From the NCBI GenBank assembly GCA_902592935.1, contig CACJGD010000003.1, forward strand, positions 4,258 to 68,257: a stretch of DNA of 64,000 nt. Direction: 5' to 3'. Shown one piece after another: positions 1-64,000 of the stretch (the first letter of the stretch is position 1; each line of letters opens with the position of its first letter). Below the pieces are notes generated by a model. That model was not told the origin of the DNA. It saw only the letters and a program-made list of their open reading frames with translations, and did not search any database. This DNA comes from an uncultured Pelagibacteraceae bacterium. GTDB lineage: Bacteria > Pseudomonadota > Alphaproteobacteria > Pelagibacterales > Pelagibacteraceae. A program made the translations under genes and the position numbers.

Positions 1-2
1 AA

Positions 3-896
3 TCAGTTTGTATTAATACAATTATTCTATCCCTTCTTTATCGACATACTCCTGAAAAATGTAAATTTATTTTGATTGATCCAAAAATGCTTGAACTTTC
101 AACTTATGAAGGAATCCCGCACTTATTGTGTCCAGTTATTACAGAAGCTAAAAAAGCAGCCTCGGTTCTTGGATGGGTGGTTAAAGAAATGGAGAGTAGA
201 TACAGACTAATGACAAAAGAAGGTGTGAGAAATATTGATGGATACAACACAAAACATAAACTCCCAATGCCATACATAGTTGTTGTAGTTGATGAAATGT
301 CAGATTTAATGCTGGTTGCGGGTAAAGAAATCGAAAATTACATACAAAAACTATCCCAAATGGCTAGAGCAGCTGGCATTCATATAATAATGGCTACCCA
401 AAGACCTAGTGTTGATGTGATTACTGGAACAATTAAGGCCAATTTTCCGACAAGAATTTCTTTTCAAGTTACATCAAAAATCGATAGTAGAACTATTCTA
501 GGTGAACAAGGAGCCGAACAATTATTAGGAAAAGGGGATATGCTTTACATGTCATCAGCAAACCGAATAGTAAGAATTCATGCACCGTTTGTTTCGGATA
601 ATGAAATTGAAAAAATAAATAACTTTATAAGATCACAGGCTGAACCAGATTATGTGGATGAAATACTTAATTTTGCTGATGAAAAAGAAATTGGGGATAA
701 TAAAGATTTAGGGGATAAAGATGATTTATATCAACAAGCAATTGATATAATTAGATCAGAAGGTAAGGCCTCTACATCATTTCTACAGAGAAAACTTCAA
801 ATTGGATACAATAGAGCGGCAAGAATTATTGATATGATGGAAGCTGATGGAATAGTTAGTAAAGCTAATCATGTTGGTAAAAGAGATGTACTATGA
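3..896 (+). CDS. ftsK: DNA translocase FtsK, C-terminal part (5' end lies before the window)
   Basis: Frame is open from position 3 ([13 protein letters not shown]...[11 protein letters not shown]); Walker [28 protein letters not shown], gamma domain [14 protein letters not shown]. Confidence 0.97.
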
Positions 897-1444
897 TGTT
901 AAAATTTTTTTCAATAATTTTTTCATTTATATTTATATCTTGCTCTAACGCTGAAATTAAAAATAAAATTATTCAAAACTTAAAAGATACAAATAATCTT
1001 GATTTTGCATTTGAACAAAATATAAATGGAAATGTTGAAAGAGGAAATTGCACTATCGAATATCCAAAAAAAATTTTTTGTCAATATATTAAAAGTAATA
1101 ACAAAATTTTAGTATCAAATGGAAAATCTTTAGTAATTAAAACAAAAGTAAGTTACTATCGTTATCCACTTGATAAAACACCATTAAATTTAATTTTAGA
1201 TAAAGATTATTTAATAAATAAAATTTATGATCTTAGTGAAAGAATTGTTGACGATAACCTTATTAATTTTACAATTTTTGAAAAAGATAATGAAATTAAT
1301 ATTTTTTTTGATAATCAAAATTATGATTTAATTGGTTGGCAAAATATTGATATTTATCAAAATTTTAATATTACTTATATATCACCAATAAGAAAAAATA
1401 GAATACTTCCAAGAAACCTATTTAAGCTTCCACTCCAAAACTAA
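893..1444 (+). CDS. lolA: Outer-membrane lipoprotein carrier LolA family protein
   Basis: Signal peptide, FEQ...G motif, YPLDKTPL; conserved position after ftsK. Confidence 0.8.
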
Positions 1445-1944
1445 ATATTTAGAATTTCAGTTTTAAATATTTTCATTCCCCTTGATATATAGTTATTTAA
1501 AGCGTTTTTATGATCTAAAGAGCATGTATGAACCCAAACACGATTAATATTTTTTTTAAAAGATAATTTAATAGCCTCAGATAATAAATAAGATCCTAAT
1601 TTTTTATTTTGAAATTCCTCTAATATTCCAAAATAAGCAATTTCAGTTTCATTTTTATCTAAATGAAAAATCAACTCAAAAAAACCAACCAAATCATCAT
1701 TAAATTTTAAAACATATGTTTCAACATTTTTACTAGAGACATAATTAATCCATTTTTCCTCTGACCAAGATAGTCGATCCACCCATTTATGTTTTTTACC
1801 AATATTTTTGTAGAAAAATTTATTTAATTGAAAATTAATTGGATCAATTAAAATTAATGAATAATTGATTGGTGGCTTAAAACCCTCATTTAAATCCCGA
1901 AGTGAGTTTATTTGTAAATAATTTCTTTTAACTTCCTCGGTCAC
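1441..1944 (-). CDS. GNAT family N-acetyltransferase
   Basis: EIAYFGILEEFQNKKLG acetyl-CoA motif, VWVHTCSLDH..AL.NY...G. Confidence 0.85.
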   Translation of the reverse strand: MTEEVKRNYLQINSLRDLNEGFKPPINYSLILIDPINFQLNKFFYKNIGKKHKWVDRLSWSEEKWINYVSSKNVETYVLKFNDDLVGFFELIFHLDKNETEIAYFGILEEFQNKKLGSYLLSEAIKLSFKKNINRVWVHTCSLDHKNALNNYISRGMKIFKTEILNI

Positions 1945-2306
1945 TCAACCATTTTCCCTACTCGCTCACCTCCAAATAAATGAAAATGTAAATGGGGAAC
2001 CTCTTGACCACCGTGATCACTAATATTAGCTAAAGCTCTGTAACCCTTGCCTACATCTGTTGAAATTCCTAGCTTTCTTGCCACCAAATTAATACCTTTC
2101 AACAATCCCACCACCTCCTCAGGTGATGCATTCAAACTAAAATCATCAAGGTCAATATATTTACCTTTAGGTATTACTAAGGCGTGAATTTTTTTTTGTG
2201 GATTGATATCGTGAAACGATAAAACAAAATCATCCTCATAAATTTTATTACAAGGTATCTCTCCACGTAAAATTTTTGCAAAAATATTATTATCGTCGTA
2301 ATTCAT
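1941..2306 (-). CDS. HIT family (histidine triad) nucleotide-binding protein
   Basis: NIFAKILRGEIP N-terminus, GQEVPHLHFH triad. Confidence 0.95.
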   Translation of the reverse strand: MNYDDNNIFAKILRGEIPCNKIYEDDFVLSFHDINPQKKIHALVIPKGKYIDLDDFSLNASPEEVVGLLKGINLVARKLGISTDVGKGYRALANISDHGGQEVPHLHFHLFGGERVGKMVE

Positions 2307-2575
2307 TTTTTTCTTTTTTCTAATTCTGACATTACATCTTCAATTTTTATATCATTTGCTTCAAGATACATAAGTAAATGATAAAAAACATCAGCAGCCT
2401 CGTGAATTTTATTTGAATTTTCTTCTACTGATTCAATCAATTCATCAACTTCCTCTAAAACTTTTGCTTTACTTAATGCCTTATCAGCAAGTAACTGACT
2501 AGTATATGAGCCTTCAATAGGCGAAGATTTTCTATCTCTTGCAAGTTTTATTAAGTTTTCCAAAGTATTAAGCAT
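2303..2575 (-). CDS. hisE: Phosphoribosyl-ATP pyrophosphatase
   Basis: SYT..L, KV.EE, EAADVFYHLL; within his cluster. Confidence 0.93.
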   Translation of the reverse strand: MLNTLENLIKLARDRKSSPIEGSYTSQLLADKALSKAKVLEEVDELIESVEENSNKIHEAADVFYHLLMYLEANDIKIEDVMSELEKRKK

Positions 2576-2576
2576 C

Positions 2577-3332
2577 TTAAATTCTAACAGGAATTCCTTT
2601 TGAGTCCAAATATTCCTTAGCCTCTTTTACTGAGTATTTGCCGTAGTGAAATATTGATGCAGCTAGAACTGCACTAGCATTGCCCAGTTTAATTCCGTCA
2701 ACTAAATGATCTAAAGTACCAACACCACCAGATGCGATTACTGGAATATTTACTTTTGATGATATTTTCGACATAAGTTCAATATCATAACCTACTTGAG
2801 TACCATCTCTATCCATAGAAGTAACTAAAAGCTCACCTGCCCCACAATCTTCCATTTTTTTTGCAAATTCTATCGCATCAATTCCAGTATTATTTCTTCC
2901 GCCATGAGTAAATATTTCCCATTTATCTCCATTTTTTTTTGCATCTATTGCAACAACAATGCATTGTGAACCAAATTTTTTAGAACTTTCAATTACTACT
3001 TCAGAGTTTTGAACAGCTGCAGTATTGATTGATACTTTATCTGCCCCATAATTTAATAGTTTATTAATATCTTCAACACTTCTAACACCTCCTCCAACTG
3101 TCAAAGGTACAAAACATTTCTTTGAGGTTTTCTCTACTACATCATAAATAGTATCTCTATTTTCATTTGATGCAGTAATATCTAAAAAGCAAATTTCATC
3201 TGCTCCACCTTCTGAATAAATTTTAGCTTGCTCAACAGGATCACCCGCATCTTTTAGATCAACAAAATTAATCCCTTTTACTACACGGCCATTTTTCACA
3301 TCTAAACAAGGTATTATTCTATTTTTAAGCAT
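2577..3332 (-). CDS. hisF: Imidazole glycerol phosphate synthase, cyclase subunit
   Basis: [36 protein letters not shown]. Confidence 0.98.
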
Positions 3333-4050
3333 CTAATTCCTTCACTAATTCGTCTAATTTAATATCACCATCATAGATAGCTTTTCCAACTATTATACCT
3401 TCGATATTGCTATTATTTAATTCCTTAGCTTTTTTAATATCATCAATTGATGAAACTCCACCCGATATAATTACTGGACAATTGGATTTATTAGCAACAT
3501 TTGCTGTCTCTTCAAAATTGGGCTTTTGCTTCATTCCATCTCTATTGATATCAGTATAAATTAATCTACTTGCGCCATAATCATTAACTTCATTTAAATA
3601 ATCTAAAGTTAATTGATTTGAATTTTCTTTCCAGCCTGAGACTGTCAAATATCCATCTTTAGCATCTAACCCTAAGGCAATTTTATTTGGAAATTTTTCA
3701 CAAGCTTCTTTTAAAAAATTTTTATCTTTTATGGCGGCGCTTCCTAAAATAACTTTTTCAACACCAGCATCAGTATAATTCTGAATACTTTCAAAATTTC
3801 TAATACCCCCACCAACTTCAATTTTAAGATCAAATTTTTTTACTATTTCCTCAATAATATCTAAATTAACCGTTTGACCAGTTAAAGCTCCATCTAAATC
3901 AACTATATGTAAATTTTTGAAGCCATGATATTTATATTTACCTGCTTGCTCAACAGGAGACATTTCATATTCAGTTTTGTTATCAAAGTCTCCTTTGACT
4001 AACCTCACACATTTTTTATCTTTAATATCTATTGCAGGAAATATTTTCAT
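3325..4050 (-). CDS. hisA: ProFAR isomerase
   Basis: [33 protein letters not shown]. Confidence 0.97.
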
Positions 4051-4677
4051 TTATAAATTTATAAAATTATTAATAATTTTAAGTCCAGTTTTATCACTTT
4101 TCTCAGGGTGAAACTGGGTTCCAAAAATATTTTCCTTTTCAACAGAGCAAACAATATTTGATGAATAATCTGTTATTGCAGAAATCACATTTTTGTCCTC
4201 TGGAATAAATTCATAACTGTGTACAAAATACATGTGAGATTTATTTTCAATATCTTTAAAAATTTTACTATCTTTCATTATACTAATTTGATTCCAACCA
4301 ATATGAGGAAGTTTATATTTTCCATTTTGATTATCTATTTTTGATACTTTGCCTGATATCCAACCAAGTCCTTTGGTTTCAGTTTCTTCATAGCCAATAT
4401 CCGCAAACATTTGAAGACCAACGCAAATTCCAATAAGTGGTTTTTTATTGTTAATGGCGAACTCGTTTAAAGTGTCGACTAGACCATAGATGTTATTAAG
4501 TGCATCAATACAACTTTTAAACGAACCTTGCCCTGGTAAAACAACTTTATCTGAAGATTTAATCTTATTTAAATCTGAAGTTACTTCGATATTTACTTTA
4601 TCTTTAGCAACCTCTTTAAAAGAGTTTATTACCGAGCTTATATTGCCCGAATTATAATCAACAATTGTGACGTTCAT
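4051..4677 (-). CDS. hisH: Imidazole glycerol phosphate synthase, glutaminase subunit
   Basis: DY.SGN, LPGQG, GICVGLQ, YFVHSY, QFHPEKS. Confidence 0.97.
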   Translation of the reverse strand: MNVTIVDYNSGNISSVINSFKEVAKDKVNIEVTSDLNKIKSSDKVVLPGQGSFKSCIDALNNIYGLVDTLNEFAINNKKPLIGICVGLQMFADIGYEETETKGLGWISGKVSKIDNQNGKYKLPHIGWNQISIMKDSKIFKDIENKSHMYFVHSYEFIPEDKNVISAITDYSSNIVCSVEKENIFGTQFHPEKSDKTGLKIINNFINL

Positions 4678-4682
4678 TAAAC

Positions 4683-5273
4683 TTATAATGAGCCTTTAGT
4701 GGATGGAATACTTTTTTTGTTTCTTGGATCCATCTCTAAAGCATCTCTTAATGATCTTGCTAGACCTTTATAACAAGACTCAATTATGTGGTGACTATTG
4801 TCACCATAAATATTTTCTACGTGCATAGTAATACCCGCAGATTGAGAGAAAGCTTGAAACCATTCTTTAAAAAGTTCTGTGTCCATCTCACCAAGTTTTT
4901 CAACTTTTAATTTTACTTTCCAAATTAAATAAGGTCTATTTGAAACATCAATTGCTACTCTCGTTAATGTTTCATCCATTGGGATAACTCTATGAGCATA
5001 TCTTTTTATACCTACAAATTTTTTAGCAGCTTTTTTTAAAGCTTCTCCAATTGCAATACCTGTATCTTCAGTAGTATGGTGGAGATCTATGTGTGTATCT
5101 CCTTTTGCTTTTACTTTTAAATCAATCAAAGAATGCTTTGATAATTGCTCAAGCATATGATCTAGGAAACCTATGCCAGTGTCAATTTGGTAATTACCTT
5201 TACCATCAATATTAACTTCAACATTAATGCTCGTTTCTTTTGTTTTTCTAGATACTTTTCCTTTTCTAGCCAT
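4683..5273 (-). CDS. hisB: Imidazoleglycerol-phosphate dehydratase
   Basis: [33 protein letters not shown]. Confidence 0.98.
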
Positions 5274-5327
5274 ATATTTTCAATGGTATACATACATAAT
5301 CACACTATATCAATATCAGTCTAACCA

Positions 5328-5356
5328 CTTGAAGTATCAAAAATAGTTACCATTTA
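5328..5356 (+). promoter_or_regulatory. Putative sigma-32 (RpoH) promoter of hslVU
   Basis: CTTGAA-N16-CCATTTA just upstream of the hslV ATG; resembles the alphaproteobacterial RpoH consensus CTTGAA...CCTATAT. Confidence 0.6.
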
Positions 5357-5362
5357 TTAAAT

Positions 5363-5878
5363 ATGACAACAATTGTACTAGTTAGAAAAAATAATGAAGT
5401 AGTAGTTGCTGGTGATGGCCAAGTAAGTATGGGGAATACTGTTGTCAAAAGTACGGCTTCAAAAGTCAGAAAAATTGAAAAAAGAGATGTGGTAGCAGGA
5501 TTTGCAGGGTCAACTGCTGATGCTTTAACTTTATTTGAAAGATTAGAAGGAAAATTAGAAAAACACGCAGGCAACTTATCAAGAGCTGCTGTAGAATTAG
5601 CAAAAGACTGGCGAACAGATAAATATCTAAGAAGATTAGAAGCATTGATGGCAGTTGGAGATAAAAGTAATAGTTACATTATTTCTGGAACAGGTGATGT
5701 TCTTGAACCTGAAGGGGATGTAATTGGAATAGGTTCAGGTGGAAATTATGCTTTGGCCGCTGGAAAAGTGTTAATGGAGGGCGACATGTCAGCCGAGGAA
5801 GTTGCAAAAAAAGCGATCAAAGTTGCTGCTGACATATGTGTTTTCACAAACGATAATGTTAAAATTGAGAAAATTTAA
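5363..5878 (+). CDS. hslV: ATP-dependent protease subunit HslV
   Basis: N-terminal MTTI (catalytic Thr), [21 protein letters not shown]. Confidence 0.98.
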
Positions 5879-7251
5879 TGGATAATTCAAACGTAACACA
5901 ACTACACCCAAAAGATAAAAGTCAAAAGGAAGAGGCTTCTTTAGTTAGTTCTCTTTCTCCTAGAGAAATAGTTTCTGAATTAGACAGATTTGTTGTTGGA
6001 CAAAATAAGGCTAAAAGAGCTGTTGCTGTAGCTTTAAGAAATAGATGGAGAAGACAAGCTCTTAAAGGTGAAATGAAAAATGAAGTTTTGCCAAAAAATA
6101 TTTTAATGATTGGACCAACTGGAGTGGGTAAAACTGAAATTTCAAGAAGACTATCAAAACTTGCAGAAGCTCCATTTGTGAAAGTGGAAGCTACAAGATT
6201 TACTGAAGTTGGATACGTTGGTAGGGATGTAGAACAAATTGTAAGAGATTTAATTGAAATAGCTATTGCTATGGAAAAAGTAAAAAAAAGAAAAGAAGTT
6301 TTCGCTCAAGCTCAAAAAGCTGCAGAAGAAAAAGTTCTAGATGCTTTAGTTGGAAAAAAAGCAAGTCTTGCAACCAGAGAAAGTTTTAGAAAAAGACTTA
6401 GAAATGGTGATCTTGATGACAATGAAATTGAGATAGCTGTTAGTGATAGTGGTTCCAATGGTGCTTCATTTGAAATTCCTGGAATGCCTGGTGCTAATGT
6501 TGGAATGATTAACATTGGTGAAATGATTGGTAAATCAATGGGAAATAAAGAAAAAAAGAAAAAAATGACAGTAAAAGAGTCTCATGAAATTTTAATTAAT
6601 GATGAGTCTGATAAACTAATAGAACAAGATAAAATTATTAAAGCAGCAAAACTTTCAACTGAGAACAATGGGATAGTTTTTCTAGATGAGATTGATAAAA
6701 TTTCTGCAAGAACAGACAGGGTTGGTGGTGATGTTTCTAGAGAAGGTGTACAGAGGGACTTGTTACCTTTAATCGAAGGAACAACTGTAAATACAAAGCA
6801 TGGTCCAATAAAAACAGATCATATTTTATTCATAGCATCTGGTGCATTTCAACTTGCTAAGCCTTCTGATTTACTTCCTGAATTACAGGGAAGATTACCA
6901 ATTAGAGTTGAACTAGAAGCACTAACCAGTAAAGATTTTAAAAGAATTTTAAGAGAACCAGATTTTAGTTTAATAAAACAGTACGTGGCTCTTTTGAAAA
7001 CAGAAAATGTTGATCTAGAGTTTTCTGATGATGGAATTGATGCTATTGCTAATATTGCCTCTGAAGTAAATGCTACTGTTGAAAATATTGGTGCGAGAAG
7101 ATTACATACCATTATTGAAAAAATATTAGACGAAATAAGTTTTACCGCAACAGACCGCTCTGGTGAAAAGATTGTAATTAACAAAGAGTATATTAATAAA
7201 AATCTTGATAATTTGGTAAAAGATACCGATCTATCAAAATTTATTTTGTAA
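5878..7251 (+). CDS. hslU: ATP-dependent protease ATPase subunit HslU
   Basis: [42 protein letters not shown] end. Confidence 0.98.
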
Positions 7252-7253
7252 AA

Positions 7254-8114
7254 TTATATATAACTAAGTTCTTCTAGTTCAGTTTTAAGTTCTAGCTCAA
7301 TTTTATTTTTTAATTTATTTGGAAGTAAGTTTGGATCATTATTTTTTAAACCGTATTTAAAGAAAGTAATCTTTTTACCATCTATGCCTTTTATTGCCTC
7401 TGGAAATCCTATTTCTTTCTCTATTTTTTGCATTTCACTAAAAGTCGTTGTTCTTAAGGTATTTATTAATTTTCTTTGATCAATCTGAAAATCAGATTTT
7501 CCCAGCTTATAAATAAAACTGAGAATCTCTACAAAAGTTTTTTCAGTGTTATTAACTAAATCCTCATACTTTACTAATAAATAGCGTTTTATTTTTTTAA
7601 ATTCTTTCCAAGTATTATAATTTGAAGACCAAGATCCAACATGTGTAATAATTTTATCCTCAACAATTTTAGAATGTTTTTTTTCGCCTGTTAATGTACC
7701 AATCTCTAGTAATTGATTTGTAGCCAATTCTAAACTCATCTGATTATGATTTGCATAAGACTTCACAACACTTCTGGGATCTCTAACTATATAAATCACT
7801 CCCAATGTATTATTTAAATCCGTAAACTTATGACCATTAATATCATAAAAACTGGAGTGAGTTTTTAAGAATCTAATTTTTTTTTCATTATTTGAATTAA
7901 GTTTTTGCTGAACTTTAATATAATTTTTTACTAATTCTAAATCATTCGAAGTGTCAATACCAAATTTCTTAAATACGTTTTTATCTGGAAACTGAGATAT
8001 GTTATTTAAAGAATTCAATTCAAAATTTCCATCTTTTGTAAAAAGGTAAGCTGAAAGCAATGATCTTAAAAATGTATTTCCACTTTTAGGGTATGATGCT
8101 AACCAGATTATCAT
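7254..8114 (-). CDS. Sulfotransferase domain protein
   Basis: 5'-PSB loop WLASYPKSGNT, KTH, 3'-PB motif YIVRDPR.V..S, KYEDL. Confidence 0.88.
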   Translation of the reverse strand: MIIWLASYPKSGNTFLRSLLSAYLFTKDGNFELNSLNNISQFPDKNVFKKFGIDTSNDLELVKNYIKVQQKLNSNNEKKIRFLKTHSSFYDINGHKFTDLNNTLGVIYIVRDPRSVVKSYANHNQMSLELATNQLLEIGTLTGEKKHSKIVEDKIITHVGSWSSNYNTWKEFKKIKRYLLVKYEDLVNNTEKTFVEILSFIYKLGKSDFQIDQRKLINTLRTTTFSEMQKIEKEIGFPEAIKGIDGKKITFFKYGLKNNDPNLLPNKLKNKIELELKTELEELSYI

Positions 8115-8119
8115 AAAAT

Positions 8120-8542
8120 TTATTTACCATAATTCTTTTTTAAAAAAATATAAAAAGCACCTGTTCCACCATCTTCTATTTTCGCGTCTTGGATATTGTC
8201 GATCATATTCATAAGATTTTGATTATTACAAATAAATTCAGGGACAGAATATTTTAAAATACTTAAATCTTTAGAAACATAAGGATCTTTATTATTATTT
8301 GAATGTAAGCCTTTGCCTGTTACGACTATTAGCTTTTTTATCTTCTCTGAAAAAGCTTTAACTATAAATTTTTCTATAGCCTTATTTGCTTGATCAAGTG
8401 TATACCCATGGAGATCAATAGATCTGCTTAAAAATCTTTGTTTTGATTTGTTTTTAATTAGGTCTTTATTTGGTAGCTTTTCTTTACTAGAAATAAAAGT
8501 TTCCCAAGCTGTTTTGTCTTTATCTGAAATTTTATCGTTCAA
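8120..8542 (-). CDS. Smr/MutS2 C-terminal domain endonuclease
   Basis: IDLHG.T..QA, IVVTGKGLHS, GG.GAFYIFL. Confidence 0.92.
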   Translation of the reverse strand: MNDKISDKDKTAWETFISSKEKLPNKDLIKNKSKQRFLSRSIDLHGYTLDQANKAIEKFIVKAFSEKIKKLIVVTGKGLHSNNNKDPYVSKDLSILKYSVPEFICNNQNLMNMIDNIQDAKIEDGGTGAFYIFLKKNYGK

Positions 8543-9139
8543 TTAAGTTAATATATTAACAAGCTGCCAATTTGGATTGGAAGAAGTTGTGTCTCTTGAA
8601 AAAACCCATGTATCATAAATTTTCTTTATTTTTTCTGGGTCGCCAGAGATAATTTTTTTATCTTTATCTCTAATACAAGTAATAACCTCAGCAATAAAAT
8701 CTACTGTAACATTTAATATTTTTCCAATTTTTTTGTGTTCTTTTATTGAAGCTGAGTTCACACCAATAAATGTTATTTCAGCAAAATGTCCTTTTGAACT
8801 TCTTTCTTTAAGGGCTTGATTAAATTGATTGTAAATTTCATTATTTAGAAGTGGTCTGCTATTAGTTATTTTATTATCATTATCACTAAAGTCAGTAATG
8901 ACTGTTTCGTATGCAATTTTAGCGCCTTTAAGGAATTCTTTCTGTGCTGCGTCATCAAAATTTTCATTAATTTTTTTCGTTTGTTCTTGATTTACAGTTT
9001 TTAAAACCTCTTTTAATTGAGAGGAGGTTTTTCCCTCGAATCCAGTTCTCTTACCAAGTATTCCTCTTAATCTGAGAAAAATAAACCCAGCTATCATCGC
9101 TAATAAAATAATATCTATATACTCGAAACTATAACTCAT
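8543..9139 (-). CDS. Tim44/TimA family membrane protein
   Basis: N-terminal TM then LRGILGKRTG, FLKGAK.AYE, DTWVFSR...PNWQL; start set at ATG 9139 (MSYSFEY). Confidence 0.88.
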   Translation of the reverse strand: MSYSFEYIDIILLAMIAGFIFLRLRGILGKRTGFEGKTSSQLKEVLKTVNQEQTKKINENFDDAAQKEFLKGAKIAYETVITDFSDNDNKITNSRPLLNNEIYNQFNQALKERSSKGHFAEITFIGVNSASIKEHKKIGKILNVTVDFIAEVITCIRDKDKKIISGDPEKIKKIYDTWVFSRDTTSSNPNWQLVNILT

Positions 9140-9197
9140 AATGTAATAGTAATTACTATGTTGATTAATTTCAACCAGCAATTTAGATTAAGGACAA

Positions 9198-9623
9198 ATG
9201 AACTCAATATTATTAATAATAATTTTAATACCAGCGATAGAAATATATCTATTGATCAAAATCGGATCTCAAATAGGGGCAATTTCAACTATTCTTTTAA
9301 TTTTTACTACAGCTATTGTTGGAATATATTACGCAAAATATGAGGGTTTAAATACTCTTAAATCAGGTTTTTTACAGCTTAGCAAAAATGAAACTCCTGC
9401 GTATGAAGTTATTTCAGGCGCAGCTATAGCTTTTGCGGCCCTTCTATTAATTATTCCTGGATTTTTAACTGATGTTTTAGGTTTTTTATTAATATTTCCT
9501 ATTAGCAGAAAATTTATATTTAGTTTCTTTAAAAAAAAAATTAATTATAAAAAAAAACAAAATAATGATTTTATTGATGGGGATTACGAAGATATAGAAG
9601 AAGACGATGACAGAAAAATTTAA
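9198..9623 (+). CDS. fxsA: FxsA family membrane protein
   Basis: P.IEIYLLI.IG, LLIIPGFLTD, acidic tail IDGDYEDIE. Confidence 0.92.
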   Translation: MNSILLIIILIPAIEIYLLIKIGSQIGAISTILLIFTTAIVGIYYAKYEGLNTLKSGFLQLSKNETPAYEVISGAAIAFAALLLIIPGFLTDVLGFLLIFPISRKFIFSFFKKKINYKKKQNNDFIDGDYEDIEEDDDRKI

Positions 9624-10029
9624 AATTTTAGGTAAGTTCATAAAAGATATGTCAAGCGAAACTAAAGATGCTGAAACATATCTATTTGTCAAAGATAATA
9701 TTTCAAAATATCAATTAGATATCAATATTAACTCAAAAGCTTTAAAAAATAAAATGGTGGAAGTTAATACAATAATGAAATTTCAAGATAAGAAAGAAAA
9801 CAAAAATAAATCTTTTTTTGAATTAACCTACGCCACAATAATTCAAGTTGATGAAAGCGTTAAAGATAAAAAAGAATTAGAAAAAATTATTGTTTGTGAT
9901 ACTCAGAAAAAAATTTATCCAGAACTAGAAAAATCTTTCATAGATTTATTACATAACTCCGGATATCCAAATATAAAATTTGAAAAAAAAATAGATTTTG
10001 AAAAACTTTATAATCAAAGATTTAATTAA
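9607..10029 (+). CDS. secB: Protein-export chaperone SecB (divergent)
   Basis: FIKDMS, IDFEKLY C-terminus; conserved fxsA-secB order. Confidence 0.75.
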   Translation: MTEKFKILGKFIKDMSSETKDAETYLFVKDNISKYQLDININSKALKNKMVEVNTIMKFQDKKENKNKSFFELTYATIIQVDESVKDKKELEKIIVCDTQKKIYPELEKSFIDLLHNSGYPNIKFEKKIDFEKLYNQRFN

Positions 10030-10687
10030 AATTATTTTTTTTCAAATTATTTTTTAAATATTCTTTGTGGTTAGTTATTTCCTCTTTAGTAGGAAAAATA
10101 ACTTTTTTAAAATATGAGTTATCTGAATTATTTAATTCCAGATTTTCTTTATTAGTATTTGATAAATCAAATGTGGGTTCTTTTTGATCAATTAAATTGA
10201 TGTATACTTTTGAAAGTAAATCGCAATCAATCAAAGCAGTATGTTGAACTCTTCTTGAATTATCTATTCTGTACCTCTTACAAAGTGCATCAAGACTAAC
10301 TTGGGATCCAGGATATTTGTCCCTTGCTAAAGTCAGTGTATCCACAATTTCATTTTCAATTTCTTTTTTACCCAATAATTTAAACTCATTATTTAAATGT
10401 GAAAGATCAAATTCTGCATTATGAATTATTAATCTTTTATTTTGTATAAAATTTAGAAATTCCTCGCTAATTTCGCTAAATTTTTTTTGCTTTGATAAAA
10501 ATTCATCTGAATATCCATGAATTTCAAATGCTTTTTCTGAAACCTTTCTCTCCGGGTTTAAATAGGAATGGAATTTCTTTTTTGTTGGAATTAAATTATC
10601 TAATTCTATACATCCTATCTCAACAATTCTATGTCCTTCTTTTACAGATATTCCAGTTGTCTCGGTGTCTAACACTATTTCTTTCAT
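10022..10687 (-). CDS. dnaQ: DNA polymerase III epsilon subunit
   Basis: VLDTETTG, HNAEFD, SLDALC, H.ALID exonuclease motifs. Confidence 0.97.
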   Translation of the reverse strand: MKEIVLDTETTGISVKEGHRIVEIGCIELDNLIPTKKKFHSYLNPERKVSEKAFEIHGYSDEFLSKQKKFSEISEEFLNFIQNKRLIIHNAEFDLSHLNNEFKLLGKKEIENEIVDTLTLARDKYPGSQVSLDALCKRYRIDNSRRVQHTALIDCDLLSKVYINLIDQKEPTFDLSNTNKENLELNNSDNSYFKKVIFPTKEEITNHKEYLKNNLKKNNFN

Positions 10688-11257
10688 TTACAAAATTTTA
10701 TATAAAATATTTCTTATTTCTCTTTTAACATTTTTTTCTCTAAAATTATTTTTAATAACATAATTTGATTTTTTTTTTTTATAAGCATATGAAAACTGAA
10801 TTTTTTTAAATTTATTATATATTTTTAAATTAAAATTTACTCTTTTTTTAAGTTTTTTTTCAACAATAGATTTTTTAGAGTCAACAAAAACCAAAATATC
10901 ATTTTTTTTATTAATTTTATTTTCTAATAAAAGAGGGATATCTAAAATTACTATTTTTTTATGTTTATTTTTCTTTAAAAAAAAATTCAATTTTTTTCTG
11001 ATTTCTTTATGAACAATTTTAATTATTTTTTTTAGATTGTTTTTGTTGCTTAATACTGCCTCTATTATTTCATTTTTTTTTATTGGAAAAGATTTTAAAT
11101 ACTTTGGCAATTCATTGTTTAATTTCTTAAACATAGTTTTATTATTTTTATAAAGTTTAGATACTTCATAATCTGCATCAAATACCGGATATCCAAAATT
11201 TTTTGCTACATAACTTTTTCCAGAACCAATATTTCCTAAAATTCCAATTCTAATCAT
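10688..11257 (-). CDS. coaE: Dephospho-CoA kinase
   Basis: GNIGSGKS P-loop, DAD, DIPLLLE; aroE-coaE-dnaQ order. Confidence 0.9.
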   Translation of the reverse strand: MIRIGILGNIGSGKSYVAKNFGYPVFDADYEVSKLYKNNKTMFKKLNNELPKYLKSFPIKKNEIIEAVLSNKNNLKKIIKIVHKEIRKKLNFFLKKNKHKKIVILDIPLLLENKINKKNDILVFVDSKKSIVEKKLKKRVNFNLKIYNKFKKIQFSYAYKKKKSNYVIKNNFREKNVKREIRNILYKIL

Positions 11258-12044
11258 TTTCCAATAGTTTTAGTATTTTGCTATTTATTTTGGGCTCTAC
11301 TCCATGCCACAATTTAAATGCCTCTGAGGCCTGATAAACAAACATTAATTTTCCATTTTCTGATCGATTTCCAAGTTTTTTTCCTTCTTTTAAGAAATTA
11401 GTTTCACTTGGATTATAAATTACATCGTAAAATAGTTTATTACCCCCAACGTCAGAAAAATTTAAGTTTATGACTTCATTGTTTAAACCAACGCTCGTTG
11501 CATTAATTACTATATCAAACTTTGGTATATTGCCCCAATCTATAATATTTATAATTTTAAATTGAGATTTTAAATCATCTGCTCTTTGCTTGGTCCTGTT
11601 GGAAATGGTTATTTCTGAAACATTCATTTTATTTAAAGCAAAAATTATAGAAGGAACAACCCCTCCAGCACCTAAAATAAAAATTTTTTTACCTTCAATA
11701 TTAAAATTCAAATCTTTAATTGCTTTAGTAAAACCAGGTATATCAGTATTATGTCCTACCAAAGTGTCATTGGTGAAAATTATTGTATTTACTGATTGTG
11801 TTTGTTCTGCCTCTGGGCTTAATTTATCTAAATAAGGAATTACTACTTTTTTAAATGGAACAGTAACATTTATTCCATTTATTTTTCTTTCTTTAACTTT
11901 GGAAATTATAGATTGTAAATCTTGCTCCTCAATTTTTTTTTTTTCATATTTGGCATTAATATTATTTTCTTTCAGCCAATAATTATGAAGTTTGGGTGAC
12001 AAAGAATGATCAATAGGGTTTCCGATTACAAAATATTTTTTCAT
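11250..12044 (-). CDS. aroE: Shikimate dehydrogenase
   Basis: GNPIDHSLSP, NVTVPFK, NTD, GAGG, NATSVG, YDVIYNP. Confidence 0.97.
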   Translation of the reverse strand: MKKYFVIGNPIDHSLSPKLHNYWLKENNINAKYEKKKIEEQDLQSIISKVKERKINGINVTVPFKKVVIPYLDKLSPEAEQTQSVNTIIFTNDTLVGHNTDIPGFTKAIKDLNFNIEGKKIFILGAGGVVPSIIFALNKMNVSEITISNRTKQRADDLKSQFKIINIIDWGNIPKFDIVINATSVGLNNEVINLNFSDVGGNKLFYDVIYNPSETNFLKEGKKLGNRSENGKLMFVYQASEAFKLWHGVEPKINSKILKLLEND

Positions 12045-12628
12045 TACAATGAGCTTATATATTCCTTTATTTTTTTAACAGGTAGACCCATAATTGTATC
12101 TTCGTCTCCCTCTATATTTGAAAACAAATTTCTACCTACACCTTCTATTTGATAAACATTGTATGCATAAAGAGTTTCATCAGATATTTTAGATAAATAA
12201 ATTTCTAGCTCATCGTTAGATAAATTTTTCATTGAAAGTTTAGCTTTATCAGTGTGGTTCCAAATCATTGATCCATTTTTTGATATACAGACAGAACTAA
12301 TTAAAAAATGTGATTTACCATTGAGTTTCTTTAATATCTTCATTGCCTCTTCTCTAGTTTCTGGCTTTGATATTAATTCACCATTCAAATCAATCACACT
12401 GTCTGCTCCTAAAACGATTGCATCAGTTTTTTTCATACTTACTTTGTTTGCTTTCAATTCAGCTAAATTTTTTGAAATCAACTCTGGACTTGCTTGTTCT
12501 TTTAATAAGCTTAGTTTAACAATATCTTCATCTACATTTGATGGCTCAACAGTATTTTTAATATTGTTTTTATCTAAAATTTCTTTTCTAACTTTGCTTT
12601 TTGATGCAAGAATTATTCTATTTAACAT
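12044..12628 (-). CDS. maf: Maf family nucleoside triphosphate pyrophosphatase
   Basis: ILAS.S..R, LA..KA, GADSV, KP, YQIEG, IMGLP. Confidence 0.93.
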   Translation of the reverse strand: MLNRIILASKSKVRKEILDKNNIKNTVEPSNVDEDIVKLSLLKEQASPELISKNLAELKANKVSMKKTDAIVLGADSVIDLNGELISKPETREEAMKILKKLNGKSHFLISSVCISKNGSMIWNHTDKAKLSMKNLSNDELEIYLSKISDETLYAYNVYQIEGVGRNLFSNIEGDEDTIMGLPVKKIKEYISSL

Positions 12629-13445
12629 TGTTTAAATATATTTCATGAATTTTTATAATTGATGCCGCAGTTTCTTCAACAGATTTTCTTGTAACATCTA
12701 TAAGTGGCCATTTGTATTTTTGAAATGTTTTTTTTGCATCCATAACTTCTTTTTTGATATTCTCTAAATTTGTATAATTTATATTTTCAGTTTCTCTTAA
12801 GGAGTTCATCCTGTTTTTTCTTAAATCTACCAATCTTTCTGGTTCTGTGCTCAACCCAACAACACAAGATAATTTGGGGTTTTGTTTTAATTTTTCAGGC
12901 AGTGAATTTTCATTTACCAAAGGTATGTTTGAAGTCTTAAATCCTTTGTTCGCAAGATATATAGATGTTGGGGTTTTGCTTGTTCTGCTTACTCCTACAA
13001 GAATAATGTCTGATTTGTCTATTTCATTAATTAAATTTCCATCATCATGATTCATTGTAAATTGAATTGCTTCAATCCTATCATAATATTCTTCATTTAA
13101 AATATGTTGACCGCTTGGTTCGTGGGTTGCTTTTTGATTTAAAATTTTTGAAAAATTTAAAATTAAATTTCCCAAAACTCCAAAACAAGGAATTTTTTTA
13201 TCATCACTTACGTTTGCTAAATACTTGGCCAAATTATTGTCAACAATAGTATATAGAATTATTGCATTAGTATTTTTCTCTGCATCTTCTAAAATTTTTA
13301 AAATTTGATTTTCTGTCCTAGTAAAAGAATATGAATGAACTTTGTATTCAATATTTATAAATTGAGCTTTTAAGGCTAAAAATATTCTATCTAAAGTCTC
13401 GCCCGTTGAATCTGAAATCAGGTATATTTGATAAGTATTATTCAT
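12618..13445 (-). CDS. ppsR: Pyruvate,phosphate dikinase / PEP synthase regulatory protein (DUF299)
   Basis: SDSTGET, HDDG, GVSRTSKTPTS.YLAN.G, DVTRKSVEETA. Confidence 0.93.
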   Translation of the reverse strand: MNNTYQIYLISDSTGETLDRIFLALKAQFINIEYKVHSYSFTRTENQILKILEDAEKNTNAIILYTIVDNNLAKYLANVSDDKKIPCFGVLGNLILNFSKILNQKATHEPSGQHILNEEYYDRIEAIQFTMNHDDGNLINEIDKSDIILVGVSRTSKTPTSIYLANKGFKTSNIPLVNENSLPEKLKQNPKLSCVVGLSTEPERLVDLRKNRMNSLRETENINYTNLENIKKEVMDAKKTFQKYKWPLIDVTRKSVEETAASIIKIHEIYLNNVK

Positions 13446-13714
13446 GAATAAAAAGTTAATAAATATGTATTATTTTAATTAAATTAAACAATTCAAAAAT
13501 TTCTAAAATTAAGCTTGTAAAAGCTGATATTTATTAACAATAATAATAAATAGGTTAAAACAATCCACAAAAAATGAAACAATCAAAAAAAGCTTCATTT
13601 TAAACAATTTTAGTTACTTAAGATGTAAGTAAATTGTGAATATAATGTTTATAAAAATTAATCACCTTTATTCACAGGATATATTAAAACTACAATAATT
13701 AATAAAGCTTTTAT
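13446..13714. other. Putative chromosomal replication origin (oriC)
   Basis: Largest intergenic gap in the window, very AT-rich, between DUF299 and hemE (the Caulobacter/Rickettsia origin position); exact TTWTNCACA box TTATTCACA at 13668-13676 plus near-matches at 13531-13539, 13561-13569, 13635-13643 (rev) and 13646-13654 (rev); flanking operons diverge. Confidence 0.75.
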
Positions 13715-14716
13715 ATGAAACCTTTGCACAAAATATTAATTAATAATGATACTTCCTTTAACCCTGTTTGGATTATGAGGCAAGCCGGAAGGTACTTACC
13801 TGAATTTAGGGAAATTAGAAAAAAAAACCCTGATTTTATTAATTTATGTTTAAATCATCATTTGTCTACAGAAATTACCTTACAACCTTTAAAAAGATTT
13901 GATTTAGATGCTGCAATAATATTTTCAGATATCTTGATGTTACCTTATGGGCTGGGTCAGAAAGTAAAATTTGAAAAAAATTTTGGGCCAAAATTAGGAG
14001 AATTAAATTTAAACGAAATCGCAAAGATTGATGAAATTGATTTTGTAGAAAAAATACACCGTGTTTACAAAGCAATAGAAAAAGTTAGCACAGACCCTAT
14101 TTTAAAAAATAAAAACACCATTGGCTTTGTTGGAGCTCCATGGACGTTATTGGTTTATATGATTAATCAGCAATCACCTAAAAAAAATTTAAAAAAAGAT
14201 TTTTTTAAAGATGAATTTTTAATAAATAGAATTTTATTAATTATTGAAAAATTTTTAAAGATTCATATCAAAAATCAAATTGATAATGGCGCAAATGTAA
14301 TTCAAATCTTTGATAGTTGGGCAGGATTGTTAGACGAAAAAGATTTGCCAAACTATGTTTATTCTCCAACTTTAAACTTAGTGAATTATGTAAAATCTTT
14401 AAATGTACCGGTGATATGTTTTCCTAGAGAAATAAAAAATTACAAAGAATTTTGCGATATTATTAAACCCGATGCTGTTAGTATCGATTATAATGTTGAT
14501 CCAAAAAAAATACTTAGAGATATAAAAATACCAATACAAGGCGGTTTAGATCCAAAAATTTTGTTAACAGATAAAGAAACTTTAAAAAAAGAAGCTTCAA
14601 AATATCTCAATATTTTTAAAGATCATCCATATATATTTAATTTAGGACACGGAGTGCTTCCAGAGACAGACCCTAATATGTTTGATTATTTAGTAAAAAC
14701 AGTAAAAAATTATTAA
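13715..14716 (+). CDS. hemE: Uroporphyrinogen decarboxylase
   Basis: PVWIMRQAGRYLPE, FSDIL, IQIFDSWAG, FNLGHG. Confidence 0.97.
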   Translation: MKPLHKILINNDTSFNPVWIMRQAGRYLPEFREIRKKNPDFINLCLNHHLSTEITLQPLKRFDLDAAIIFSDILMLPYGLGQKVKFEKNFGPKLGELNLNEIAKIDEIDFVEKIHRVYKAIEKVSTDPILKNKNTIGFVGAPWTLLVYMINQQSPKKNLKKDFFKDEFLINRILLIIEKFLKIHIKNQIDNGANVIQIFDSWAGLLDEKDLPNYVYSPTLNLVNYVKSLNVPVICFPREIKNYKEFCDIIKPDAVSIDYNVDPKKILRDIKIPIQGGLDPKILLTDKETLKKEASKYLNIFKDHPYIFNLGHGVLPETDPNMFDYLVKTVKNY

Positions 14717-14717
14717 T

Positions 14718-15836
14718 ATGAACCAGATTTATACACACCCAAAAAGAAAAACAAAAGTTGTGTTTGTCCAACTCGGATCCCCTTCTGAGCCGACAACTAA
14801 AGCTTTAAGAAAATATCTTAGAAAATTTTTAGGAGATCCAAGAGTGGTTGATATAAATCCTTGGTTATGGAAAATAATTTTAAACTTTTTTGTATTACCT
14901 TTTAGACCTAAAAAATCTGCCAAACTTTATGAAAGAATATGGGATGGAAAAAGCTTCCCTTTAATTACAAACACAAGAGACTTTACAAATAATGTTAGAG
15001 AAGAACTAAAGAAAATCGATCCTGATGGCTATGTCGAAGTTAATCATGCTTTTCTTTTATCACCCCCATATGTAAATGAAGTTTATGATAGCTGGGAAGA
15101 CGATTTAAAAAAAGGCATTGGCGCAACGAAATTGTTGGTTATACCGATGTTTCCCCAGTACTCTGAAAGCACAATAGCCTCAGGTATAGACGCTTTAGCA
15201 AAAGAATTATCAAAAAGAGTTAAGATTCCAACTTTTGAAGTTATTACAAATTTCCACAGAACACATGCTTTTATAGATAACTCAGTAAGACAAGTTGATA
15301 CTAAAATTAATGAGCTAAACCAAGAAGGAAAAAAAATTGACAACCTAATAATTACTTTTCATGGTATGCAAAAAAGAAGAATTGTTAATAAGGGTGATGA
15401 TTATTACAGGCATTGTTACGAAACGTTTTGTCTTATAACAAATAATTTAAAGAATATAAGGCCTGAACAATGCATGATGAGTTTTCAAAGCCGTTTTGGA
15501 TCTGAGGAGTGGATAACCCCCTATACTGAAGACGTTGTAAAAAAATTAATTACTGAAGGTAAAAAAGAAATAGCCATATATTCTCCAAGCTTTGTTGCTG
15601 ACTGCCTAGAAACTACTGATGAACTAGGTCATGAACTCGTCAATGAAGCAAAAGATTTGGGCGGAAACATATATCCGATAGAATGTTTAAACACCAAAAA
15701 GGATTGGTGTAAAGATTTTGCAAAATACACATTTACACAGGCAGAGGGTTCGGCGCAAGATAAAGAGGATATAGAATATCAGTTAGATAAAAAGTTTTAT
15801 GAAAAAATGCCACAACAAGTGATGAATAAATCATAA
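14718..15836 (+). CDS. hemH: Ferrochelatase (atypical for Alphaproteobacteria)
   Basis: QLGSP...YL..FLGDPRVVD, PMFPQYS.ST, TFHG, FQSRFG..EW..PYT, F.ADCLET.DE. Confidence 0.92.
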   Translation: MNQIYTHPKRKTKVVFVQLGSPSEPTTKALRKYLRKFLGDPRVVDINPWLWKIILNFFVLPFRPKKSAKLYERIWDGKSFPLITNTRDFTNNVREELKKIDPDGYVEVNHAFLLSPPYVNEVYDSWEDDLKKGIGATKLLVIPMFPQYSESTIASGIDALAKELSKRVKIPTFEVITNFHRTHAFIDNSVRQVDTKINELNQEGKKIDNLIITFHGMQKRRIVNKGDDYYRHCYETFCLITNNLKNIRPEQCMMSFQSRFGSEEWITPYTEDVVKKLITEGKKEIAIYSPSFVADCLETTDELGHELVNEAKDLGGNIYPIECLNTKKDWCKDFAKYTFTQAEGSAQDKEDIEYQLDKKFYEKMPQQVMNKS

Positions 15837-15848
15837 GAGAAACAAATT

Positions 15849-16376
15849 ATGTTTGATTTTTTAATTATTTATTCAACTACAGACGGACATACAAAAACAA
15901 TTTGTGAAAGAATTAAAAATTTCCTAAACGATGGAAATTTAGTAGAACTTCTCTCTTTAGAAGATGCTAAAAAAGTTGATCTATCTAATTTTAAAAAAAT
16001 TATAATCGGTGCTAGCATTAGATATGGCAAGCATTCTAAAGAACTTTATAAATTTATTAATTTAAACAAAAATATTTTAGATCAAAAAAAAAGTGCTTTT
16101 TTTTCAGTAAATGTTGTTGCAAGAAAACCAGAAAAAAATACAGCTGAAACAAACCCTTATATAAATAAATTCTTAAAAATATCTAAATGGAAACCAAATA
16201 AAATAAGCGTGTTTGCTGGCAAGGTTGATTACCCCAATTACAACTTTGTTGATAAATACATAATTAAATTTATAATGTTCATAACGAAGGGCCCGACAGA
16301 TACTTCCCAATCATATGAATTTACAGATTGGTCAAAAGTTGATGATTTTTCTAAAGAGTTAGGAAATAATTATTAA
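15849..16376 (+). CDS. hemG: Flavodoxin-like protoporphyrinogen IX dehydrogenase HemG
   Basis: YST.DG.T..I, IGASIRYG, FFSVN.VARKPEK....TNPY, FAG..YP.Y, EFTDW..V. Confidence 0.93.
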   Translation: MFDFLIIYSTTDGHTKTICERIKNFLNDGNLVELLSLEDAKKVDLSNFKKIIIGASIRYGKHSKELYKFINLNKNILDQKKSAFFSVNVVARKPEKNTAETNPYINKFLKISKWKPNKISVFAGKVDYPNYNFVDKYIIKFIMFITKGPTDTSQSYEFTDWSKVDDFSKELGNNY

Positions 16377-16494
16377 ATATGCTTAAAAAACCCTCATTTT
16401 ACTCATCTTTTTAATATTTTATTAACTGTCTTGTAATACTTCAAAGAGTATATATATTATTATCATCTGATAAGTCCTTATCAAAAAAACAATC

Positions 16495-17763
16495 ATGAAT
16501 ATTCAAGAATTAAAACTTAAATCATCTGAACAGCTTATTACTCAGGCTGAAGAGCTTGGTATAGAAAATGCCAGTACATTAAGAAAGCAGGAAATACTTT
16601 TTGCCATTCTTAAAAAAGTCGCTGAAAAAGAGGAAATTACTGGTGTAGGTGTTTTACAGCTATTACAAGATGGTTTTGGTTTTCTTAGAGCAATGGAGTC
16701 AAATTATCTTCCAGGACCAGATGATATTTATGTGAGCCCGAGTCAAATTAGAAAATTTGGTTTGAGAACCGGAGATACAGTTGAAGGACCAGTAAGAGCT
16801 CCTAAAGAAGGAGAAAGATATTTTGCGTTATTACAAGTTAGTAAGATAAATTTTGAGGAACCAGAAAAAGCGAGACATAAGATTGCATTTGATAACTTAA
16901 CGCCGTTATATCCAGATAAACAGCTAGTGATGGAAGTTGAAACTACAAAAGTCGAAAAAAAACAAGATTTAACTCCAAGACTTATTGATCTAGTTAGTCC
17001 AATCGGCAAAGGACAAAGATCTATAATTATTTCTCCGCCTAAGGCTGGAAAAACAATGATTTTGCAAAGTATTGCAAACTCAATAGCTAAAAATTATCCA
17101 GAATGTTATCTAATGGTGTTATTGATTGATGAACGTCCAGAAGAAGTAACAGACATGCAAAGAACTGTAAAAGGTGAAGTAATTAGTTCTACTTTCGATG
17201 AACCAGCTCAAAGACACGTGGCAGTGGCTGAAATGGTTATTGAAAAAGCTAAAAGACTAACTGAACACAAAAAAGATGTTATAATATTATTAGACTCTAT
17301 AACAAGACTAGGAAGAGCATATAATGCGGTTATACCAAGTTCCGGTAAAGTTTTAACAGGAGGTGTTGATGCAAATGCACTTCAGAGACCTAAAAGATTT
17401 TTCGGTGCAGCAAGAAATATTGAAGAAGGTGGCTCGTTAACGATTATTTCTACAGCCCTCATTGATACAGGTAGTAGAATGGATGAAGTAATTTTCGAAG
17501 AATTTAAAGGAACAGGAAATAGTGAAACTATTTTAGATAGAAAAATCGCGGATAAAAGAATTTATCCCGCAATAGATATAACTAAATCTGGAACAAGAAG
17601 AGAAGAATTATTATTTGATAAAAGTGATTTGCAAAAAATGAATGTTTTAAGAAGAATAATTGCCCCAATGGGAACAATGGATGCAATTGAGTTTATTAAC
17701 TCAAAATTAAAAGACACAAAAAATAATGCAGAGTTTTTTAATTCTATGAATAAACCAGCTTAA
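16495..17763 (+). CDS. rho: Transcription termination factor Rho
   Basis: [41 protein letters not shown]. Confidence 0.99.
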
Positions 17764-17789
17764 TTTATTGTGTTTTATTCAATTATTCT

Positions 17790-19343
17790 ATGGATTTTAA
17801 AAACAGAATAGTCGAAATAAACAATTTAATAAGCTTAAATAAATTTTCTCAAGCATTGTCAAAATGTGAGAGTTTAGTAAAGAAATTTCCTAATAATTCT
17901 TATATTTTAAATTTGCAAGGTTTAATTTTACAGCAATGTAATCAAGTAAAAAAATCAATAATCTGCTTCAATAAAGCATTATCTGCTCAAAAAGATAATT
18001 ATGCAGCAATGAATAATTTGGCAAATTCCTATAAAAATTTATTTGAGTTTGAAGAGGCTGAAAATTTATACAAAACAATCATAAGTAATGACATCGCAAA
18101 TGTTAAAGCTTTAAATAATTATGCAAACTTAAAAAGAGAAATTAATCAATATCAAGAAGCAAAAAAATTACTGTTAAAAGGTCTTAAAATAGAGCCCAAA
18201 AACATCAATCTTTTATTAAATCTTGCTATTTGTTGTCAGGGTATTGGAGAAATGAATGACGCAAAAAAATATCTTTCAAAAATTCTTGATATTCAACCTT
18301 CTAATACAAATGCTCACAAGCTTTTAAGCACAATGATTAACTATAATAAAGATCAGAAACATTTAGCTGAGATGAAGAAATTTATCGATGATAAAAGTTT
18401 AAATTTTGATCAAAAAGCGGAACTTTTTTTTGCATTAGGAAAAGCCTATGAGGATCTTAAAGATTATGAAAACTCTTTTCTATTTTTAAAAAAAGCAAAT
18501 TCGACTCAAAAACATGATCAAGCCCATGTTCTAGAAAATAGAAAAAAACTATTTGATAATATTATAAAACTTTTTGACGATATCGATATTTCAAAGCCAA
18601 AATCAAATAATTTAAACAAAAATATTTTCATTTGTGGAATGCCAAGATCAGGAACCACTTTGATTGAACAAATGGTAGCTTCTCATAATTCTGTCGAGGG
18701 GGCAGGTGAAATTCATTATTTATCAGAGATTATAAAAAATAATTTTTTAGAAGGTATAAAATTTAATAAATCAAAAATACTTGATGAAATAAAAAATCCA
18801 GAAAACCTGATATTTAAAAAGTATAATAATCTAATAAGTTTTCACAATTTTAAATCAAATTTTGTAACTGATAAAGCGCCACAAAATTTTATGTGGATTG
18901 GATTTATTAAAATTTTTTTTCCTAACAGTAAGATTATTCACTGTTTTAGAAATCCCAAGGATAATTGTCTATCAATTTTTAAAAATCATTTTTCATCTCC
19001 TACTATGTCTTGGGCATACGATCAAAAAAATATAGCTGAGCAATATGTTTTATATTCGAGACTAATGAATTACTGGAAATCTAAATTTAAAGATGACATT
19101 TTTGATGCAAATTATGAAAAAATTATAAATTCGCCAGAACAAGAAGTAAAAAAAATAATTTCATTTTGTGATCTTCCGTGGGATCCAGAATGCTTAAATT
19201 TCCATAAAAATAAAAAAACCCCAGTTCAAACAGTAAGCGTTGCTCAAGCTAGTAAACCTATTTATAAGTCTTCAATTCAATCTAATGAACCTTACGTAAA
19301 ATATTTATCTGAGATGTTTAACATTCTTGATACCAACTTGTAA
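17790..19343 (+). CDS. TPR-repeat sulfotransferase family protein
   Basis: N-terminal TPR-like helices (NNLANSY, NNYANL, FALGKAYED); C-terminal FICGMPRSGTTL.EQ, DKAP.NF, RNP.DNCLS. Confidence 0.88.
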   Translation: MDFKNRIVEINNLISLNKFSQALSKCESLVKKFPNNSYILNLQGLILQQCNQVKKSIICFNKALSAQKDNYAAMNNLANSYKNLFEFEEAENLYKTIISNDIANVKALNNYANLKREINQYQEAKKLLLKGLKIEPKNINLLLNLAICCQGIGEMNDAKKYLSKILDIQPSNTNAHKLLSTMINYNKDQKHLAEMKKFIDDKSLNFDQKAELFFALGKAYEDLKDYENSFLFLKKANSTQKHDQAHVLENRKKLFDNIIKLFDDIDISKPKSNNLNKNIFICGMPRSGTTLIEQMVASHNSVEGAGEIHYLSEIIKNNFLEGIKFNKSKILDEIKNPENLIFKKYNNLISFHNFKSNFVTDKAPQNFMWIGFIKIFFPNSKIIHCFRNPKDNCLSIFKNHFSSPTMSWAYDQKNIAEQYVLYSRLMNYWKSKFKDDIFDANYEKIINSPEQEVKKIISFCDLPWDPECLNFHKNKKTPVQTVSVAQASKPIYKSSIQSNEPYVKYLSEMFNILDTNL

Positions 19344-19364
19344 AAAACCAAGTATAATTATCTT

Positions 19365-20696
19365 ATGACAATTTATGCCCTATCAAGTGGGCCTGGTATT
19401 TCGGGTATTGCTGTAATAAGAATTTCTGGAAAAGAGACATTTAAAGCAATCAAACTTATAACCGGCAAGGAACTACCCAAGCCAAGGGTGGCAACACTAA
19501 GAAAAATCAACAAAATCAACACTTCTGAGCTAATAGATGAGGGTATAATCATATGTTTCCCTGGCCCTGACAGCTACACAGGTGAAGATATGGCTGAGAT
19601 TCAAGTTCATGGAAGCAAAGCTGTTGTAGATGCCCTACACTCCTCTCTTTCAGATATAGAAAATTGCAGATTAGCTGAACCGGGTGAATTTACTAAACTC
19701 GCATTTCAGAATGGAAAAATAAATTTACTTAAAGCTGAAAGTATTGCTGATTTAATTTCTTCAGAAACGGAAATCCAAAGACAACAAGCAATTAAAATAA
19801 TGAATGGAAAATCAGCGGATCAATTTAATTTTTTAAAAGAAAAACTTTTAAAAATTTTATCCCACGTTGAAGCTAAAATAGATTTTCCAGAAGAGGATTT
19901 ACCAAATACTATTTTAGATGAAATTAAAAATGTTTCTGATGAAGTGATAATTAAAATTAAAAAAATACTAAACGACCAGAAAGTTGGTGAAAGAATAAGA
20001 GAAGGTTTTAAAATAGCAATTCTTGGACCGACTAATGCTGGAAAATCTAGTTTGATGAATCATTTATCTAATAGAGATGTTGCAATAGTTTCTGAAATTG
20101 CCGGCACAACTAGAGACGTAATTCAAACTCATCTAAATATAGACGGTTATCCAGTTATAATTTCAGATACAGCGGGAATAAGAGACTCCAAAGATGAGAT
20201 CGAAAAGAAAGGTGTTAAATTATCGTTGAATAGAGCCGAAGAAGCAGATTTAAAGCTCGTTGTTGTGGATGCAAAAAACCTTGATTTTACTGATGTTTTG
20301 AAGGGTTTGTTGGAGGAAAATGCAATTTTAGTTATAAATAAGTCTGATCTTTTAGAAAAAGATATTGATCATAAAATCAAAAAAACAAATCATGTTTTAA
20401 TTTCAATTAAAGAAAATAAAAATATTGAAGAATTAATTACAAAAATAAAAAATAATTTAAAAAATAAATTTATTACAAGTGATGATATTTTAATTACTAG
20501 AGAAAGGCATAGACAACATTTGCAACAGTGTTTGGAACATTTAAATAATTTTAATAAAAAAAAAGAAATCGAAGATTTTGATAAAGCCGCAGAAGATTTA
20601 AGATTAGCTACTAGACATTTAGGTATGATTGTTGGAAAAGTCGATGTTGAAGAGATATTAGGTAGTATTTTCAACGATTTTTGTATCGGTAAATAA
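19365..20696 (+). CDS. mnmE: tRNA modification GTPase MnmE
   Basis: SYTGED, GPTNAGKSS, GTTRD, DTAGIR, NKSD, FCIGK end. Confidence 0.98.
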   Translation: MTIYALSSGPGISGIAVIRISGKETFKAIKLITGKELPKPRVATLRKINKINTSELIDEGIIICFPGPDSYTGEDMAEIQVHGSKAVVDALHSSLSDIENCRLAEPGEFTKLAFQNGKINLLKAESIADLISSETEIQRQQAIKIMNGKSADQFNFLKEKLLKILSHVEAKIDFPEEDLPNTILDEIKNVSDEVIIKIKKILNDQKVGERIREGFKIAILGPTNAGKSSLMNHLSNRDVAIVSEIAGTTRDVIQTHLNIDGYPVIISDTAGIRDSKDEIEKKGVKLSLNRAEEADLKLVVVDAKNLDFTDVLKGLLEENAILVINKSDLLEKDIDHKIKKTNHVLISIKENKNIEELITKIKNNLKNKFITSDDILITRERHRQHLQQCLEHLNNFNKKKEIEDFDKAAEDLRLATRHLGMIVGKVDVEEILGSIFNDFCIGK

Positions 20697-20813
20697 TACT
20701 CATTTTTGCTGGTTTTTTTGCATTTTTTTGCCTAAAAACGTTGATAATATTGGCTTATTTACAAAAAAATAAGCCTATCTTGTAAATTATTTAATCACCT
20801 ATAAATTTGGCTT

Positions 20814-22685
20814 ATGAAAAATGATTTGTCATTTGATGTAGTTGTAATTGGAGGTGGTCATGCTGGATGTGAAGCTGCAGCAGCATCAGCTCGTCTAGGA
20901 GTAAACACTGCCCTATTCACTCACAAGATAGAAACTATTGGCGAAATGTCATGTAACCCTGCAATAGGTGGTTTGGGTAAAGGTCATTTAGTTAGAGAAA
21001 TAGATGCTCTTGACGGTGTTATGGGAGATGTTGCAGATAAATCAGGCATACAATTTAGATTATTAAATAGAAGCAGAGGTCCAGCAGTAAGAGGTCCCAG
21101 AACGCAATCAGATAGATCACTTTACCGCAAATATATGCAAGAAAAACTTGTAAACTATTGTAATTTAAGCATTTTTTCAGATCCTGTAATTAAGTTTATT
21201 TTTGATAAAAATACAATAAGTGGATTTGAAACTAAAGAGGGTAAGAAAGTTCTATCTAAGAAGATAATACTTACAACAGGCACTTTTTTGAATGGTTTGA
21301 TACATATAGGTAATGAAAGAACTCCTGCTGGTAGATATGATGAAAAACCTTCAACAGGTTTGACTGAACAATTAGCTAAATATGATTTTAAAATTGGAAG
21401 ATTAAAAACCGGAACTCCGCCAAGATTAGATGCACGGACGATTGATTTTAAAAACTTAGAAGAACAATTTGCAGATGAGGATCCCTATTTTTTTTCATTT
21501 TTAACAAAAAAAAATTTGAACAAACAAGTGTCATGTCGAATGACATATACAAATGAGAAGGTTCATAAAATTATAGAAAAGAATCTATCTAAGAGTGCTA
21601 TGTACTCAGGCAGCATAAAAGGAGTAGGACCAAGATATTGTCCATCTATTGAAGATAAGATTGTAAAATTTACAGATAAAGCTCGTCACCAGATATTTTT
21701 AGAGCCAGAAGGTTTAAATGACCATACAATTTACCCAAATGGTATCTCCACATCTCTCCCAGCTGAGATTCAGAAAGAAATATGCAATAATATCAATGGT
21801 TTAGAAAATGTTTCTATTTTGAGACCAGGATATGCAATAGAATATGACTATATAGATCCACGTGAACTATTTTTAACTCTTGAAACCAAGAAGATAAACA
21901 ATCTTTATCTTGCCGGTCAGATCAACGGAACGACAGGATATGAGGAAGCTGCTGCACAAGGCCTTATAGCTGGAATAAATGCTGCTTTGTCAGTAAAAAA
22001 ATTAGAACCTTTCATACTTGATAGATCTGATGCCTATATTGGAGTAATGATTGATGATTTGGTTACTAAAGGTGTAGCTGAGCCATACCGAATGTTTACG
22101 TCAAGAGCAGAATATCGATTGAGTTTGAGATCTGATAATGCTGATCAAAGATTAACTGCCAAGGGTATTGATATTGGATTAATAAGTGATGAGAGAAAAG
22201 ATATATATTTGAGTAAATTTGAACAAATTAGACAAATTAACGTAAAAATGTCAAAATCAAAGATTTCACCATCCAAAGCTGATAAATTTGGAATAAAATT
22301 ATCAAAAGACGGAATATTGAGATCATCTAGTGAAGTTTTAACTCAAAAAGGGGTAAATATGATTAAAATAAGGGAAATATGGTCTGACATACCCTTTTTT
22401 AGTAAAGAAATTGATGAACAGGTAGAAATAAATGCACATTATAGGGGATATTTGAAGAAGCAAAAAGCTGATATTTTAGCATTTAAGAGGGATGAAAATC
22501 TCATTATCCCTGATAAAATCAATTATGATGGACTTTCAGGTTTATCTAATGAGGTAAAAGCTAAATTTAAGGAAATAAAGCCAAAAACTATGGGTCAAGC
22601 CCTAAGAATTGACGGAATAACTCCTGCGGCTGTATATATTTTGTTGTCACATGTCAAAAGAAAGTCTATTAAGCATATAGCTTAA
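20814..22685 (+). CDS. mnmG: tRNA uridine-5-carboxymethylaminomethyl modification enzyme MnmG (GidA)
   Basis: [46 protein letters not shown]. Confidence 0.99.
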
Positions 22686-23347
22686 TGGATAAAGAAATTT
22701 TAAATTCTTATTCAAGAATCAATCACTTAAATGTTTCACGTGAAACATTTTTGGACTTCGAAAACTATATATCCATGATTCTTGAAAAAAATAAAAAAAT
22801 TAACATAATTAGCCAAAATACAGCATCAAAAAAAGCCATAATTGACCGACATATTATAGATTCTGCGCAAATAATTGATTTTGTTGATTTAAATAGCAAT
22901 ACAACCATTGATATAGGCTCAGGAGCGGGATTGCCAGGGATAATAGTGGCAATTATACTTAAAAATATGAAACATAATATGAATGTGCATCTTTATGAAA
23001 AAAGCTACCATAAAAGCCATTTTTTAAAGGAAGTTTCAGAAAAATTAAATTTAAATACTAAAGTATTTCAAAAAAATATTTTTGAAATAAAAAATTTAGA
23101 AGCAGGAACAATAATGTCCAGAGCATTCAAACCAATGCCAGTGGTTTTAGATTTAGTATATGAAAACTTTTCAAAATATAAAAATTTAATTTTTTTTATG
23201 GGGAAGAGTGGAAAAAAAATTTTTGAAAATTCTAAAAAAAATTGGGAGTTGGAGTATATAGAAAAAAAAAGTTTAACAAATGAAGATTCATTTTTAATAA
23301 ATATTAATAAAATAAAAAAAAAATTAAAGAATAATAAAAAAAATTAA
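22685..23347 (+). CDS. rsmG: 16S rRNA m7G527 methyltransferase RsmG (GidB)
   Basis: RHIIDS, DIGSGAGLPG, SRAF; follows mnmG. Confidence 0.93.
   Translation: MDKEILNSYSRINHLNVSRETFLDFENYISMILEKNKKINIISQNTASKKAIIDRHIIDSAQIIDFVDLNSNTTIDIGSGAGLPGIIVAIILKNMKHNMNVHLYEKSYHKSHFLKEVSEKLNLNTKVFQKNIFEIKNLEAGTIMSRAFKPMPVVLDLVYENFSKYKNLIFFMGKSGKKIFENSKKNWELEYIEKKSLTNEDSFLININKIKKKLKNNKKN
22732..22747. promoter_or_regulatory. parS centromere site (inside rsmG)
   Basis: Exact TGTTTCACGTGAAACA consensus, extended to a perfect 22-bp palindrome at 22729-22750; about 0.6 kb upstream of parAB. Confidence 0.93.
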
Positions 23348-24142
23348 ATGCAAATTATTTCGGTCATAAATCAAAAGGGTGGGGTCGGAAAAACCACAAC
23401 TGTTATAAATCTTGCAGCTGGATTATCTCAAATTAATAAAAAAATTTTAGTAATTGACCTCGATCCGCAGGGCAACGCTACCACAGGTCTGGGATTATCT
23501 AATATGGATAACTCAAGCGACACTATTTATGGAGTATTAAATGGAACTAAAGAAATTAAAGATGTAATTAAAAAAACACAGTTTAAAAATTTACACATTA
23601 TTACATCTAATGTAGATTTATCTGGTTTAGAGGTAGAAACGGCGGATGACAGTAACAGGGCATTCATTCTAAAGGCTAAATTATCCGCATATTTAAACAA
23701 TTCTAGCGGACCATACGATTATGTCTTAATTGATTGCCCTCCTTCTTTGAGCTTGCTGACGGTTATGGCTTTAGTGTGTTCTAATTCACTTTTAGTGCCA
23801 TTACAGACAGAATTTTTTGCCCTGGAAGGCTTAACACAGCTAATGAAGACAATTGATAGAATAAAAGTAAGTTTAAATCCAGACTTAAAAATAAGGGGTA
23901 TACTTTTAACTATGTACGACAAAAGAAATAAGCTTTCTTCACAAGTAGAAAAAGAAGCAAGAGACTATTTTACCGAAAAAGTTTACACAACAGTAATACC
24001 AAGGAATGTAAGATTGTCCGAAGCACCCTCACATGGTATGCCAGTTTTAATTTATGATAAATCTTGTCCCGGTAGTAAGTCATATTTTAGTTTCACTGAC
24101 GAATTTATAAATCAAGAGACTACAATAGGGAGTGCTGCTTAA
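23348..24142 (+). CDS. parA: Chromosome partitioning ATPase ParA/Soj
   Basis: NQKGGVGKTTT, DLDPQGNA, IDCPPSL, IPRNVRLSEAPSHG. Confidence 0.98.
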   Translation: MQIISVINQKGGVGKTTTVINLAAGLSQINKKILVIDLDPQGNATTGLGLSNMDNSSDTIYGVLNGTKEIKDVIKKTQFKNLHIITSNVDLSGLEVETADDSNRAFILKAKLSAYLNNSSGPYDYVLIDCPPSLSLLTVMALVCSNSLLVPLQTEFFALEGLTQLMKTIDRIKVSLNPDLKIRGILLTMYDKRNKLSSQVEKEARDYFTEKVYTTVIPRNVRLSEAPSHGMPVLIYDKSCPGSKSYFSFTDEFINQETTIGSAA

Positions 24143-24984
24143 TGGATAAAATAAAAAAAGGTTTAGGTAGAGGTCTGTCATCGCTAATAGGTGAAGTAAA
24201 AGTTGAGCCAAAAAAAAATCAGTTATCTGTAAGTGATTTAGTACCTAATAAATACCAGCCAAGAAAAATATTCGATGAAACTAGTCTGGAGGAATTAACA
24301 AATTCAATTAAAGAGAGGGGGATGATTCAGCCAATCATTGTTAGAAATTCTAGTAATGATAAATCAAAATTTGAGATAATTGCAGGTGAGAGAAGATGGC
24401 TTGCTGCTCAGAAAGCTGGTCTTCACTATGTTCCAGTAGTTATAACAGAGGCAGATGATTTAAAATCTTTAGAATTTGCAATTGTTGAAAATGTTCAAAG
24501 GCATGATCTAAATCCACTTGAAGAAGCACAAGGATATAAAAGATTAATAGATGAATTTTCTTATGATCAGGAAAAAGTATCAAAATTTATTGGAAAAAGT
24601 AGAAGTCATATAACGAATTCTTTAAGACTCCTTACTTTACCTATAGATGTAATAAAACTAATTGAAACACAAAAATTAACCGCAGGTCATGCTAAGATTT
24701 TGGTTGGTCTTGAAAATGCTAGTTTTGTAGCAGCTAAAATTGTTGATAAAAGACTTTCTGTTAGACAAGCTGAAACCTTCGTGAAAATTTTCAAAAATAA
24801 AAAACAAAAATCTCGTAATGACAAAGATACAAATATAATTGCCCTTGAACTTTCTATTTCAAATAAAATTGGTTTAAATGTAGATATAAAAAATAATAAA
24901 AGAAATAAGGGTAAAATAAGTTTTGAATATAAAGATTTAGATCAATTAAATAAAATAATTAATATAATAAAATCTAACTATTAG
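24142..24984 (+). CDS. parB: Chromosome partitioning protein ParB
   Basis: KGLGRGL, QPRK.F, IAGERRW, ENVQR.DLNP.EEA, HTH GKSRSHITN.LRLL. Confidence 0.98.
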   Translation: MDKIKKGLGRGLSSLIGEVKVEPKKNQLSVSDLVPNKYQPRKIFDETSLEELTNSIKERGMIQPIIVRNSSNDKSKFEIIAGERRWLAAQKAGLHYVPVVITEADDLKSLEFAIVENVQRHDLNPLEEAQGYKRLIDEFSYDQEKVSKFIGKSRSHITNSLRLLTLPIDVIKLIETQKLTAGHAKILVGLENASFVAAKIVDKRLSVRQAETFVKIFKNKKQKSRNDKDTNIIALELSISNKIGLNVDIKNNKRNKGKISFEYKDLDQLNKIINIIKSNY

Positions 24985-25966
24985 TTACTTTTTTAGATTG
25001 CTCCAAAATAAAGTCAGTAATTACATTTATTGAATTATTTAGATTTTTTTTTATTAGAAGTTCAATTTCATTTATTCTATAAATAGCTTTTTTAATATTA
25101 TCTGGGCTCCATTGCAAAATTTGTTTTTTTGTTATTTCTTTGTCCTTCCAAAAAATTGGCGGTCTTGCATTTAATATTGTTAAATCGATATCCTTATTTT
25201 TTTTAAATTCATTTGAAAGTAAAAGAATTTTCTTAGATTTATTTAACAAAGTTCTTAAAATTATAATGCTGTCTTCAGTATTAAAATTGTTCTCATTTAG
25301 AATTCTTAAAATTTTATTTGTGTTCTTAGCTAAACAATTGTCAACTAGCTCAGAAATACTGTGATTTTCTACCAAATTAGTTAATTTCTCAATATCTTCC
25401 AAAGTAATTTTTTTTCTGCTTTTATTCAAAAATTCAATTTTATTTAATTCATTTAATAAAGTCTCTCTATCTCCATTACATCTATTTACAATTAAATTTA
25501 AATTTGATTGTGAAAGTGAAATACTTTTCTGTTTTATAAAATTTAATGCCATTCGAGATAATGTTTGCTCGTTATCTGGATAAAATGGAACACAAATACA
25601 TTTCTTATCTTTTTCAAAAAAAGACCTTAGTTTTGATCTTTTTTCTAAACTATCTGCGTTAAATATAAATATTAAATCGTCTAATTTTTTATCTATAATT
25701 TCATTAATTATTTTAAAAATTTTATCTGTAGATCTTTTAATTATTATGATCTTCTCTGTTTCAAATAGAGACTTTGATAATAGATTTTCTAAAAATAAAC
25801 TAGAATTATCTAAAATTTCTTTTTCTTCATAATTTAAAATATTATTTTTATCTTTTAATAAATTATCAGTTGTTTCTTTTTTTAGTCCTTCATTTTTGCC
25901 ATAAAGTAGGATGTATGGTGTTTTTTTGATATTTATTTTATTAATTTCGTAGGATTTAATTATCAT
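24974..25966 (-). CDS. holA: DNA polymerase III delta subunit
   Basis: LLYG.NEGL, SLF, PPIFWK; leuS-lptE-holA order. Confidence 0.85.
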   Translation of the reverse strand: MIIKSYEINKINIKKTPYILLYGKNEGLKKETTDNLLKDKNNILNYEEKEILDNSSLFLENLLSKSLFETEKIIIIKRSTDKIFKIINEIIDKKLDDLIFIFNADSLEKRSKLRSFFEKDKKCICVPFYPDNEQTLSRMALNFIKQKSISLSQSNLNLIVNRCNGDRETLLNELNKIEFLNKSRKKITLEDIEKLTNLVENHSISELVDNCLAKNTNKILRILNENNFNTEDSIIILRTLLNKSKKILLLSNEFKKNKDIDLTILNARPPIFWKDKEITKKQILQWSPDNIKKAIYRINEIELLIKKNLNNSINVITDFILEQSKKVTNS

Positions 25967-26423
25967 TTATCAGAGATAGCTCAGTAATTAGTTTATTAGA
26001 TATAGATGATGCAAAATTCTGTTTTATAACCCTTTCATACTTTTGCTCTTCGAGTTTATCACTCATATTATTCATATTTTTTTTCTCATTTACAACAATT
26101 TCTTTAATAAACTTATCATCTAGACTGATTTGGAAGACAGTATTACTAGATAATTCGTAATCTGTAATTTTAGCTGTTTTATCTTTTGAGAGAATCTTTT
26201 TACTATACTTAGTTACTAACCTAATGTCATATTGTTTTTGTCCTTGTTTTATTTGAAATTGATTTAAATTAGATTTTAAAAAACTATTTATTGTTCTATC
26301 TCCTTCAAAAGTAATTTTTTTAATAGAAAAGTTTACATTTTTTTTGCTTGAGTGTAAGGGAGTAAACCCACAGTGTGAAATTAAACAGCAAATTATGATC
26401 AATAAAGTAATTTTTTTAAACAT
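25956..26423 (-). CDS. lptE: LptE-like LPS assembly lipoprotein
   Basis: Lipobox-like ISHCGFTPL; lies between leuS and holA; start set at ATG 26423. Confidence 0.7.
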   Translation of the reverse strand: MFKKITLLIIICCLISHCGFTPLHSSKKNVNFSIKKITFEGDRTINSFLKSNLNQFQIKQGQKQYDIRLVTKYSKKILSKDKTAKITDYELSSNTVFQISLDDKFIKEIVVNEKKNMNNMSDKLEEQKYERVIKQNFASSISNKLITELSLINDN

Positions 26424-26424
26424 T

Positions 26425-28974
26425 TTAATTTTCAATAATTATATTAATTAATCTATTTTCAATAAAGATTGTTTTTTTTATTTTTTTATCCTTAATATAA
26501 TGACTTATTTTTTCAGTTTCCTTAATTTTTGTTAATAATTCTTTTTCACTTACATCTTTTTTTACTTTTAATAATCCTCTAGTTTTACCATTTATTTGAA
26601 TTACAAAATTTATTTCATTTTCAACTAAAACATTTTTATTTATTTTTGGCCAATAAAGATTCTTTTCAATGTCCTCTATTTTTAAATTTTCTAAGCACTC
26701 AAAAGAAAAGTGAGGGATTACGGGGATCATGGTAATCAATATATCTCTGTAATTTTCTATCCAACTTTTTTTATCAATTTTTGTACTTATTATTTTATTT
26801 AAAGCTGAATATGTTTCATGAAAGTTAGCTACAATTTTGTTGTAACTAAAATTTTCTATATTATTTTGCACATTATTTATAAATTTTGATTTAAGTTTTT
26901 TAAGTTCATTTACATTTTTTTCTGGATGGTCTGCTTTAATTTCCTCTAGTATTTTTTGATTTAAAACCCATAATTTCTGTATAAATTTAAATGATGACTT
27001 TATTCCTTCATCTGACCACTGAACATCTTTTTCTGGGGGACTGTCAGATAAAATAAATAATCTAACAGAGTCAGCTCCATAATTTTCAATAATATCCTCT
27101 GGATCAATCGTGTTTTTTTTAGATTTAGACATTGACTCTGAAGGACCTACTTCAACTTCTTGATTTTCATCTTTTTTTAAAAATTTTTTTCCATTTATAG
27201 TGACTACTTCATCGGGGTTTATCCAATTGTTATTTTTATCTTTATAAGTTTCATGACAAACCATTCCTTGTGTGAACAAGCCTTTAAAAGGTTCCCTTAT
27301 ATTAAATTTGCTATTTTTAAAGGAGAGTGCATGCATAAAAAATCTAGAATATAACAGATGTAATATGGCATGTTCAACACCACCAATATATTGATCAACT
27401 GGCATCCAATAATTTGCTTCATCAAAATCAAAACCATAATCTTTATTTTTGGATGAGCAGAATCTTAAAAAATACCAAGAAGAGTCTACAAATGTATCCA
27501 ATGTATCTGTCTCTCTAGTGTATTTTTTTCCCTCTATTTCAATATTTTTCCATTCATCAATTTTTTCTAATGGGTTACCAGTTGAATCAAGTTTTTTAAT
27601 TTCAGGTAACTTTACAGGAAGTAAACTTTTAGGAATTTTTACTGGATTATTATTTTCATCATACGCGATAGGTATTGGACACCCCCAATATCTTTGTCTA
27701 GAGATTCCCCAGTCTTTTAATCTAAAATTAGTTTTTCTTTTGCCAAGATTATTATCTTCAAGATAATCAATTGTTTTTTTAATAGACTCGGAAGGAACTT
27801 TTAAATTATTTAAGAATTTGGAATTAATTAATACCCCTCCACCAACATATGCTTTATCATTAATTTCGTCAAAATCTTCATTCTCAGGTTTAACTACTGT
27901 CGTAACTTTTAAATTATATTTTCGTGCAAAATCTAAATCCCTCTGATCGTGAGCAGGACAACCAAACACAGCACCTAAGCCGTAATCCATTAAAACAAAA
28001 TTTGCAAAGTATACCGGAACTTTAATATTTTCATCTAGTGGGTTAATTGCTACTAAATCAGTTTTAAATCCAATTTTTTCAGCAATAGCAATAGATTCTT
28101 CCGTGGTTCCTGTCCTTGAACATTTTTGTTTAAATTCTTTAAAATTGGGATCATTTTCATAATGTTTTGCAATTGGATGATCAATTGATAAAGCCAGGAA
28201 AGACATTCCAAACAAAGTGTCTGGTCTTGTGGTATAGCATTTGATATTTTTTATATTTTTTTCTGATTGAATATTAAAACTTACTTCGCAACCGAAAGAT
28301 TTACCAATCCAATTTTGTTGCATTATTTTGACTTTGTTTGGCCAATCAGAAAGTTCACCTAGACCCTCTAATAATTCATTCGAAAAATTTGTAATATTAA
28401 AAAACCACTGGTTGAGTTTTTTTCTTTCAACAGGTGCTCCTGATCTCCATCCTTTACCATCAATCACCTGTTCGTTGGCTAAAACGGTTTGATCCACTGG
28501 GTCCCAATTTACGTAATTTTCTTTTCTATAAACTAAGCCTTTATCGTAAAGCTCTAAAAAAAATTCTTGTTGATGTTTATAATATTCAGGGGAGCAGGTT
28601 GATATTTCTTTATCCCAGTCTATTGATAATCCTAACTTTTTTAACTGATTCTTCATTGTAGCAATATTTTTTTCTGTCCATGATTTTGGATCTAAATTAT
28701 TTTGTCGTGCTGCATTTTCGGCTGGCATACCAAATGAGTCCCACCCCATTGGATGCAAAACGTTGAAATTTTGAAGTGATTTGTACCTTGCTAAGACGTC
28801 ACCAATTGTATAATTTCTTACATGTCCCATGTGAATTTTTCCAGAAGGATAAGGAAACATTTCAAGACAATAAAATTTTTTTTTATTTTTATCGATCTTA
28901 GTTGAAAAAGATTTATTATTTTCCCATCTTTCTTGCCATCTTTTTTCGATTAGTTTAAAATTATATCTTTCCAC
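26425..28974 (-). CDS. leuS: Leucine--tRNA ligase
   Basis: [34 protein letters not shown]. Confidence 0.99.
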
Positions 28975-28991
28975 AGAAATTAAATTATTAT

Positions 28992-29552
28992 TTAATTGCC
29001 TACGTTTGTTGGCTCATAAGGTGTAAAGTTTTTATCTTTTTTTTGAGCCTCATAAATTTTTGCAGTTTTTAAAATTTTTCTTTTTAATTCTTTTTTTATT
29101 TCACCACTTATTTCAGAAATATTACATTTATTTAATTCATTACAAGTTTTTCGAAAAACTTTTATATCAAGTGCATCACTTCGAATTTCATTCGTTAAAA
29201 ATCTAATAGTAATTTTAATATTCTCTGTGTTTTGATTATTTGAGTACCAGTCTGTGATAATTATTCCACCACTATAATTAACAGAAGCTAACGGCATAAA
29301 ATCTATTGCATCTAAACTAGCTCTCCACAACTCATTTGAACTTGCAAATTCAAAATTTCTTGAACCTGTTGCACTCTTTACTTTGTCCATCAACCTAAAA
29401 CCTCTACCTTCTTCCATATTTTTTTTGACCCTTAATTTAGGGTCTGGTGGGAATTTTTTTGCATCAACTGAGTTAAATGGAGCACAAGAATTAAGTAAAA
29501 AAGTCCCAAAACATAGGAAAAATGCAATATTTATGAATTTTTTAGAAAACAT
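28992..29552 (-). CDS. DUF3576-like lipoprotein
   Basis: Lipobox LNSC, LWRASLD...FMPLAS....GGIIITDWY; usual neighbour of leuS in Alphaproteobacteria. Confidence 0.8.
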
Positions 29553-29630
29553 GCGAAATAATCGAAATTATATAATTTTCTAAACATATAATTTAAAAAT
29601 ACCTAAAAATATAGAAAATTGAGCATTATT

Positions 29631-29654
29631 TTATGTTGCAAAAATGCAACATAA
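29631..29654. promoter_or_regulatory. Perfect inverted repeat, candidate transcription-factor operator upstream of the porin
   Basis: TTATGTTGCA-AAAA-TGCAACATAA (10-4-10) in the divergent intergenic region. Confidence 0.6.
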
Positions 29655-29762
29655 CTAAAATAAAACCTTTTAATACAATCTAAATTAATAAATTACTCAA
29701 AAATTCAATATAAATGCAATGTTTATTATTAATAATAACAATAAAAATAAGGAGTAATTAAT

Positions 29763-30704
29763 ATGAACAATTTAAAAAAAGTAGGGTTAACTGCATTAGC
29801 AGGTGCTTTGGTATCTGTATCAGCTAACGCTGCAGACGTTGCTGTAAGTGGTGGTGCTTCTATCAGCTTTGCTGGTGAAGAGAAGCAAACTACTGGTAAC
29901 GGTTGGTCAATGAATGACGGTATTACATTCTCAATGTCTGGAGAAATGGACAATGGTTGGAATGTAACTGTTAAACAAATCTTAAACGATGATGATGTTG
30001 GATCAAATCAAGTATTCGATACTAGATCATTAGGAATCGATATGGGTGATTCAGGAACATTAACTTTCTACGGTACTGGTGGAAGTTCAGTTCTTAATGC
30101 AATTGATGACGTAACACCAAGTGCAAACGAAGAGTCTTGGGATGATGTAACAGGAGCAAGTGCTATTCCTGGAGGAACTGGTGGAGTTAATATGTTCCAC
30201 TATTCTAATGGAAGCCTTATGGACGGTTTAACTGTTTCAGCTTCTTACACACCATCTGGTACTGGAGAAATTGAAAGTTCATCAGACTATGGTTTTGCAT
30301 ACACAGGTGTTGATGGTTTAACAATTGGTGCAGCAACTGGTGAAGATAACTCAGCAGCAGCATCTATTGATATCACTAATATGTATGTAAAATACACTAT
30401 GGATGCGTTTTCTGTAGGTTATCAAGCTTCTGAGGCTGACTCAGAAACTGCTAGTGCTGACAAAGACTTCACAGCTATTGGTTTATCGTACGCTGTAAGT
30501 GATGAAATGTCAGTTTCATACAACATGTCTACAATCGAGTACGAAGATAGCACATTGTCTGACCAAGAAGCTACTGGTGTTTCAGTATCTTATGTAATGG
30601 GTTCAATGACATTAACTGCTAACGCAAACTCTGTTGACAACATCGCTGGATCAACATCTGATAACAGATCTGGTTATGGTATGAGTGTAGCATTTGCATT
30701 CTAA
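29763..30704 (+). CDS. Major outer-membrane porin
   Basis: Signal peptide (VSANA), acidic Gly/Ser-rich alternating beta-strand pattern, C-terminal Phe (AFAF), strong RBS AAGGAG, own terminator. Confidence 0.88.
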   Translation: MNNLKKVGLTALAGALVSVSANAADVAVSGGASISFAGEEKQTTGNGWSMNDGITFSMSGEMDNGWNVTVKQILNDDDVGSNQVFDTRSLGIDMGDSGTLTFYGTGGSSVLNAIDDVTPSANEESWDDVTGASAIPGGTGGVNMFHYSNGSLMDGLTVSASYTPSGTGEIESSSDYGFAYTGVDGLTIGAATGEDNSAAASIDITNMYVKYTMDAFSVGYQASEADSETASADKDFTAIGLSYAVSDEMSVSYNMSTIEYEDSTLSDQEATGVSVSYVMGSMTLTANANSVDNIAGSTSDNRSGYGMSVAFAF

Positions 30705-30726
30705 TTAATTTAGATACAAATTATTT

Positions 30727-30756
30727 AAAAGGCCCCTTTTTAGGGGCCTTTTTTTT
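30727..30756 (+). terminator. Rho-independent terminator after porin (probably bidirectional)
   Basis: AAAAGGCCCCT-TTTT-AGGGGCCTTTT followed by a T run. Confidence 0.92.
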
Positions 30757-31285
30757 ATTCAAAATAGGAAATTCCAGCAAATTCAAAATTATTTAAAAGC
30801 TTAAGCTTTTTTATATTTGTTTTAGACACACCTCCCAAAACAACCACTTTTTTATTAGTTAGATTAGAAATTAACTTAAACCTATTAATTCCTAAGTAGT
30901 TTTTATTTCTCTTAAATATAGATGATATGAATATTCTATTAACACGTTGTATTTCTTTAGTTTTTATTTCTTTTAAAGTGTGTGCAGATCCAATTAAAGC
31001 AAATTTCTTTCTTAATGAAAAAGATAGATGTTTTTTAGAGTTATTAAAAGAAGGAATATACGCCCCATCCAAATCTAATTTAATTGCTAGCTTAATATTG
31101 TTTGATAAATAAAATTTAATATTTCTTTTTTTACAATATTTTTTTATTTTAAGGATAAGTTTCTCATCAGGTAGTTTTGAGTTATAATTTCTATAAATAA
31201 CAGCAGTTTGATTATCTAATCTATCAATATTATTTGTTTCAAATTTATTTATAAAGTAATATTTAATAATCATATTTATATGCAT
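30755..31285 (-). CDS. Thiamine-phosphate synthase (ThiE/TenI)-like protein, divergent
   Basis: YRNY, DG.YIP, GSAHT.KEI, FIS.IF, VLGGV; adjacent to yggS; alternative start at 31273. Confidence 0.7.
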   Translation of the reverse strand: MHINMIIKYYFINKFETNNIDRLDNQTAVIYRNYNSKLPDEKLILKIKKYCKKRNIKFYLSNNIKLAIKLDLDGAYIPSFNNSKKHLSFSLRKKFALIGSAHTLKEIKTKEIQRVNRIFISSIFKRNKNYLGINRFKLISNLTNKKVVVLGGVSKTNIKKLKLLNNFEFAGISYFE

Positions 31286-31939
31286 AGTACTGTAAAAAAT
31301 TTATTAGACATTGAAAAAAATATTAAAGTTTATTTAAATGAGCTAAATATTAAAAGTTATCCAAAAATTATAGCAGTTTCAAAAACATTTAAAATTGATA
31401 AAATCTTGCCACTTATTGATCATGGTCACACTGATTTTGGTGAAAATAAAGTTCAGGAAGCAGTTGAAAAATGGACAGAAATAAAAAAAAATAACTCAAA
31501 AATAAAACTACACATGATTGGGAAATTGCAAACAAATAAAGTTAAATTTGCAGTAAAATTATTTGACTATATTCATTCTGTTGATAGCGTAAAACTTGCT
31601 AAAAAGATATCGGATGAACAAAATAAAATAAATAAAAAAATTAAAATATTTTTACAAGTAAATATTGGTGATGAAAATCAAAAATCAGGAATAAGTAAAA
31701 ATGAGATCAATCAACTAATTTCTTACTGTAAAGAAATTGATCTGGATATAATTGGTTTAATGTGTATTCCTCCTTTTGACGTTGAGTCAGAGGGTTATTT
31801 TGAGGAGATGAATAAATTAAATAAAAAACTTGGTTTTACTGAATTGAGCATGGGCATGTCTTCTGATTTTCTCAAAGCAGCTAAACATTTATCAACATAC
31901 GTTAGGGTTGGATCAAGCATTTTTGGCCAGAGATCTTAA
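31280..31939 (+). CDS. yggS: PLP homeostasis protein YggS
   Basis: IAVSKT, FGENKVQE, HMIGKLQTNK, GLMCIPP, LSMGMS.D, VRVGS.IFG. Confidence 0.97.
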   Translation: MHSTVKNLLDIEKNIKVYLNELNIKSYPKIIAVSKTFKIDKILPLIDHGHTDFGENKVQEAVEKWTEIKKNNSKIKLHMIGKLQTNKVKFAVKLFDYIHSVDSVKLAKKISDEQNKINKKIKIFLQVNIGDENQKSGISKNEINQLISYCKEIDLDIIGLMCIPPFDVESEGYFEEMNKLNKKLGFTELSMGMSSDFLKAAKHLSTYVRVGSSIFGQRS

Positions 31940-32430
31940 AAAATTTTTATTTTTGAATTTTTTTTAATTAATTTAAGCATAATTAAAAAATCTTTTTTCA
32001 TTAATGCAACACATCCAGACGTTGGTTTATAATCTTTAGTTAGGTGAATAAAAATACAGCTCCCTCGGCCAGTTATAGGCTTTTTAAAGTTATATTTTAT
32101 TGGAATAAACAAATCATATTTATAATCTTTTCTATTTAATCTTTCATGTTTAATTCTTTTATGTATTTTGAAAAGTTTATTATATTTTTTTGGAAAACGA
32201 ATATCATTACACCAACCCATATTTTTTTTAATTTCAACACACTTAAGTAAAGTTAGTGGTTTTTCCAAACGATCTTTTCTAAAATATAGATTTTCAATTT
32301 CAAAGGTTCCTTTAGGAGTTTTTTTGTCTCCTTCTTTTTTATTGCTTGTTGAACCCTTTTTTCCAATAGAACACTTAAATTTAAATTCATCAATTTGAAG
32401 AGTGTGTTTATTTTTGACTAAAATTGTCAT
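31936..32430 (-). CDS. L,D-transpeptidase (YkuD) family protein
   Basis: KKEGDKKTPKG, GSCIFIH, PTSGCVAL catalytic His/Cys motif. Confidence 0.88.
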   Translation of the reverse strand: MTILVKNKHTLQIDEFKFKCSIGKKGSTSNKKEGDKKTPKGTFEIENLYFRKDRLEKPLTLLKCVEIKKNMGWCNDIRFPKKYNKLFKIHKRIKHERLNRKDYKYDLFIPIKYNFKKPITGRGSCIFIHLTKDYKPTSGCVALMKKDFLIMLKLIKKNSKIKIF

Positions 32431-32442
32431 ATTCTCTTATTT

Positions 32443-33006
32443 GTGAATGCTCAAAATTTAATAATATATAAGTTCAAATCTTTATATCACATTCTTGAGG
32501 AACTTGCTTTAGACTTAAATTTTAAAATTACCCTTGCAGATAGTGAAAATTCCTTAAATGATAAAGTAAAAAATCTTAGCAATTATTTAATTATATCTAA
32601 TAAAAAATTTTCAAATATCAGTAATCAATTTGTTTTAGATAATACACCAATTAACATTTTTAAATTGGTGGAAAGAATAAACATTGAATTTTTAAAATTA
32701 CAATTCAATAGTCAATCTGAGTTAAAAGTAAACAATTATACTATTGATTTAAATTCAAGAGAAATGTTTAAGAACAATACCAGGCTTAAGTTGACTGAAA
32801 AAGAAATAAATACAATTACTTATTTATCAAAATCTAACACACCGGTGAGTATCCATGAACTACAAGAAAAGGTTTGGAGTTATCAAACTGGTATAGAAAC
32901 TCATACTGTTGAGACTCATATTTATAGATTAAGAAAAAAAATTTTAAATTCTTTTGATGATAATCTATTTATTGTCAGTAAAAAAAATGGCTATGAAATC
33001 AAATAA
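32443..33006 (+). CDS. OmpR-type winged-helix regulator, CenR-like, with degenerate receiver
   Basis: KLTEKE...L...VW.Y......THTVETHIYRLRKKI winged helix; N-terminal ~90 aa lack recognisable receiver motifs. Confidence 0.8.
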   Translation: MNAQNLIIYKFKSLYHILEELALDLNFKITLADSENSLNDKVKNLSNYLIISNKKFSNISNQFVLDNTPINIFKLVERINIEFLKLQFNSQSELKVNNYTIDLNSREMFKNNTRLKLTEKEINTITYLSKSNTPVSIHELQEKVWSYQTGIETHTVETHIYRLRKKILNSFDDNLFIVSKKNGYEIK

Positions 33007-33106
33007 AAAAAACCCAATTGCAAAAGATCTTTTTACAAAAAAATATAAGCCAAAAATAGTTAAGCCAAAAAAAGGCAAAGGAAGTTTTAAAAGAAAAAAA
33101 AATTAA
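32993..33106 (+). CDS. Small ArfA-like alternative ribosome-rescue factor (37 aa; not in ORF track)
   Basis: Manual translation MKSNKKNPIAKDLFTKKYKPKIVKPKKGKGSFKRKKN*; contains the ArfA KKGKGS motif; fills the gap between the regulator and the PfkB gene. Confidence 0.7.
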   Translation: MKSNKKNPIAKDLFTKKYKPKIVKPKKGKGSFKRKKN

Positions 33107-33115
33107 GACTCAAGT

Positions 33116-34045
33116 TTAAAGCCTTGCCCCAATCTGTTGTATCACTCTTGATGACATCTCTGTACCTTTTTCTAAACTCTCCCTAATTGATAATTTATTT
33201 ACATATCCGTGTAGAAATCCAGCAGCAAAAAGATCACCAGCACCTGTAAGGTCAACAATTTTTAAATTTTTTTTTATATCGCATTCTATAATATCTTTAC
33301 CATTTACAGCTACAGCACCTTTTTCACCTCTAGTTATAACCACTAATTTATTAAGTTGTTTTGAAAAATTTATAACTTCATTAAAATTTTTTGCTTCAAT
33401 TAATGAGGTAATTTCTTGTTCATTAGCAAAAGTTATATCCAGTTTATTTTTTACTAAGTTTAAAAAGTGTGATTTATGTCTATCTACACAAAATTGATCA
33501 GAAAGCGACATAGCTATTTTATTTGCGTTGTTAATGGCTTTATCAAAAGCTTTTCTGGGCTCTCCCTCATCCCACAAATAACCTTCTAAAAATATTATTT
33601 CACTTTTTTTAATTGCATCAGTATTAACATCATTTTCATTAATTTTTCCTGCCGTTCCTAAGAAAGTACACATTGTTCTTTCTGAGTCTGGTGTTACCAG
33701 TATTAAACATGTTCCTGTAGGCAACTCTTCTTTTTTTTTCAAATAAAAGTAATCTACATTTTCTTTTTTTAATCCCTCCTCGTATTTGCTGCCAAATTCA
33801 TCATCTGAAACTTTACCTATAAAACCAACTTTATCACCTAGTTGAGACATCCCCACTATTGAGTTTGCTACTGATCCACCAGAAACTGTTTTCTCAATTT
33901 TAAGATTTATTAATAAATTTTTAAATTCATTTTCATCAAAAAATAATTTCATTGTGCTTTTTGTAAGATTATTTTTTGAAATAAAGTTGTCATCAACTTT
34001 ACAAATTACATCCACTATTGCATTTCCTATTCCTAAAATTTTCAT
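33116..34045 (-). CDS. PfkB family carbohydrate/adenosine kinase
   Basis: GIGNAIVD, GGSVANS, ERTM.TFLG, FANE.E, DLTGAGDLFAAGF. Confidence 0.93.
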   Translation of the reverse strand: MKILGIGNAIVDVICKVDDNFISKNNLTKSTMKLFFDENEFKNLLINLKIEKTVSGGSVANSIVGMSQLGDKVGFIGKVSDDEFGSKYEEGLKKENVDYFYLKKKEELPTGTCLILVTPDSERTMCTFLGTAGKINENDVNTDAIKKSEIIFLEGYLWDEGEPRKAFDKAINNANKIAMSLSDQFCVDRHKSHFLNLVKNKLDITFANEQEITSLIEAKNFNEVINFSKQLNKLVVITRGEKGAVAVNGKDIIECDIKKNLKIVDLTGAGDLFAAGFLHGYVNKLSIRESLEKGTEMSSRVIQQIGARL

Positions 34046-34046
34046 A

Positions 34047-34700
34047 TTAAGCTTTTTTGGTAATAACAGGTTTTTTTCTATTTGGACAGCAAGTAGTGCA
34101 TATTTTACAACTTAAACCATAACATTCTCTTGCCTTGCAATATTCTCTACCATAAAAAATTATTTGTAAATGAAGTTTAGACCAAATTTTTTTAGGAAAT
34201 ATTCGTTTTAAATCTTTTTCAGTTTGAATTACATTTTTTCCATTTGTTAAACCCCATCGTTGTGCAAGTCTATGAATATGAGTATCAACGGCAAAAGCTG
34301 GATATCCAAAACTCTGAGACATCATCACGCTAGCTGTTTTATGTCCTACACCGGGCAGTTTTTCAAGTTCTTCAAAAGTTTTAGGTACTTTTCCCTTATG
34401 TTTTTCTAACACTTGTTTTGACATAAAGTAAATACTCTTAGCTTTAACTCTAAAAATACCAATTTTTTTAATTAACTTCTCGATTTTTTTTCTTCCCAAT
34501 TTTACAAAGTGTTCTGGTTTATAATATTTTGGATATATGTCTTTTGTTACATTATTTACATTTACATCAGTACATTGTGCAGAAAGTAGAACAGAAATTA
34601 ATAGTGTAAAAGTATTTTTACTTTTTAGAGGAACAGGTGCTTTAGGATAAATTTTATTTAGAGTTTTAATTATGATTTTTGCTTTTTCTTTTTCATTCAT
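34047..34700 (-). CDS. nth: Endonuclease III
   Basis: LLSAQCTD, HhH LPGVGHKTA, VDTHIHR, C-terminal Cys cluster. Confidence 0.96.
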   Translation of the reverse strand: MNEKEKAKIIIKTLNKIYPKAPVPLKSKNTFTLLISVLLSAQCTDVNVNNVTKDIYPKYYKPEHFVKLGRKKIEKLIKKIGIFRVKAKSIYFMSKQVLEKHKGKVPKTFEELEKLPGVGHKTASVMMSQSFGYPAFAVDTHIHRLAQRWGLTNGKNVIQTEKDLKRIFPKKIWSKLHLQIIFYGREYCKARECYGLSCKICTTCCPNRKKPVITKKA

Positions 34701-35476
34701 TATGAAAAGTTAAGCAAATCTCTCATAGAATATAAACCTGGTTTTTTTTTCATTAGCCACTTTGAGGCTGTTAAAGCTCCATCCGAGTAAAGTGCTCTGT
34801 CAAAAGCCTCATGGTTTAATGTGATTATTTCTTTCCCACTAGAAAACTTTACTTCGTGTTCACCAATAATTTCACCTTTTCTAATTGAGTTAAAATTAAT
34901 TTTTTTTCCATAGGGAAAATATTTTTTGTTTAAAAATTTTTTTCCAATTAAATTATATATATTTTTATTTTTTCCATCAGCAATTCCTTTACCAAGCATT
35001 AACGCAGTGCCGGATGGGTAGTCTTTTTTATGTTTGTGATGTACTTCAAATATTTTACTTAAATATTCATCATTTAGTGATTTTGAGGCAATTTCAGTTA
35101 AATACATCAATAAATTTACACCCAAGCTCATGTTGCCTGCCTTTAAAATAGGTATTTTTCTTGAAAATTTTTTAATCTGATTTTCCTGATTTCTGGTAAA
35201 TCCAGTTGTGCCAATTACTACTTTTTTTTTTAGTTTTGATGCTATTTTTAATATTTCAAGGGTACAATAAGGAACAGTAAAATCAATAATAACGTCAGCT
35301 TTTTTAAAAGCTTTCTCAGAATTTAACTCAGGTTTAACACCATTAAACTTTCTATTTATTAATCTATTTTCTGTAAGTGTAACCAGTTTAAAGTTCTTAT
35401 TTTTTTTTGAAGATTTAATTAATTGCTGGCCCATCCTGCCTATGCATCCAGAAATAGCTAAGTTAATCTTTTTCAT
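34700..35476 (-). CDS. dapB: 4-hydroxy-tetrahydrodipicolinate reductase
   Basis: G..GRMG, DFT, GTTG, NMSLGVN, E.HH.HK.D.PSGTA; start moved to ATG 35476 (MKKINLAISG). Confidence 0.96.
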   Translation of the reverse strand: MKKINLAISGCIGRMGQQLIKSSKKNKNFKLVTLTENRLINRKFNGVKPELNSEKAFKKADVIIDFTVPYCTLEILKIASKLKKKVVIGTTGFTRNQENQIKKFSRKIPILKAGNMSLGVNLLMYLTEIASKSLNDEYLSKIFEVHHKHKKDYPSGTALMLGKGIADGKNKNIYNLIGKKFLNKKYFPYGKKINFNSIRKGEIIGEHEVKFSSGKEIITLNHEAFDRALYSDGALTASKWLMKKKPGLYSMRDLLNFS

Positions 35477-35643
35477 TAATAGATAAAATATAAAAGTACC
35501 ATAAGTAATAAAATAATAACACCCCAAATACTTAAATTTTTAAAAAATACTCTTTTTTTTAAGTTTGATTTTATGAAGGCAGGCAGAACAAGAATTAATA
35601 CTAATATTAAAGCTATTGACGGAATAATTTCTTCTAATCCCAT
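35476..35643 (-). CDS. Small two-TM membrane protein (55 aa; not in ORF track)
   Basis: MGLEEIIPSIALILVLILVLPAFIKSNLKKRVFFKNLSIWGVIILLLMVLLYFIY*; starts 3 nt after the dnaJ stop and its TAA overlaps the dapB ATG (TAATG). Confidence 0.75.
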   Translation of the reverse strand: MGLEEIIPSIALILVLILVLPAFIKSNLKKRVFFKNLSIWGVIILLLMVLLYFIY

Positions 35644-35646
35644 ATC

Positions 35647-36774
35647 TTAATTTTTCCAAAAATCTTTTGCTTTTTGAAAAAATTTTTTAATACTTGGATT
35701 TGACTTATCATTTTCTATTTCTCTAAATTGTTCTAACAATTCCTTCTGTTTTTTATTTAAATACACCGGCACTTCTGTCTTTACCTGTACATATAGGTCT
35801 CCAAAATCACCTCGTCTCATAAATGGCATACCTTTACCTTTTAATCTAAATTGTTTACCATTTTGAGTTCCATCAGGAATTTTAATTTTTGCTTTTCCAC
35901 CGTCAATAGTTGGAATTTCAATTGTTGTCCCTAGTGCAGCATCTGCAAGAGAAAGTGGAAATTCAAAAAATAAATTTTCATCTGATCTTTTAAATAGATT
36001 GTGAGAGTTAACATTAATAAATAAATACAGGTCTCCTGTCGCTCCACCTCTTGTTCCAGCCTCACCTTTTCCTGCAAGCCTAATTCTAGTTCCGTCATCA
36101 ACACCTTTTGGAATAGTTACAGATATTTTTTTTGATGCTTGTTTTTTACCCTGGCCATTACAATCATTGCATGGATTCGTAATTTCTTCACCATTTCCAT
36201 TACATTGAGGACAAGTTTGTTGAACAGTAAAGAAGCCTTGGTTAGACCTTATTCTGCCATTACCACCACAATATGAACACCTGTCAGGAGAAAAACCTGG
36301 TTTAGATCCATTTCCTCTGCATGTACCACACTGTTCTGTTGTTGAAAACTTAATATCTTGTTTCTTTCCATGGTAAGCTTCCTCTAACGAAATAGATAAA
36401 TCATATCTTAAGTCAGAACCTCTATTATTTGATTTTCTACCTCTTGATCTTCCACCTCCACCAAAATCTCCAAAAAAATCCTCAAAAATATCTGAGAAAT
36501 CTGCTCCACTAAAACCTCCAAAACCTCCACCCGGTCTTCCTCCACCATTTTCAAATGCTGCATGTCCAAAGTTGTCGTAGTTTTGTTTCTTCTCTTTGTC
36601 TGAAAGTATCCCATAAGCTTCACTCGCTTCTTTGAATCTTTCCTCAGCTTTAGAGTCACCTGGATTTTTATCTGGATGATATTTTACAGCTAATTTTCTA
36701 TATGCGGATTTTAATTCTTCAGGGCTCGCGCTTTTATTTACGCCTAGGACATCGTAATAGTCTCTTTTAGCCAT
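35647..36774 (-). CDS. dnaJ: Chaperone DnaJ
   Basis: J domain HPD, G/F-rich linker, four CxxCxGxG repeats. Confidence 0.99.
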
Positions 36775-36803
36775 CAAATTACCCCAGACAATTAAATGTC
36801 AGT

Positions 36804-38729
36804 TTAAGCGCTTTTTTCTTTATTCTCGTCTTTTACTTCTTCGAAATCAGCATCAACAACATTTTCGTCTTTTTTACCAGTATCATCGCCACCATCATCT
36901 TTTCCAGAATCAGGTTTTGCAGTTTGTTGTGATTTATAGATCGCCTCTCCAAGTTTCATTGAAGCTTGTACTAAAGCCTCAGTTTTTTTCTTAATATCCT
37001 CAATATCTTCACTTTTTAAGGCTTCTTTTACAGCACTTGATGCGTCTTCAATTGCTTTTTTCTCTGCATCAGAAATTTTTGATCCATGTTCTTTTAAATT
37101 CTTTTCAGTAGAATGAATTAAAGTATCTGCTTGATTTCTAACATCAACTGACTCTCTTTTCTTCTTATCAGCCTCTTTGTTAGCTTCAGCATCTTTAACC
37201 ATTTTTTCAATTTCTTCATCACTTAGTCCACCTGAAGCTTGGATTTGAATTTTTTGTTCTTTACCAGTTCCTTTGTCTTTAGCTGAAACATTCACAATAC
37301 CATTTGCATCAATATCAAATGTAACTTCAATTTGAGGAACTCCTCTTGGTGCTGGTGCAATACCTACTAATTCAAAGTTACCTAGGGCTTTATTATCAGC
37401 TGCCATTTCTCTTTCACCCTGTAGAACTCTAATAGATACAGCAGGCTGATTGTCTTCAGCAGTTGAGAAAACTTGGCTTTTTTTAGTTGGGATTGTTGTA
37501 TTTTTATCAATTAGTTTTGTTGAAACTCCACCAAGCGTTTCAATACCTAGTGATAATGGAGTTACATCTAGTAGAAGTACATCTTTAACATCACCCTGTA
37601 ATACTCCTGCTTGAATAGCAGCACCCATAGCAACTACTTCATCTGGGTTTACACTTTTATTTGGGTCTTTTCCAAAAAAATTTTTAACTTCTTCTAATAC
37701 TTTTGGCATTCTAGTCATACCACCTACCATAACTACTTCATCAATTTCACTAGCAGTAACTCCTGCATCTTTAAGAGCCGTTTTGCATGGAGGCATAGTT
37801 CTAGCAATTAAGTCTTCAACTAGAGCCTCAAGTTTTGCTCTAGTCATTTTTAAATTAATATGTTTTGGACCTGTTTTATCTGCAGTAATAAAAGGTAGAT
37901 TTATATCTGTTTGTTCTGCAGAAGATAATTCAATTTTTGCTTTTTCAGCAGCTTCTTTTAATCTTTGTAAAGCAAGTTTATCTGACTTAAGATCAATTCC
38001 ATTATCTTTCTTAAATTCAGAAATTAAGTAATCAACAACAGCATTGTCAAAATCTTCACCACCTAAAAAAGTATCACCATTAGTTGATTTAACTTCAAAT
38101 ACGCCATCACCTAATTCCAGAATAGATACATCAAATGTTCCTCCACCTAAATCATATACAGCAATTTTTTTATTTTGTTTTTTATCTAAACCATAAGCTA
38201 ATGATGCAGCAGTTGGTTCATTAATAATTCTTAAAACTTCTAATCCAGCAATTTTTCCTGCATCTTTTGTTGCCTGTCTTTGTGCATCATTAAAGTATGC
38301 TGGCACTGTAATTACAGCTTTTGTTACAGCCTGACCTAAATATTTTTCTGCCGTCTCTTTCATTTTTTGTAAAATAAAAGCAGATATTTGAGAAGGTGAA
38401 TATTTTTCACCTTTAGTTTCAATCCAAGCATCACCTTTTTCAGAATTAATTATTTTAAAAGGTGCAGCCTCTACATCTTTTTTTACAGTTGGGTCGTCAA
38501 AATTTCTTCCAATTAGTCTTTTTACTGCAAAAATAGTATTTTCTGGATTTGTAACAGCTTGTCTTTTTGCTGGTTGTCCAATTAATTTTTCGTTTTCATC
38601 TGTAAATGCAACAACTGATGGAGTAGTTCTTGCACCTTCAGCATTTTCCAAAACCTTAGCTTGTGTTCCTTCCATTATGGCAACACATGAATTTGTTGTT
38701 CCTAAGTCTATTCCAATAATTTTACTCAT
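36804..38729 (-). CDS. dnaK: Chaperone DnaK
   Basis: [32 protein letters not shown]. Confidence 0.99.
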
Positions 38730-38752
38730 AATATTAATGTCTCTCTCTCGAC

Positions 38753-38780
38753 ATATAGGGTTTAAATGTGAAACTACAAG
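38753..38780 (-). promoter_or_regulatory. Putative sigma-32 promoter of dnaK
   Basis: Minus strand CTTGTA-N15-CCTATAT. Confidence 0.65.
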
Positions 38781-38792
38781 TTGATCTCATAA

Positions 38793-39446
38793 TTATTTAT
38801 TTTCTGGATTTTGCTGATTTTCCTCAGTTTTTTCTTCTTTAATTGTAACTTTTTTTGACACTCCTACTAATGAGGGTCTAAGTAATCTGTCTTTTATAGT
38901 AAAGCCTTTTTGAATTTCCTGAATTATTGTTCCAGGTTCTTTCGTATCGTCCTCAATTTCCATCATTGCTTGATGAAAGTTTGGATCTAGTTTTTTGTTA
39001 AGGCTATCAATTGGTGTAATGTTATTTTTTTCAAATATTGAGATAAGATCCTTTTTAATAATATCTAAATGCTCTAGCGTCTTTTTTAATGCTTCAGTTT
39101 CTTTTAATTTATCGTCGCTTTCAAGAACATGTTTGGATCTATCCAAGTTATCAATCAAATTTAATGCTTCCTTTGCAAAACTATAACCACCATATTCAAA
39201 AGCATCTTCTTTTTCTTTTTCAAATCTTCTTCTTTGATTTTCCATTTCAGCGAAAGTTCTTGCCACCTTATCTTCCAGTTCAGCAATTTTTTCTTCTGGG
39301 GTTGGCTCTTTAACTTTTTCTTTAGCTTCTTGCTCTATTTTTTGCTTATTTTCTTCGGCTAAATTTTCTTCAGGTTTCTCATTTTCTTTTACAGTATCTT
39401 CGTTTTGATCTGCAGAAGTGCTATTTTGGATTTCTTCTTTTTCCAT
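38793..39446 (-). CDS. grpE: Nucleotide exchange factor GrpE
   Basis: AEMEN.RRR, DNL.R, DPNFHQAM, GF....RLLRP..V.V. Confidence 0.97.
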   Translation of the reverse strand: MEKEEIQNSTSADQNEDTVKENEKPEENLAEENKQKIEQEAKEKVKEPTPEEKIAELEDKVARTFAEMENQRRRFEKEKEDAFEYGGYSFAKEALNLIDNLDRSKHVLESDDKLKETEALKKTLEHLDIIKKDLISIFEKNNITPIDSLNKKLDPNFHQAMMEIEDDTKEPGTIIQEIQKGFTIKDRLLRPSLVGVSKKVTIKEEKTEENQQNPENK

Positions 39447-39453
39447 AGTCTCT

Positions 39454-39482
39454 TATATGGTAAGCATTTTCTTAATTTCTAG
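39454..39482 (-). promoter_or_regulatory. Putative sigma-32 promoter of grpE
   Basis: Minus strand CTAGAA-N16-CCATATA, filling the grpE/rdgB gap. Confidence 0.5.
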
Positions 39483-40085
39483 ATGTATAAACAAAAAATT
39501 AATAAATTATTAATAGGTACTAATAACAAGGGTAAATTACGTGAAATCAAGAGTTTATTGCCTAAAAAAATTAAAATTTATTCTACATCTGCTTTTAATC
39601 TTAGAAGCCCAGTTGAAAATGGTAAGACTTTTAAAGAAAACTCACTGATTAAATCTAAATATTTTTCAAAAAAGACAGGATTGTTATGTTTAGCTGACGA
39701 CTCTGGTTTGGAAATAGATTTTTTAAATAAAAGTCCTGGAATTTATTCTGCAAGGTGGGGAGGAAAGTATGGGGACTTTAGTAAAGCCATAAAAAGAGTT
39801 TATAGAGAATTAAATAAAAAAGACAAAAATTGGAAAAACAAAAAAATAAAAGCAAGATTTATTTGTGCACTTTCTATTTCATACTTAAATAAAAAAATTG
39901 CTTGTGTCATAGGTAAAGTTGAAGGTCATATTTCACATGAAGCAAAAGGAAAAAATGGATTTGGTTATGATCCAATTTTTATTCCTTTAAAAAAAAAAAA
40001 AACTTTCGGAGAAATGAAACCATCTCAAAAATATAAGATGGATCATAGATACCAGGCTTTTAAAAAAATTAGAAAATTTCTATAA
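39483..40085 (+). CDS. rdgB: Non-canonical purine NTP pyrophosphatase RdgB/HAM1
   Basis: TNN.GK..E, ADDSGL, PGIYSARW, GFGYDPIF, HR. Confidence 0.96.
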   Translation: MYKQKINKLLIGTNNKGKLREIKSLLPKKIKIYSTSAFNLRSPVENGKTFKENSLIKSKYFSKKTGLLCLADDSGLEIDFLNKSPGIYSARWGGKYGDFSKAIKRVYRELNKKDKNWKNKKIKARFICALSISYLNKKIACVIGKVEGHISHEAKGKNGFGYDPIFIPLKKKKTFGEMKPSQKYKMDHRYQAFKKIRKFL

Positions 40086-41223
40086 GTTTTTGATCTTCAA
40101 TTTTATAAAAATTTAATCTGTGATTAATTTTATTATTTTTGATATCAAAAATTCCTATTTTTCCTTTGAATGAATTTTTTTTCTTAAAAATTTTATTTAA
40201 ATTTTCTGTATTTGAGTTTAGTGATAAATAATAAACCAAGCCAACAAGGTCATAACTCAATAAAGACAAATGGGTAGGATCTTCCTTAAATGCGTTATAG
40301 TACTTTATTTTGTAGCTATCAAAATTTTCTTTATTTATCGATGGATAATATAAAGGCTGGATATCAGTTTCGTTTAACAAACTTTCATCAAACCATTGAT
40401 TTAAAGTTATAAAATATTTATTTTTTGGAAGTACGTCAGTATATAAAAGTGATGTAGATACACTTTTTAGACTTTCATCAAAATCTGCAATTACAACAGC
40501 ATCAAAATTTAAACCACCTAAAGTGTATCTTTTTTCCAGTCTTTTTATTTTTTTTTCTTTATTCGGTTCATTTGAATTTTTAATTCTTTTTATTTCATCT
40601 TCTAAATTTTGCTTTCTTATTCTGTAGTTTGTAATTTCTTCTATTTGTTTTGTTAGTTTTGTAGGCTCTGTATTATATTCATAATCTTTATAAATTTTAA
40701 TTTTTGAATTTTTTATTCCTTTTTTTACTTCAAATTCATAATCTTGAATTGGTGTTAAAAAAATAGTTCTTTGTATCTTATTAGTTTCTAAAAATTTTTT
40801 AATTGTATTAAATTGTGATGTAGAATTAATTCCAGCAGAAATTACATTTTTTGGAAGATCTAATGTTTTATTAGTTAATGATAAAAATGTTAAATTTTTC
40901 ATTTCGTCTAAATAAGTTAAACTTTCATAGAAGACTGGGCCAATGACAATTTTTATTCCCATTTCACTTAATTCGAATGCTGATTTTAAAGTTTGGTTGG
41001 CTTTAGTTGCAGTATCTTTTGGAAAGATTTCTATTAAATCATTATCAATATCTTTAACAGCTAATCCAACTGCCTTAATTATTGATTCACCAATTTTCTT
41101 ATTTTCTCCTGTCATAGGTACCAATAATCCTATTTTGATTTTTTCTTGCGCATTAACAGTTGAAAAAAACAGAAAGTAAAAACTTAAAAAAATAAAATAA
41201 ATAATTTTAATTAATTTGATCAT
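40069..41223 (-). CDS. LpoA/LppC-like periplasmic protein (penicillin-binding-protein activator / periplasmic binding fold)
   Basis: Signal peptide, KIGLLVP.TG, IVIGP, L.YD, F.G..G.F; divergent from rsmI as in the yraM-yraL arrangement. Confidence 0.7.
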   Translation of the reverse strand: MIKLIKIIYFIFLSFYFLFFSTVNAQEKIKIGLLVPMTGENKKIGESIIKAVGLAVKDIDNDLIEIFPKDTATKANQTLKSAFELSEMGIKIVIGPVFYESLTYLDEMKNLTFLSLTNKTLDLPKNVISAGINSTSQFNTIKKFLETNKIQRTIFLTPIQDYEFEVKKGIKNSKIKIYKDYEYNTEPTKLTKQIEEITNYRIRKQNLEDEIKRIKNSNEPNKEKKIKRLEKRYTLGGLNFDAVVIADFDESLKSVSTSLLYTDVLPKNKYFITLNQWFDESLLNETDIQPLYYPSINKENFDSYKIKYYNAFKEDPTHLSLLSYDLVGLVYYLSLNSNTENLNKIFKKKNSFKGKIGIFDIKNNKINHRLNFYKIEDQKLIEIF

Positions 41224-41257
41224 TTTGATGCTAATATAATATTTTTTAAGCTAAATT

Positions 41258-42121
41258 ATGATCATAAAACCACAATTTAAATTAAAAGAATACGAAAATG
41301 GTCTTTATCTGGTATCAACTCCTTTAGGAAATCTGAAAGATATAACGTTAAGAGCAATTGAAGTTTTACAGCAATCTCATTATATTTTATGCGAAGATAC
41401 TCGCGTTTCAAAATATCTTTTAGATAAATATCAAATAAAATCAAAGTTAATTTCAAATCATAAATTTAATGAAAAAAAAAATGTAATAAAAATTATTGAA
41501 TATCTAAAATCTGGAAAAATAATTTCATTGATATCAGATGCTGGTACACCTAGTATTTCCGATCCTGGTTCAATTTTAGTTAATGAGTGCATTAATAACG
41601 AGATAAGAATATATCCAATTCCTGGGCCTTCAGCTGTTTCTGCAGCTGTTTCAATCAGTGGTTTTTCAGATAAATTTTTATTTTGTGGTTTTTTTTCCAA
41701 CAAAAAAGAACAATTATCTAATGAATTAAAAAAATTCTCAGAATTCGAAAATTCCTTAGTTTTTTTTATTTCTCCTAAGAAAATCAACAAAATCATACCT
41801 GAAATAAAAAAGAATTTTAGTGGAAGAAAGATCGTTTTTTGTAGGGAAATATCAAAAATGTATGAAGAATTTATCAGAAAAAATGTAGATGAATTAGAAT
41901 TATTTGAAAAAGAACCAAAAGGTGAATTCACTGTTGTTATTTCTGAAAAAAAAATAAATAAAAATATCTCTAAAAAATTAACTGAATCAGATATGAATAT
42001 AATAAAAAAAATGATTAATAAATTGTCTATTAGAGAAATTACAGATATTTTAAGTCAAATTTGTGATGTACCTAAAAAAGAAATATATAATTATTGTTTA
42101 GAATTAAAAAATGAAAAATAA
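41258..42121 (+). CDS. rsmI: 16S rRNA C1402 2'-O-methyltransferase RsmI
   Basis: LYLVSTPLGNL.DIT.RA, CEDTR, SDAGTP.ISDPG, PGPSA, REISK.YEE. Confidence 0.96.
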   Translation: MIIKPQFKLKEYENGLYLVSTPLGNLKDITLRAIEVLQQSHYILCEDTRVSKYLLDKYQIKSKLISNHKFNEKKNVIKIIEYLKSGKIISLISDAGTPSISDPGSILVNECINNEIRIYPIPGPSAVSAAVSISGFSDKFLFCGFFSNKKEQLSNELKKFSEFENSLVFFISPKKINKIIPEIKKNFSGRKIVFCREISKMYEEFIRKNVDELELFEKEPKGEFTVVISEKKINKNISKKLTESDMNIIKKMINKLSIREITDILSQICDVPKKEIYNYCLELKNEK

Positions 42122-42704
42122 ATTATTAATTTTTATCTTAATTGGTTTTATTTTAACTGGATGTGTTGGAGTTGGTTCGAAAGGTCTTTTTGGTACAGGT
42201 GTTTCTGTAGCTTTAGATCCCAGAACAGTGGGTACTCAAATAGATGATTCAATAATGCAGAAAACAATAAGTGCAAAAATTTTAACTAGGGATAAAAAAC
42301 ATATTGTTTCTGTAAAAACAAAAGTTTTGGATGGTAGAATTTTTATAACTGGAAAAGTAGATAATCCAGAAGAAAAATTGATTATTACAAAATTAGCTTG
42401 GGAAACAAAAGGCGCTCGTTCAGTTAGGAACGACATAAAAATTAAAGAGGAATTTAAATTTAAACAATCCGCTAAAGATATATTAATTACATCCCAGCTT
42501 AGAACAGCTTTGATTTTAAATAAAAATATTAAGTCTACTAATTATCAAATCGATACATATAAAAAGAAAATTTATATTTATGGTATTGCAATTACACTTG
42601 AGGAAAAAGATTTAGTAATTAGTGAAGCTAAAGAAATTGTTGATGTCGAAGACGTGATTGCAAGTATAATGCTAGTTGAAGACTTAAGAATTCAAAGAGA
42701 GTAA
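42111..42704 (+). CDS. Dual-BON domain lipoprotein (DolP/YraP-like)
   Basis: Lipobox LTGC, D.RT.GTQIDD, two BON-like repeats. Confidence 0.88.
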   Translation: MKNKLLIFILIGFILTGCVGVGSKGLFGTGVSVALDPRTVGTQIDDSIMQKTISAKILTRDKKHIVSVKTKVLDGRIFITGKVDNPEEKLIITKLAWETKGARSVRNDIKIKEEFKFKQSAKDILITSQLRTALILNKNIKSTNYQIDTYKKKIYIYGIAITLEEKDLVISEAKEIVDVEDVIASIMLVEDLRIQRE

Positions 42705-44990
42705 TTATTTTTTGTAATCAATTACTTGGGAAGAATATGCAGCAATTGATGCTAGGTTAAGTATCTCAGAAGTTGATGACCTTAAAGGTGCAATTTCTAT
42801 TGGAAGCCCAAGTCCAATTAATAATGGTCCAATAACTTTGGTGTCTCCAATTGTTTTCATCAGTTTGTATGAAATTGCTGCACTATGCTGTCCTGGCATT
42901 ATTAGTATATTTGCTTTACCTACAATTTTTGCAAAAGGATAAAGTTCTTGGTATTCTGGATTTAGAGCAACGTCGGGCTGCATATCTCCATCAAATTCAA
43001 AATCAACTTTTCTTTCTTTTAATATCTCAACAGCGTTTCGGATATGTTTTGTTCTACTAGTAAGTGGTTGTCCAAATGTAGAATGAGATACAAAAGCTAC
43101 TTTAGGATCAAATCCAAAAAGTCTAACCACTCTTGCTGTAGACATAGCTATTTCGGCCATTTGTTCTGATGTGGGATATTCATGAACGCTGGTATCGCCA
43201 ACAAAAATTGTTCTTCCTTTATGAACGATCATGTTTAAACCAAACATAATTTCACCTTTTCTCACATCAACAACTTGCTTAATTTTTTCAAATGAAGCTC
43301 CAAATCGTCTTGTATTGCCTGTTACAGCACCATCAGCATCACCACAAGCAACCATACTTGTGGCCCAGACAACCCTATCATTTCTTATCATTCGGTCACA
43401 ATCTCGTTCTAATAATCCTTGTTCTCTTTGCAATTTTTTAAATAAATGTTTTACGTATCTTTTTCTTTTTTCTTCATCTTTTGAATTAACAATTTCAATG
43501 TCAAAATTTTCACTGTAACCAATATTTTTTATCTGTTCTTTAATTTTACTTTCTTTACCAACCAAGATTGGAATACCTAATTTTGAATTTTTAAATGCTA
43601 TAGCGGCTTTTAAAGTATTTTCATCTTCACCATCTGCAAAAACAATTCTTTTCTGATTTTTTTTGATAAAAGAATTTATACCTTGCATGATGGTTACTGT
43701 TGGGTCTAGTCTTTGTTTTAGTTGATCTTTATAAACTTCAAAATCATCTATATTTTTTCTAGCTACTCCACTATCTACAGCTGCTTTTGCTACAGCTGCT
43801 GGTATTACACTGATTAATCTCGGGTCAAATGTAGATGGAATAATGTAATCTTTTCCATAATGAGGTCTTTCTCCACCCATAGCTGCAACCACCTCATCAG
43901 GAACATCTTCTCTTGCAAGCTTAGCTATTGCATTAGCTGCGGCAACTTTCATCTCTTCATTTATCGTTTTGGATCTAACATCTAAAGCTCCTCTAAAGAT
44001 ATAAGGAAATCCAATCAAATTATTTACTTGATTAGGATAATCTGATCTCCCTGTTGCAACAATTGCATCATTTCTAACCTCTTCAATCTCTTCTGGAGTG
44101 ATTTCTGGATCAGGATTGGCACAAGCAAATATAATTGGTTTTTTTGCCATAGATTTAACCATCTCTTTTTTTAGAACACCTTTTGCAGATAATCCTAAAA
44201 AAACATCTGCACCTTTAACAGCATCTTCTAAAGTTCTATGTTTAGTTTTAACTGCATATCTGGATTTCCATTGATCAATTCCCTCACTTCTGCCTTCATA
44301 GATGACGCCCTTTCTATCTAGCATTATTATATTTTCAGATTTTACTCCTGAGTTTTTAAATAACTCAGTACAAGCTTGCGCTGAAGCTCCAGCACCATTA
44401 ACTACAACTTTAATTTTTTTTATTGATTTGCCACAAATATCTAAGGCATTAATTAATGCTGCGGTTGTTATAATTGCTGTTCCATGTTGGTCATCATGAA
44501 AAACTGGAATATCTAAAATTTCTTTTAATTTTTGTTCTATTATAAAACAATCTGGGGCCGCTATGTCTTCTAAATTAATTCCACCAAAGCTAGGTGCAAA
44601 ATTTTTAATTGAATTTATGATTTCGTCTGAATCTTTACAATCAATCTCCAAATCAATCGAATCGATATCTGCAAATCTTTTAAATAATACAGCCTTTCCT
44701 TCCATCACGGGCTTTGATGCTAGAGCACCTAAATTTCCCATCCCTAATATTGCTGAACCATTACTTATTACAGCAACAAGGTTTCCTTTACTTGTGTAAT
44801 CATAAGCTGCTTCTGGATTTTCACTTATCTTTTTTACAGGAGCAGCAACTCCTGGAGAATATGCTAAAGCAAGATCACGCTTAGTTGTCATATTTTTTGA
44901 AGAAATAATCTCAATCTTGCCTGGTTTTTTGTCTTTATGAAAATCTAAAGCTTCTTTATCTGTGTAATGATCGATTTTTGTTTTTTTCAT
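42705..44990 (-). CDS. maeB: NADP-dependent malic enzyme with PTA-like C-terminal domain
   Basis: LAYSPGVA, KPVMEGK, INLEDI, HDDQHGTA, ATGRSDYPNQVNN; start set at ATG 44990 (MKKTKIDHY). Confidence 0.96.
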   Translation of the reverse strand: MKKTKIDHYTDKEALDFHKDKKPGKIEIISSKNMTTKRDLALAYSPGVAAPVKKISENPEAAYDYTSKGNLVAVISNGSAILGMGNLGALASKPVMEGKAVLFKRFADIDSIDLEIDCKDSDEIINSIKNFAPSFGGINLEDIAAPDCFIIEQKLKEILDIPVFHDDQHGTAIITTAALINALDICGKSIKKIKVVVNGAGASAQACTELFKNSGVKSENIIMLDRKGVIYEGRSEGIDQWKSRYAVKTKHRTLEDAVKGADVFLGLSAKGVLKKEMVKSMAKKPIIFACANPDPEITPEEIEEVRNDAIVATGRSDYPNQVNNLIGFPYIFRGALDVRSKTINEEMKVAAANAIAKLAREDVPDEVVAAMGGERPHYGKDYIIPSTFDPRLISVIPAAVAKAAVDSGVARKNIDDFEVYKDQLKQRLDPTVTIMQGINSFIKKNQKRIVFADGEDENTLKAAIAFKNSKLGIPILVGKESKIKEQIKNIGYSENFDIEIVNSKDEEKRKRYVKHLFKKLQREQGLLERDCDRMIRNDRVVWATSMVACGDADGAVTGNTRRFGASFEKIKQVVDVRKGEIMFGLNMIVHKGRTIFVGDTSVHEYPTSEQMAEIAMSTARVVRLFGFDPKVAFVSHSTFGQPLTSRTKHIRNAVEILKERKVDFEFDGDMQPDVALNPEYQELYPFAKIVGKANILIMPGQHSAAISYKLMKTIGDTKVIGPLLIGLGLPIEIAPLRSSTSEILNLASIAAYSSQVIDYKK

Positions 44991-45042
44991 TTCTGATAAC
45001 AATAAGTGTACAATTGGGGTAAAATTAAGACTAATATGATTT

Positions 45043-46572
45043 ATGAACTTACTTAAGTCAACAGGCACATTTGGTTTTTATACTATCATTAGTAGATTGT
45101 TAGGTTATTTAAGAGATATTTTAATAGCAATTTTTCTTGGAACAGGAATGTTAGCTGATGCTTTTTTTGTGGCATTTAGAATACCAAATACATTTAGAAG
45201 ATTATTTGCTGAAGGTACTTTTAATGCAGCATTCGTTCCTAGTTATTCATTAGAAATTGCTAAGGGAAGTAAACAATCAAACAAATTTGCTAACGATATT
45301 TTTAATCTACTTTTTTTAGGGTTGTTATTTTTAACAATAATAATTGAAATTTTCATGCCTGCTTTTGTTTCGATAATTGCCCCAGGTTTTGTTGGTGATT
45401 TAGAAAAAATGGAGGTAGCAATAAATTTAACAAGGATTACTTTTCCTTTTTTATTATTTATTTGTTTAGCTTCATTTTTTTCTGCAATTCTAAATTCACA
45501 TAATAAATTTGCTGCTGCAGCAGCAGCCCCAATAATTTTAAATATTGTTTTAATTTTGGTTTTAATTTTTTCTAAATCTTTAGGTGATCAGCTAGTTTAT
45601 TATTTGTCTTATGGTGTTTCTTTAGCTGGTTTTTTGCAATTAATATTTTTATATAAATATGTAGCAAAATATTACTCGCTCAAATTTAGTTTAAAATTTA
45701 AAGTAAGTAACAGGGTAAAGTTTTTTTTTAAAAAACTTTTACCAAGTATTTTTTCCTCTGGTGTTACACAGATTAATATTTTAATCGGAACAATAATTGC
45801 ATCATTTCAAGCTAGCGCAGTTTCTTATTTATATTATGCAGATAGAATTTATCAAATTAATCTAGCTATAGCTGGTATAGCAATTGGTGTTGTTATACTT
45901 CCACAACTTTCAAAACATATCCAATCTCGAAAAAAAAATAAGATTTTACTCATACAAAATAAAGCTCTTGAATTAAGTTTATTTCTAAGTCTACCAGCAA
46001 CTATTGCATTAGTTGTAGGATCGGAACAAATTATTTCAGCTTTATTTGGTTATGGATCTTTTAATGAAAATTCAGTGAACAACTCAAGTTTAGCGTTATA
46101 TTATTTTGCACTTGGTCTACCCGCTTTTGCTTTAATAAAAGTTTTTTCAAGTTTTTTCTTTGCAAATCACGACACTAAAACTCCATTTTATATTTCCTTG
46201 ATTTCAGTATTACTTAATATCTTTGTTAGTGTTTATTATTTTAGCGAAATTGGTTTTATAATAATTCCAATAGCCACATCTATTTCATCTTGGTTTAACT
46301 CATTTTTGTTATTTTTATTTTTAAAAAATCAACAGCTATTCTATTTCAATAAAATATTCTTTGTAAAATTTATTAAAATAATTATTGCATCAATTCTGAT
46401 GGGTTTATTTTTTAACTTATTGTTAAATTTTTTTCAAAACGAATTAGCATTTAATCATTCAATTAAATCTTTATATTTAGTTTTATCTGTTATATTAGGA
46501 TTATTGTTCTATTTAATTGTTTGTTATCTCATCAAAGCTTTTCAAATGAATGATATTAAATTAAAGTATTAA
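45043..46572 (+). CDS. murJ: Lipid II flippase MurJ
   Basis: [34 protein letters not shown]; multi-TM. Confidence 0.97.
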
Positions 46573-46576
46573 TTTT

Positions 46577-47578
46577 ATGAGTAAAAAAATATTTTCTGGT
46601 GTTCAGCCAACAGGTAATCTCCATTTAGGAAATTATTTAGGAGCTATAAAAAACTTTGTAGACTTAAACAATGATAATGAAAATGAATGTATTTTTTGTG
46701 TAGTAGACCTACATGCAATTACAGTAAAACAGGATCCAAAAGAGTTAAGAAATAATATAAGAGAAACTGTTGCAACTTTTATAGCAAGTGGAATAGATCC
46801 GAAAAAAAGCATAATTTTCAATCAGTCAAGAGTAGCTGCTCATGCTGAAGGAGCTTGGATCTTAAGTTGTGTAGCTAGAATGGGGTGGTTGAATAGAATG
46901 ACACAATTTAAAGAAAAAGCTGGTAAAGATAAAGAAAAAGCCAGCATTGGTTTATATTCTTATCCAGTCCTAATGGCAGCCGATATTCTTTTATATGATG
47001 CTACTCATGTTCCTGTAGGTGATGATCAAAAGCAACATTTGGAGTTATGTAGAGATATAGCCCAAAAATTTAATAATGATTTTGATGTAGAAAACTTTCT
47101 CCATGTCCCTGAACCATTAATACAAAAAGAATTTTCAAGAATAATGAGTTTAAAAGATGGTTCAAAAAAAATGAGTAAATCTGAATTATCAGATTTAAGT
47201 AGAATAAATTTGACAGATGATAGAGATCAAATAATTAATAAAATTAAAAAAGCAAAAACTGATCCGCTGCCAATGCCACAAGATATTAATGAACTTAATG
47301 AAAGGTTAGAGGCAAAAAATCTTTTAGGAATTTATTCAAGTTTAACTAATTCGACATTACACAATTCTGTTAAAACTTTTGCAGGTAAAAATTTTTCAGA
47401 ATTTAAAGAAAATTTAGCATTAGAGTTGGTAAATAAAATTGAACCTATTTCAAAAGAGATAAAAAAACTTTTAGGAGATAAAAAATATCTTGATTCAATT
47501 CTTCTAGATGGAGTTGAAAAAGCGAACTTGATTGCTTCTAAAAAGATTGAAAGAATCAAAGAAATATTAGGTTTTTAA
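46577..47578 (+). CDS. trpS: Tryptophan--tRNA ligase
   Basis: [36 protein letters not shown]. Confidence 0.99.
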
Positions 47579-47630
47579 TAAAAATTTATTATCAAGTTTT
47601 AATTTTTTAAATTTTCACTATAAATAAATT

Positions 47631-48170
47631 ATGTTCGTTCAAACAGAAGAAACACCAAATCCAAACTCTTTAAAATTCCTTCCTGGGAAGAAAGTTTCTA
47701 ATAGCGGGCCTTATGAAATTACAAAAAAGGAAGACATGCAGAATGAATTAGTCAGAAATATTTTATCTGTAAATGGTGTAGAGGGTATTTTCTTGGGAAA
47801 GGATTTCATTTCGGTTAATAAGAATGATGAAACTAAATGGGAAGAAATCAAACATATTGTTATTTCTTTAATAAATGATTTTTATGCAGATGGGAAAGAA
47901 TTTGTAATAGACGAAAATGTAAAAGAGGATACTTCAGATTTAAATGAAATTGAGGAAAAAATTGTAAAAATTTTAGAACAAAAAATCAGACCTGCTGTTG
48001 CTAGAGATGGTGGAGATATTAAATTTAAAGAGTTTAAAGATGGAGTTGTAAAAGTACAATTACAAGGGAGTTGTTCTGGGTGTCCTAGCTCAACTATGAC
48101 ACTAAAACAAGGTGTTCAAAATCTTTTATGTCACTATTTACCAGAGGTTAAAGAGGTTATTGCAATATAA
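47631..48170 (+). CDS. NifU/Nfu Fe-S cluster carrier protein
   Basis: QTEETPNP..LKF.PG, RPAVARDGGDI, GSCSGCPSS. Confidence 0.95.
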   Translation: MFVQTEETPNPNSLKFLPGKKVSNSGPYEITKKEDMQNELVRNILSVNGVEGIFLGKDFISVNKNDETKWEEIKHIVISLINDFYADGKEFVIDENVKEDTSDLNEIEEKIVKILEQKIRPAVARDGGDIKFKEFKDGVVKVQLQGSCSGCPSSTMTLKQGVQNLLCHYLPEVKEVIAI

Positions 48171-48179
48171 TTTTGTTTT

Positions 48180-49244
48180 ATGAAAAAAATTAAAAAAAAA
48201 GGTTTTTTAAAAAATAGAGGTTTAAATATAGTCTCGAGATTTTTCTTAAGCGCTTTCTTTGTAATCTCTTTTTTTTATATAACTCCTTTATTTATTAATT
48301 TTGCTGATAAAAATTTTAATAACAAAGAATTTACCAATAACTCAAAAAATATTTTAAATGACACATTAAATAAAGATAAATTAATAGAGGAAGATTCAGC
48401 TTTAGAATCTGATGAAATAGACTTATTGTACGATATTCTTGAGGAAAATAATTCTGAAATAAATTTAGTCAGATATACTACATCTGAGATTGATTCATTA
48501 TTCAAGGAAGTAAATTATAATTTAAAGGAAGTAAGAGATACAAAGTTAGTTAAACCAGTTGATATTGGTCTATTGCCTAATGAAATTAAAAAAATTGAAA
48601 ATACCAAAAAAAGAAAAAACATGTTTATAAAAATCGTTTTGCCGTTAATTGTTAAAGAAAACAATAAAATTAGAATTGATAGAAAAAGATTATTCACTAT
48701 CCTTAACAAAAATAGCAATACTGACATTGAGAAAAAATGGTTAGAAAAAAAATACAAACAATATGGTGTAAGAAAAAATGATTTACATACTTTAAAAGTA
48801 AGAATGGATGAAATACCGGTTTCTTTAGCAATAGCTCAAGCTGCTAAAGAAACCGGTTGGGGCACTTCAAGATTCGCTTTAAAGGGAAATGCTTTATTTG
48901 GACAATGGACTTGGTCTGGAGAAGGCTTGAAACCGAAAAATGCTGACGAAGGTAAAGATCATAAAGTTATGAAATTTCATAGTTTGCAGCTATCTGTAAG
49001 AGCATATTTAAGAAATTTAAACACTCATTCAACATATAAAAATTTAAGAAAAGCTCGAACTGAACTTAGAAATAAAAATAAACCATTAGATAGTATTATA
49101 TTGTCTGAACATTTAGATAAATATGCTGAAACTGGAAATCAATATATTGAAGTTTTACAGAAAATTATTTTACAAAATAATTTAAAAGATTTTGATGAGG
49201 CGAGATTGTTGCCTTCTAGTAAAGATTTGGAGAGTTTAATTTAA
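48180..49244 (+). CDS. Bax-like glucosaminidase (GH73) domain protein
   Basis: N-terminal TM; AQAAKETGWGTSRF..GN.LFG, NLNTH, Y.E. Confidence 0.88.
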   Translation: MKKIKKKGFLKNRGLNIVSRFFLSAFFVISFFYITPLFINFADKNFNNKEFTNNSKNILNDTLNKDKLIEEDSALESDEIDLLYDILEENNSEINLVRYTTSEIDSLFKEVNYNLKEVRDTKLVKPVDIGLLPNEIKKIENTKKRKNMFIKIVLPLIVKENNKIRIDRKRLFTILNKNSNTDIEKKWLEKKYKQYGVRKNDLHTLKVRMDEIPVSLAIAQAAKETGWGTSRFALKGNALFGQWTWSGEGLKPKNADEGKDHKVMKFHSLQLSVRAYLRNLNTHSTYKNLRKARTELRNKNKPLDSIILSEHLDKYAETGNQYIEVLQKIILQNNLKDFDEARLLPSSKDLESLI

Positions 49245-50302
49245 TTTTCTTTAATAGGAAATTGTACGCCAAACCATCTCCATTTACCATTATCATTTAA
49301 TGAACAATTTATTCTACCCCTTCTTGGTTTAAAAGGTTCTCTAAATTCAATTGTCAAAATTTGATTGGAAATTTTTATTTTTGATTTTTCCCAAATATTT
49401 CCTTCATTTGAATAACAGTTAATATTATTTAAATTTTTTTGTTCTTTAAAAAATTCTACTTTAAAATTAGGTGGATTTGTTTCTTTAAATAATAGTTTTT
49501 CTTCAGGCCATATTCTTTTATATTCTAAAGGGAAATATTTGACTATGGAATTAAACCTTTTCAATTCACCATATTTTTCATTTATTGGGAAACGTGGCAA
49601 TTCAAACTTATCTTTATTGAGATCAATAACACCTGAGTGTTGACCAAAAGCATATTTAAAATTTGTAGATATATAATCTTTCATAAATTTAGAATATTCT
49701 CCAAATGGATATGAAAATAAATTTGGTATGTAACCAAGTTCTTTTAAAAAAATTTTATTAGATTTTTCAATGTCTAAGATAAATTCCGAATTATTTACAT
49801 CAATGAGATATTCATGACTATGAGAATGATGCCCAATAAATGCAAATTCAGTTTTTTCAACTTCTCTTATTTGTTCCCATGTCATATAACCTTTTCGTCC
49901 AACAGGTTCGGTTGAAACAAATAAAATAAATGGAATTTTATTTTTTTTTAAATACGGCCATGCTTCATTATAAAAAGACTCAAAAGCATCATCAATAGTT
50001 ATTAAAATTTCTTTTTTTAATTTAGGAACATTAAATTTTTCATTTAAATTTTTTGGATTATGAAAATTAAAATTTGAGTTTTTAATAATATCTATGTGTT
50101 TTTTAAATATATCCATTTGAATATTTGTTGAAGGATACTTGCTTTCATTAAAACGGTGATACATTATAGCTAGTATTCCTTCATCATTAGAAAAATATTT
50201 GATATTTTTTTCATCTGATTTAGAACTGATATTAAAAAAAAAAATAATTATGAATAAACTTATAATTGATGTTACTGGAAAAAAAATTTTTTTAATGATC
50301 AT
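49241..50302 (-). CDS. Polysaccharide deacetylase (CE4/NodB) family protein
   Basis: MYHRF, TIDD, HSHSH, FSYPFG, LPRF; N-terminal hydrophobic anchor; start set at ATG 50302. Confidence 0.88.
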   Translation of the reverse strand: MIIKKIFFPVTSIISLFIIIFFFNISSKSDEKNIKYFSNDEGILAIMYHRFNESKYPSTNIQMDIFKKHIDIIKNSNFNFHNPKNLNEKFNVPKLKKEILITIDDAFESFYNEAWPYLKKNKIPFILFVSTEPVGRKGYMTWEQIREVEKTEFAFIGHHSHSHEYLIDVNNSEFILDIEKSNKIFLKELGYIPNLFSYPFGEYSKFMKDYISTNFKYAFGQHSGVIDLNKDKFELPRFPINEKYGELKRFNSIVKYFPLEYKRIWPEEKLLFKETNPPNFKVEFFKEQKNLNNINCYSNEGNIWEKSKIKISNQILTIEFREPFKPRRGRINCSLNDNGKWRWFGVQFPIKEN

Positions 50303-50636
50303 AACTAACAATGATATTTACAATATAACTCGAGAGAATACTAAAATTAATTATGAAAAATTAACTTTGATTATTAATGATTTTTTAAATTCACAAAAAT
50401 TAAAATTAATTGATATCAAAGGAATTTATATAAATTTAGGATCAGGGAGTTTTGCAGGTATTAGAAATTTAATTTCTGTTGTTAAAGCCTTTAATTTAAC
50501 AAGTAAAATTGATTATTATTGTTATACTAATAAGGATTTCAAAGGAGAAAAGGACATAAAATATGAAAATATCCCTTATTTGTGTGATAAATTTAATATT
50601 AAAAAAAATTTGATTAAACCTATTTACTTAAGTTAA
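50250..50636 (+). CDS. tsaB: Short TsaB (YeaZ)-like protein
   Basis: LIID, INLGSGSFAGIR (cf. GPGSFTGLR), P.YL end; expected nfu-tsaB-fur order; only 128 aa. Confidence 0.7.
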   Translation: MNKLIIDVTGKKIFLMIITNNDIYNITRENTKINYEKLTLIINDFLNSQKLKLIDIKGIYINLGSGSFAGIRNLISVVKAFNLTSKIDYYCYTNKDFKGEKDIKYENIPYLCDKFNIKKNLIKPIYLS

Positions 50637-50645
50637 AATTATTTA

Positions 50646-51053
50646 ATGTCAGAAACAATTGAACAAAAATGTTTATCAAAAGGAGTAAAATTAACTGACC
50701 AAAGAAGAGTCATTGCTCAAGTAATGTCTGAGTCAACAGATCATCCAGATGTTGATGAGCTTTATAATAGAGTATCTAAAATTGATTCAAAAATTAGTAT
50801 TGCAACTGTTTATAGAACAGTAAAATTGTTTGAGGAGTCAGGAATACTTGCGAAGCATGAATTTAAAGGTAGTAAGGCAAGATATGAGGAATTAAATGAG
50901 GGTCATCATGATCATTTAATTGATATTAAGACCGGTGAGATAATTGAGTTTGTTGATGAAGAAATTGAAAGTCTTCAAAAAAAAGTTGCTGAAAAACACG
51001 GATACACATTAGTCGATCACAAATTAGAATTATACGGCGTTAAGAAAAAATAA
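50646..51053 (+). CDS. fur: Fur/Mur family metal-responsive regulator
   Basis: T.QR..I, DHPDV.E, SIATVYRT, HHDHLID, H.LELYG. Confidence 0.93.
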   Translation: MSETIEQKCLSKGVKLTDQRRVIAQVMSESTDHPDVDELYNRVSKIDSKISIATVYRTVKLFEESGILAKHEFKGSKARYEELNEGHHDHLIDIKTGEIIEFVDEEIESLQKKVAEKHGYTLVDHKLELYGVKKK

Positions 51054-51054
51054 G

Positions 51055-51678
51055 ATGTCAGTCGAAATTCTAAAACCATTTGGCCCGTCAATTCTTAAAG
51101 TTACAATTCCCGATGAAACGGTGTACGAAATGAATAAATATGTTGATGATTTAATGTCAAATACAGACAAAATAGCTAGTCTAGATCATGGGAAATATTT
51201 GGAAGGAAACGTTAAAAGAGAATTTAGATTGGATGTAGAATTTATGCAAAAAATTAAATGGGTAGAATTCCTAGCTAGCTCATGTCAAAAATGGTTACTT
51301 GAGGGTCACAATATATCTATTAAAAAATTTGAAATAATTGCCTCTTGGGTAATTCAACAATATAAAAATGACTATAATCCTATTCATTACCATAGTGGGC
51401 AAATATCCGGTGTTGGATATTTAAAAGTACCTCAAAATATGGGTAAACCTACTCAGAGTAGTAAAAAAAATAATCATAATGGAAAATTAGTATTAATAGA
51501 TGGATCAAAAAAATTTTTATGTGATCCAACATTTGTTATAACACCAAGAAAAGGTGATTTTTATTTTTTTCCAAGTTATATGATGCATACAGTTTATCCT
51601 TTCAATGATTCTACTGAAGAAAGAAGATCGGTTTCTTTTAATGCAAAAATTGACGAAGATGCAGCAAGAATTAGATAA
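51055..51678 (+). CDS. Putative 2OG-Fe(II) oxygenase
   Basis: W......DYNP.H.H, SGVGYL, FPS...H.VYPF, RRSVSFN. Confidence 0.8.
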   Translation: MSVEILKPFGPSILKVTIPDETVYEMNKYVDDLMSNTDKIASLDHGKYLEGNVKREFRLDVEFMQKIKWVEFLASSCQKWLLEGHNISIKKFEIIASWVIQQYKNDYNPIHYHSGQISGVGYLKVPQNMGKPTQSSKKNNHNGKLVLIDGSKKFLCDPTFVITPRKGDFYFFPSYMMHTVYPFNDSTEERRSVSFNAKIDEDAARIR

Positions 51679-53011
51679 ATCAAAAGAAAATAAAATTTTT
51701 ATCAAAACATTTGGTTGCCAAATGAACGAGTACGACTCTAACAGGATATTTGACTCGGTAAAAAAAATCGGTTATCAAAAAACAGAAAAGTACGAAGATG
51801 CTGACTGCTATTTATTAAATACATGCCATATTAGGGATAAAGCAAAAGAAAAAGTTTATCATGAAATAGGTAGAGTAAAAAAAATTTTTAGATCTAAAAA
51901 AAAACCATTGGTAATTATTGCTGGGTGTGTTGCACAAGCAGAAAATCAAGAGATGCTTAAAAGAGAACCTTACATTGATTTAGTAATTGGTCCTCAAGCT
52001 TATCATAAAATTAATGATACAATTTTAAGTTATACTAAAAAAAGAAAAAAAATTGAAGAGACAGAGTTTGATGCAGTTTCTAAATTTAAATATTTAAGCA
52101 AAATAAAAAACGAAACTGGAAAAGTTTCATCTTTTTTAACTATTCAAGAGGGGTGCGATAAGTTTTGTCACTTTTGTGTAGTCCCATATACAAGGGGTCC
52201 AGAATATTCTCGACCATTTAAACAAATATTAGACGAAGCAAAGTATTTGGTAGACAATGGTACAAAAGAAATAATTTTACTAGGTCAGAATGTGAATGCT
52301 TATGATAACACAGGATATAAATTATCAGATTTAATCTTAAATATTGAAAAATTATCTGAGATTAAAAGAATTAGATATACAACATCTCACCCAAAAGATA
52401 TGACAGAGGATTTGATTGAGGTATACAAAACCTCTAAAAAGTTAATGCCACTTGTGCATTTACCTGTTCAAAGTGGATCTAATAAAATTTTAAGATTAAT
52501 GAATAGAAAACATACCATTGAGGAATATTTAAATATCTTTGATAAATTGAAAGAAATTAATCCAAAGATTGAATTTTCAAGTGATTTTATAATAGGTTAC
52601 CCAGGTGAAGAAGATCAGGATTTTAAAAATACTTTTAATTTAATAGAAAGAGTTAAATTTATTAACTCTTACTCTTTTATCTTTAGTCCAAGACCTGGAA
52701 CAGCAGCTGAAAATTTAGATTTAATTGAAAAAAAAATCTCTATTGAAAGATTAGAAAAAATTCAAACTATTTTATTTGAAAATCAAATCCAAATGAACAA
52801 ATCATTGGAAGGAAAAGTTATTGATGTTTTGGCCGAAAATTTAACCGAAGATAAAGGCAAAGCTTTTGGTAGATCAGAGTATATGACATCTGTAATCTTT
52901 AATGGTAAAAATAATGATATTGGTAAAATAGTGCAGGTAAAAATTAAAGACAGTAACAGAAATACTTTATTCGGTGAAATTATAGCTAATTCAGATAAGA
53001 AGGTTGCATAG
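51659..53011 (+). CDS. miaB: tRNA-2-methylthio-N6-dimethylallyladenosine synthase MiaB
   Basis: TFGCQMN, NTC.IR, GCVAQ, radical-SAM GCDKFCHFC, TRAM domain; start at 51659 is a best estimate. Confidence 0.96.
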   Translation: MQQELDKSKENKIFIKTFGCQMNEYDSNRIFDSVKKIGYQKTEKYEDADCYLLNTCHIRDKAKEKVYHEIGRVKKIFRSKKKPLVIIAGCVAQAENQEMLKREPYIDLVIGPQAYHKINDTILSYTKKRKKIEETEFDAVSKFKYLSKIKNETGKVSSFLTIQEGCDKFCHFCVVPYTRGPEYSRPFKQILDEAKYLVDNGTKEIILLGQNVNAYDNTGYKLSDLILNIEKLSEIKRIRYTTSHPKDMTEDLIEVYKTSKKLMPLVHLPVQSGSNKILRLMNRKHTIEEYLNIFDKLKEINPKIEFSSDFIIGYPGEEDQDFKNTFNLIERVKFINSYSFIFSPRPGTAAENLDLIEKKISIERLEKIQTILFENQIQMNKSLEGKVIDVLAENLTEDKGKAFGRSEYMTSVIFNGKNNDIGKIVQVKIKDSNRNTLFGEIIANSDKKVA

Positions 53012-53014
53012 AAC

Positions 53015-54010
53015 TTGAGTGGAATAAATAAAAAAAATATCGATCAGTCTTTAAAATTTGTTTATTCAGATAATAATTCTTTAAGCGTTATATTTCATGA
53101 CAATAACTTGTTAATGGGTGTTGTTGGGGAATTTAATAAAAATTTACAAGAATTAGAAAAAATTACAAATTGTAGCTTATATTCAAGGGGAAATTCAATT
53201 TTAATTAAATCAACACCTGAAAAGAATGAAAAAATTAAAAACGCTATTCAATTTTTGGCAAATCAGTTTATTAATAATGGAAGTATAGAGAATAAAGATA
53301 TACTTTCATCAGTTGATAACTTTATGATTAACGAAAAAGTAAAAAATAATAATGTTACAGATATTATCAAAACTCCAAAAAAATCTATAATTCCTAGATC
53401 TGAAAAACAAAAAAACTATGTGAGAGCTTTGAGGGAGAGTGATATTGTAATTTCAGCTGGACCAGCAGGAACTGGAAAAACTTTTTTGGCGGTAGCTGTA
53501 GGTTTAACTATGCTTTTAGAAAAAAAGATTGAGAGAATTATTCTTTCAAGACCAGCTGTAGAAGCAGGCGAGCGTTTGGGATTTTTACCTGGTGATATGA
53601 AGGAAAAAGTAGATCCTTATCTAAGACCTTTATATGACTCTTTATATGATCTCTTCGACTTTGAAAAAATACAGAGAATGATTGAGATTGGAGATATAGA
53701 GATCGCACCTTTAGCTTTTATGAGAGGTAGAACTCTTAAAAATTCCTTTGCAATTTTAGACGAAGCACAAAATGCTACGGATACTCAGATTAAAATGTTT
53801 CTAACACGTATTGGAGAAAATTCAAAAATAGTTGTTAATGGAGATCCTTCTCAAATTGATTTACCAAATAAAAACATGTCAGGATTAGTCCGATCAAAAG
53901 AGTTACTTGGACATTTAAAGGAAATATCCATAGTTGATTTTGATCATTCAGATGTAGTTAGACATCCACTTGTTTCTAAAATAGTTAAAGCATATTCGAA
54001 TAATGATTAG
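53015..54010 (+). CDS. phoH: PhoH-like ATPase (YbeZ)
   Basis: GPAGTGKT, RPAVEAGE.LGFLPG, APLAFMRGRT, DEAQN, VRHPLV. Confidence 0.95.
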   Translation: MSGINKKNIDQSLKFVYSDNNSLSVIFHDNNLLMGVVGEFNKNLQELEKITNCSLYSRGNSILIKSTPEKNEKIKNAIQFLANQFINNGSIENKDILSSVDNFMINEKVKNNNVTDIIKTPKKSIIPRSEKQKNYVRALRESDIVISAGPAGTGKTFLAVAVGLTMLLEKKIERIILSRPAVEAGERLGFLPGDMKEKVDPYLRPLYDSLYDLFDFEKIQRMIEIGDIEIAPLAFMRGRTLKNSFAILDEAQNATDTQIKMFLTRIGENSKIVVNGDPSQIDLPNKNMSGLVRSKELLGHLKEISIVDFDHSDVVRHPLVSKIVKAYSNND

Positions 54011-54464
54011 TATTAATGTCTTCTCAGAAGAGAAGGCTTGGTCAAAAAGGCTAAAAAATAAGGATATTTTTTTTAAAAAAATATGTAAAGCTTTTCCAAA
54101 AAAATATAAATTTTTGAATAAAAAAGTAACCTTTACGCTATTACTTTCAAATAATAAGAATATTAAAAAATTAAATAAGGTTTTTAGAAAAAAAAATAAA
54201 TCTACTGATATTTTATCTTTTCCGTTAGATAAAAAAATGAAAATTTCAAAAAATACTTATCTTGGAGATATTATCATCAGCTATAATTATCTAGACAAAC
54301 CAAGATCACAAGATTTAAAATCTTTTAAAGAAAAAGCCACTAGAATATTCATACATGGTTTTCTTCATCTTTTAGGTTTCGATCATAAAAATAATAAAGA
54401 TTATTCCAAAATGTTAAAAGAGGAAAATCTATTATTTAAATCTGTCCAATCAAAAATAAATTAA
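54003..54464 (+). CDS. ybeY: rRNA maturation endoribonuclease YbeY
   Basis: TDILSFP, LGDI, HGFLHLLGFDH. Confidence 0.96.
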   Translation: MISINVFSEEKAWSKRLKNKDIFFKKICKAFPKKYKFLNKKVTFTLLLSNNKNIKKLNKVFRKKNKSTDILSFPLDKKMKISKNTYLGDIIISYNYLDKPRSQDLKSFKEKATRIFIHGFLHLLGFDHKNNKDYSKMLKEENLLFKSVQSKIN

Positions 54465-54465
54465 A

Positions 54466-56010
54466 TTGAAAAATAAATTTTATATTGAATTAATTTATTT
54501 AATTTTATTAGGAGTCCTTACTTCTTTAAGTTTACCACCATTTAATTATGTTATAATAAATTTTTTAACTTTTAGTTTATTCTATATTTTTTTAATAAAA
54601 AAAATTGAGTTTTATAAAAAAAAAAGAATATTTTTTCTTTATGGTTGGTTATTTGGGTTTGGTTATTTTGTAAGTAATTTATATTGGATCTCAATATCAT
54701 TAACCTTTGATCAAAATTTAGAGTTTTTAATACCTTTTACAATAATTTTAATACCTGGTTTCTTGGCTTTATTTTATGCTTTAGTCGCATACTTATTTGT
54801 GGTTTTAAAACCAAAAAATAATCTGAGCTCATTTTTTCTTTTTTCTTTAATATTTGGAATAGTAGAATTTTTAAGAGGATCAATACTAACCGGTTTCCCT
54901 TGGAATCTAGTTGCTTATAGTTTCTCTAATCAAATCGAAATTTTAAACATTACATCAATCATAGGTACCTACAGCTTTAATCTTTTTTGTATTTCATTAT
55001 TTACAAGTCCATCAATATTTATTTTAAGAGAAAATAAAAAAGAAATTAGTATTATTGTTGCATTTCTTATTACAACAATGTCATTTTATATGCTCGGTTC
55101 ACAAAATTTAGAAAAATTTAATAATCAACAGGTAAAAAAACTTGATTATAAAATAAGAATTTTAAGTTCAAATATAAGCATAGATAGATTTTATAATAAT
55201 ATTGATCCCATAACAGCAATAGAAGAGCTAATTGAAATCAGCTCAATAAAAAAAAATGAAAAAATAATTTTTATTTGGCCTGAAGGTATAATTCCAGGAA
55301 TTTCACAAGACCAATTAAAAGAATACAAATGGTTGTTTGAAAATAAATTCAACGAAAATCACTTGTTAGTAATTGGAATGGATAGTAAAGAAGATAAAAA
55401 TAAAACTATTAAATATTTTAATTCATTATCTATTTTTGATCACAATCTAAATATAATAAATTCATATAAAAAAATTAATCTTGTTCCCTTTGGTGAATTT
55501 TTACCTTTTGAAAAATTGTTAAAAAGTATTGGCTTAAAAACAATTACTAATGCCTACCAATCATATTCAAAAGGTGAAGAAAGAAATATAATTGATCTGA
55601 CATATAATAATTTATCAGTGAAAATATTGCCCCTTATTTGCTATGAGATAATTTATTCAGGTAAAATTTTTATAAACAGTAAATTTGATTATATCGTAAA
55701 TATTTCTGAAGATGGTTGGTTTGGAAAATCTATTGGTCCAGAGCAACATTTCACTCATAGTATTTTTAGAGCGATAGAGAGTGGGAAATACGTTTTAAGA
55801 TCTGCAAATAATGGTGCAACAGCAATAATTAACCCATTGGGAGTTATTGAGCAAAAAGTTAATATAAATGAATCTGGTTATATAGATTTAAATGAGTCAA
55901 GGAAAATAGAAATAACTCTATTTGCAAAATATGGAAATAAAATTTTTGGGTTTATAATTTTGTTGTATATTTTTTTAATATTTTCATTTAAGAAACTTAA
56001 AAATGAGTAA
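54466..56010 (+). CDS. lnt: Apolipoprotein N-acyltransferase
   Basis: GFPWN, WPE, K..LVPFGEF, ICYE, DGWFG, RSANNG. Confidence 0.95.
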
Positions 56011-57172
56011 TTTAAAAAATTATCTTTTCACAAGCGAATCTGTCTCTGAAGGTCATCCAGATAAAGTGTCTGATAGAATTTCAGATATGGTTGTTGATAG
56101 TTTTATTTCTGGAGATCCATATTCTAGAGTTGCCTGCGAAACATTAACTACGACAAATAAAGTTGTTTTAGCTGGTGAAGTAAGAGGACCGGAAATTAAA
56201 AAAGATGAATTAATTGAAAAAGTAAGAAATTGTATAAAAGATATTGGTTATGACCAAGAAGGATTTACTTGGAAAGAAGCTACAAAAATTGAAAGTCATT
56301 TACATTCTCAATCAGCTGATATTGCTATAGGTGTAGATTCCTCTGGCAATAAGGATGAAGGAGCTGGAGATCAAGGTATTATGTTTGGATACGCATGTAA
56401 TGAAACAGATGTTTTAATGCCAGCACCTATACATTATTCTCATAAAATTTTAAGATTAATGGCTGAAGATAGAAAATCTGGAAAATTAAAAAATATTGAA
56501 CCAGATTCAAAAAGCCAGGTAACATTCGAGTATGTTGATGGAAAACCTTCAAAAGTAAAATCAGTAGTTATCTCTTCACAGCATTCACCAGATGTTAATC
56601 AAGCGCAAGTCAGAGATTTACTTAGACCTTATATGTTAAAATCTATTCCTGAGAATTTTCTCGATGGTTTTAATGAGGATGAGTTTTATGTAAATCCTAC
56701 AGGGAATTTTGTAATTGGTGGCCCAGATGGAGATTGTGGTTTGACAGGTAGAAAAATTATTGTTGATACCTATGGTGGAGCCGCACCTCATGGAGGAGGT
56801 GCTTTTTCTGGAAAAGACCCAACTAAAGTGGATAGATCGGCTGCTTATGCAGCAAGATACATTGCTAAAAATATTGTTGGCTCAAAAATCTCAGAAAAAT
56901 GTTTAATTCAATTATCATATGCAATAGGTGTATCAAAACCATTATCTATATATGTAGACTTGTTTGATAACGATTTAGACAAAAATAAATTTGTAGTAGA
57001 TAAAATTAAAGATAATTTTGATTTAAGTCCAAGAGGTATTAGGGAGATGCTCAGTTTAAACAAACCTATATATGAAAAAACCTCAGCTTATGGTCATTTT
57101 GGCAGAACCCCTGAAGAAAATGGGTCTTTTTCGTGGGAAAAAACGGATAAAACTAACGTTTTTTCTAAATAG
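56003..57172 (+). CDS. metK: S-adenosylmethionine synthetase
   Basis: [42 protein letters not shown]. Confidence 0.99.
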
Positions 57173-57229
57173 TTTTTATTGAATTAAAAAAAAATTTTAC
57201 TATATTGCCATTACATTATTGAACTTTAC

Positions 57230-57256
57230 AAAATGGGCTTTAGCCCATTTTTTTTT
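57230..57256 (+). promoter_or_regulatory. rimP-leader-like hairpin/attenuator upstream of nusA
   Basis: AAAATGGGCT-TT-AGCCCATTTT plus U run, 15 nt before the nusA ATG and downstream of a possible TTGAAT-N16-TATATT promoter (57179-57206). Confidence 0.65.
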
Positions 57257-57271
57257 GGAATAAACAAAATT

Positions 57272-58825
57272 ATGCTAAATAAAAGAGCAGATAAACTTGA
57301 ATTATTGAGAATTGCTGAAGCTGTTGCGTTAGAAAAATCTATTGATAAAGAACTAATTATAAGTTCTATGGAAACTGGTATTGCGAAAGCTGCAAAATCA
57401 AAATTTGGTCAAGAAAACGAAATTAAGGTTTCTATTAATAGGGACAATGGTGACATTGAGTTATTTAGAAAATTAGTGATTGCCGAGAATCCAGAAAATT
57501 CAAATACAGAAATAAAGTTAGAGGATGCTATTAATCTAAATGAATTAAATAAAGATAAATCCATTGGTGATGAAGTGCTGCAACCACTTCCTTCATTTGA
57601 CTTTGGAAGAATAGCCGCACAAACTGCGAAACAGGTAATTAGTTTTAATGTTAGAGAAGCCGAAAGAGAAAGACAATTTAACGATTTTATTGATAAGAAG
57701 GACACAATATTAAGTGGTATTGTTAAAAGATTGGAATTTGGCAATGTAATTGTTGATTTAGGAAGAACCGAGGCAATAATTCAAAAAAACGAGTTGATAC
57801 CACGTGAAAATATTAAGGCAGGCGATCGTATTAAAGCTTATTGTAACGATGTAAGAAGGGAAGCGAGAGGACAACAAATATTCTTATCGAGAGCTCATCC
57901 TAAATTTATGGAAAAATTGTTTGTTCAAGAGGTCCCTGAAATTTATGATGGGTTGATTGAAATTAAATCTTCTTCTAGAGATCCAGGAAGTAGAGCAAAA
58001 ATTTGTGTTAAAGCTGTGGATACTTCGCTTGATCCAGTTGGTGCATGTGTGGGTATGAGAGGCTCAAGAGTTCAAGCAGTTGTAAATGAACTTCAAGGAG
58101 AAAAAATTGATATAGTTAATTGGTCTGATGATCCAGCTATATTAGTTTCAAATGCATTATCACCCGCAGAGGTTCAAAGAGTTAATGTGGATGCAGAAAG
58201 AAAAAAACTTGATGTAATTCTTACAGAGGAAAACTTAAGCAAAGCTATAGGAAGAAGAGGTCAAAATGTACGACTTGCTACGAAATTACTAAACTTTGAA
58301 ATCAATATTATGACTGACGCTGAAGATTCTGAGAGAAGGCAGCTTGAATTTAAAGAAAAAACAGAAAATTTGGTTAAAAACTTAGAGTTAGATGAAACAT
58401 TAGGTCAGTTGCTTGTAGCAGAAGGTTTTTCAACTATTGATGACATTAAAGATTGCACTATTGAAAATTTAATAAAAATTGAGGGTATCGAAGAAGATAC
58501 TGCTAAGGCACTAATAGAAAGAGCAAAGGACTTTCATGAGAAAGATCAAGAGGATATTTCTATGAAAATTAAGGAGTTAGGTCTTGAAGATAGTTTAATT
58601 AGTTTAAAGGGATTAACACCTGGTATGTTGGTTACACTTGGTGAACAAAAAATCCTCACTTTAGCAGATTTTTCGGATTTAGCATCTGATGAATTAACAG
58701 GTGGTTATGATATAGTTAAAGGTGAACGAGTTAAAATCCAAGGTTATCTTGAAGATTTTGCTTTATCAAAAGAAGAAGCTGATGAGCTAATTATGTCTGC
58801 AAGAAAAATTATTTATAAAGATTGA
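57272..58825 (+). CDS. nusA: Transcription termination/antitermination factor NusA
   Basis: FGRIAAQTAKQ, RDPGSRAK, GACVGMRGSR, AIGRRGQNVRLA; start set at ATG 57272. Confidence 0.98.
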   Translation: MLNKRADKLELLRIAEAVALEKSIDKELIISSMETGIAKAAKSKFGQENEIKVSINRDNGDIELFRKLVIAENPENSNTEIKLEDAINLNELNKDKSIGDEVLQPLPSFDFGRIAAQTAKQVISFNVREAERERQFNDFIDKKDTILSGIVKRLEFGNVIVDLGRTEAIIQKNELIPRENIKAGDRIKAYCNDVRREARGQQIFLSRAHPKFMEKLFVQEVPEIYDGLIEIKSSSRDPGSRAKICVKAVDTSLDPVGACVGMRGSRVQAVVNELQGEKIDIVNWSDDPAILVSNALSPAEVQRVNVDAERKKLDVILTEENLSKAIGRRGQNVRLATKLLNFEINIMTDAEDSERRQLEFKEKTENLVKNLELDETLGQLLVAEGFSTIDDIKDCTIENLIKIEGIEEDTAKALIERAKDFHEKDQEDISMKIKELGLEDSLISLKGLTPGMLVTLGEQKILTLADFSDLASDELTGGYDIVKGERVKIQGYLEDFALSKEEADELIMSARKIIYKD

Positions 58826-58835
58826 GTAATGAGGT

Positions 58836-61055
58836 ATGGAAAAAAAAACAAAATTAACAATATCTGGCTCAGCCAAAAAATCGATCAAAAATATTGAAAT
58901 TGCAAAAACGCAAGGAAAAAACTCTACAGTAATAGAAAAACAAAAAAGTAAATTTCATAGTAGAGGTGGGTCATTTAGAGACACAACAAATAAATCAAGA
59001 TCAAGCTCATCGTTTAACAGAGGTACACTTTTAAAATCCTCATTTAATCCAAAATCTCCTTCTATAACAAACGATTTTGAAAAGAGAAAATTAGCAGAAC
59101 AAAGAGCTACCAAAAGACTTAAAGGAGATAGTGAAAACAAGGATAGAAAAACTTTAAAACTTGGAACAAAGAAAAGAGAATTGAAGCTAACAGTATCAAG
59201 AGCATTGAGTGATGAAATTGACGCAAAACAAAGAAGTTTAGCTTCAGTAAAAAGAGCAAGACAAAAAGAAATTAAAAACGCTAATAAAGAAGAGACTCAA
59301 GAAAATTTAAAACCGATTAAAAGAGACGTTAATATTCCAGAAGCAATTACGGTAAGAGAGTTAGCAAATAGAATGGCAGAGCAATCTAGTAACGTAATAA
59401 AATATTTATTTGGAATGGGTGTTACTGTCACAATCAATCAAACATTAGCAGCAGATACTGCTGAATATTTAGTTAAAGAATTTGGTCATAATCCAATAAG
59501 GGAAGAAAAAGCAGAGGAAATAATTAAGAAAATAAAAGCCTCAAGAACTGAAAATTTAAAAAATAGACCTCCAATAGTTACAGTGATGGGTCATGTAGAT
59601 CATGGCAAAACGTCAGTGTTAGATGTCCTTAGAAGTGCTAATGTTGTATCTGGTGAATTTGGGGGCATCACTCAACATATTGGAGCTTATCAAATTGATA
59701 GTCAGGAAAACAAATTAACTTTTATTGATACACCAGGTCATGCTGCTTTCACTGAAATGAGAGCAAGAGGATCAAAATTGACAGATGTAGTTGTATTAGT
59801 AGTTGCAGCAGACGACGGAGTTAAACCTCAAACTGTAGAGTCAATTAAACATGCAAAAGCAGCAAATGTTCCAATAGTAGTTGCAATAAATAAATGTGAT
59901 CTTCCAGAAGCAGATCCACAAAAAATTAAAAATCAACTTTTAGAATACGAATTAATAGCTGAAGACTTATCTGGTGATACCTTAATGGTTGAAATTTCAA
60001 CTAAAACAAGACAAAATTTAGATAAATTAGTAGACTCCATAATTCTTCAAGCTGAAATCTTAGATCTTAAAACAGACTATGATTCTAAAGCTACTGGAAT
60101 AGTATTAGAATCAAAGATTGATGTTGGCAGAGGTCCTGTTGCAAATATAATTGTAACAACAGGAACACTTAAAAAAGGTGATTTATTTGTAAGTGGTCTA
60201 AAATGGGGAAAAGTTAGAGCAATTATTAATGATAAAGGTCAGAATATAGATAAAGCTTTACCTTCTACGCCAGTAGAGATTTTAGGAATTAATGGTGCTG
60301 CAAAAGCTGGGGATGATTTTATTGTCCTTGATACTGAAAAAGAAGCTAAGACTTTAAGCGAAAGTAGAGCTCAAGAGAATAAAGATGGAAAAAATCCACT
60401 TACATTTGCAACTCAGGACTCAGCATTTTCAGATAAATCGACAGAAGAATTAAATTTAATAATTAAATCAGATGTACATGGATCTTCAGAAGCAATAAAA
60501 AATGCTATTAGCCAAATTAAACACGACGAAGTTAAACCTAAAATAATCTTATCAGATATAGGAATGGTAACAGAGACTGATGTAACATTAGCTAAAGCAT
60601 CAAATGCAGTATTAATAGCTTTTAATGTTAAGCCAAGCAAAGAGGCTAAAAAATTAGCAGAAAATGAAATGATAAAAATTTCGTCTTACAATATAATTTA
60701 TGAAGTTTTAGATTACATAAAACAAAGGATGTCAGGTTTGTTGGCTCCAGATGTTCAAGAAAAAATTACTGGCACAGCACAAATTTTAGAAATATTTAAA
60801 GTATCAGGTGCAGGTAAGGTTGCCGGTTTAAAAATAACTGAGGGTGAAATAACCAGTACTTCAGATGTAAGAATTATTAGGGATGGCGCAATCATATTTA
60901 CAGGAAAAGTCTCTACAATATTTAGGGAAAAGAATCAGGTAAAGCAGGTAAGTGATGGGCAAGAATGTGGAATTACTCTAAAAGATTATATGGATTTTCA
61001 AAAAAACGACACAATAGAAGCTTTTAGTGTTACATCTACAGAGAGGTCAATTTAA
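58836..61055 (+). CDS. infB: Translation initiation factor IF-2
   Basis: GHVDHGKT, GGITQHIGAY, DTPGHAAF, NKCD, ECGI. Confidence 0.99.
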   Translation: MEKKTKLTISGSAKKSIKNIEIAKTQGKNSTVIEKQKSKFHSRGGSFRDTTNKSRSSSSFNRGTLLKSSFNPKSPSITNDFEKRKLAEQRATKRLKGDSENKDRKTLKLGTKKRELKLTVSRALSDEIDAKQRSLASVKRARQKEIKNANKEETQENLKPIKRDVNIPEAITVRELANRMAEQSSNVIKYLFGMGVTVTINQTLAADTAEYLVKEFGHNPIREEKAEEIIKKIKASRTENLKNRPPIVTVMGHVDHGKTSVLDVLRSANVVSGEFGGITQHIGAYQIDSQENKLTFIDTPGHAAFTEMRARGSKLTDVVVLVVAADDGVKPQTVESIKHAKAANVPIVVAINKCDLPEADPQKIKNQLLEYELIAEDLSGDTLMVEISTKTRQNLDKLVDSIILQAEILDLKTDYDSKATGIVLESKIDVGRGPVANIIVTTGTLKKGDLFVSGLKWGKVRAIINDKGQNIDKALPSTPVEILGINGAAKAGDDFIVLDTEKEAKTLSESRAQENKDGKNPLTFATQDSAFSDKSTEELNLIIKSDVHGSSEAIKNAISQIKHDEVKPKIILSDIGMVTETDVTLAKASNAVLIAFNVKPSKEAKKLAENEMIKISSYNIIYEVLDYIKQRMSGLLAPDVQEKITGTAQILEIFKVSGAGKVAGLKITEGEITSTSDVRIIRDGAIIFTGKVSTIFREKNQVKQVSDGQECGITLKDYMDFQKNDTIEAFSVTSTERSI

Positions 61056-61423
61056 TGGCAGATAGAATAGGAAAACCGGTATCCCAAAGACAGCTGAGAG
61101 TAGGTGAAATGATAAAGCAGTCTTTAAGCATGATTTTTATAAGAAATGAGGCTAAGGTCCCAAATTTAGAAACAAACACAATAACTGTGACCGAGGTTAG
61201 AATGAGCCCAGATTTAAAAATTGCCAAAGCATATGTGCTTCCACTAGGAGGAAAGGATGCAGAAGAAATAATTTATGTTTTAAAAGAATACTCATTTTTA
61301 ATAAGAAAAATTTTATCACAAAAAGTTGATATGAAATTTTTACCAAAATTACTTTTTAGAAAAGATGAATCTTTTGAGTATGCGGAAAAAATAGAAAACT
61401 TAATAAAACAAACAAATAAATAG
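61055..61423 (+). CDS. rbfA: Ribosome-binding factor A
   Basis: RQLRVGE, TVTEV.MSPDL..A, P.L.F..D.S. Confidence 0.95.
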   Translation: MADRIGKPVSQRQLRVGEMIKQSLSMIFIRNEAKVPNLETNTITVTEVRMSPDLKIAKAYVLPLGGKDAEEIIYVLKEYSFLIRKILSQKVDMKFLPKLLFRKDESFEYAEKIENLIKQTNK

Positions 61424-61435
61424 GAAGAAAGAGGC

Positions 61436-61684
61436 ATGAACAAAAAGGCACAAGAATTAGCAATGCATGATAAAGATACTGGATCTTCAGAGATACAGAT
61501 TGCTCTGCTAACAGATAAAATTGAAACTCTATCTAAGCATATTAAGCAATTCAAAAAAGATAAACACTCATCTGTTGGATTGCTAAAAGCGGTAAATAGA
61601 AGAAAGAAATTGTTAGAATACCTAAAGAAAAACAAAATGGATTCTTACAAAAATGTACTTTCGAAATTGAATTTAAGAAAATAA
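61436..61684 (+). CDS. rpsO: 30S ribosomal protein S15
   Basis: DTGS.E.QIA.LT, KD.HS..GL, RR.LL.YL, L.LRK. Confidence 0.96.
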   Translation: MNKKAQELAMHDKDTGSSEIQIALLTDKIETLSKHIKQFKKDKHSSVGLLKAVNRRKKLLEYLKKNKMDSYKNVLSKLNLRK

Positions 61685-61690
61685 AAATCA

Positions 61691-61744
61691 AGATAGATAG
61701 AATGGAATGGAACGAAACGAACGAAACGAAATGGAAATGAAATG
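61691..61744 (+). repeat. Degenerate purine-rich 4-5-mer tandem repeat in the pnp leader
   Basis: AGATAGATAG AATGG AATGG AACGA AACGA ACGA AACGA AATGG AAATG AAATG; the last unit contains the pnp ATG. Confidence 0.8.
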
Positions 61745-63814
61745 TTTAAAGTATATAAGAAGGAAATTGAAGTAGCAGGAAAGAAGATAAGTTTAGAAAC
61801 AGGTAAAGTAGCAAGACAGGCGGACGGTGCAATAATCGCAACATGTGGAGAGACAGTCGTACTAGCAACAGTAGTGGGAGCAAAAAAAGTAAATCCTGAT
61901 ATGGATTACTTTCCATTATCTGTAAATTACCAAGAAAAATATTATGCAGCTGGGAAAATTCCAGGTGGATATTTTAAAAGAGAAGCAAGACCAACTGAGA
62001 GCGAAACATTAATCTCTAGATTAATTGATAGACCAATCAGACCTTTGTTTCCTGACGAATTTAAAAATGAAGTTCAGCTATTACCAACTGTAATTTCATA
62101 CGATAAAGAAAATGAACCAGATATTTTATCAATTACAGCATCATCAGCTGCATTAGCTATATCAGGAATGCCATTCATGGGTCCCGTAGGAGCTTCAAGA
62201 GTTGGTTTTATTGATGGTAAATATGTTCTAAATCCATCTAAAGCAGATTTAGAAAAATCAAAATTAGATTTAGTAGTAGCAGGTACAAAAGATGCTGTGC
62301 TTATGGTTGAGTCTGAAGCTAATGGTCTAACAGAAGAAGAAATGTTAAATGCAGTTAAATTTGGTCATGAAGGCTTTGTTCCAGTAATTGAAATGATTGA
62401 GGAACTTGCAAAAGAATGTAGAAAACCTGAGTGGACAGTTGAGAAAAAAGATTTATCTGAAGTTAAGAAAAAACTTGAGGAAACTTTCACAGAAAATCTT
62501 AAAAAAGCTTTTGCAACTAGAGATAAACAAGATAGATCAAATCAAATTTCTGAAATCACTGATAAAGCTAAAAAACTTTATGAAGAAGATGAAAACTACA
62601 CTGATCTAGATGTTAACAGTCAGTTAAAAAATCTAGAAAAATCAATTGTTAGAACAGATATTCTAAAAAATAAAAATAGAATTGATGGTAGAGGCTTATC
62701 AGATGTGAGACCAATTTCGTGTGAAGTTGGTGTTCTACCAAGAGCTCATGGTTCTGCATTATTTACTAGAGGAGAAACACAAGCAATTGTTGTTGCAACT
62801 TTAGGAACATCTGATGATGAACAAAGAATTGAAAGTTTAGATGGACTTCAGAGAGAACGATTTATGCTTCATTATAATTTTCCTCCTTTTTCAGTTGGAG
62901 AAACTGGAAGAATTGGAACTGGTAGAAGAGAAATCGGACATGGTAAATTAGCTTGGAGAGCAATAAATTCTTCATTACCAACTAAAGAGGCATTTCCATA
63001 TACTTTTAGAGTAGTTTCAGAGATTACAGAGTCTAATGGTTCTTCTTCAATGGCTACTGTTTGTGGAACTTCTTTAGCATTAATGGATGCTGGAGTGCCG
63101 ATTAAAGAGCCAGTTGCAGGTATTGCAATGGGTTTAATTAAAGAAGGAGATGATTTCAGTGTTCTATCAGATATTTTAGGTGACGAAGATCACTTAGGTG
63201 ACATGGACTTTAAAGTCGCTGGAACTAAAGATGGAATTACTTCTCTTCAAATGGATATCAAAATTACAGGTATTACATTTGAAATTATGGAGCAGGCATT
63301 AAGCCAAGCTAAAGATGGAAGAGTTCATATCTTAGGTGAAATGAATAAAGCATTATCAGCTTCAAGATCTGATGTTGGAAAACATACTCCAAAAATGGAA
63401 CAAGTTAATGTTGATAAAAAAGACATTGCAGCTGTAATTGGAAAAGGTGGTGCAACAATCAGAGAGATAGTTGAAAAATCAGGTGCAAAAGTAGATGTTA
63501 ATGATGAAGGTGTAGTAACGGTTGCTGCTCCTGATGAAGAGTCTAGAAATATCGCAATGCAAATGATTAAAGACATCACTGCAAAAGCTGAACTAAATAA
63601 AATTTATTCAGGTAAAGTGATGAAAATTATGGAGTTTGGTGCATTTGTAAATTTCCTAGGAAAACAAGATGGACTTGTTCATATTTCAGAACTAGCAGAT
63701 AAAAGAGTTGCTAAAGTAACTGATGTTGTCAAAGAAGGCGACGAGGTAAAAGTTAAAGTCATTGGTTTCGATAGAGGTAAAGTTAAGCTTTCTATGAAAC
63801 AAGCTACTGAGTAA
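61742..63814 (+). CDS. pnp: Polyribonucleotide nucleotidyltransferase (PNPase)
   Basis: [44 protein letters not shown] and S1 domains. Confidence 0.99.
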
Positions 63815-63835
63815 TATAGCTCAATTTAAAATTAT

Positions 63836-63868
63836 AAACCCCTGGAATGAGAATTCTGGGGGTTTTTT
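63836..63868 (+). terminator. Rho-independent terminator after pnp (probably bidirectional)
   Basis: AAACCCCTGGAAT-GAGA-ATTCTGGGGGTTT stem with GNRA loop and T run. Confidence 0.88.
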
Positions 63869-63885
63869 AATAAATTTAACTATAT

Positions 63886-63999
<114 letters not shown>

Positions 64000-64000
64000 T

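What the first reader, a model, noticed from the sequence alone, without database searches (positions are those of the whole stretch)
14718..16376. Apparent in-place swap of terminal heme biosynthesis: atypical hemH plus hemG instead of hemH-hemJ
Established: alphaproteobacteria typically have hemE-hemH-hemJ-rho at this locus, with HemH of the NLGGP...FL.NLF.D type, while flavodoxin-type HemG is mainly gammaproteobacterial. Seen: HemH here is of the LGSP...YL..FL.DPRVVD type, with FHGMQ in place of the common FHG.P and a ~30-aa C-terminal tail. It is followed by a clear HemG, no hemJ is present, and the pair sits exactly between hemE and rho (1 bp after hemE). Inference: a horizontally acquired two-gene cassette displaced the native genes by recombination next to the origin, changing the protoporphyrinogen oxidation step from a heme-binding membrane protein to an FMN enzyme. 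This could be an iron- or oxygen-related ecotype adaptation.
Basis: partly seen in the sequence, partly recalled or inferred. Interest (0 to 1): 0.65.

Follow-up and report, generated by a model that had tools for sequence, protein, structure and literature searches.

The report
Swappable heme-synthesis gene pair in SAR11
In this SAR11 (Pelagibacter) genome the last two heme-synthesis genes are an unusual ferrochelatase plus HemG, one of at least four interchangeable versions that related ocean bacteria carry at the same spot between hemE and rho.

Summary
The order hemE, hemH (372 aa), hemG (175 aa), rho is real, and no hemJ, hemY or second hemH was found.

The in-place swap is strongly supported. 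The nearest relatives (Rho 100%, HemE 87-88%) carry a 32-34%-identical HemH plus hemJ. DNA homology stops at the hemE stop codon and resumes about 50 nt before rho.

It is not a single recent import into this genome:
- Across Pelagibacterales the site holds three HemH types (A, B, C) combined with HemJ or HemG. I saw four combinations: C+J, B+J, B+G and A+G.
- On the flank tree, well-supported branches force at least 17 changes of the A+G label within the genus. An AU test rejects one origin (p = 3e-38).
- The A+G allele is as diverged as its flanks, so it is old.

The two genes have different histories. HemG sits in a HemG clade made of Pelagibacterales sequences plus five unnamed metagenome sequences. 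Type A HemH sits in a cross-domain marine clade, 76-80% identical in Opitutales, MGII archaea and other Proteobacteria, and 86% in a phage-like contig.

The alleles differ in predicted iron cofactors, which suggests an iron-sparing role. That role is inferred, not shown.

Partly anticipated: HemG/HemJ exclusion in SAR11 (2026 preprint) and the same in-place swap in Prochlorococcus (2014).

The parts
13446..13714 (.). Divergent intergenic region between the ppsR-like gene (- strand) and hemE (+ strand). It is the probable replication-origin neighbourhood. This is context only.
   Evidence: The cumulative GC-skew minimum lies at about 13100-13700 and the gene strand switches here. DnaA-box matches are not above chance, so the origin itself is not shown.
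13715..14716 (+). hemE (uroporphyrinogen decarboxylase). It is the conserved left anchor of the swap.
   Evidence: PF01208 and TIGR01464 over the cut-off. Nucleotide homology to hemJ-type relatives runs to 14717 and then stops.
14718..15836 (+). hemH, type A ferrochelatase (372 aa). It has no [2Fe-2S] motif and carries a conserved C-terminal tail.
   Evidence: PF00762 and TIGR00109. Identity is 85-100% among SAR11 A+G genomes, but only 33-38% to type B and 24-29% to type C HemH of relatives. It is 76-80% identical to Opitutales, MGII, alpha and gamma MAG proteins. His215 and Glu298 align with human H263 and E343. No CX(1,11)CX(1,11)C motif.
15849..16376 (+). hemG, a flavodoxin-like, quinone-dependent protoporphyrinogen IX dehydrogenase. 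It stands where relatives have hemJ.
   Evidence: NF008316 equivalog 209 bits against a cut-off of 142, and PF12724. It lies in one clade that holds all SAR11 HemG. hemJ is absent.
16377..16446 (+). Allele-specific part of the hemG-rho spacer. The right breakpoint lies here.
   Evidence: Homology to hemJ-type relatives resumes at 16443-16447, about 50 nt before the rho ATG. The position is equivalent in four other pairs.
16495..17763 (+). rho. It is the conserved right anchor.
   Evidence: TIGR00767 684.6 bits. Identity to the nearest relatives of both allele types is 100%.
17764..19353 (+). A second variable slot between rho and mnmE. Here it holds a TPR-sulfotransferase gene (17790-19343). 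It is not part of the heme swap.
   Evidence: No nucleotide homology to relatives over 17764-19353, while rho and mnmE align. Pfam Sulfotransfer_3 plus TPR. Other genomes have other ORFs or none here.

Best explanation
The window carries the 'A+G' allele of a polymorphic two-gene site between hemE and rho in Pelagibacterales.

The first slot holds one of three deeply different ferrochelatases:
- Type C: alpha-type, with a C-terminal [2Fe-2S] motif in this genus.
- Type B: E. coli-like.
- Type A: a cosmopolitan marine form.

The second slot holds either HemJ or HemG. Alleles are exchanged between SAR11 lineages by homologous recombination anchored in the conserved hemE and rho sequences. As a result, near-identical backgrounds carry non-homologous genes.

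In this genome HemG is the only recognisable protoporphyrinogen oxidase, and type A HemH then inserts iron. Passage of HemG's electrons to the quinone pool is inferred from E. coli HemG.

Shown here: gene identities, breakpoints, allele distribution and the separate gene histories. Inferred: that the alleles are kept by selection, most plausibly on iron cofactor cost, since A+G needs neither the Fe-S cluster nor, from recall of published work, the haem b of HemJ.
For: Gene identities.

Synteny aroE-maf-ppsR-hemE-hemH-X-rho-mnmE holds in 76 of 80 loci across the order.

HemH classes and their pairing:
- Sister family (f2): all 38 hemJ genomes have type C and all 12 hemG genomes have type B.
- This genus: 46 B+J, 25 C+J, 4 A+G plus the window's own genome, and 1 B+G.

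Breakpoints fall at the hemE stop and about 50 nt before rho.

On the flank tree the five A+G genomes of the sample sit in five separate places, with 15 allele changes. With 53 A+G genomes, well-supported branches force at least 17 changes. The AU test gives p = 3e-38 against one A+G clade. The closest A+G versus B+J pair has flanks 92-95% identical in DNA.

Age of the allele: among A+G genomes HemG is 55-100% identical and HemE 58-99%. Cassette and flank divergence correlate at Spearman 0.45-0.74.

Separate histories:
- The HemG clade holds all SAR11 HemG (97*) with A+G nested inside it (98*).
- HemJ linked to type B or type C HemH is intermixed.
- The type A clade spans Verrucomicrobiota, Pseudomonadota and MGII archaea, with the phage-like contig as sister to SAR11.

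Cofactor contrast: 20 of 20 type C proteins in this genus carry the [2Fe-2S] motif, against none of types A or B (motif from PMC8529089).
Against: - Selection is not shown. In a huge, highly recombining population neutral shuffling of equivalent alleles may be enough.
- No environmental data were available. A+G genomes come from several single-cell genome series (AG-, AH-, RIS_SAG) and a cultured strain. I could not map them to habitats, so no habitat link could be tested.
- The flank tree rests on five linked genes that themselves recombine, so the number of switches is approximate.
- The order sample favours complete genomes, so allele frequencies are rough.
- Enzyme activities and the electron acceptor of this HemG are untested.
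- The haem b in HemJ is taken from memory of published work, not checked here.
Confidence: 0.8

Rival explanations
1. One recent horizontal acquisition: a foreign hemH-hemG cassette from a gammaproteobacterium-like donor replaced native hemH-hemJ in this lineage.
For: HemG is rare in Alphaproteobacteria, 4 of 300 genomes. Type A HemH has its nearest non-SAR11 relatives in other phyla. hemH GC3 is slightly raised.
Against: - The A+G allele is spread over the whole genus and is as diverged as its flanks.
- HemG has no close outside donor. The best named outsiders reach 47% identity.
- All SAR11 HemG fall in one clade that also includes HemG paired with type B HemH in another family.
- In every non-SAR11 genome examined, type A hemH stands alone, not next to hemG.
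Confidence: 0.07
2. Neutral allele shuffling: the alleles are functionally equivalent. They persist and move only because SAR11 has very high homologous recombination and a huge population size, and there is no adaptive difference.
For: The breakpoints lie in conserved anchors, as plain homologous recombination would give. A second, unrelated variable slot lies just downstream. Alleles are mixed even among close relatives.
Against: - Three or four non-homologous or 25-35%-identical alleles persist across two families, each diverging in step with its flanks.
- Pairing is strict in the sister family: 38 of 38 C+J and 12 of 12 B+G. Type A is never seen with hemJ in about 60 SAR11 loci or in 5 other genomes.
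- The alleles differ in predicted iron cofactors.
- A 2026 preprint reports that HemG and HemJ distributions go with distinct environmental patterns; I could not see its data.
Confidence: 0.3
3. Assembly or binning artefact: the hemH-hemG segment is a chimeric join or contamination in a single-cell or metagenome assembly.
For: The window's genome is a 52-contig, 75%-complete assembly.
Against: The same arrangement, with SAR11 flanks and SAR11 GC content (26-31%), occurs in more than 55 independent SAR11 assemblies. These include the closed chromosome of Ca. Pelagibacter sp. Uisw_134_02 (L142) and the one-contig genome G130.
Confidence: 0.01

Closest known systems
In-place hemJ-to-hemG replacement in Prochlorococcus marinus (Kobayashi et al. 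2014, PMC4231631)
   Same: A non-homologous protoporphyrinogen oxidase (hemG) sits at the identical position of hemJ in close relatives, with unchanged flanking genes, in an abundant streamlined marine oligotroph.
   Different: - In SAR11 the neighbouring ferrochelatase is swapped as well, among three types.
- The site is multi-allelic and has switched many times across two families.
- SAR11 HemG falls in a clade of its own and was not recovered beside any named gammaproteobacterial HemG. I did not test it against a labelled gammaproteobacterial set.
HemG versus HemJ anti-occurrence in SAR11 (SAR11 Genome Atlas preprint, 10.64898/2026.08.15.744057)
   Same: [quoted passage not shown]
   Different: The main text gives one sentence. 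It says nothing about the locus, the breakpoints, the three HemH types, the linkage of HemH to oxidase type, or the cross-phylum type A HemH. Its supplement was not available to me.
E. coli-type HemG (NF008316, menaquinone-dependent protoporphyrinogen IX dehydrogenase)
   Same: A full-length equivalog match over the cut-off with a flavodoxin-like domain.
   Different: Identity to named HemG (Rhodonellum, Paraferrimonas) is only about 47%. The quinone partner in SAR11 is unknown.
Ferrochelatases with and without [2Fe-2S] motifs (Weerth et al. 2021, PMC8529089)
   Same: Type C HemH of this genus carries the C-terminal CX6CXC motif, like the Caulobacter enzyme. Types A and B lack it, like most proteobacterial enzymes.
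   Different: That survey did not cover SAR11 or the type A marine clade. It found insertion-motif enzymes in the four Opitutae sampled, whereas the marine Opitutales found here carry motif-free type A.
Pelagiphage 'ferrochelatase' auxiliary genes (phrog2954; PMC9599517, PMC11561400)
   Same: Marine phages linked to SAR11 carry genes annotated as ferrochelatase.
   Different: The full-length type A HemH on the phage-like contig matches no PHROG family, so it is a different protein from those auxiliary genes.

Membership tests
HemG (quinone-dependent protoporphyrinogen IX dehydrogenase) | Match to the curated equivalog model over its cut-off, across the full length | tested here: met
   NF008316 209.4 bits against a cut-off of 142. 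Residues 4-171 match profile positions 3-171 of 177. PF12724 164 bits.
HemG (quinone-dependent protoporphyrinogen IX dehydrogenase) | It is the only protoporphyrinogen oxidase in the genome (no HemJ, no HemY) | tested here: met
   No PF03653 match in the window's own genome or in the closed A+G genomes G033 and G130. No TIGR00562 match over the cut-off; the best is 61 bits against 97.85.
HemG (quinone-dependent protoporphyrinogen IX dehydrogenase) | FMN-dependent oxidation of protoporphyrinogen IX with a quinone as acceptor | not testable with these tools
   Needs an enzyme assay or complementation of an E. coli hemG mutant.
Ferrochelatase (HemH, PF00762) | Family model match over the cut-off | tested here: met
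   PF00762 265 bits against 27. TIGR00109 204.6 against 124.6.
Ferrochelatase (HemH, PF00762) | Conserved catalytic His and Glu (human H263 and E343) | tested here: met
   H215 (FHGMQ) and E298 (DCLET) align with them. Both are invariant across seven type A proteins from different phyla.
[2Fe-2S]-motif ferrochelatases | CX(1,11)CX(1,11)C motif in the C-terminus or an internal insertion (PMC8529089) | tested here: not met
   Absent from all 19 SAR11 type A proteins examined, including the window's. Present in 20 of 20 type C proteins of the same genus.
In-place isofunctional gene replacement (Prochlorococcus hemG/hemJ type) | Same flanking genes, non-homologous insert, sharp homology breakpoints, mutual exclusion | tested here: met
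Mobile element or genomic-island insertion | Integrase or transposase, repeats at the borders, skewed composition | tested here: inconclusive
   Partly checked. The swapped segment holds only hemH and hemG, and the borders lie in conserved hemE and rho-leader sequence. GC is like the flanks apart from a slightly higher hemH GC3. No repeat search of the borders was run.

The most novel reading that the evidence does not exclude
The hemE-rho site next to the probable origin is a selected, balanced 'haem-terminal module' in SAR11.

Interchangeable ferrochelatase and protoporphyrinogen-oxidase alleles differ in iron cofactor cost, in the order C+J > B+J > B+G = A+G. They are kept within populations by niche or iron-dependent selection.

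The type A ferrochelatase is a cosmopolitan gene passed between domains of marine plankton (SAR11, Opitutales, MGII archaea, Flavobacteriales, other Proteobacteria). Large phages act as carriers.
Probability: 0.3. Interest if true: 0.75.

Novelty: new variant of a known kind. Interest (0 to 1): 0.58.

Why it matters
SAR11 is the most abundant bacterial clade in the ocean, and iron limits large parts of it.

A site where populations keep alternative, non-homologous enzymes for the last two haem steps offers three things:
- A compact marker for ecotype structure. The alternatives include iron-free and iron-requiring versions.
- A natural experiment on how isofunctional enzymes pair. Type A HemH was never seen with HemJ.
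- A clear case of homologous recombination replacing essential genes in place.

The type A ferrochelatase also stands out. It is 76-80% identical across bacterial phyla and an archaeal group, and 86% identical on a phage-like contig. For a housekeeping enzyme that is unusually strong evidence of gene flow among co-occurring plankton.

Tried and rejected
The context of the metagenome proteins was therefore taken from the search for related loci.
- The AlphaFold2 model of type A HemH, built from a 7-sequence alignment, was poor (mean pLDDT 58) and was not used. The role of the conserved C-terminal tail remains open.
- The promoter and terminator scan was no better than shuffles in this AT-rich DNA.
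- DnaA-box matches were at chance level, so the origin is only inferred from GC skew.
- The supplement of the SAR11 Genome Atlas preprint is not held, so its environmental correlations could not be checked.
- The INPHARED phage collection has only distant (32-38%) HemH.
- I considered and rejected the idea that the non-SAR11 type A contigs are mis-binned SAR11 DNA. They have 39-56% GC, no SAR11 flanks and lineage-typical neighbours such as sulfatase, class-I aldolase and hemF.
- I considered that type B HemH is foreign to Alphaproteobacteria. This was rejected, because type-B-like proteins (40-68% identity) occur in about 60 of 300 sampled genomes.
- An anaerobic-adaptation reading is weakened. 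O2-dependent HemF is present and no HemN was found, although the genome is 75% complete.

Full report
**1. What is in the window**

The + strand carries hemE (13715-14716), hemH (14718-15836, 372 aa), hemG (15849-16376, 175 aa) and rho (16495-17763). A TPR-sulfotransferase gene and mnmE, mnmG, rsmG, parA and parB follow. Upstream on the - strand lie a ppsR-like kinase gene, maf and aroE.

All four central assignments pass curated cut-offs. HemG matches the equivalog model NF008316 at 209 bits against a cut-off of 142.

GC is about 25-33% throughout. The window's genome is a 935-kb, 52-contig, 75%-complete Pelagibacter (SAR11) assembly. It has no hemJ and no second true hemH. It has HemF, and no HemN was found.

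**2. The locus across relatives**

I searched 151 genomes of the order. hemJ was found in 122 and hemG over the cut-off in 18, never together.

A search with the window's HemH sorts the order's ferrochelatases into three classes:
- Type A: 88-100% identical, 370-372 aa.
- Type B: 33-38% identical, about 330-346 aa, with motifs like NLGTPD...FLSDRRVIE.
- Type C: 24-29% identical, about 340-350 aa, with the alpha-type NLGGPD...FLFNLFNDP (sequences).

In the sister family all 38 hemJ genomes have type C and all 12 hemG genomes have type B. In the window's genus the sample holds 46 B+J, 25 C+J, 4 A+G plus the window's own genome, and 1 B+G. One of the 25 C+J genomes, G111, is an unpublished genome. 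It enters only these tallies.

I fetched 13-kb regions from 80 genomes. The order aroE-maf-ppsR-hemE-hemH-X-rho-(variable)-mnmE holds everywhere except in one genus, where hemH is not next to rho.

**3. In-place replacement**

By flanking proteins the window's nearest relatives are G077, G091 and G059 (Rho 100%, HemE 87-88%, MnmE 91-93%). They carry type B HemH (32-34% identical) plus hemJ.

Nucleotide homology to them runs without a break to 14717, the base after the hemE stop codon. It resumes at 16443-16447, about 50 nt before the rho start codon. Four other A+G versus hemJ pairs break at the same places. The closest pair has flanks 92-95% identical in DNA.

The replaced unit is therefore hemH, the oxidase gene and the first 70 nt or so of the spacer. 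Recombination anchored in hemE and the rho leader is the simplest mechanism. No other gene lies in the swapped segment.

**4. Not one event**

On a tree of concatenated flanking proteins (AroE, Maf, PpsR, Rho, MnmE) the five A+G genomes of the unbiased sample sit in five separate places. The four allele types need 15 changes.

After adding 48 further A+G single-cell genomes, well-supported branches force at least 17 changes of the A+G label. An AU test rejects a single A+G clade at p = 3e-38.

The allele is also old. Among A+G genomes HemG is 55-100% identical, as diverged as HemE (58-99%). Cassette divergence tracks flank divergence at Spearman 0.45-0.74, about as well as the flanks track each other.

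This fits a long-standing polymorphism exchanged mostly among close relatives. It does not fit a recent import.

**5. Different histories for the two genes**

HemG:
- All SAR11 HemG fall in one clade together with five unnamed metagenome representatives (97*). This covers A+G, the B+G genome of this genus and the B+G genomes of the sister family. The A+G HemGs are nested inside it (98*).
- The closest named outsiders reach only 47% identity (Rhodonellum, Paraferrimonas).
- HemG over the cut-off was found in only 4 of 300 other alphaproteobacterial genomes.

HemJ:
- It splits by family. Within the window's family, HemJ linked to type B and HemJ linked to type C are intermixed, up to 90% identical.
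- The hemH and oxidase slots can therefore be exchanged separately.

HemH:
- Type C splits cleanly by family.
- Type B has two subclades.
- Type-B-like proteins occur in about 60 of 300 alphaproteobacterial genomes, so type B is not foreign to the class.

**6. Type A ferrochelatase is a cross-domain marine gene**

The protein search returned hits of 74-80% identity, some named Opitutae or Euryarchaeota. The genome scan returned several groups:
- More than 55 Pelagibacteraceae assemblies at 86-99%, including the closed chromosome of Ca. Pelagibacter sp. Uisw_134_02.
- Marine Opitutia and Opitutales at 76-80%.
- Two alphaproteobacterial MAGs at 80%.
- A gammaproteobacterial MAG at 76%.
- An MGII euryarchaeote MAG at 77%.
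- Bacteriovoracaceae at 57-60%, where HemH is fused to an MFS transporter.

The non-SAR11 contigs have 39-56% GC and lineage-typical neighbours, and hemG is never adjacent. Seven proteins from these groups are 77% identical column by column, including the tail QAEGSAQDKEDIEY.

With Bacteriovoracaceae as outgroup, the SAR11 type A clade is one branch inside this radiation. That favours SAR11 as a recipient.

Two further placements stand out:
- The sister of the SAR11 clade (98*) is a HemH, 86% identical, on IMGVR_UViG_3300025137_005831. This 48.9-kb contig has 38% GC and CheckV rates it 13% complete. It carries a phage primase, a DnaB helicase, another helicase, a carbamoyltransferase auxiliary gene and many small ORFs.
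- A Flavobacteriales MAG contig with clearly cellular genes nests inside the SAR11 clade.

None of the five non-SAR11 genomes with type A HemH has HemJ. The gammaproteobacterial one has HemG. An alphaproteobacterium of another family has a type-A-like HemH (67%) and a HemG (54%), unlinked.

**7. How it most likely works**

Shown: in A+G genomes HemG is the only recognisable protoporphyrinogen oxidase. Type A HemH keeps the catalytic His and Glu.

Inferred from established knowledge of E. coli HemG, recalled and not checked here: electrons from protoporphyrinogen pass through FMN to the respiratory quinone pool.

The alleles differ in predicted iron cofactors. All 20 type C proteins of this genus have the C-terminal CX6CXC [2Fe-2S] motif defined by Weerth et al. 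(PMC8529089). No type A or type B protein has it. HemJ is reported to bind haem b (my recall), whereas HemG uses FMN. A+G would thus be the version with the lowest iron cost. Whether selection acts on this is not shown.

HemF is retained, so the pathway still needs O2. That argues against an anoxia adaptation.

The strict pairings may reflect enzyme compatibility or plain linkage. These pairings are type A never with HemJ, type C only with HemJ, and perfect C+J against B+G in the sister family.

**8. Comparison with what is known**

- Kobayashi et al. (PMC4231631) described hemG sitting exactly in the place of hemJ in two Prochlorococcus strains.
- A 2026 preprint notes in one sentence that HemG and HemJ exclude each other in SAR11.
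- Pelagiphage 'ferrochelatase' auxiliary genes are a different family.

In the papers I could search, I found no description of the following:
- the coupled ferrochelatase polymorphism;
- the precise breakpoints;
- the many switches;
- the cross-domain type A clade;
- the phage-like carrier.

**9. Verdict**

The finding is real and the in-place swap is correct. The 'single horizontally acquired cassette' reading should give way to an old, recombining, multi-allelic site. It is a new variant of a known kind of event and of moderate to good interest.

Noticed in passing
window 17764-19353: A second hypervariable slot lies between rho and mnmE. This genome has a TPR-sulfotransferase gene there. 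Close relatives show no homology over the stretch and carry other ORFs of about 520-570 aa, or nothing.
   Followed up: partly
G061:C1:1292182-1292609 and G081:C1:1273974-1274400 (loci L066, L072): Two one-contig Pelagibacter genomes of the C+J type have hemJ interrupted by stop codons (TGA plus TAA; TAG). No hemG was found in them. This is either sequencing error or genomes without an intact protoporphyrinogen oxidase.
   Followed up: no
L180-L183 (IMGVR_UViG_3300025137_005831, 48.9 kb): This phage-like contig (primase, DnaB helicase, carbamoyltransferase auxiliary gene; CheckV 13% complete, so possibly a very large phage) encodes a full-length type A ferrochelatase, 86% identical to the window's. 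Next to it lie a CN-hydrolase gene and a TonB-dependent-receptor-like gene.
   Followed up: partly
L132 (PBJD01000041.1, Flavobacteriales MAG), hemH at 5001-6119: A type A hemH that nests inside the SAR11 clade (89% identical) sits next to a bacterial nitric-oxide-synthase oxygenase gene, a sigma-54 response regulator gene and alaS. It looks like a transfer from SAR11 into another phylum, or a binning error.
   Followed up: partly
L174 3970-6414 and L176 (Bacteriovoracaceae MAGs): Here ferrochelatase is fused to a C-terminal MFS transporter domain, giving proteins of 803-814 aa. These are the closest outgroup of the type A clade.
   Followed up: no
L167 136-3577 (MGII euryarchaeote MAG): Type A hemH lies beside an amine-oxidase-like (HemY-like) gene and hemF. 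This marine archaeon therefore appears to have a bacterial-style aerobic haem cluster.
   Followed up: no
window 13446-13714: The cumulative GC-skew minimum and the strand switch lie between the ppsR-like gene and hemE, the arrangement I recall for the Caulobacter origin. The swap site is therefore about 1 kb from the probable origin. DnaA boxes are not enriched.
   Followed up: partly
L079-L082 (genus g2 of the same family): In this genus hemE-hemH is followed by a 273-aa ORF and a 141-aa ORF that may be HemJ, and the group is not next to rho. It is the only break of the locus synteny seen in the order.
   Followed up: no

Follow-up and report, generated by a model that had tools for sequence, protein, structure and literature searches.

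A stretch of 64,000 nucleotides from the genome of an uncultured Pelagibacteraceae bacterium, hereafter called the window, carries a genuine and conserved gene of 39 codons in the frame from position 32987 to position 33106. By homology this gene is a divergent member of the ArfA family, and its product is probably a release factor-dependent alternative ribosome-rescue factor, that is, a minimal ArfA that would be ungated and coupled in its expression to the gene upstream. Bacteria are generally considered unable to live without ribosome rescue, and SAR11 bacteria (Pelagibacterales), the order to which this genome belongs, are among the most abundant organisms of the ocean.

The gene and its surroundings

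The gene lies between the end of a regulator-like gene and the end of a convergent kinase gene. The features of this region are listed below, with positions referring to the window.

32987 to 33106, forward strand: arfA-like gene in its likeliest extent, 39 amino acids plus TAA, MAMKSNKKNPIAKDLFTKKYKPKIVKPKKGKGSFKRKKN; start set by homology
32993 to 33106, forward strand: the ORF as first described, 37 amino acids, read from an internal ATG
33005 to 33046, forward strand: N-terminal half of the peptide, KKNPIAKDLFTKKY; gapless phmmer/hmmsearch alignment to residues 12-25 of E. coli ArfA
33071 to 33085, forward strand: codons of the KGKGS motif, within the basic tail KPKKGKGSFKRKK (33062-33100)
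33104 to 33106, forward strand: ordinary TAA stop codon, 5 codons past GKGSF
32443 to 33006, forward strand: upstream gene for an OmpR-type winged-helix protein of 187 amino acids, with PF00486 (Trans_reg_C) at residues 113-184 only
33116 to 34045, reverse strand: convergent gene for a PfkB-family sugar/nucleoside kinase (PF00294, E 3.8e-47)

The initial annotation of this region had placed the ORF at 32993-33106 on the forward strand, overlapping the end of the regulator gene by 14 bp and ending 9 bp from the convergent PfkB gene. Translation of the window returns exactly the 37 residues that had been given, MKSNKKNPIAKDLFTKKYKPKIVKPKKGKGSFKRKKN, followed by TAA, and both distances are found. 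The stop codon and the reading frame stand; the start codon probably does not, since homology favours ATG 32987 and a product of 39 residues. The relatives of this peptide start with MAIKS... or MVTK... from a single ATG, whose counterpart in the window is the ATG at 32987 (MAMKS...), so that the start is likely to be located there and the 37-residue version probably begins 6 nt too far downstream.

Counted from ATG 32987, the overlap with the winged-helix gene is 20 nt (14 nt from ATG 32993). An overlap of precisely 20 nt is present in 53 of 100 SAR11 loci, and 82 of the 100 have one of between 1 and 29 nt. This conserved overlap makes it likely that translation of the arfA-like gene is coupled to that of the winged-helix gene. 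At the other end, the kinase stop could be located in 83 loci, and in 80 of them the stop-to-stop gap measures between -11 and +17 nt. The genes around the locus are of a housekeeping nature (thiE-like, yggS-like, L,D-transpeptidase, nth and dapB). Pfam detects no receiver domain in the first 110 residues of the upstream 187-residue protein. With Trans_reg_C as its only Pfam match, this protein is at most a putative envelope regulator, the role given to it in the initial annotation. The winged-helix gene is also divergent from the L,D-transpeptidase (YkuD) gene at 31936-32430 on the reverse strand, the two being 12 nt apart.

Conservation and coding potential

Of 24 genomes of the genus subjected to a six-frame search, 20 have the ORF, with identities of 70-94%, and a pattern scan of species-representative genomes confirms at least 390 relatives. 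All of the 80 loci that were retained belong to the Pelagibacteraceae/Pelagibacterales (SAR11), cultured HIMB strains among them. Over a 31-codon core compared in 100 SAR11 loci (species genomes), the in-frame pS is 0.68 and the pN 0.107, which corresponds to a pN/pS ratio of 0.16. Four of the five other frames of these loci have ratios of about 1.3-1.8, and the antisense frame that shares the wobble (third codon) positions has a ratio of 0.30. Because just 20 of the 120 nt overlap another gene, this conservation is not borrowed from the neighbouring genes, and the conservation among relatives on which the first proposal depended is present.

A chance ORF, conserved merely through its overlap with the ends of two real genes, might be suspected in an AT-rich genome such as this one, the more so for an ORF that falls below the cut-offs of gene callers and whose exact sequence is absent from the protein collection searched. 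However, the overlap covers only the 20 nt mentioned above, the low pN/pS is found at loci whose synonymous sites are saturated, and homologues exist at other loci and in phages. Moreover, a profile built from 20 members of the family matches 666 clusters when run against 1.8 billion representative proteins. The pN/pS values and this profile result rule out both chance and overlap-driven conservation, a reading to which we assign next to no probability.

Relationship to the ArfA family

The window peptide scores 24.1-24.2 bits (E 2.5e-5) against the ArfA family model PF03889, just under the Pfam cut-off of 25.5 bits, and part of this score comes from the Lys-rich, low-complexity tail. The longer, six-frame version in the same genome reaches 25.7-25.8 bits, just above the cut-off. 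For all 20 genus members analysed, PF03889 is the sole Pfam match (best E 2.6e-8), in agreement with the ArfA-like identity that had been proposed and with the profile search suggested for checking it.

A phmmer search of the PDB (177,635 distinct sequences) with the single peptide gives six sequences at E<=10, all of them ArfA. The alignment is gapless and pairs residues 5-35 of the query (in the 37-residue numbering) with residues 12-42 of ArfA. The profile of 20 members retrieves the same six ArfA sequences only, with E values from 8e-6 (8.4e-6) to 2e-5. Five proteins of 35-41 amino acids (P0018, P0130, P0137, P0144 and P0118) are matched by the family profile with E values of 5e-14 to 6e-9 and score 34-39 bits against PF03889, over profile positions 10-43; as judged by these scores, they connect the SAR11 form with canonical ArfA. 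None of the NCBIfam models matches the peptide, and the PHROGs collection yields weak matches to unnamed families and nothing more. On profile and PDB matches, the SAR11 gene is a divergent member of the ArfA family: the family as a whole matches PF03889, and the single sequence of the window lies on the threshold.

A short gene without a hairpin

Canonical arfA genes produce the active protein from a non-stop mRNA and are repressed through tmRNA tagging (PMC3989581, PMC6299226). E. coli ArfA is encoded as a protein of 72 amino acids and is 52-55 amino acids long when mature (PMC3989581), whereas the SAR11 form has 34-43. This length range holds for 99 of 100 SAR11 loci, in which the stop codon falls 4-10 residues past GKGS[FY]; in 76 of the 100 it falls exactly 5 residues past the motif. 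The gene is thus born short, as the initial annotation put it, with a stop right after the functional core. Family membership, pN/pS and length data agree with one another in pointing to a minimal ArfA-family gene in an alphaproteobacterium (SAR11), which had also been proposed.

The region of the window shows no sign of a hairpin, its folding energy having a z score of +1.12 with respect to shuffled sequences and the number of terminator-like sites being 0. Across the 100 SAR11 loci the mean z score is +0.25 and 1% of the loci have a score lower than -2; the most stable local hairpin has a mean energy of -6.6 kcal/mol. Four long-tailed genes from bacteria outside SAR11 (loci L117, L121, L125 and L119) served as natural positive controls for hairpin folding. 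Each of them has within the ORF a GC stem of 10-13 bp with an energy of -22 to -26 kcal/mol, which begins 2-3 codons past GKGSY; in L117, L121 and L125 a T-run comes right after it. These genes belong to the same class, with the core RNPVAARLxxSRFxQ[RK]VxLxRKGKGSYxRR, but unlike the SAR11 genes they possess a long hydrophobic tail in addition to the in-ORF stem.

The folding of the window and of the 100 loci, positive controls included, rules out a hidden hairpin or terminator, and the earlier remark that no hairpin could be seen holds well beyond the single sequence for which it was made. SAR11 bacteria have a stop codon in place of the hairpin of the long-tailed alphaproteobacterial genes. 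With its own stop codon and no hairpin inside the ORF, the gene cannot as such be controlled in the manner of E. coli arfA, where non-stop mRNA and tmRNA tagging do the gating. It is in this sense that the tmRNA independence originally put forward is borne out; constitutive expression, which had been proposed along with it, does not follow from the architecture of the gene.

Other rescue and release factors in the order

The genome from which the window comes encodes both class-I release factors, the RF1 gene adjoining prmC. The RF2 gene (L022:826-1926(+), contig C17) codes for the SPF and GGQ motifs as well as W319 and F217, with V198 replaced by I; about 24 codons from its start, prfB also contains the classic programmed +1 frameshift site, AGGAG TAT CTT TGA A. 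SmpB is present. No tmRNA was found in this 75%-complete assembly by using the Rfam model RF01849 (alpha-tmRNA) and ARAGORN. As SmpB is present and an alpha-type tmRNA is found in five of five near-complete relatives, this gap is read as incompleteness of the assembly.

ArfB (YaeJ), a protein of about 140 amino acids with a GGQ-containing RF-1 domain (PF00472), was found in none of 46 (41 + 5) genomes of the order, closed genomes included. The RF-1-domain matches in these 46 genomes represent full-length release factors and number no more than two in any genome; in one fragmented assembly such a gene is split across contigs. The window peptide itself lacks GGQ and hence is not ArfB. In a survey of the class, arfB was recorded in 2,022 of 2,376 Alphaproteobacteria (PMC11633108). 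Table S1 of this survey gives two TRUE and five FALSE entries for Ca. P. ubique HTCC1040 (PMC11633108), which appears to have been scored with smpB and ssrA only, if the columns of that table follow the order of Table 1. With ArfB missing, the ArfA-like peptide would be the only backup to trans-translation.

Presence, absence and tail variants

The arfA-like gene is dispensable within the genus. Among 84 high-quality genomes, 26 gave no match to it, a tally in which the unpublished genome G496 is counted among the positives. In five closed genomes (L163-L167: G445, G442, G443, G450 and G441) the gene is missing at the locus, and PF03889 finds nothing at E<=1. In four of them 6-35 nt separate the stop codons of the regulator gene and of pfkB; G442 instead has an unrelated 206-residue ORF inserted at this position. 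The empty locus, together with the negative PF03889 result, rules out a divergent copy in these five genomes. They do not have ArfB either, and with neither a PF03889 match nor ArfB they appear to rely on trans-translation alone.

The tail of the peptide varies within the family and beyond it. In the genus g310 of the same family (L146, L147, L149-L151) the peptide contains ...RTPKFKKRVIKNKKKYNRKK..., from which GKGS is absent. This is a third tail variant, MKRNPVAKALRTPKFKKRVIKNKKKYNRKK..., in which GKGS is deleted and the aromatic residue and RKK are kept. The sister family f2 (L107:1986-2114(-), L108-L112, L128-L145) has, elsewhere in the genome, an ORF of 41-44 amino acids between an SDR-like and a nitroreductase-like gene (both named by eye); 18 of its 20 genomes contain it. 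This ORF shares the N-terminal NP[IV]A[KR]xLRTxK[FY] with the family of the window and carries a tail of the type NKKKLxEKKRIKIK or similar, with no KGKGS. Its pN/pS is 0.39, it has no Pfam match, and hhalign relates it to the window family with a probability of 95.5%. At the level of sequence, it is the N-terminal motif and not KGKGS that is conserved in the order.

These variants allow a broader but tentative reading, which we consider possible rather than likely. According to it, SAR11 bacteria, devoid of ArfB, would possess a graded series of ultra-short, hairpin-less ArfA proteins built on an N-terminal NPxAKxLRTPKY core, which would provide an ungated, parallel rescue route, possibly with RF1 as well as RF2, and which would be dispensable and shared with phages. 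As part of the same reading, the tails could perhaps be ordered from KPKKGKGSF through KNKKKYNRKK to a basic tail wholly devoid of KGKGS, a succession about which we are equally doubtful.

Four metagenomic SAR11-type relatives (P0016, P0039, P0067 and P0114) have no early stop and read into a recurrent hydrophobic tail, ...LHQFVxLxLMT.... This tail probably corresponds to the opposite strand of the 3' end of pfkB, and these sequences are either real longer forms or artefacts of sequencing or gene calling.

Comparison with known factors and possible mode of action

Residues 12-42 of E. coli ArfA (YhdL; PF03889; structures 5MDV, 5MGP, 5U4I, 5H5U and 7OJ0, with the ribosome and RF2) align without gaps to residues 5-35 of the SAR11 peptide. 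Like its E. coli counterpart, the latter is small, basic and predicted to be unstructured, in a genome that encodes RF2 and SmpB and whose relatives have tmRNA. Unlike it, the SAR11 form has its own stop codon and neither a hydrophobic tail nor an RNase III/terminator hairpin, and its N-terminus is shorter by about 5-10 residues: the first 5-10 or so residues of E. coli ArfA have no counterpart in the window peptide.

K28, K29, G30, G32, S33 and R36 are invariant in alignment A1, and the tail KKGKGS[YF]xRK is identical to that of E. coli ArfA; I16 and L20 are also kept, and F25 is replaced by Y. The conserved hydrophobic N-terminal minidomain of ArfA (I11, A18, L19, L24 and F25, with P23) is poorly kept in the window peptide, and in the gapless alignment ArfA residues 1-6 have no counterpart. 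At the RF2-contact/minidomain positions, L19 is replaced by D, and L24, A18 and P23 by K, all of them charged residues, and only the F25 position, as Y, is kept. P23 is retained in many relatives (TPKY).

The action of ArfA involves the placement of its tail in the vacant mRNA channel and of its N-terminal half at the decoding centre, together with the release factor (PMC5378476, PMC4245945). The KGKGS motif binds the empty mRNA channel (PMC6299226, PMC5378476), and its residues are individually non-essential (PMC6299226). The minidomain residues of the E. coli protein contact W319, V198 and F217 of RF2, and the patch formed by L19, L24 and A18 accounts for the strict dependence on this release factor (PMC5378476).

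By homology, the SAR11 peptide would insert its basic tail into the vacant mRNA channel and place its N-terminal half, KKNPIAKDLFTKKY, in the A site, holding a class-I release factor in its open, active form, after which peptidyl-tRNA would be hydrolysed without a stop codon. The partner release factor would be RF2, by analogy, and RF2 is encoded in the genome. The peptide would be made from a stop-terminated message, probably through translational coupling to the winged-helix gene, and with neither hairpin nor terminator inside the ORF, its level would escape the control through tmRNA tagging that is known from E. coli. It would be the sole backup to trans-translation in a lineage without ArfB. 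The rescue activity, the release-factor partner, the coupling and the expression level are the parts of this explanation that we infer.

A precedent for a short, stop-terminated, ungated and release factor-dependent protein is ArfT of Francisella tularensis (PMC6299226). ArfT, with 40 amino acids, resembles the SAR11 peptide in size and in having a basic C-terminal stretch; its gene ends in a normal stop codon and lacks both a terminator and an RNase III site within the ORF, and in a reduced genome that has no ArfB the protein backs up trans-translation (PMC6299226). However, ArfT contains the merely KGKGS-like KKGGSTNKK and was judged to be independent of ArfA in origin (PMC6299226), whereas the SAR11 peptide carries KGKGS itself and is recognisable as belonging to PF03889. 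ArfT uses RF1 or RF2, as established by experiment (PMC6299226); the likeness to the SAR11 form, drawn from the published description of ArfT, is one of size and gene architecture.

This precedent raises the question of whether a factor of the ArfA lineage could act in the manner of ArfT, with RF1 as well as RF2 or with RF1 only, its RF2-specific patch being now charged. The changes of L19 to D, L24 to K and A18 to K occur in a gapless alignment and would suit such a mode, ArfT (40 amino acids, stop codon, no hairpin) demonstrates that a protein of this kind can work with either factor (PMC6299226), and the order-wide motif NPxAKxLRTPKY is unlike that of canonical ArfA. However, the tyrosine at position 25, I16 and L20 preserve part of the ArfA pattern, P23 is present in many relatives, and SAR11 RF2 retains W319 and F217, with V198I, so that we consider the use of RF1 unlikely. 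A different possibility is that the peptide, although derived from ArfA, is a basic ribosome- or RNA-binding mini-protein with another role, such as translation modulation, hibernation or a function together with the upstream regulator, and not one in non-stop rescue. The tight, conserved overlap with the winged-helix gene would fit this role, as would the complete loss of the KGKGS motif in some lineage variants and the dispensability of the gene in about 30% of the genus genomes. Even so, ArfA proteins are the only detectable homologues, the order-wide loss of ArfB leaves the niche of a backup vacant, and in ArfA as well no single KGKGS residue is essential (PMC6299226); a function outside rescue seems rather improbable to us.

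The peptide, acting as an ArfA, might also still be gated by trans-translation through another route, namely truncation of the message in its final codons through 3' processing, convergent pfkB transcription or sliding of the ribosome on the A-run at the end of the gene (AAA AGA AAA AAA AAT TAA), with tagging of a large share of the product. The 3' end of the ORF is indeed a long A-tract, and the two convergent genes, which end 9 nt apart, are not separated by a terminator. Nevertheless, this idea is purely speculative, no conserved structure or cleavage signal is present, and the in-frame stop 4-10 codons past the motif is conserved in 99 of 100 loci; its probability is very low. The reading of the SAR11 peptide as a minimal, ungated and release factor-dependent rescue factor, probably coupled to the upstream gene, is therefore the one that we prefer.

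Prior annotation and significance

The gene had been described as hidden, which is correct for the exact ORF, absent from a collection of 15 billion proteins, but not for its close relatives. Many SAR11-type relatives of 39-49 amino acids, found in a homologous-protein search with a 43-residue relative as query, are already labelled "alternative ribosome-rescue factor" or "ArfA" in IMG/JGI. In the literature searched, no description of a chromosomal SAR11 ArfA was found.

A survey published in 2024 reported arfA in 0 of 2,376 alphaproteobacterial genomes (PMC11633108). Contrary to this figure, PF03889 matches are present in 11 of 401 genomes of a class-wide sample of Alphaproteobacteria, indicating that ArfA exists, though rarely, in this class outside SAR11. 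The long-tailed genes mentioned above (L117:1477-1734(+), L121, L125 and L119) come from other Alphaproteobacteria with genomes of 3.8-5.4 Mb and encode canonical long-tailed ArfA.

An ArfA of 35-43 amino acids that lacks the feedback loop through tmRNA would indicate to what extent this factor can be trimmed, and also which half of it is indispensable, given that the N-terminal motif persists in peptides devoid of KGKGS. Such a gene would further show that DNA-level or annotation-based surveys miss genes of this type. The natural presence and absence of the gene in close genomes, together with its phage copies, offer ready comparisons for asking whether having a second line behind trans-translation makes a difference to streamlined cells.

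Phage copies

ArfA-like copies are also found in phages, pelagiphages included, as the first proposal had led one to look for. A tblastn search of the phage collection with the 39-residue peptide gave no match, probably owing to the low-complexity filter; the copies in pelagiphage and Caulobacter phage were found by using as query a 69-residue phage-like relative, P0082. The forms from pelagiphage HTVC027P (gp30), Caulobacter phage Cr30 and Roseobacter phage CRP-212 have in common with the SAR11 subfamily the core NPxAKE[VL]RTPKYKxxxxKPKKG[KR]GSFKR, and their stop falls 6-7 amino acids past the motif. They differ from the SAR11 gene, which is chromosomal, in an N-terminal extension of 20-30 amino acids.

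For instance, HTVC027P gp30 is a protein of 58 amino acids with the same core and a short tail. It has been reported as an ArfA-domain (PF03889) protein that is expressed both early and late in infection (PMC12753301). In Caulobacter phage Cr30 (KF301602.1), an unannotated ArfA-like ORF of 50 amino acids (L115:759-911(+)), which ends in ...KRNPIAKALRSSHLQPKIVKPRKGKGSFTRKGK, is located between two hypothetical genes.
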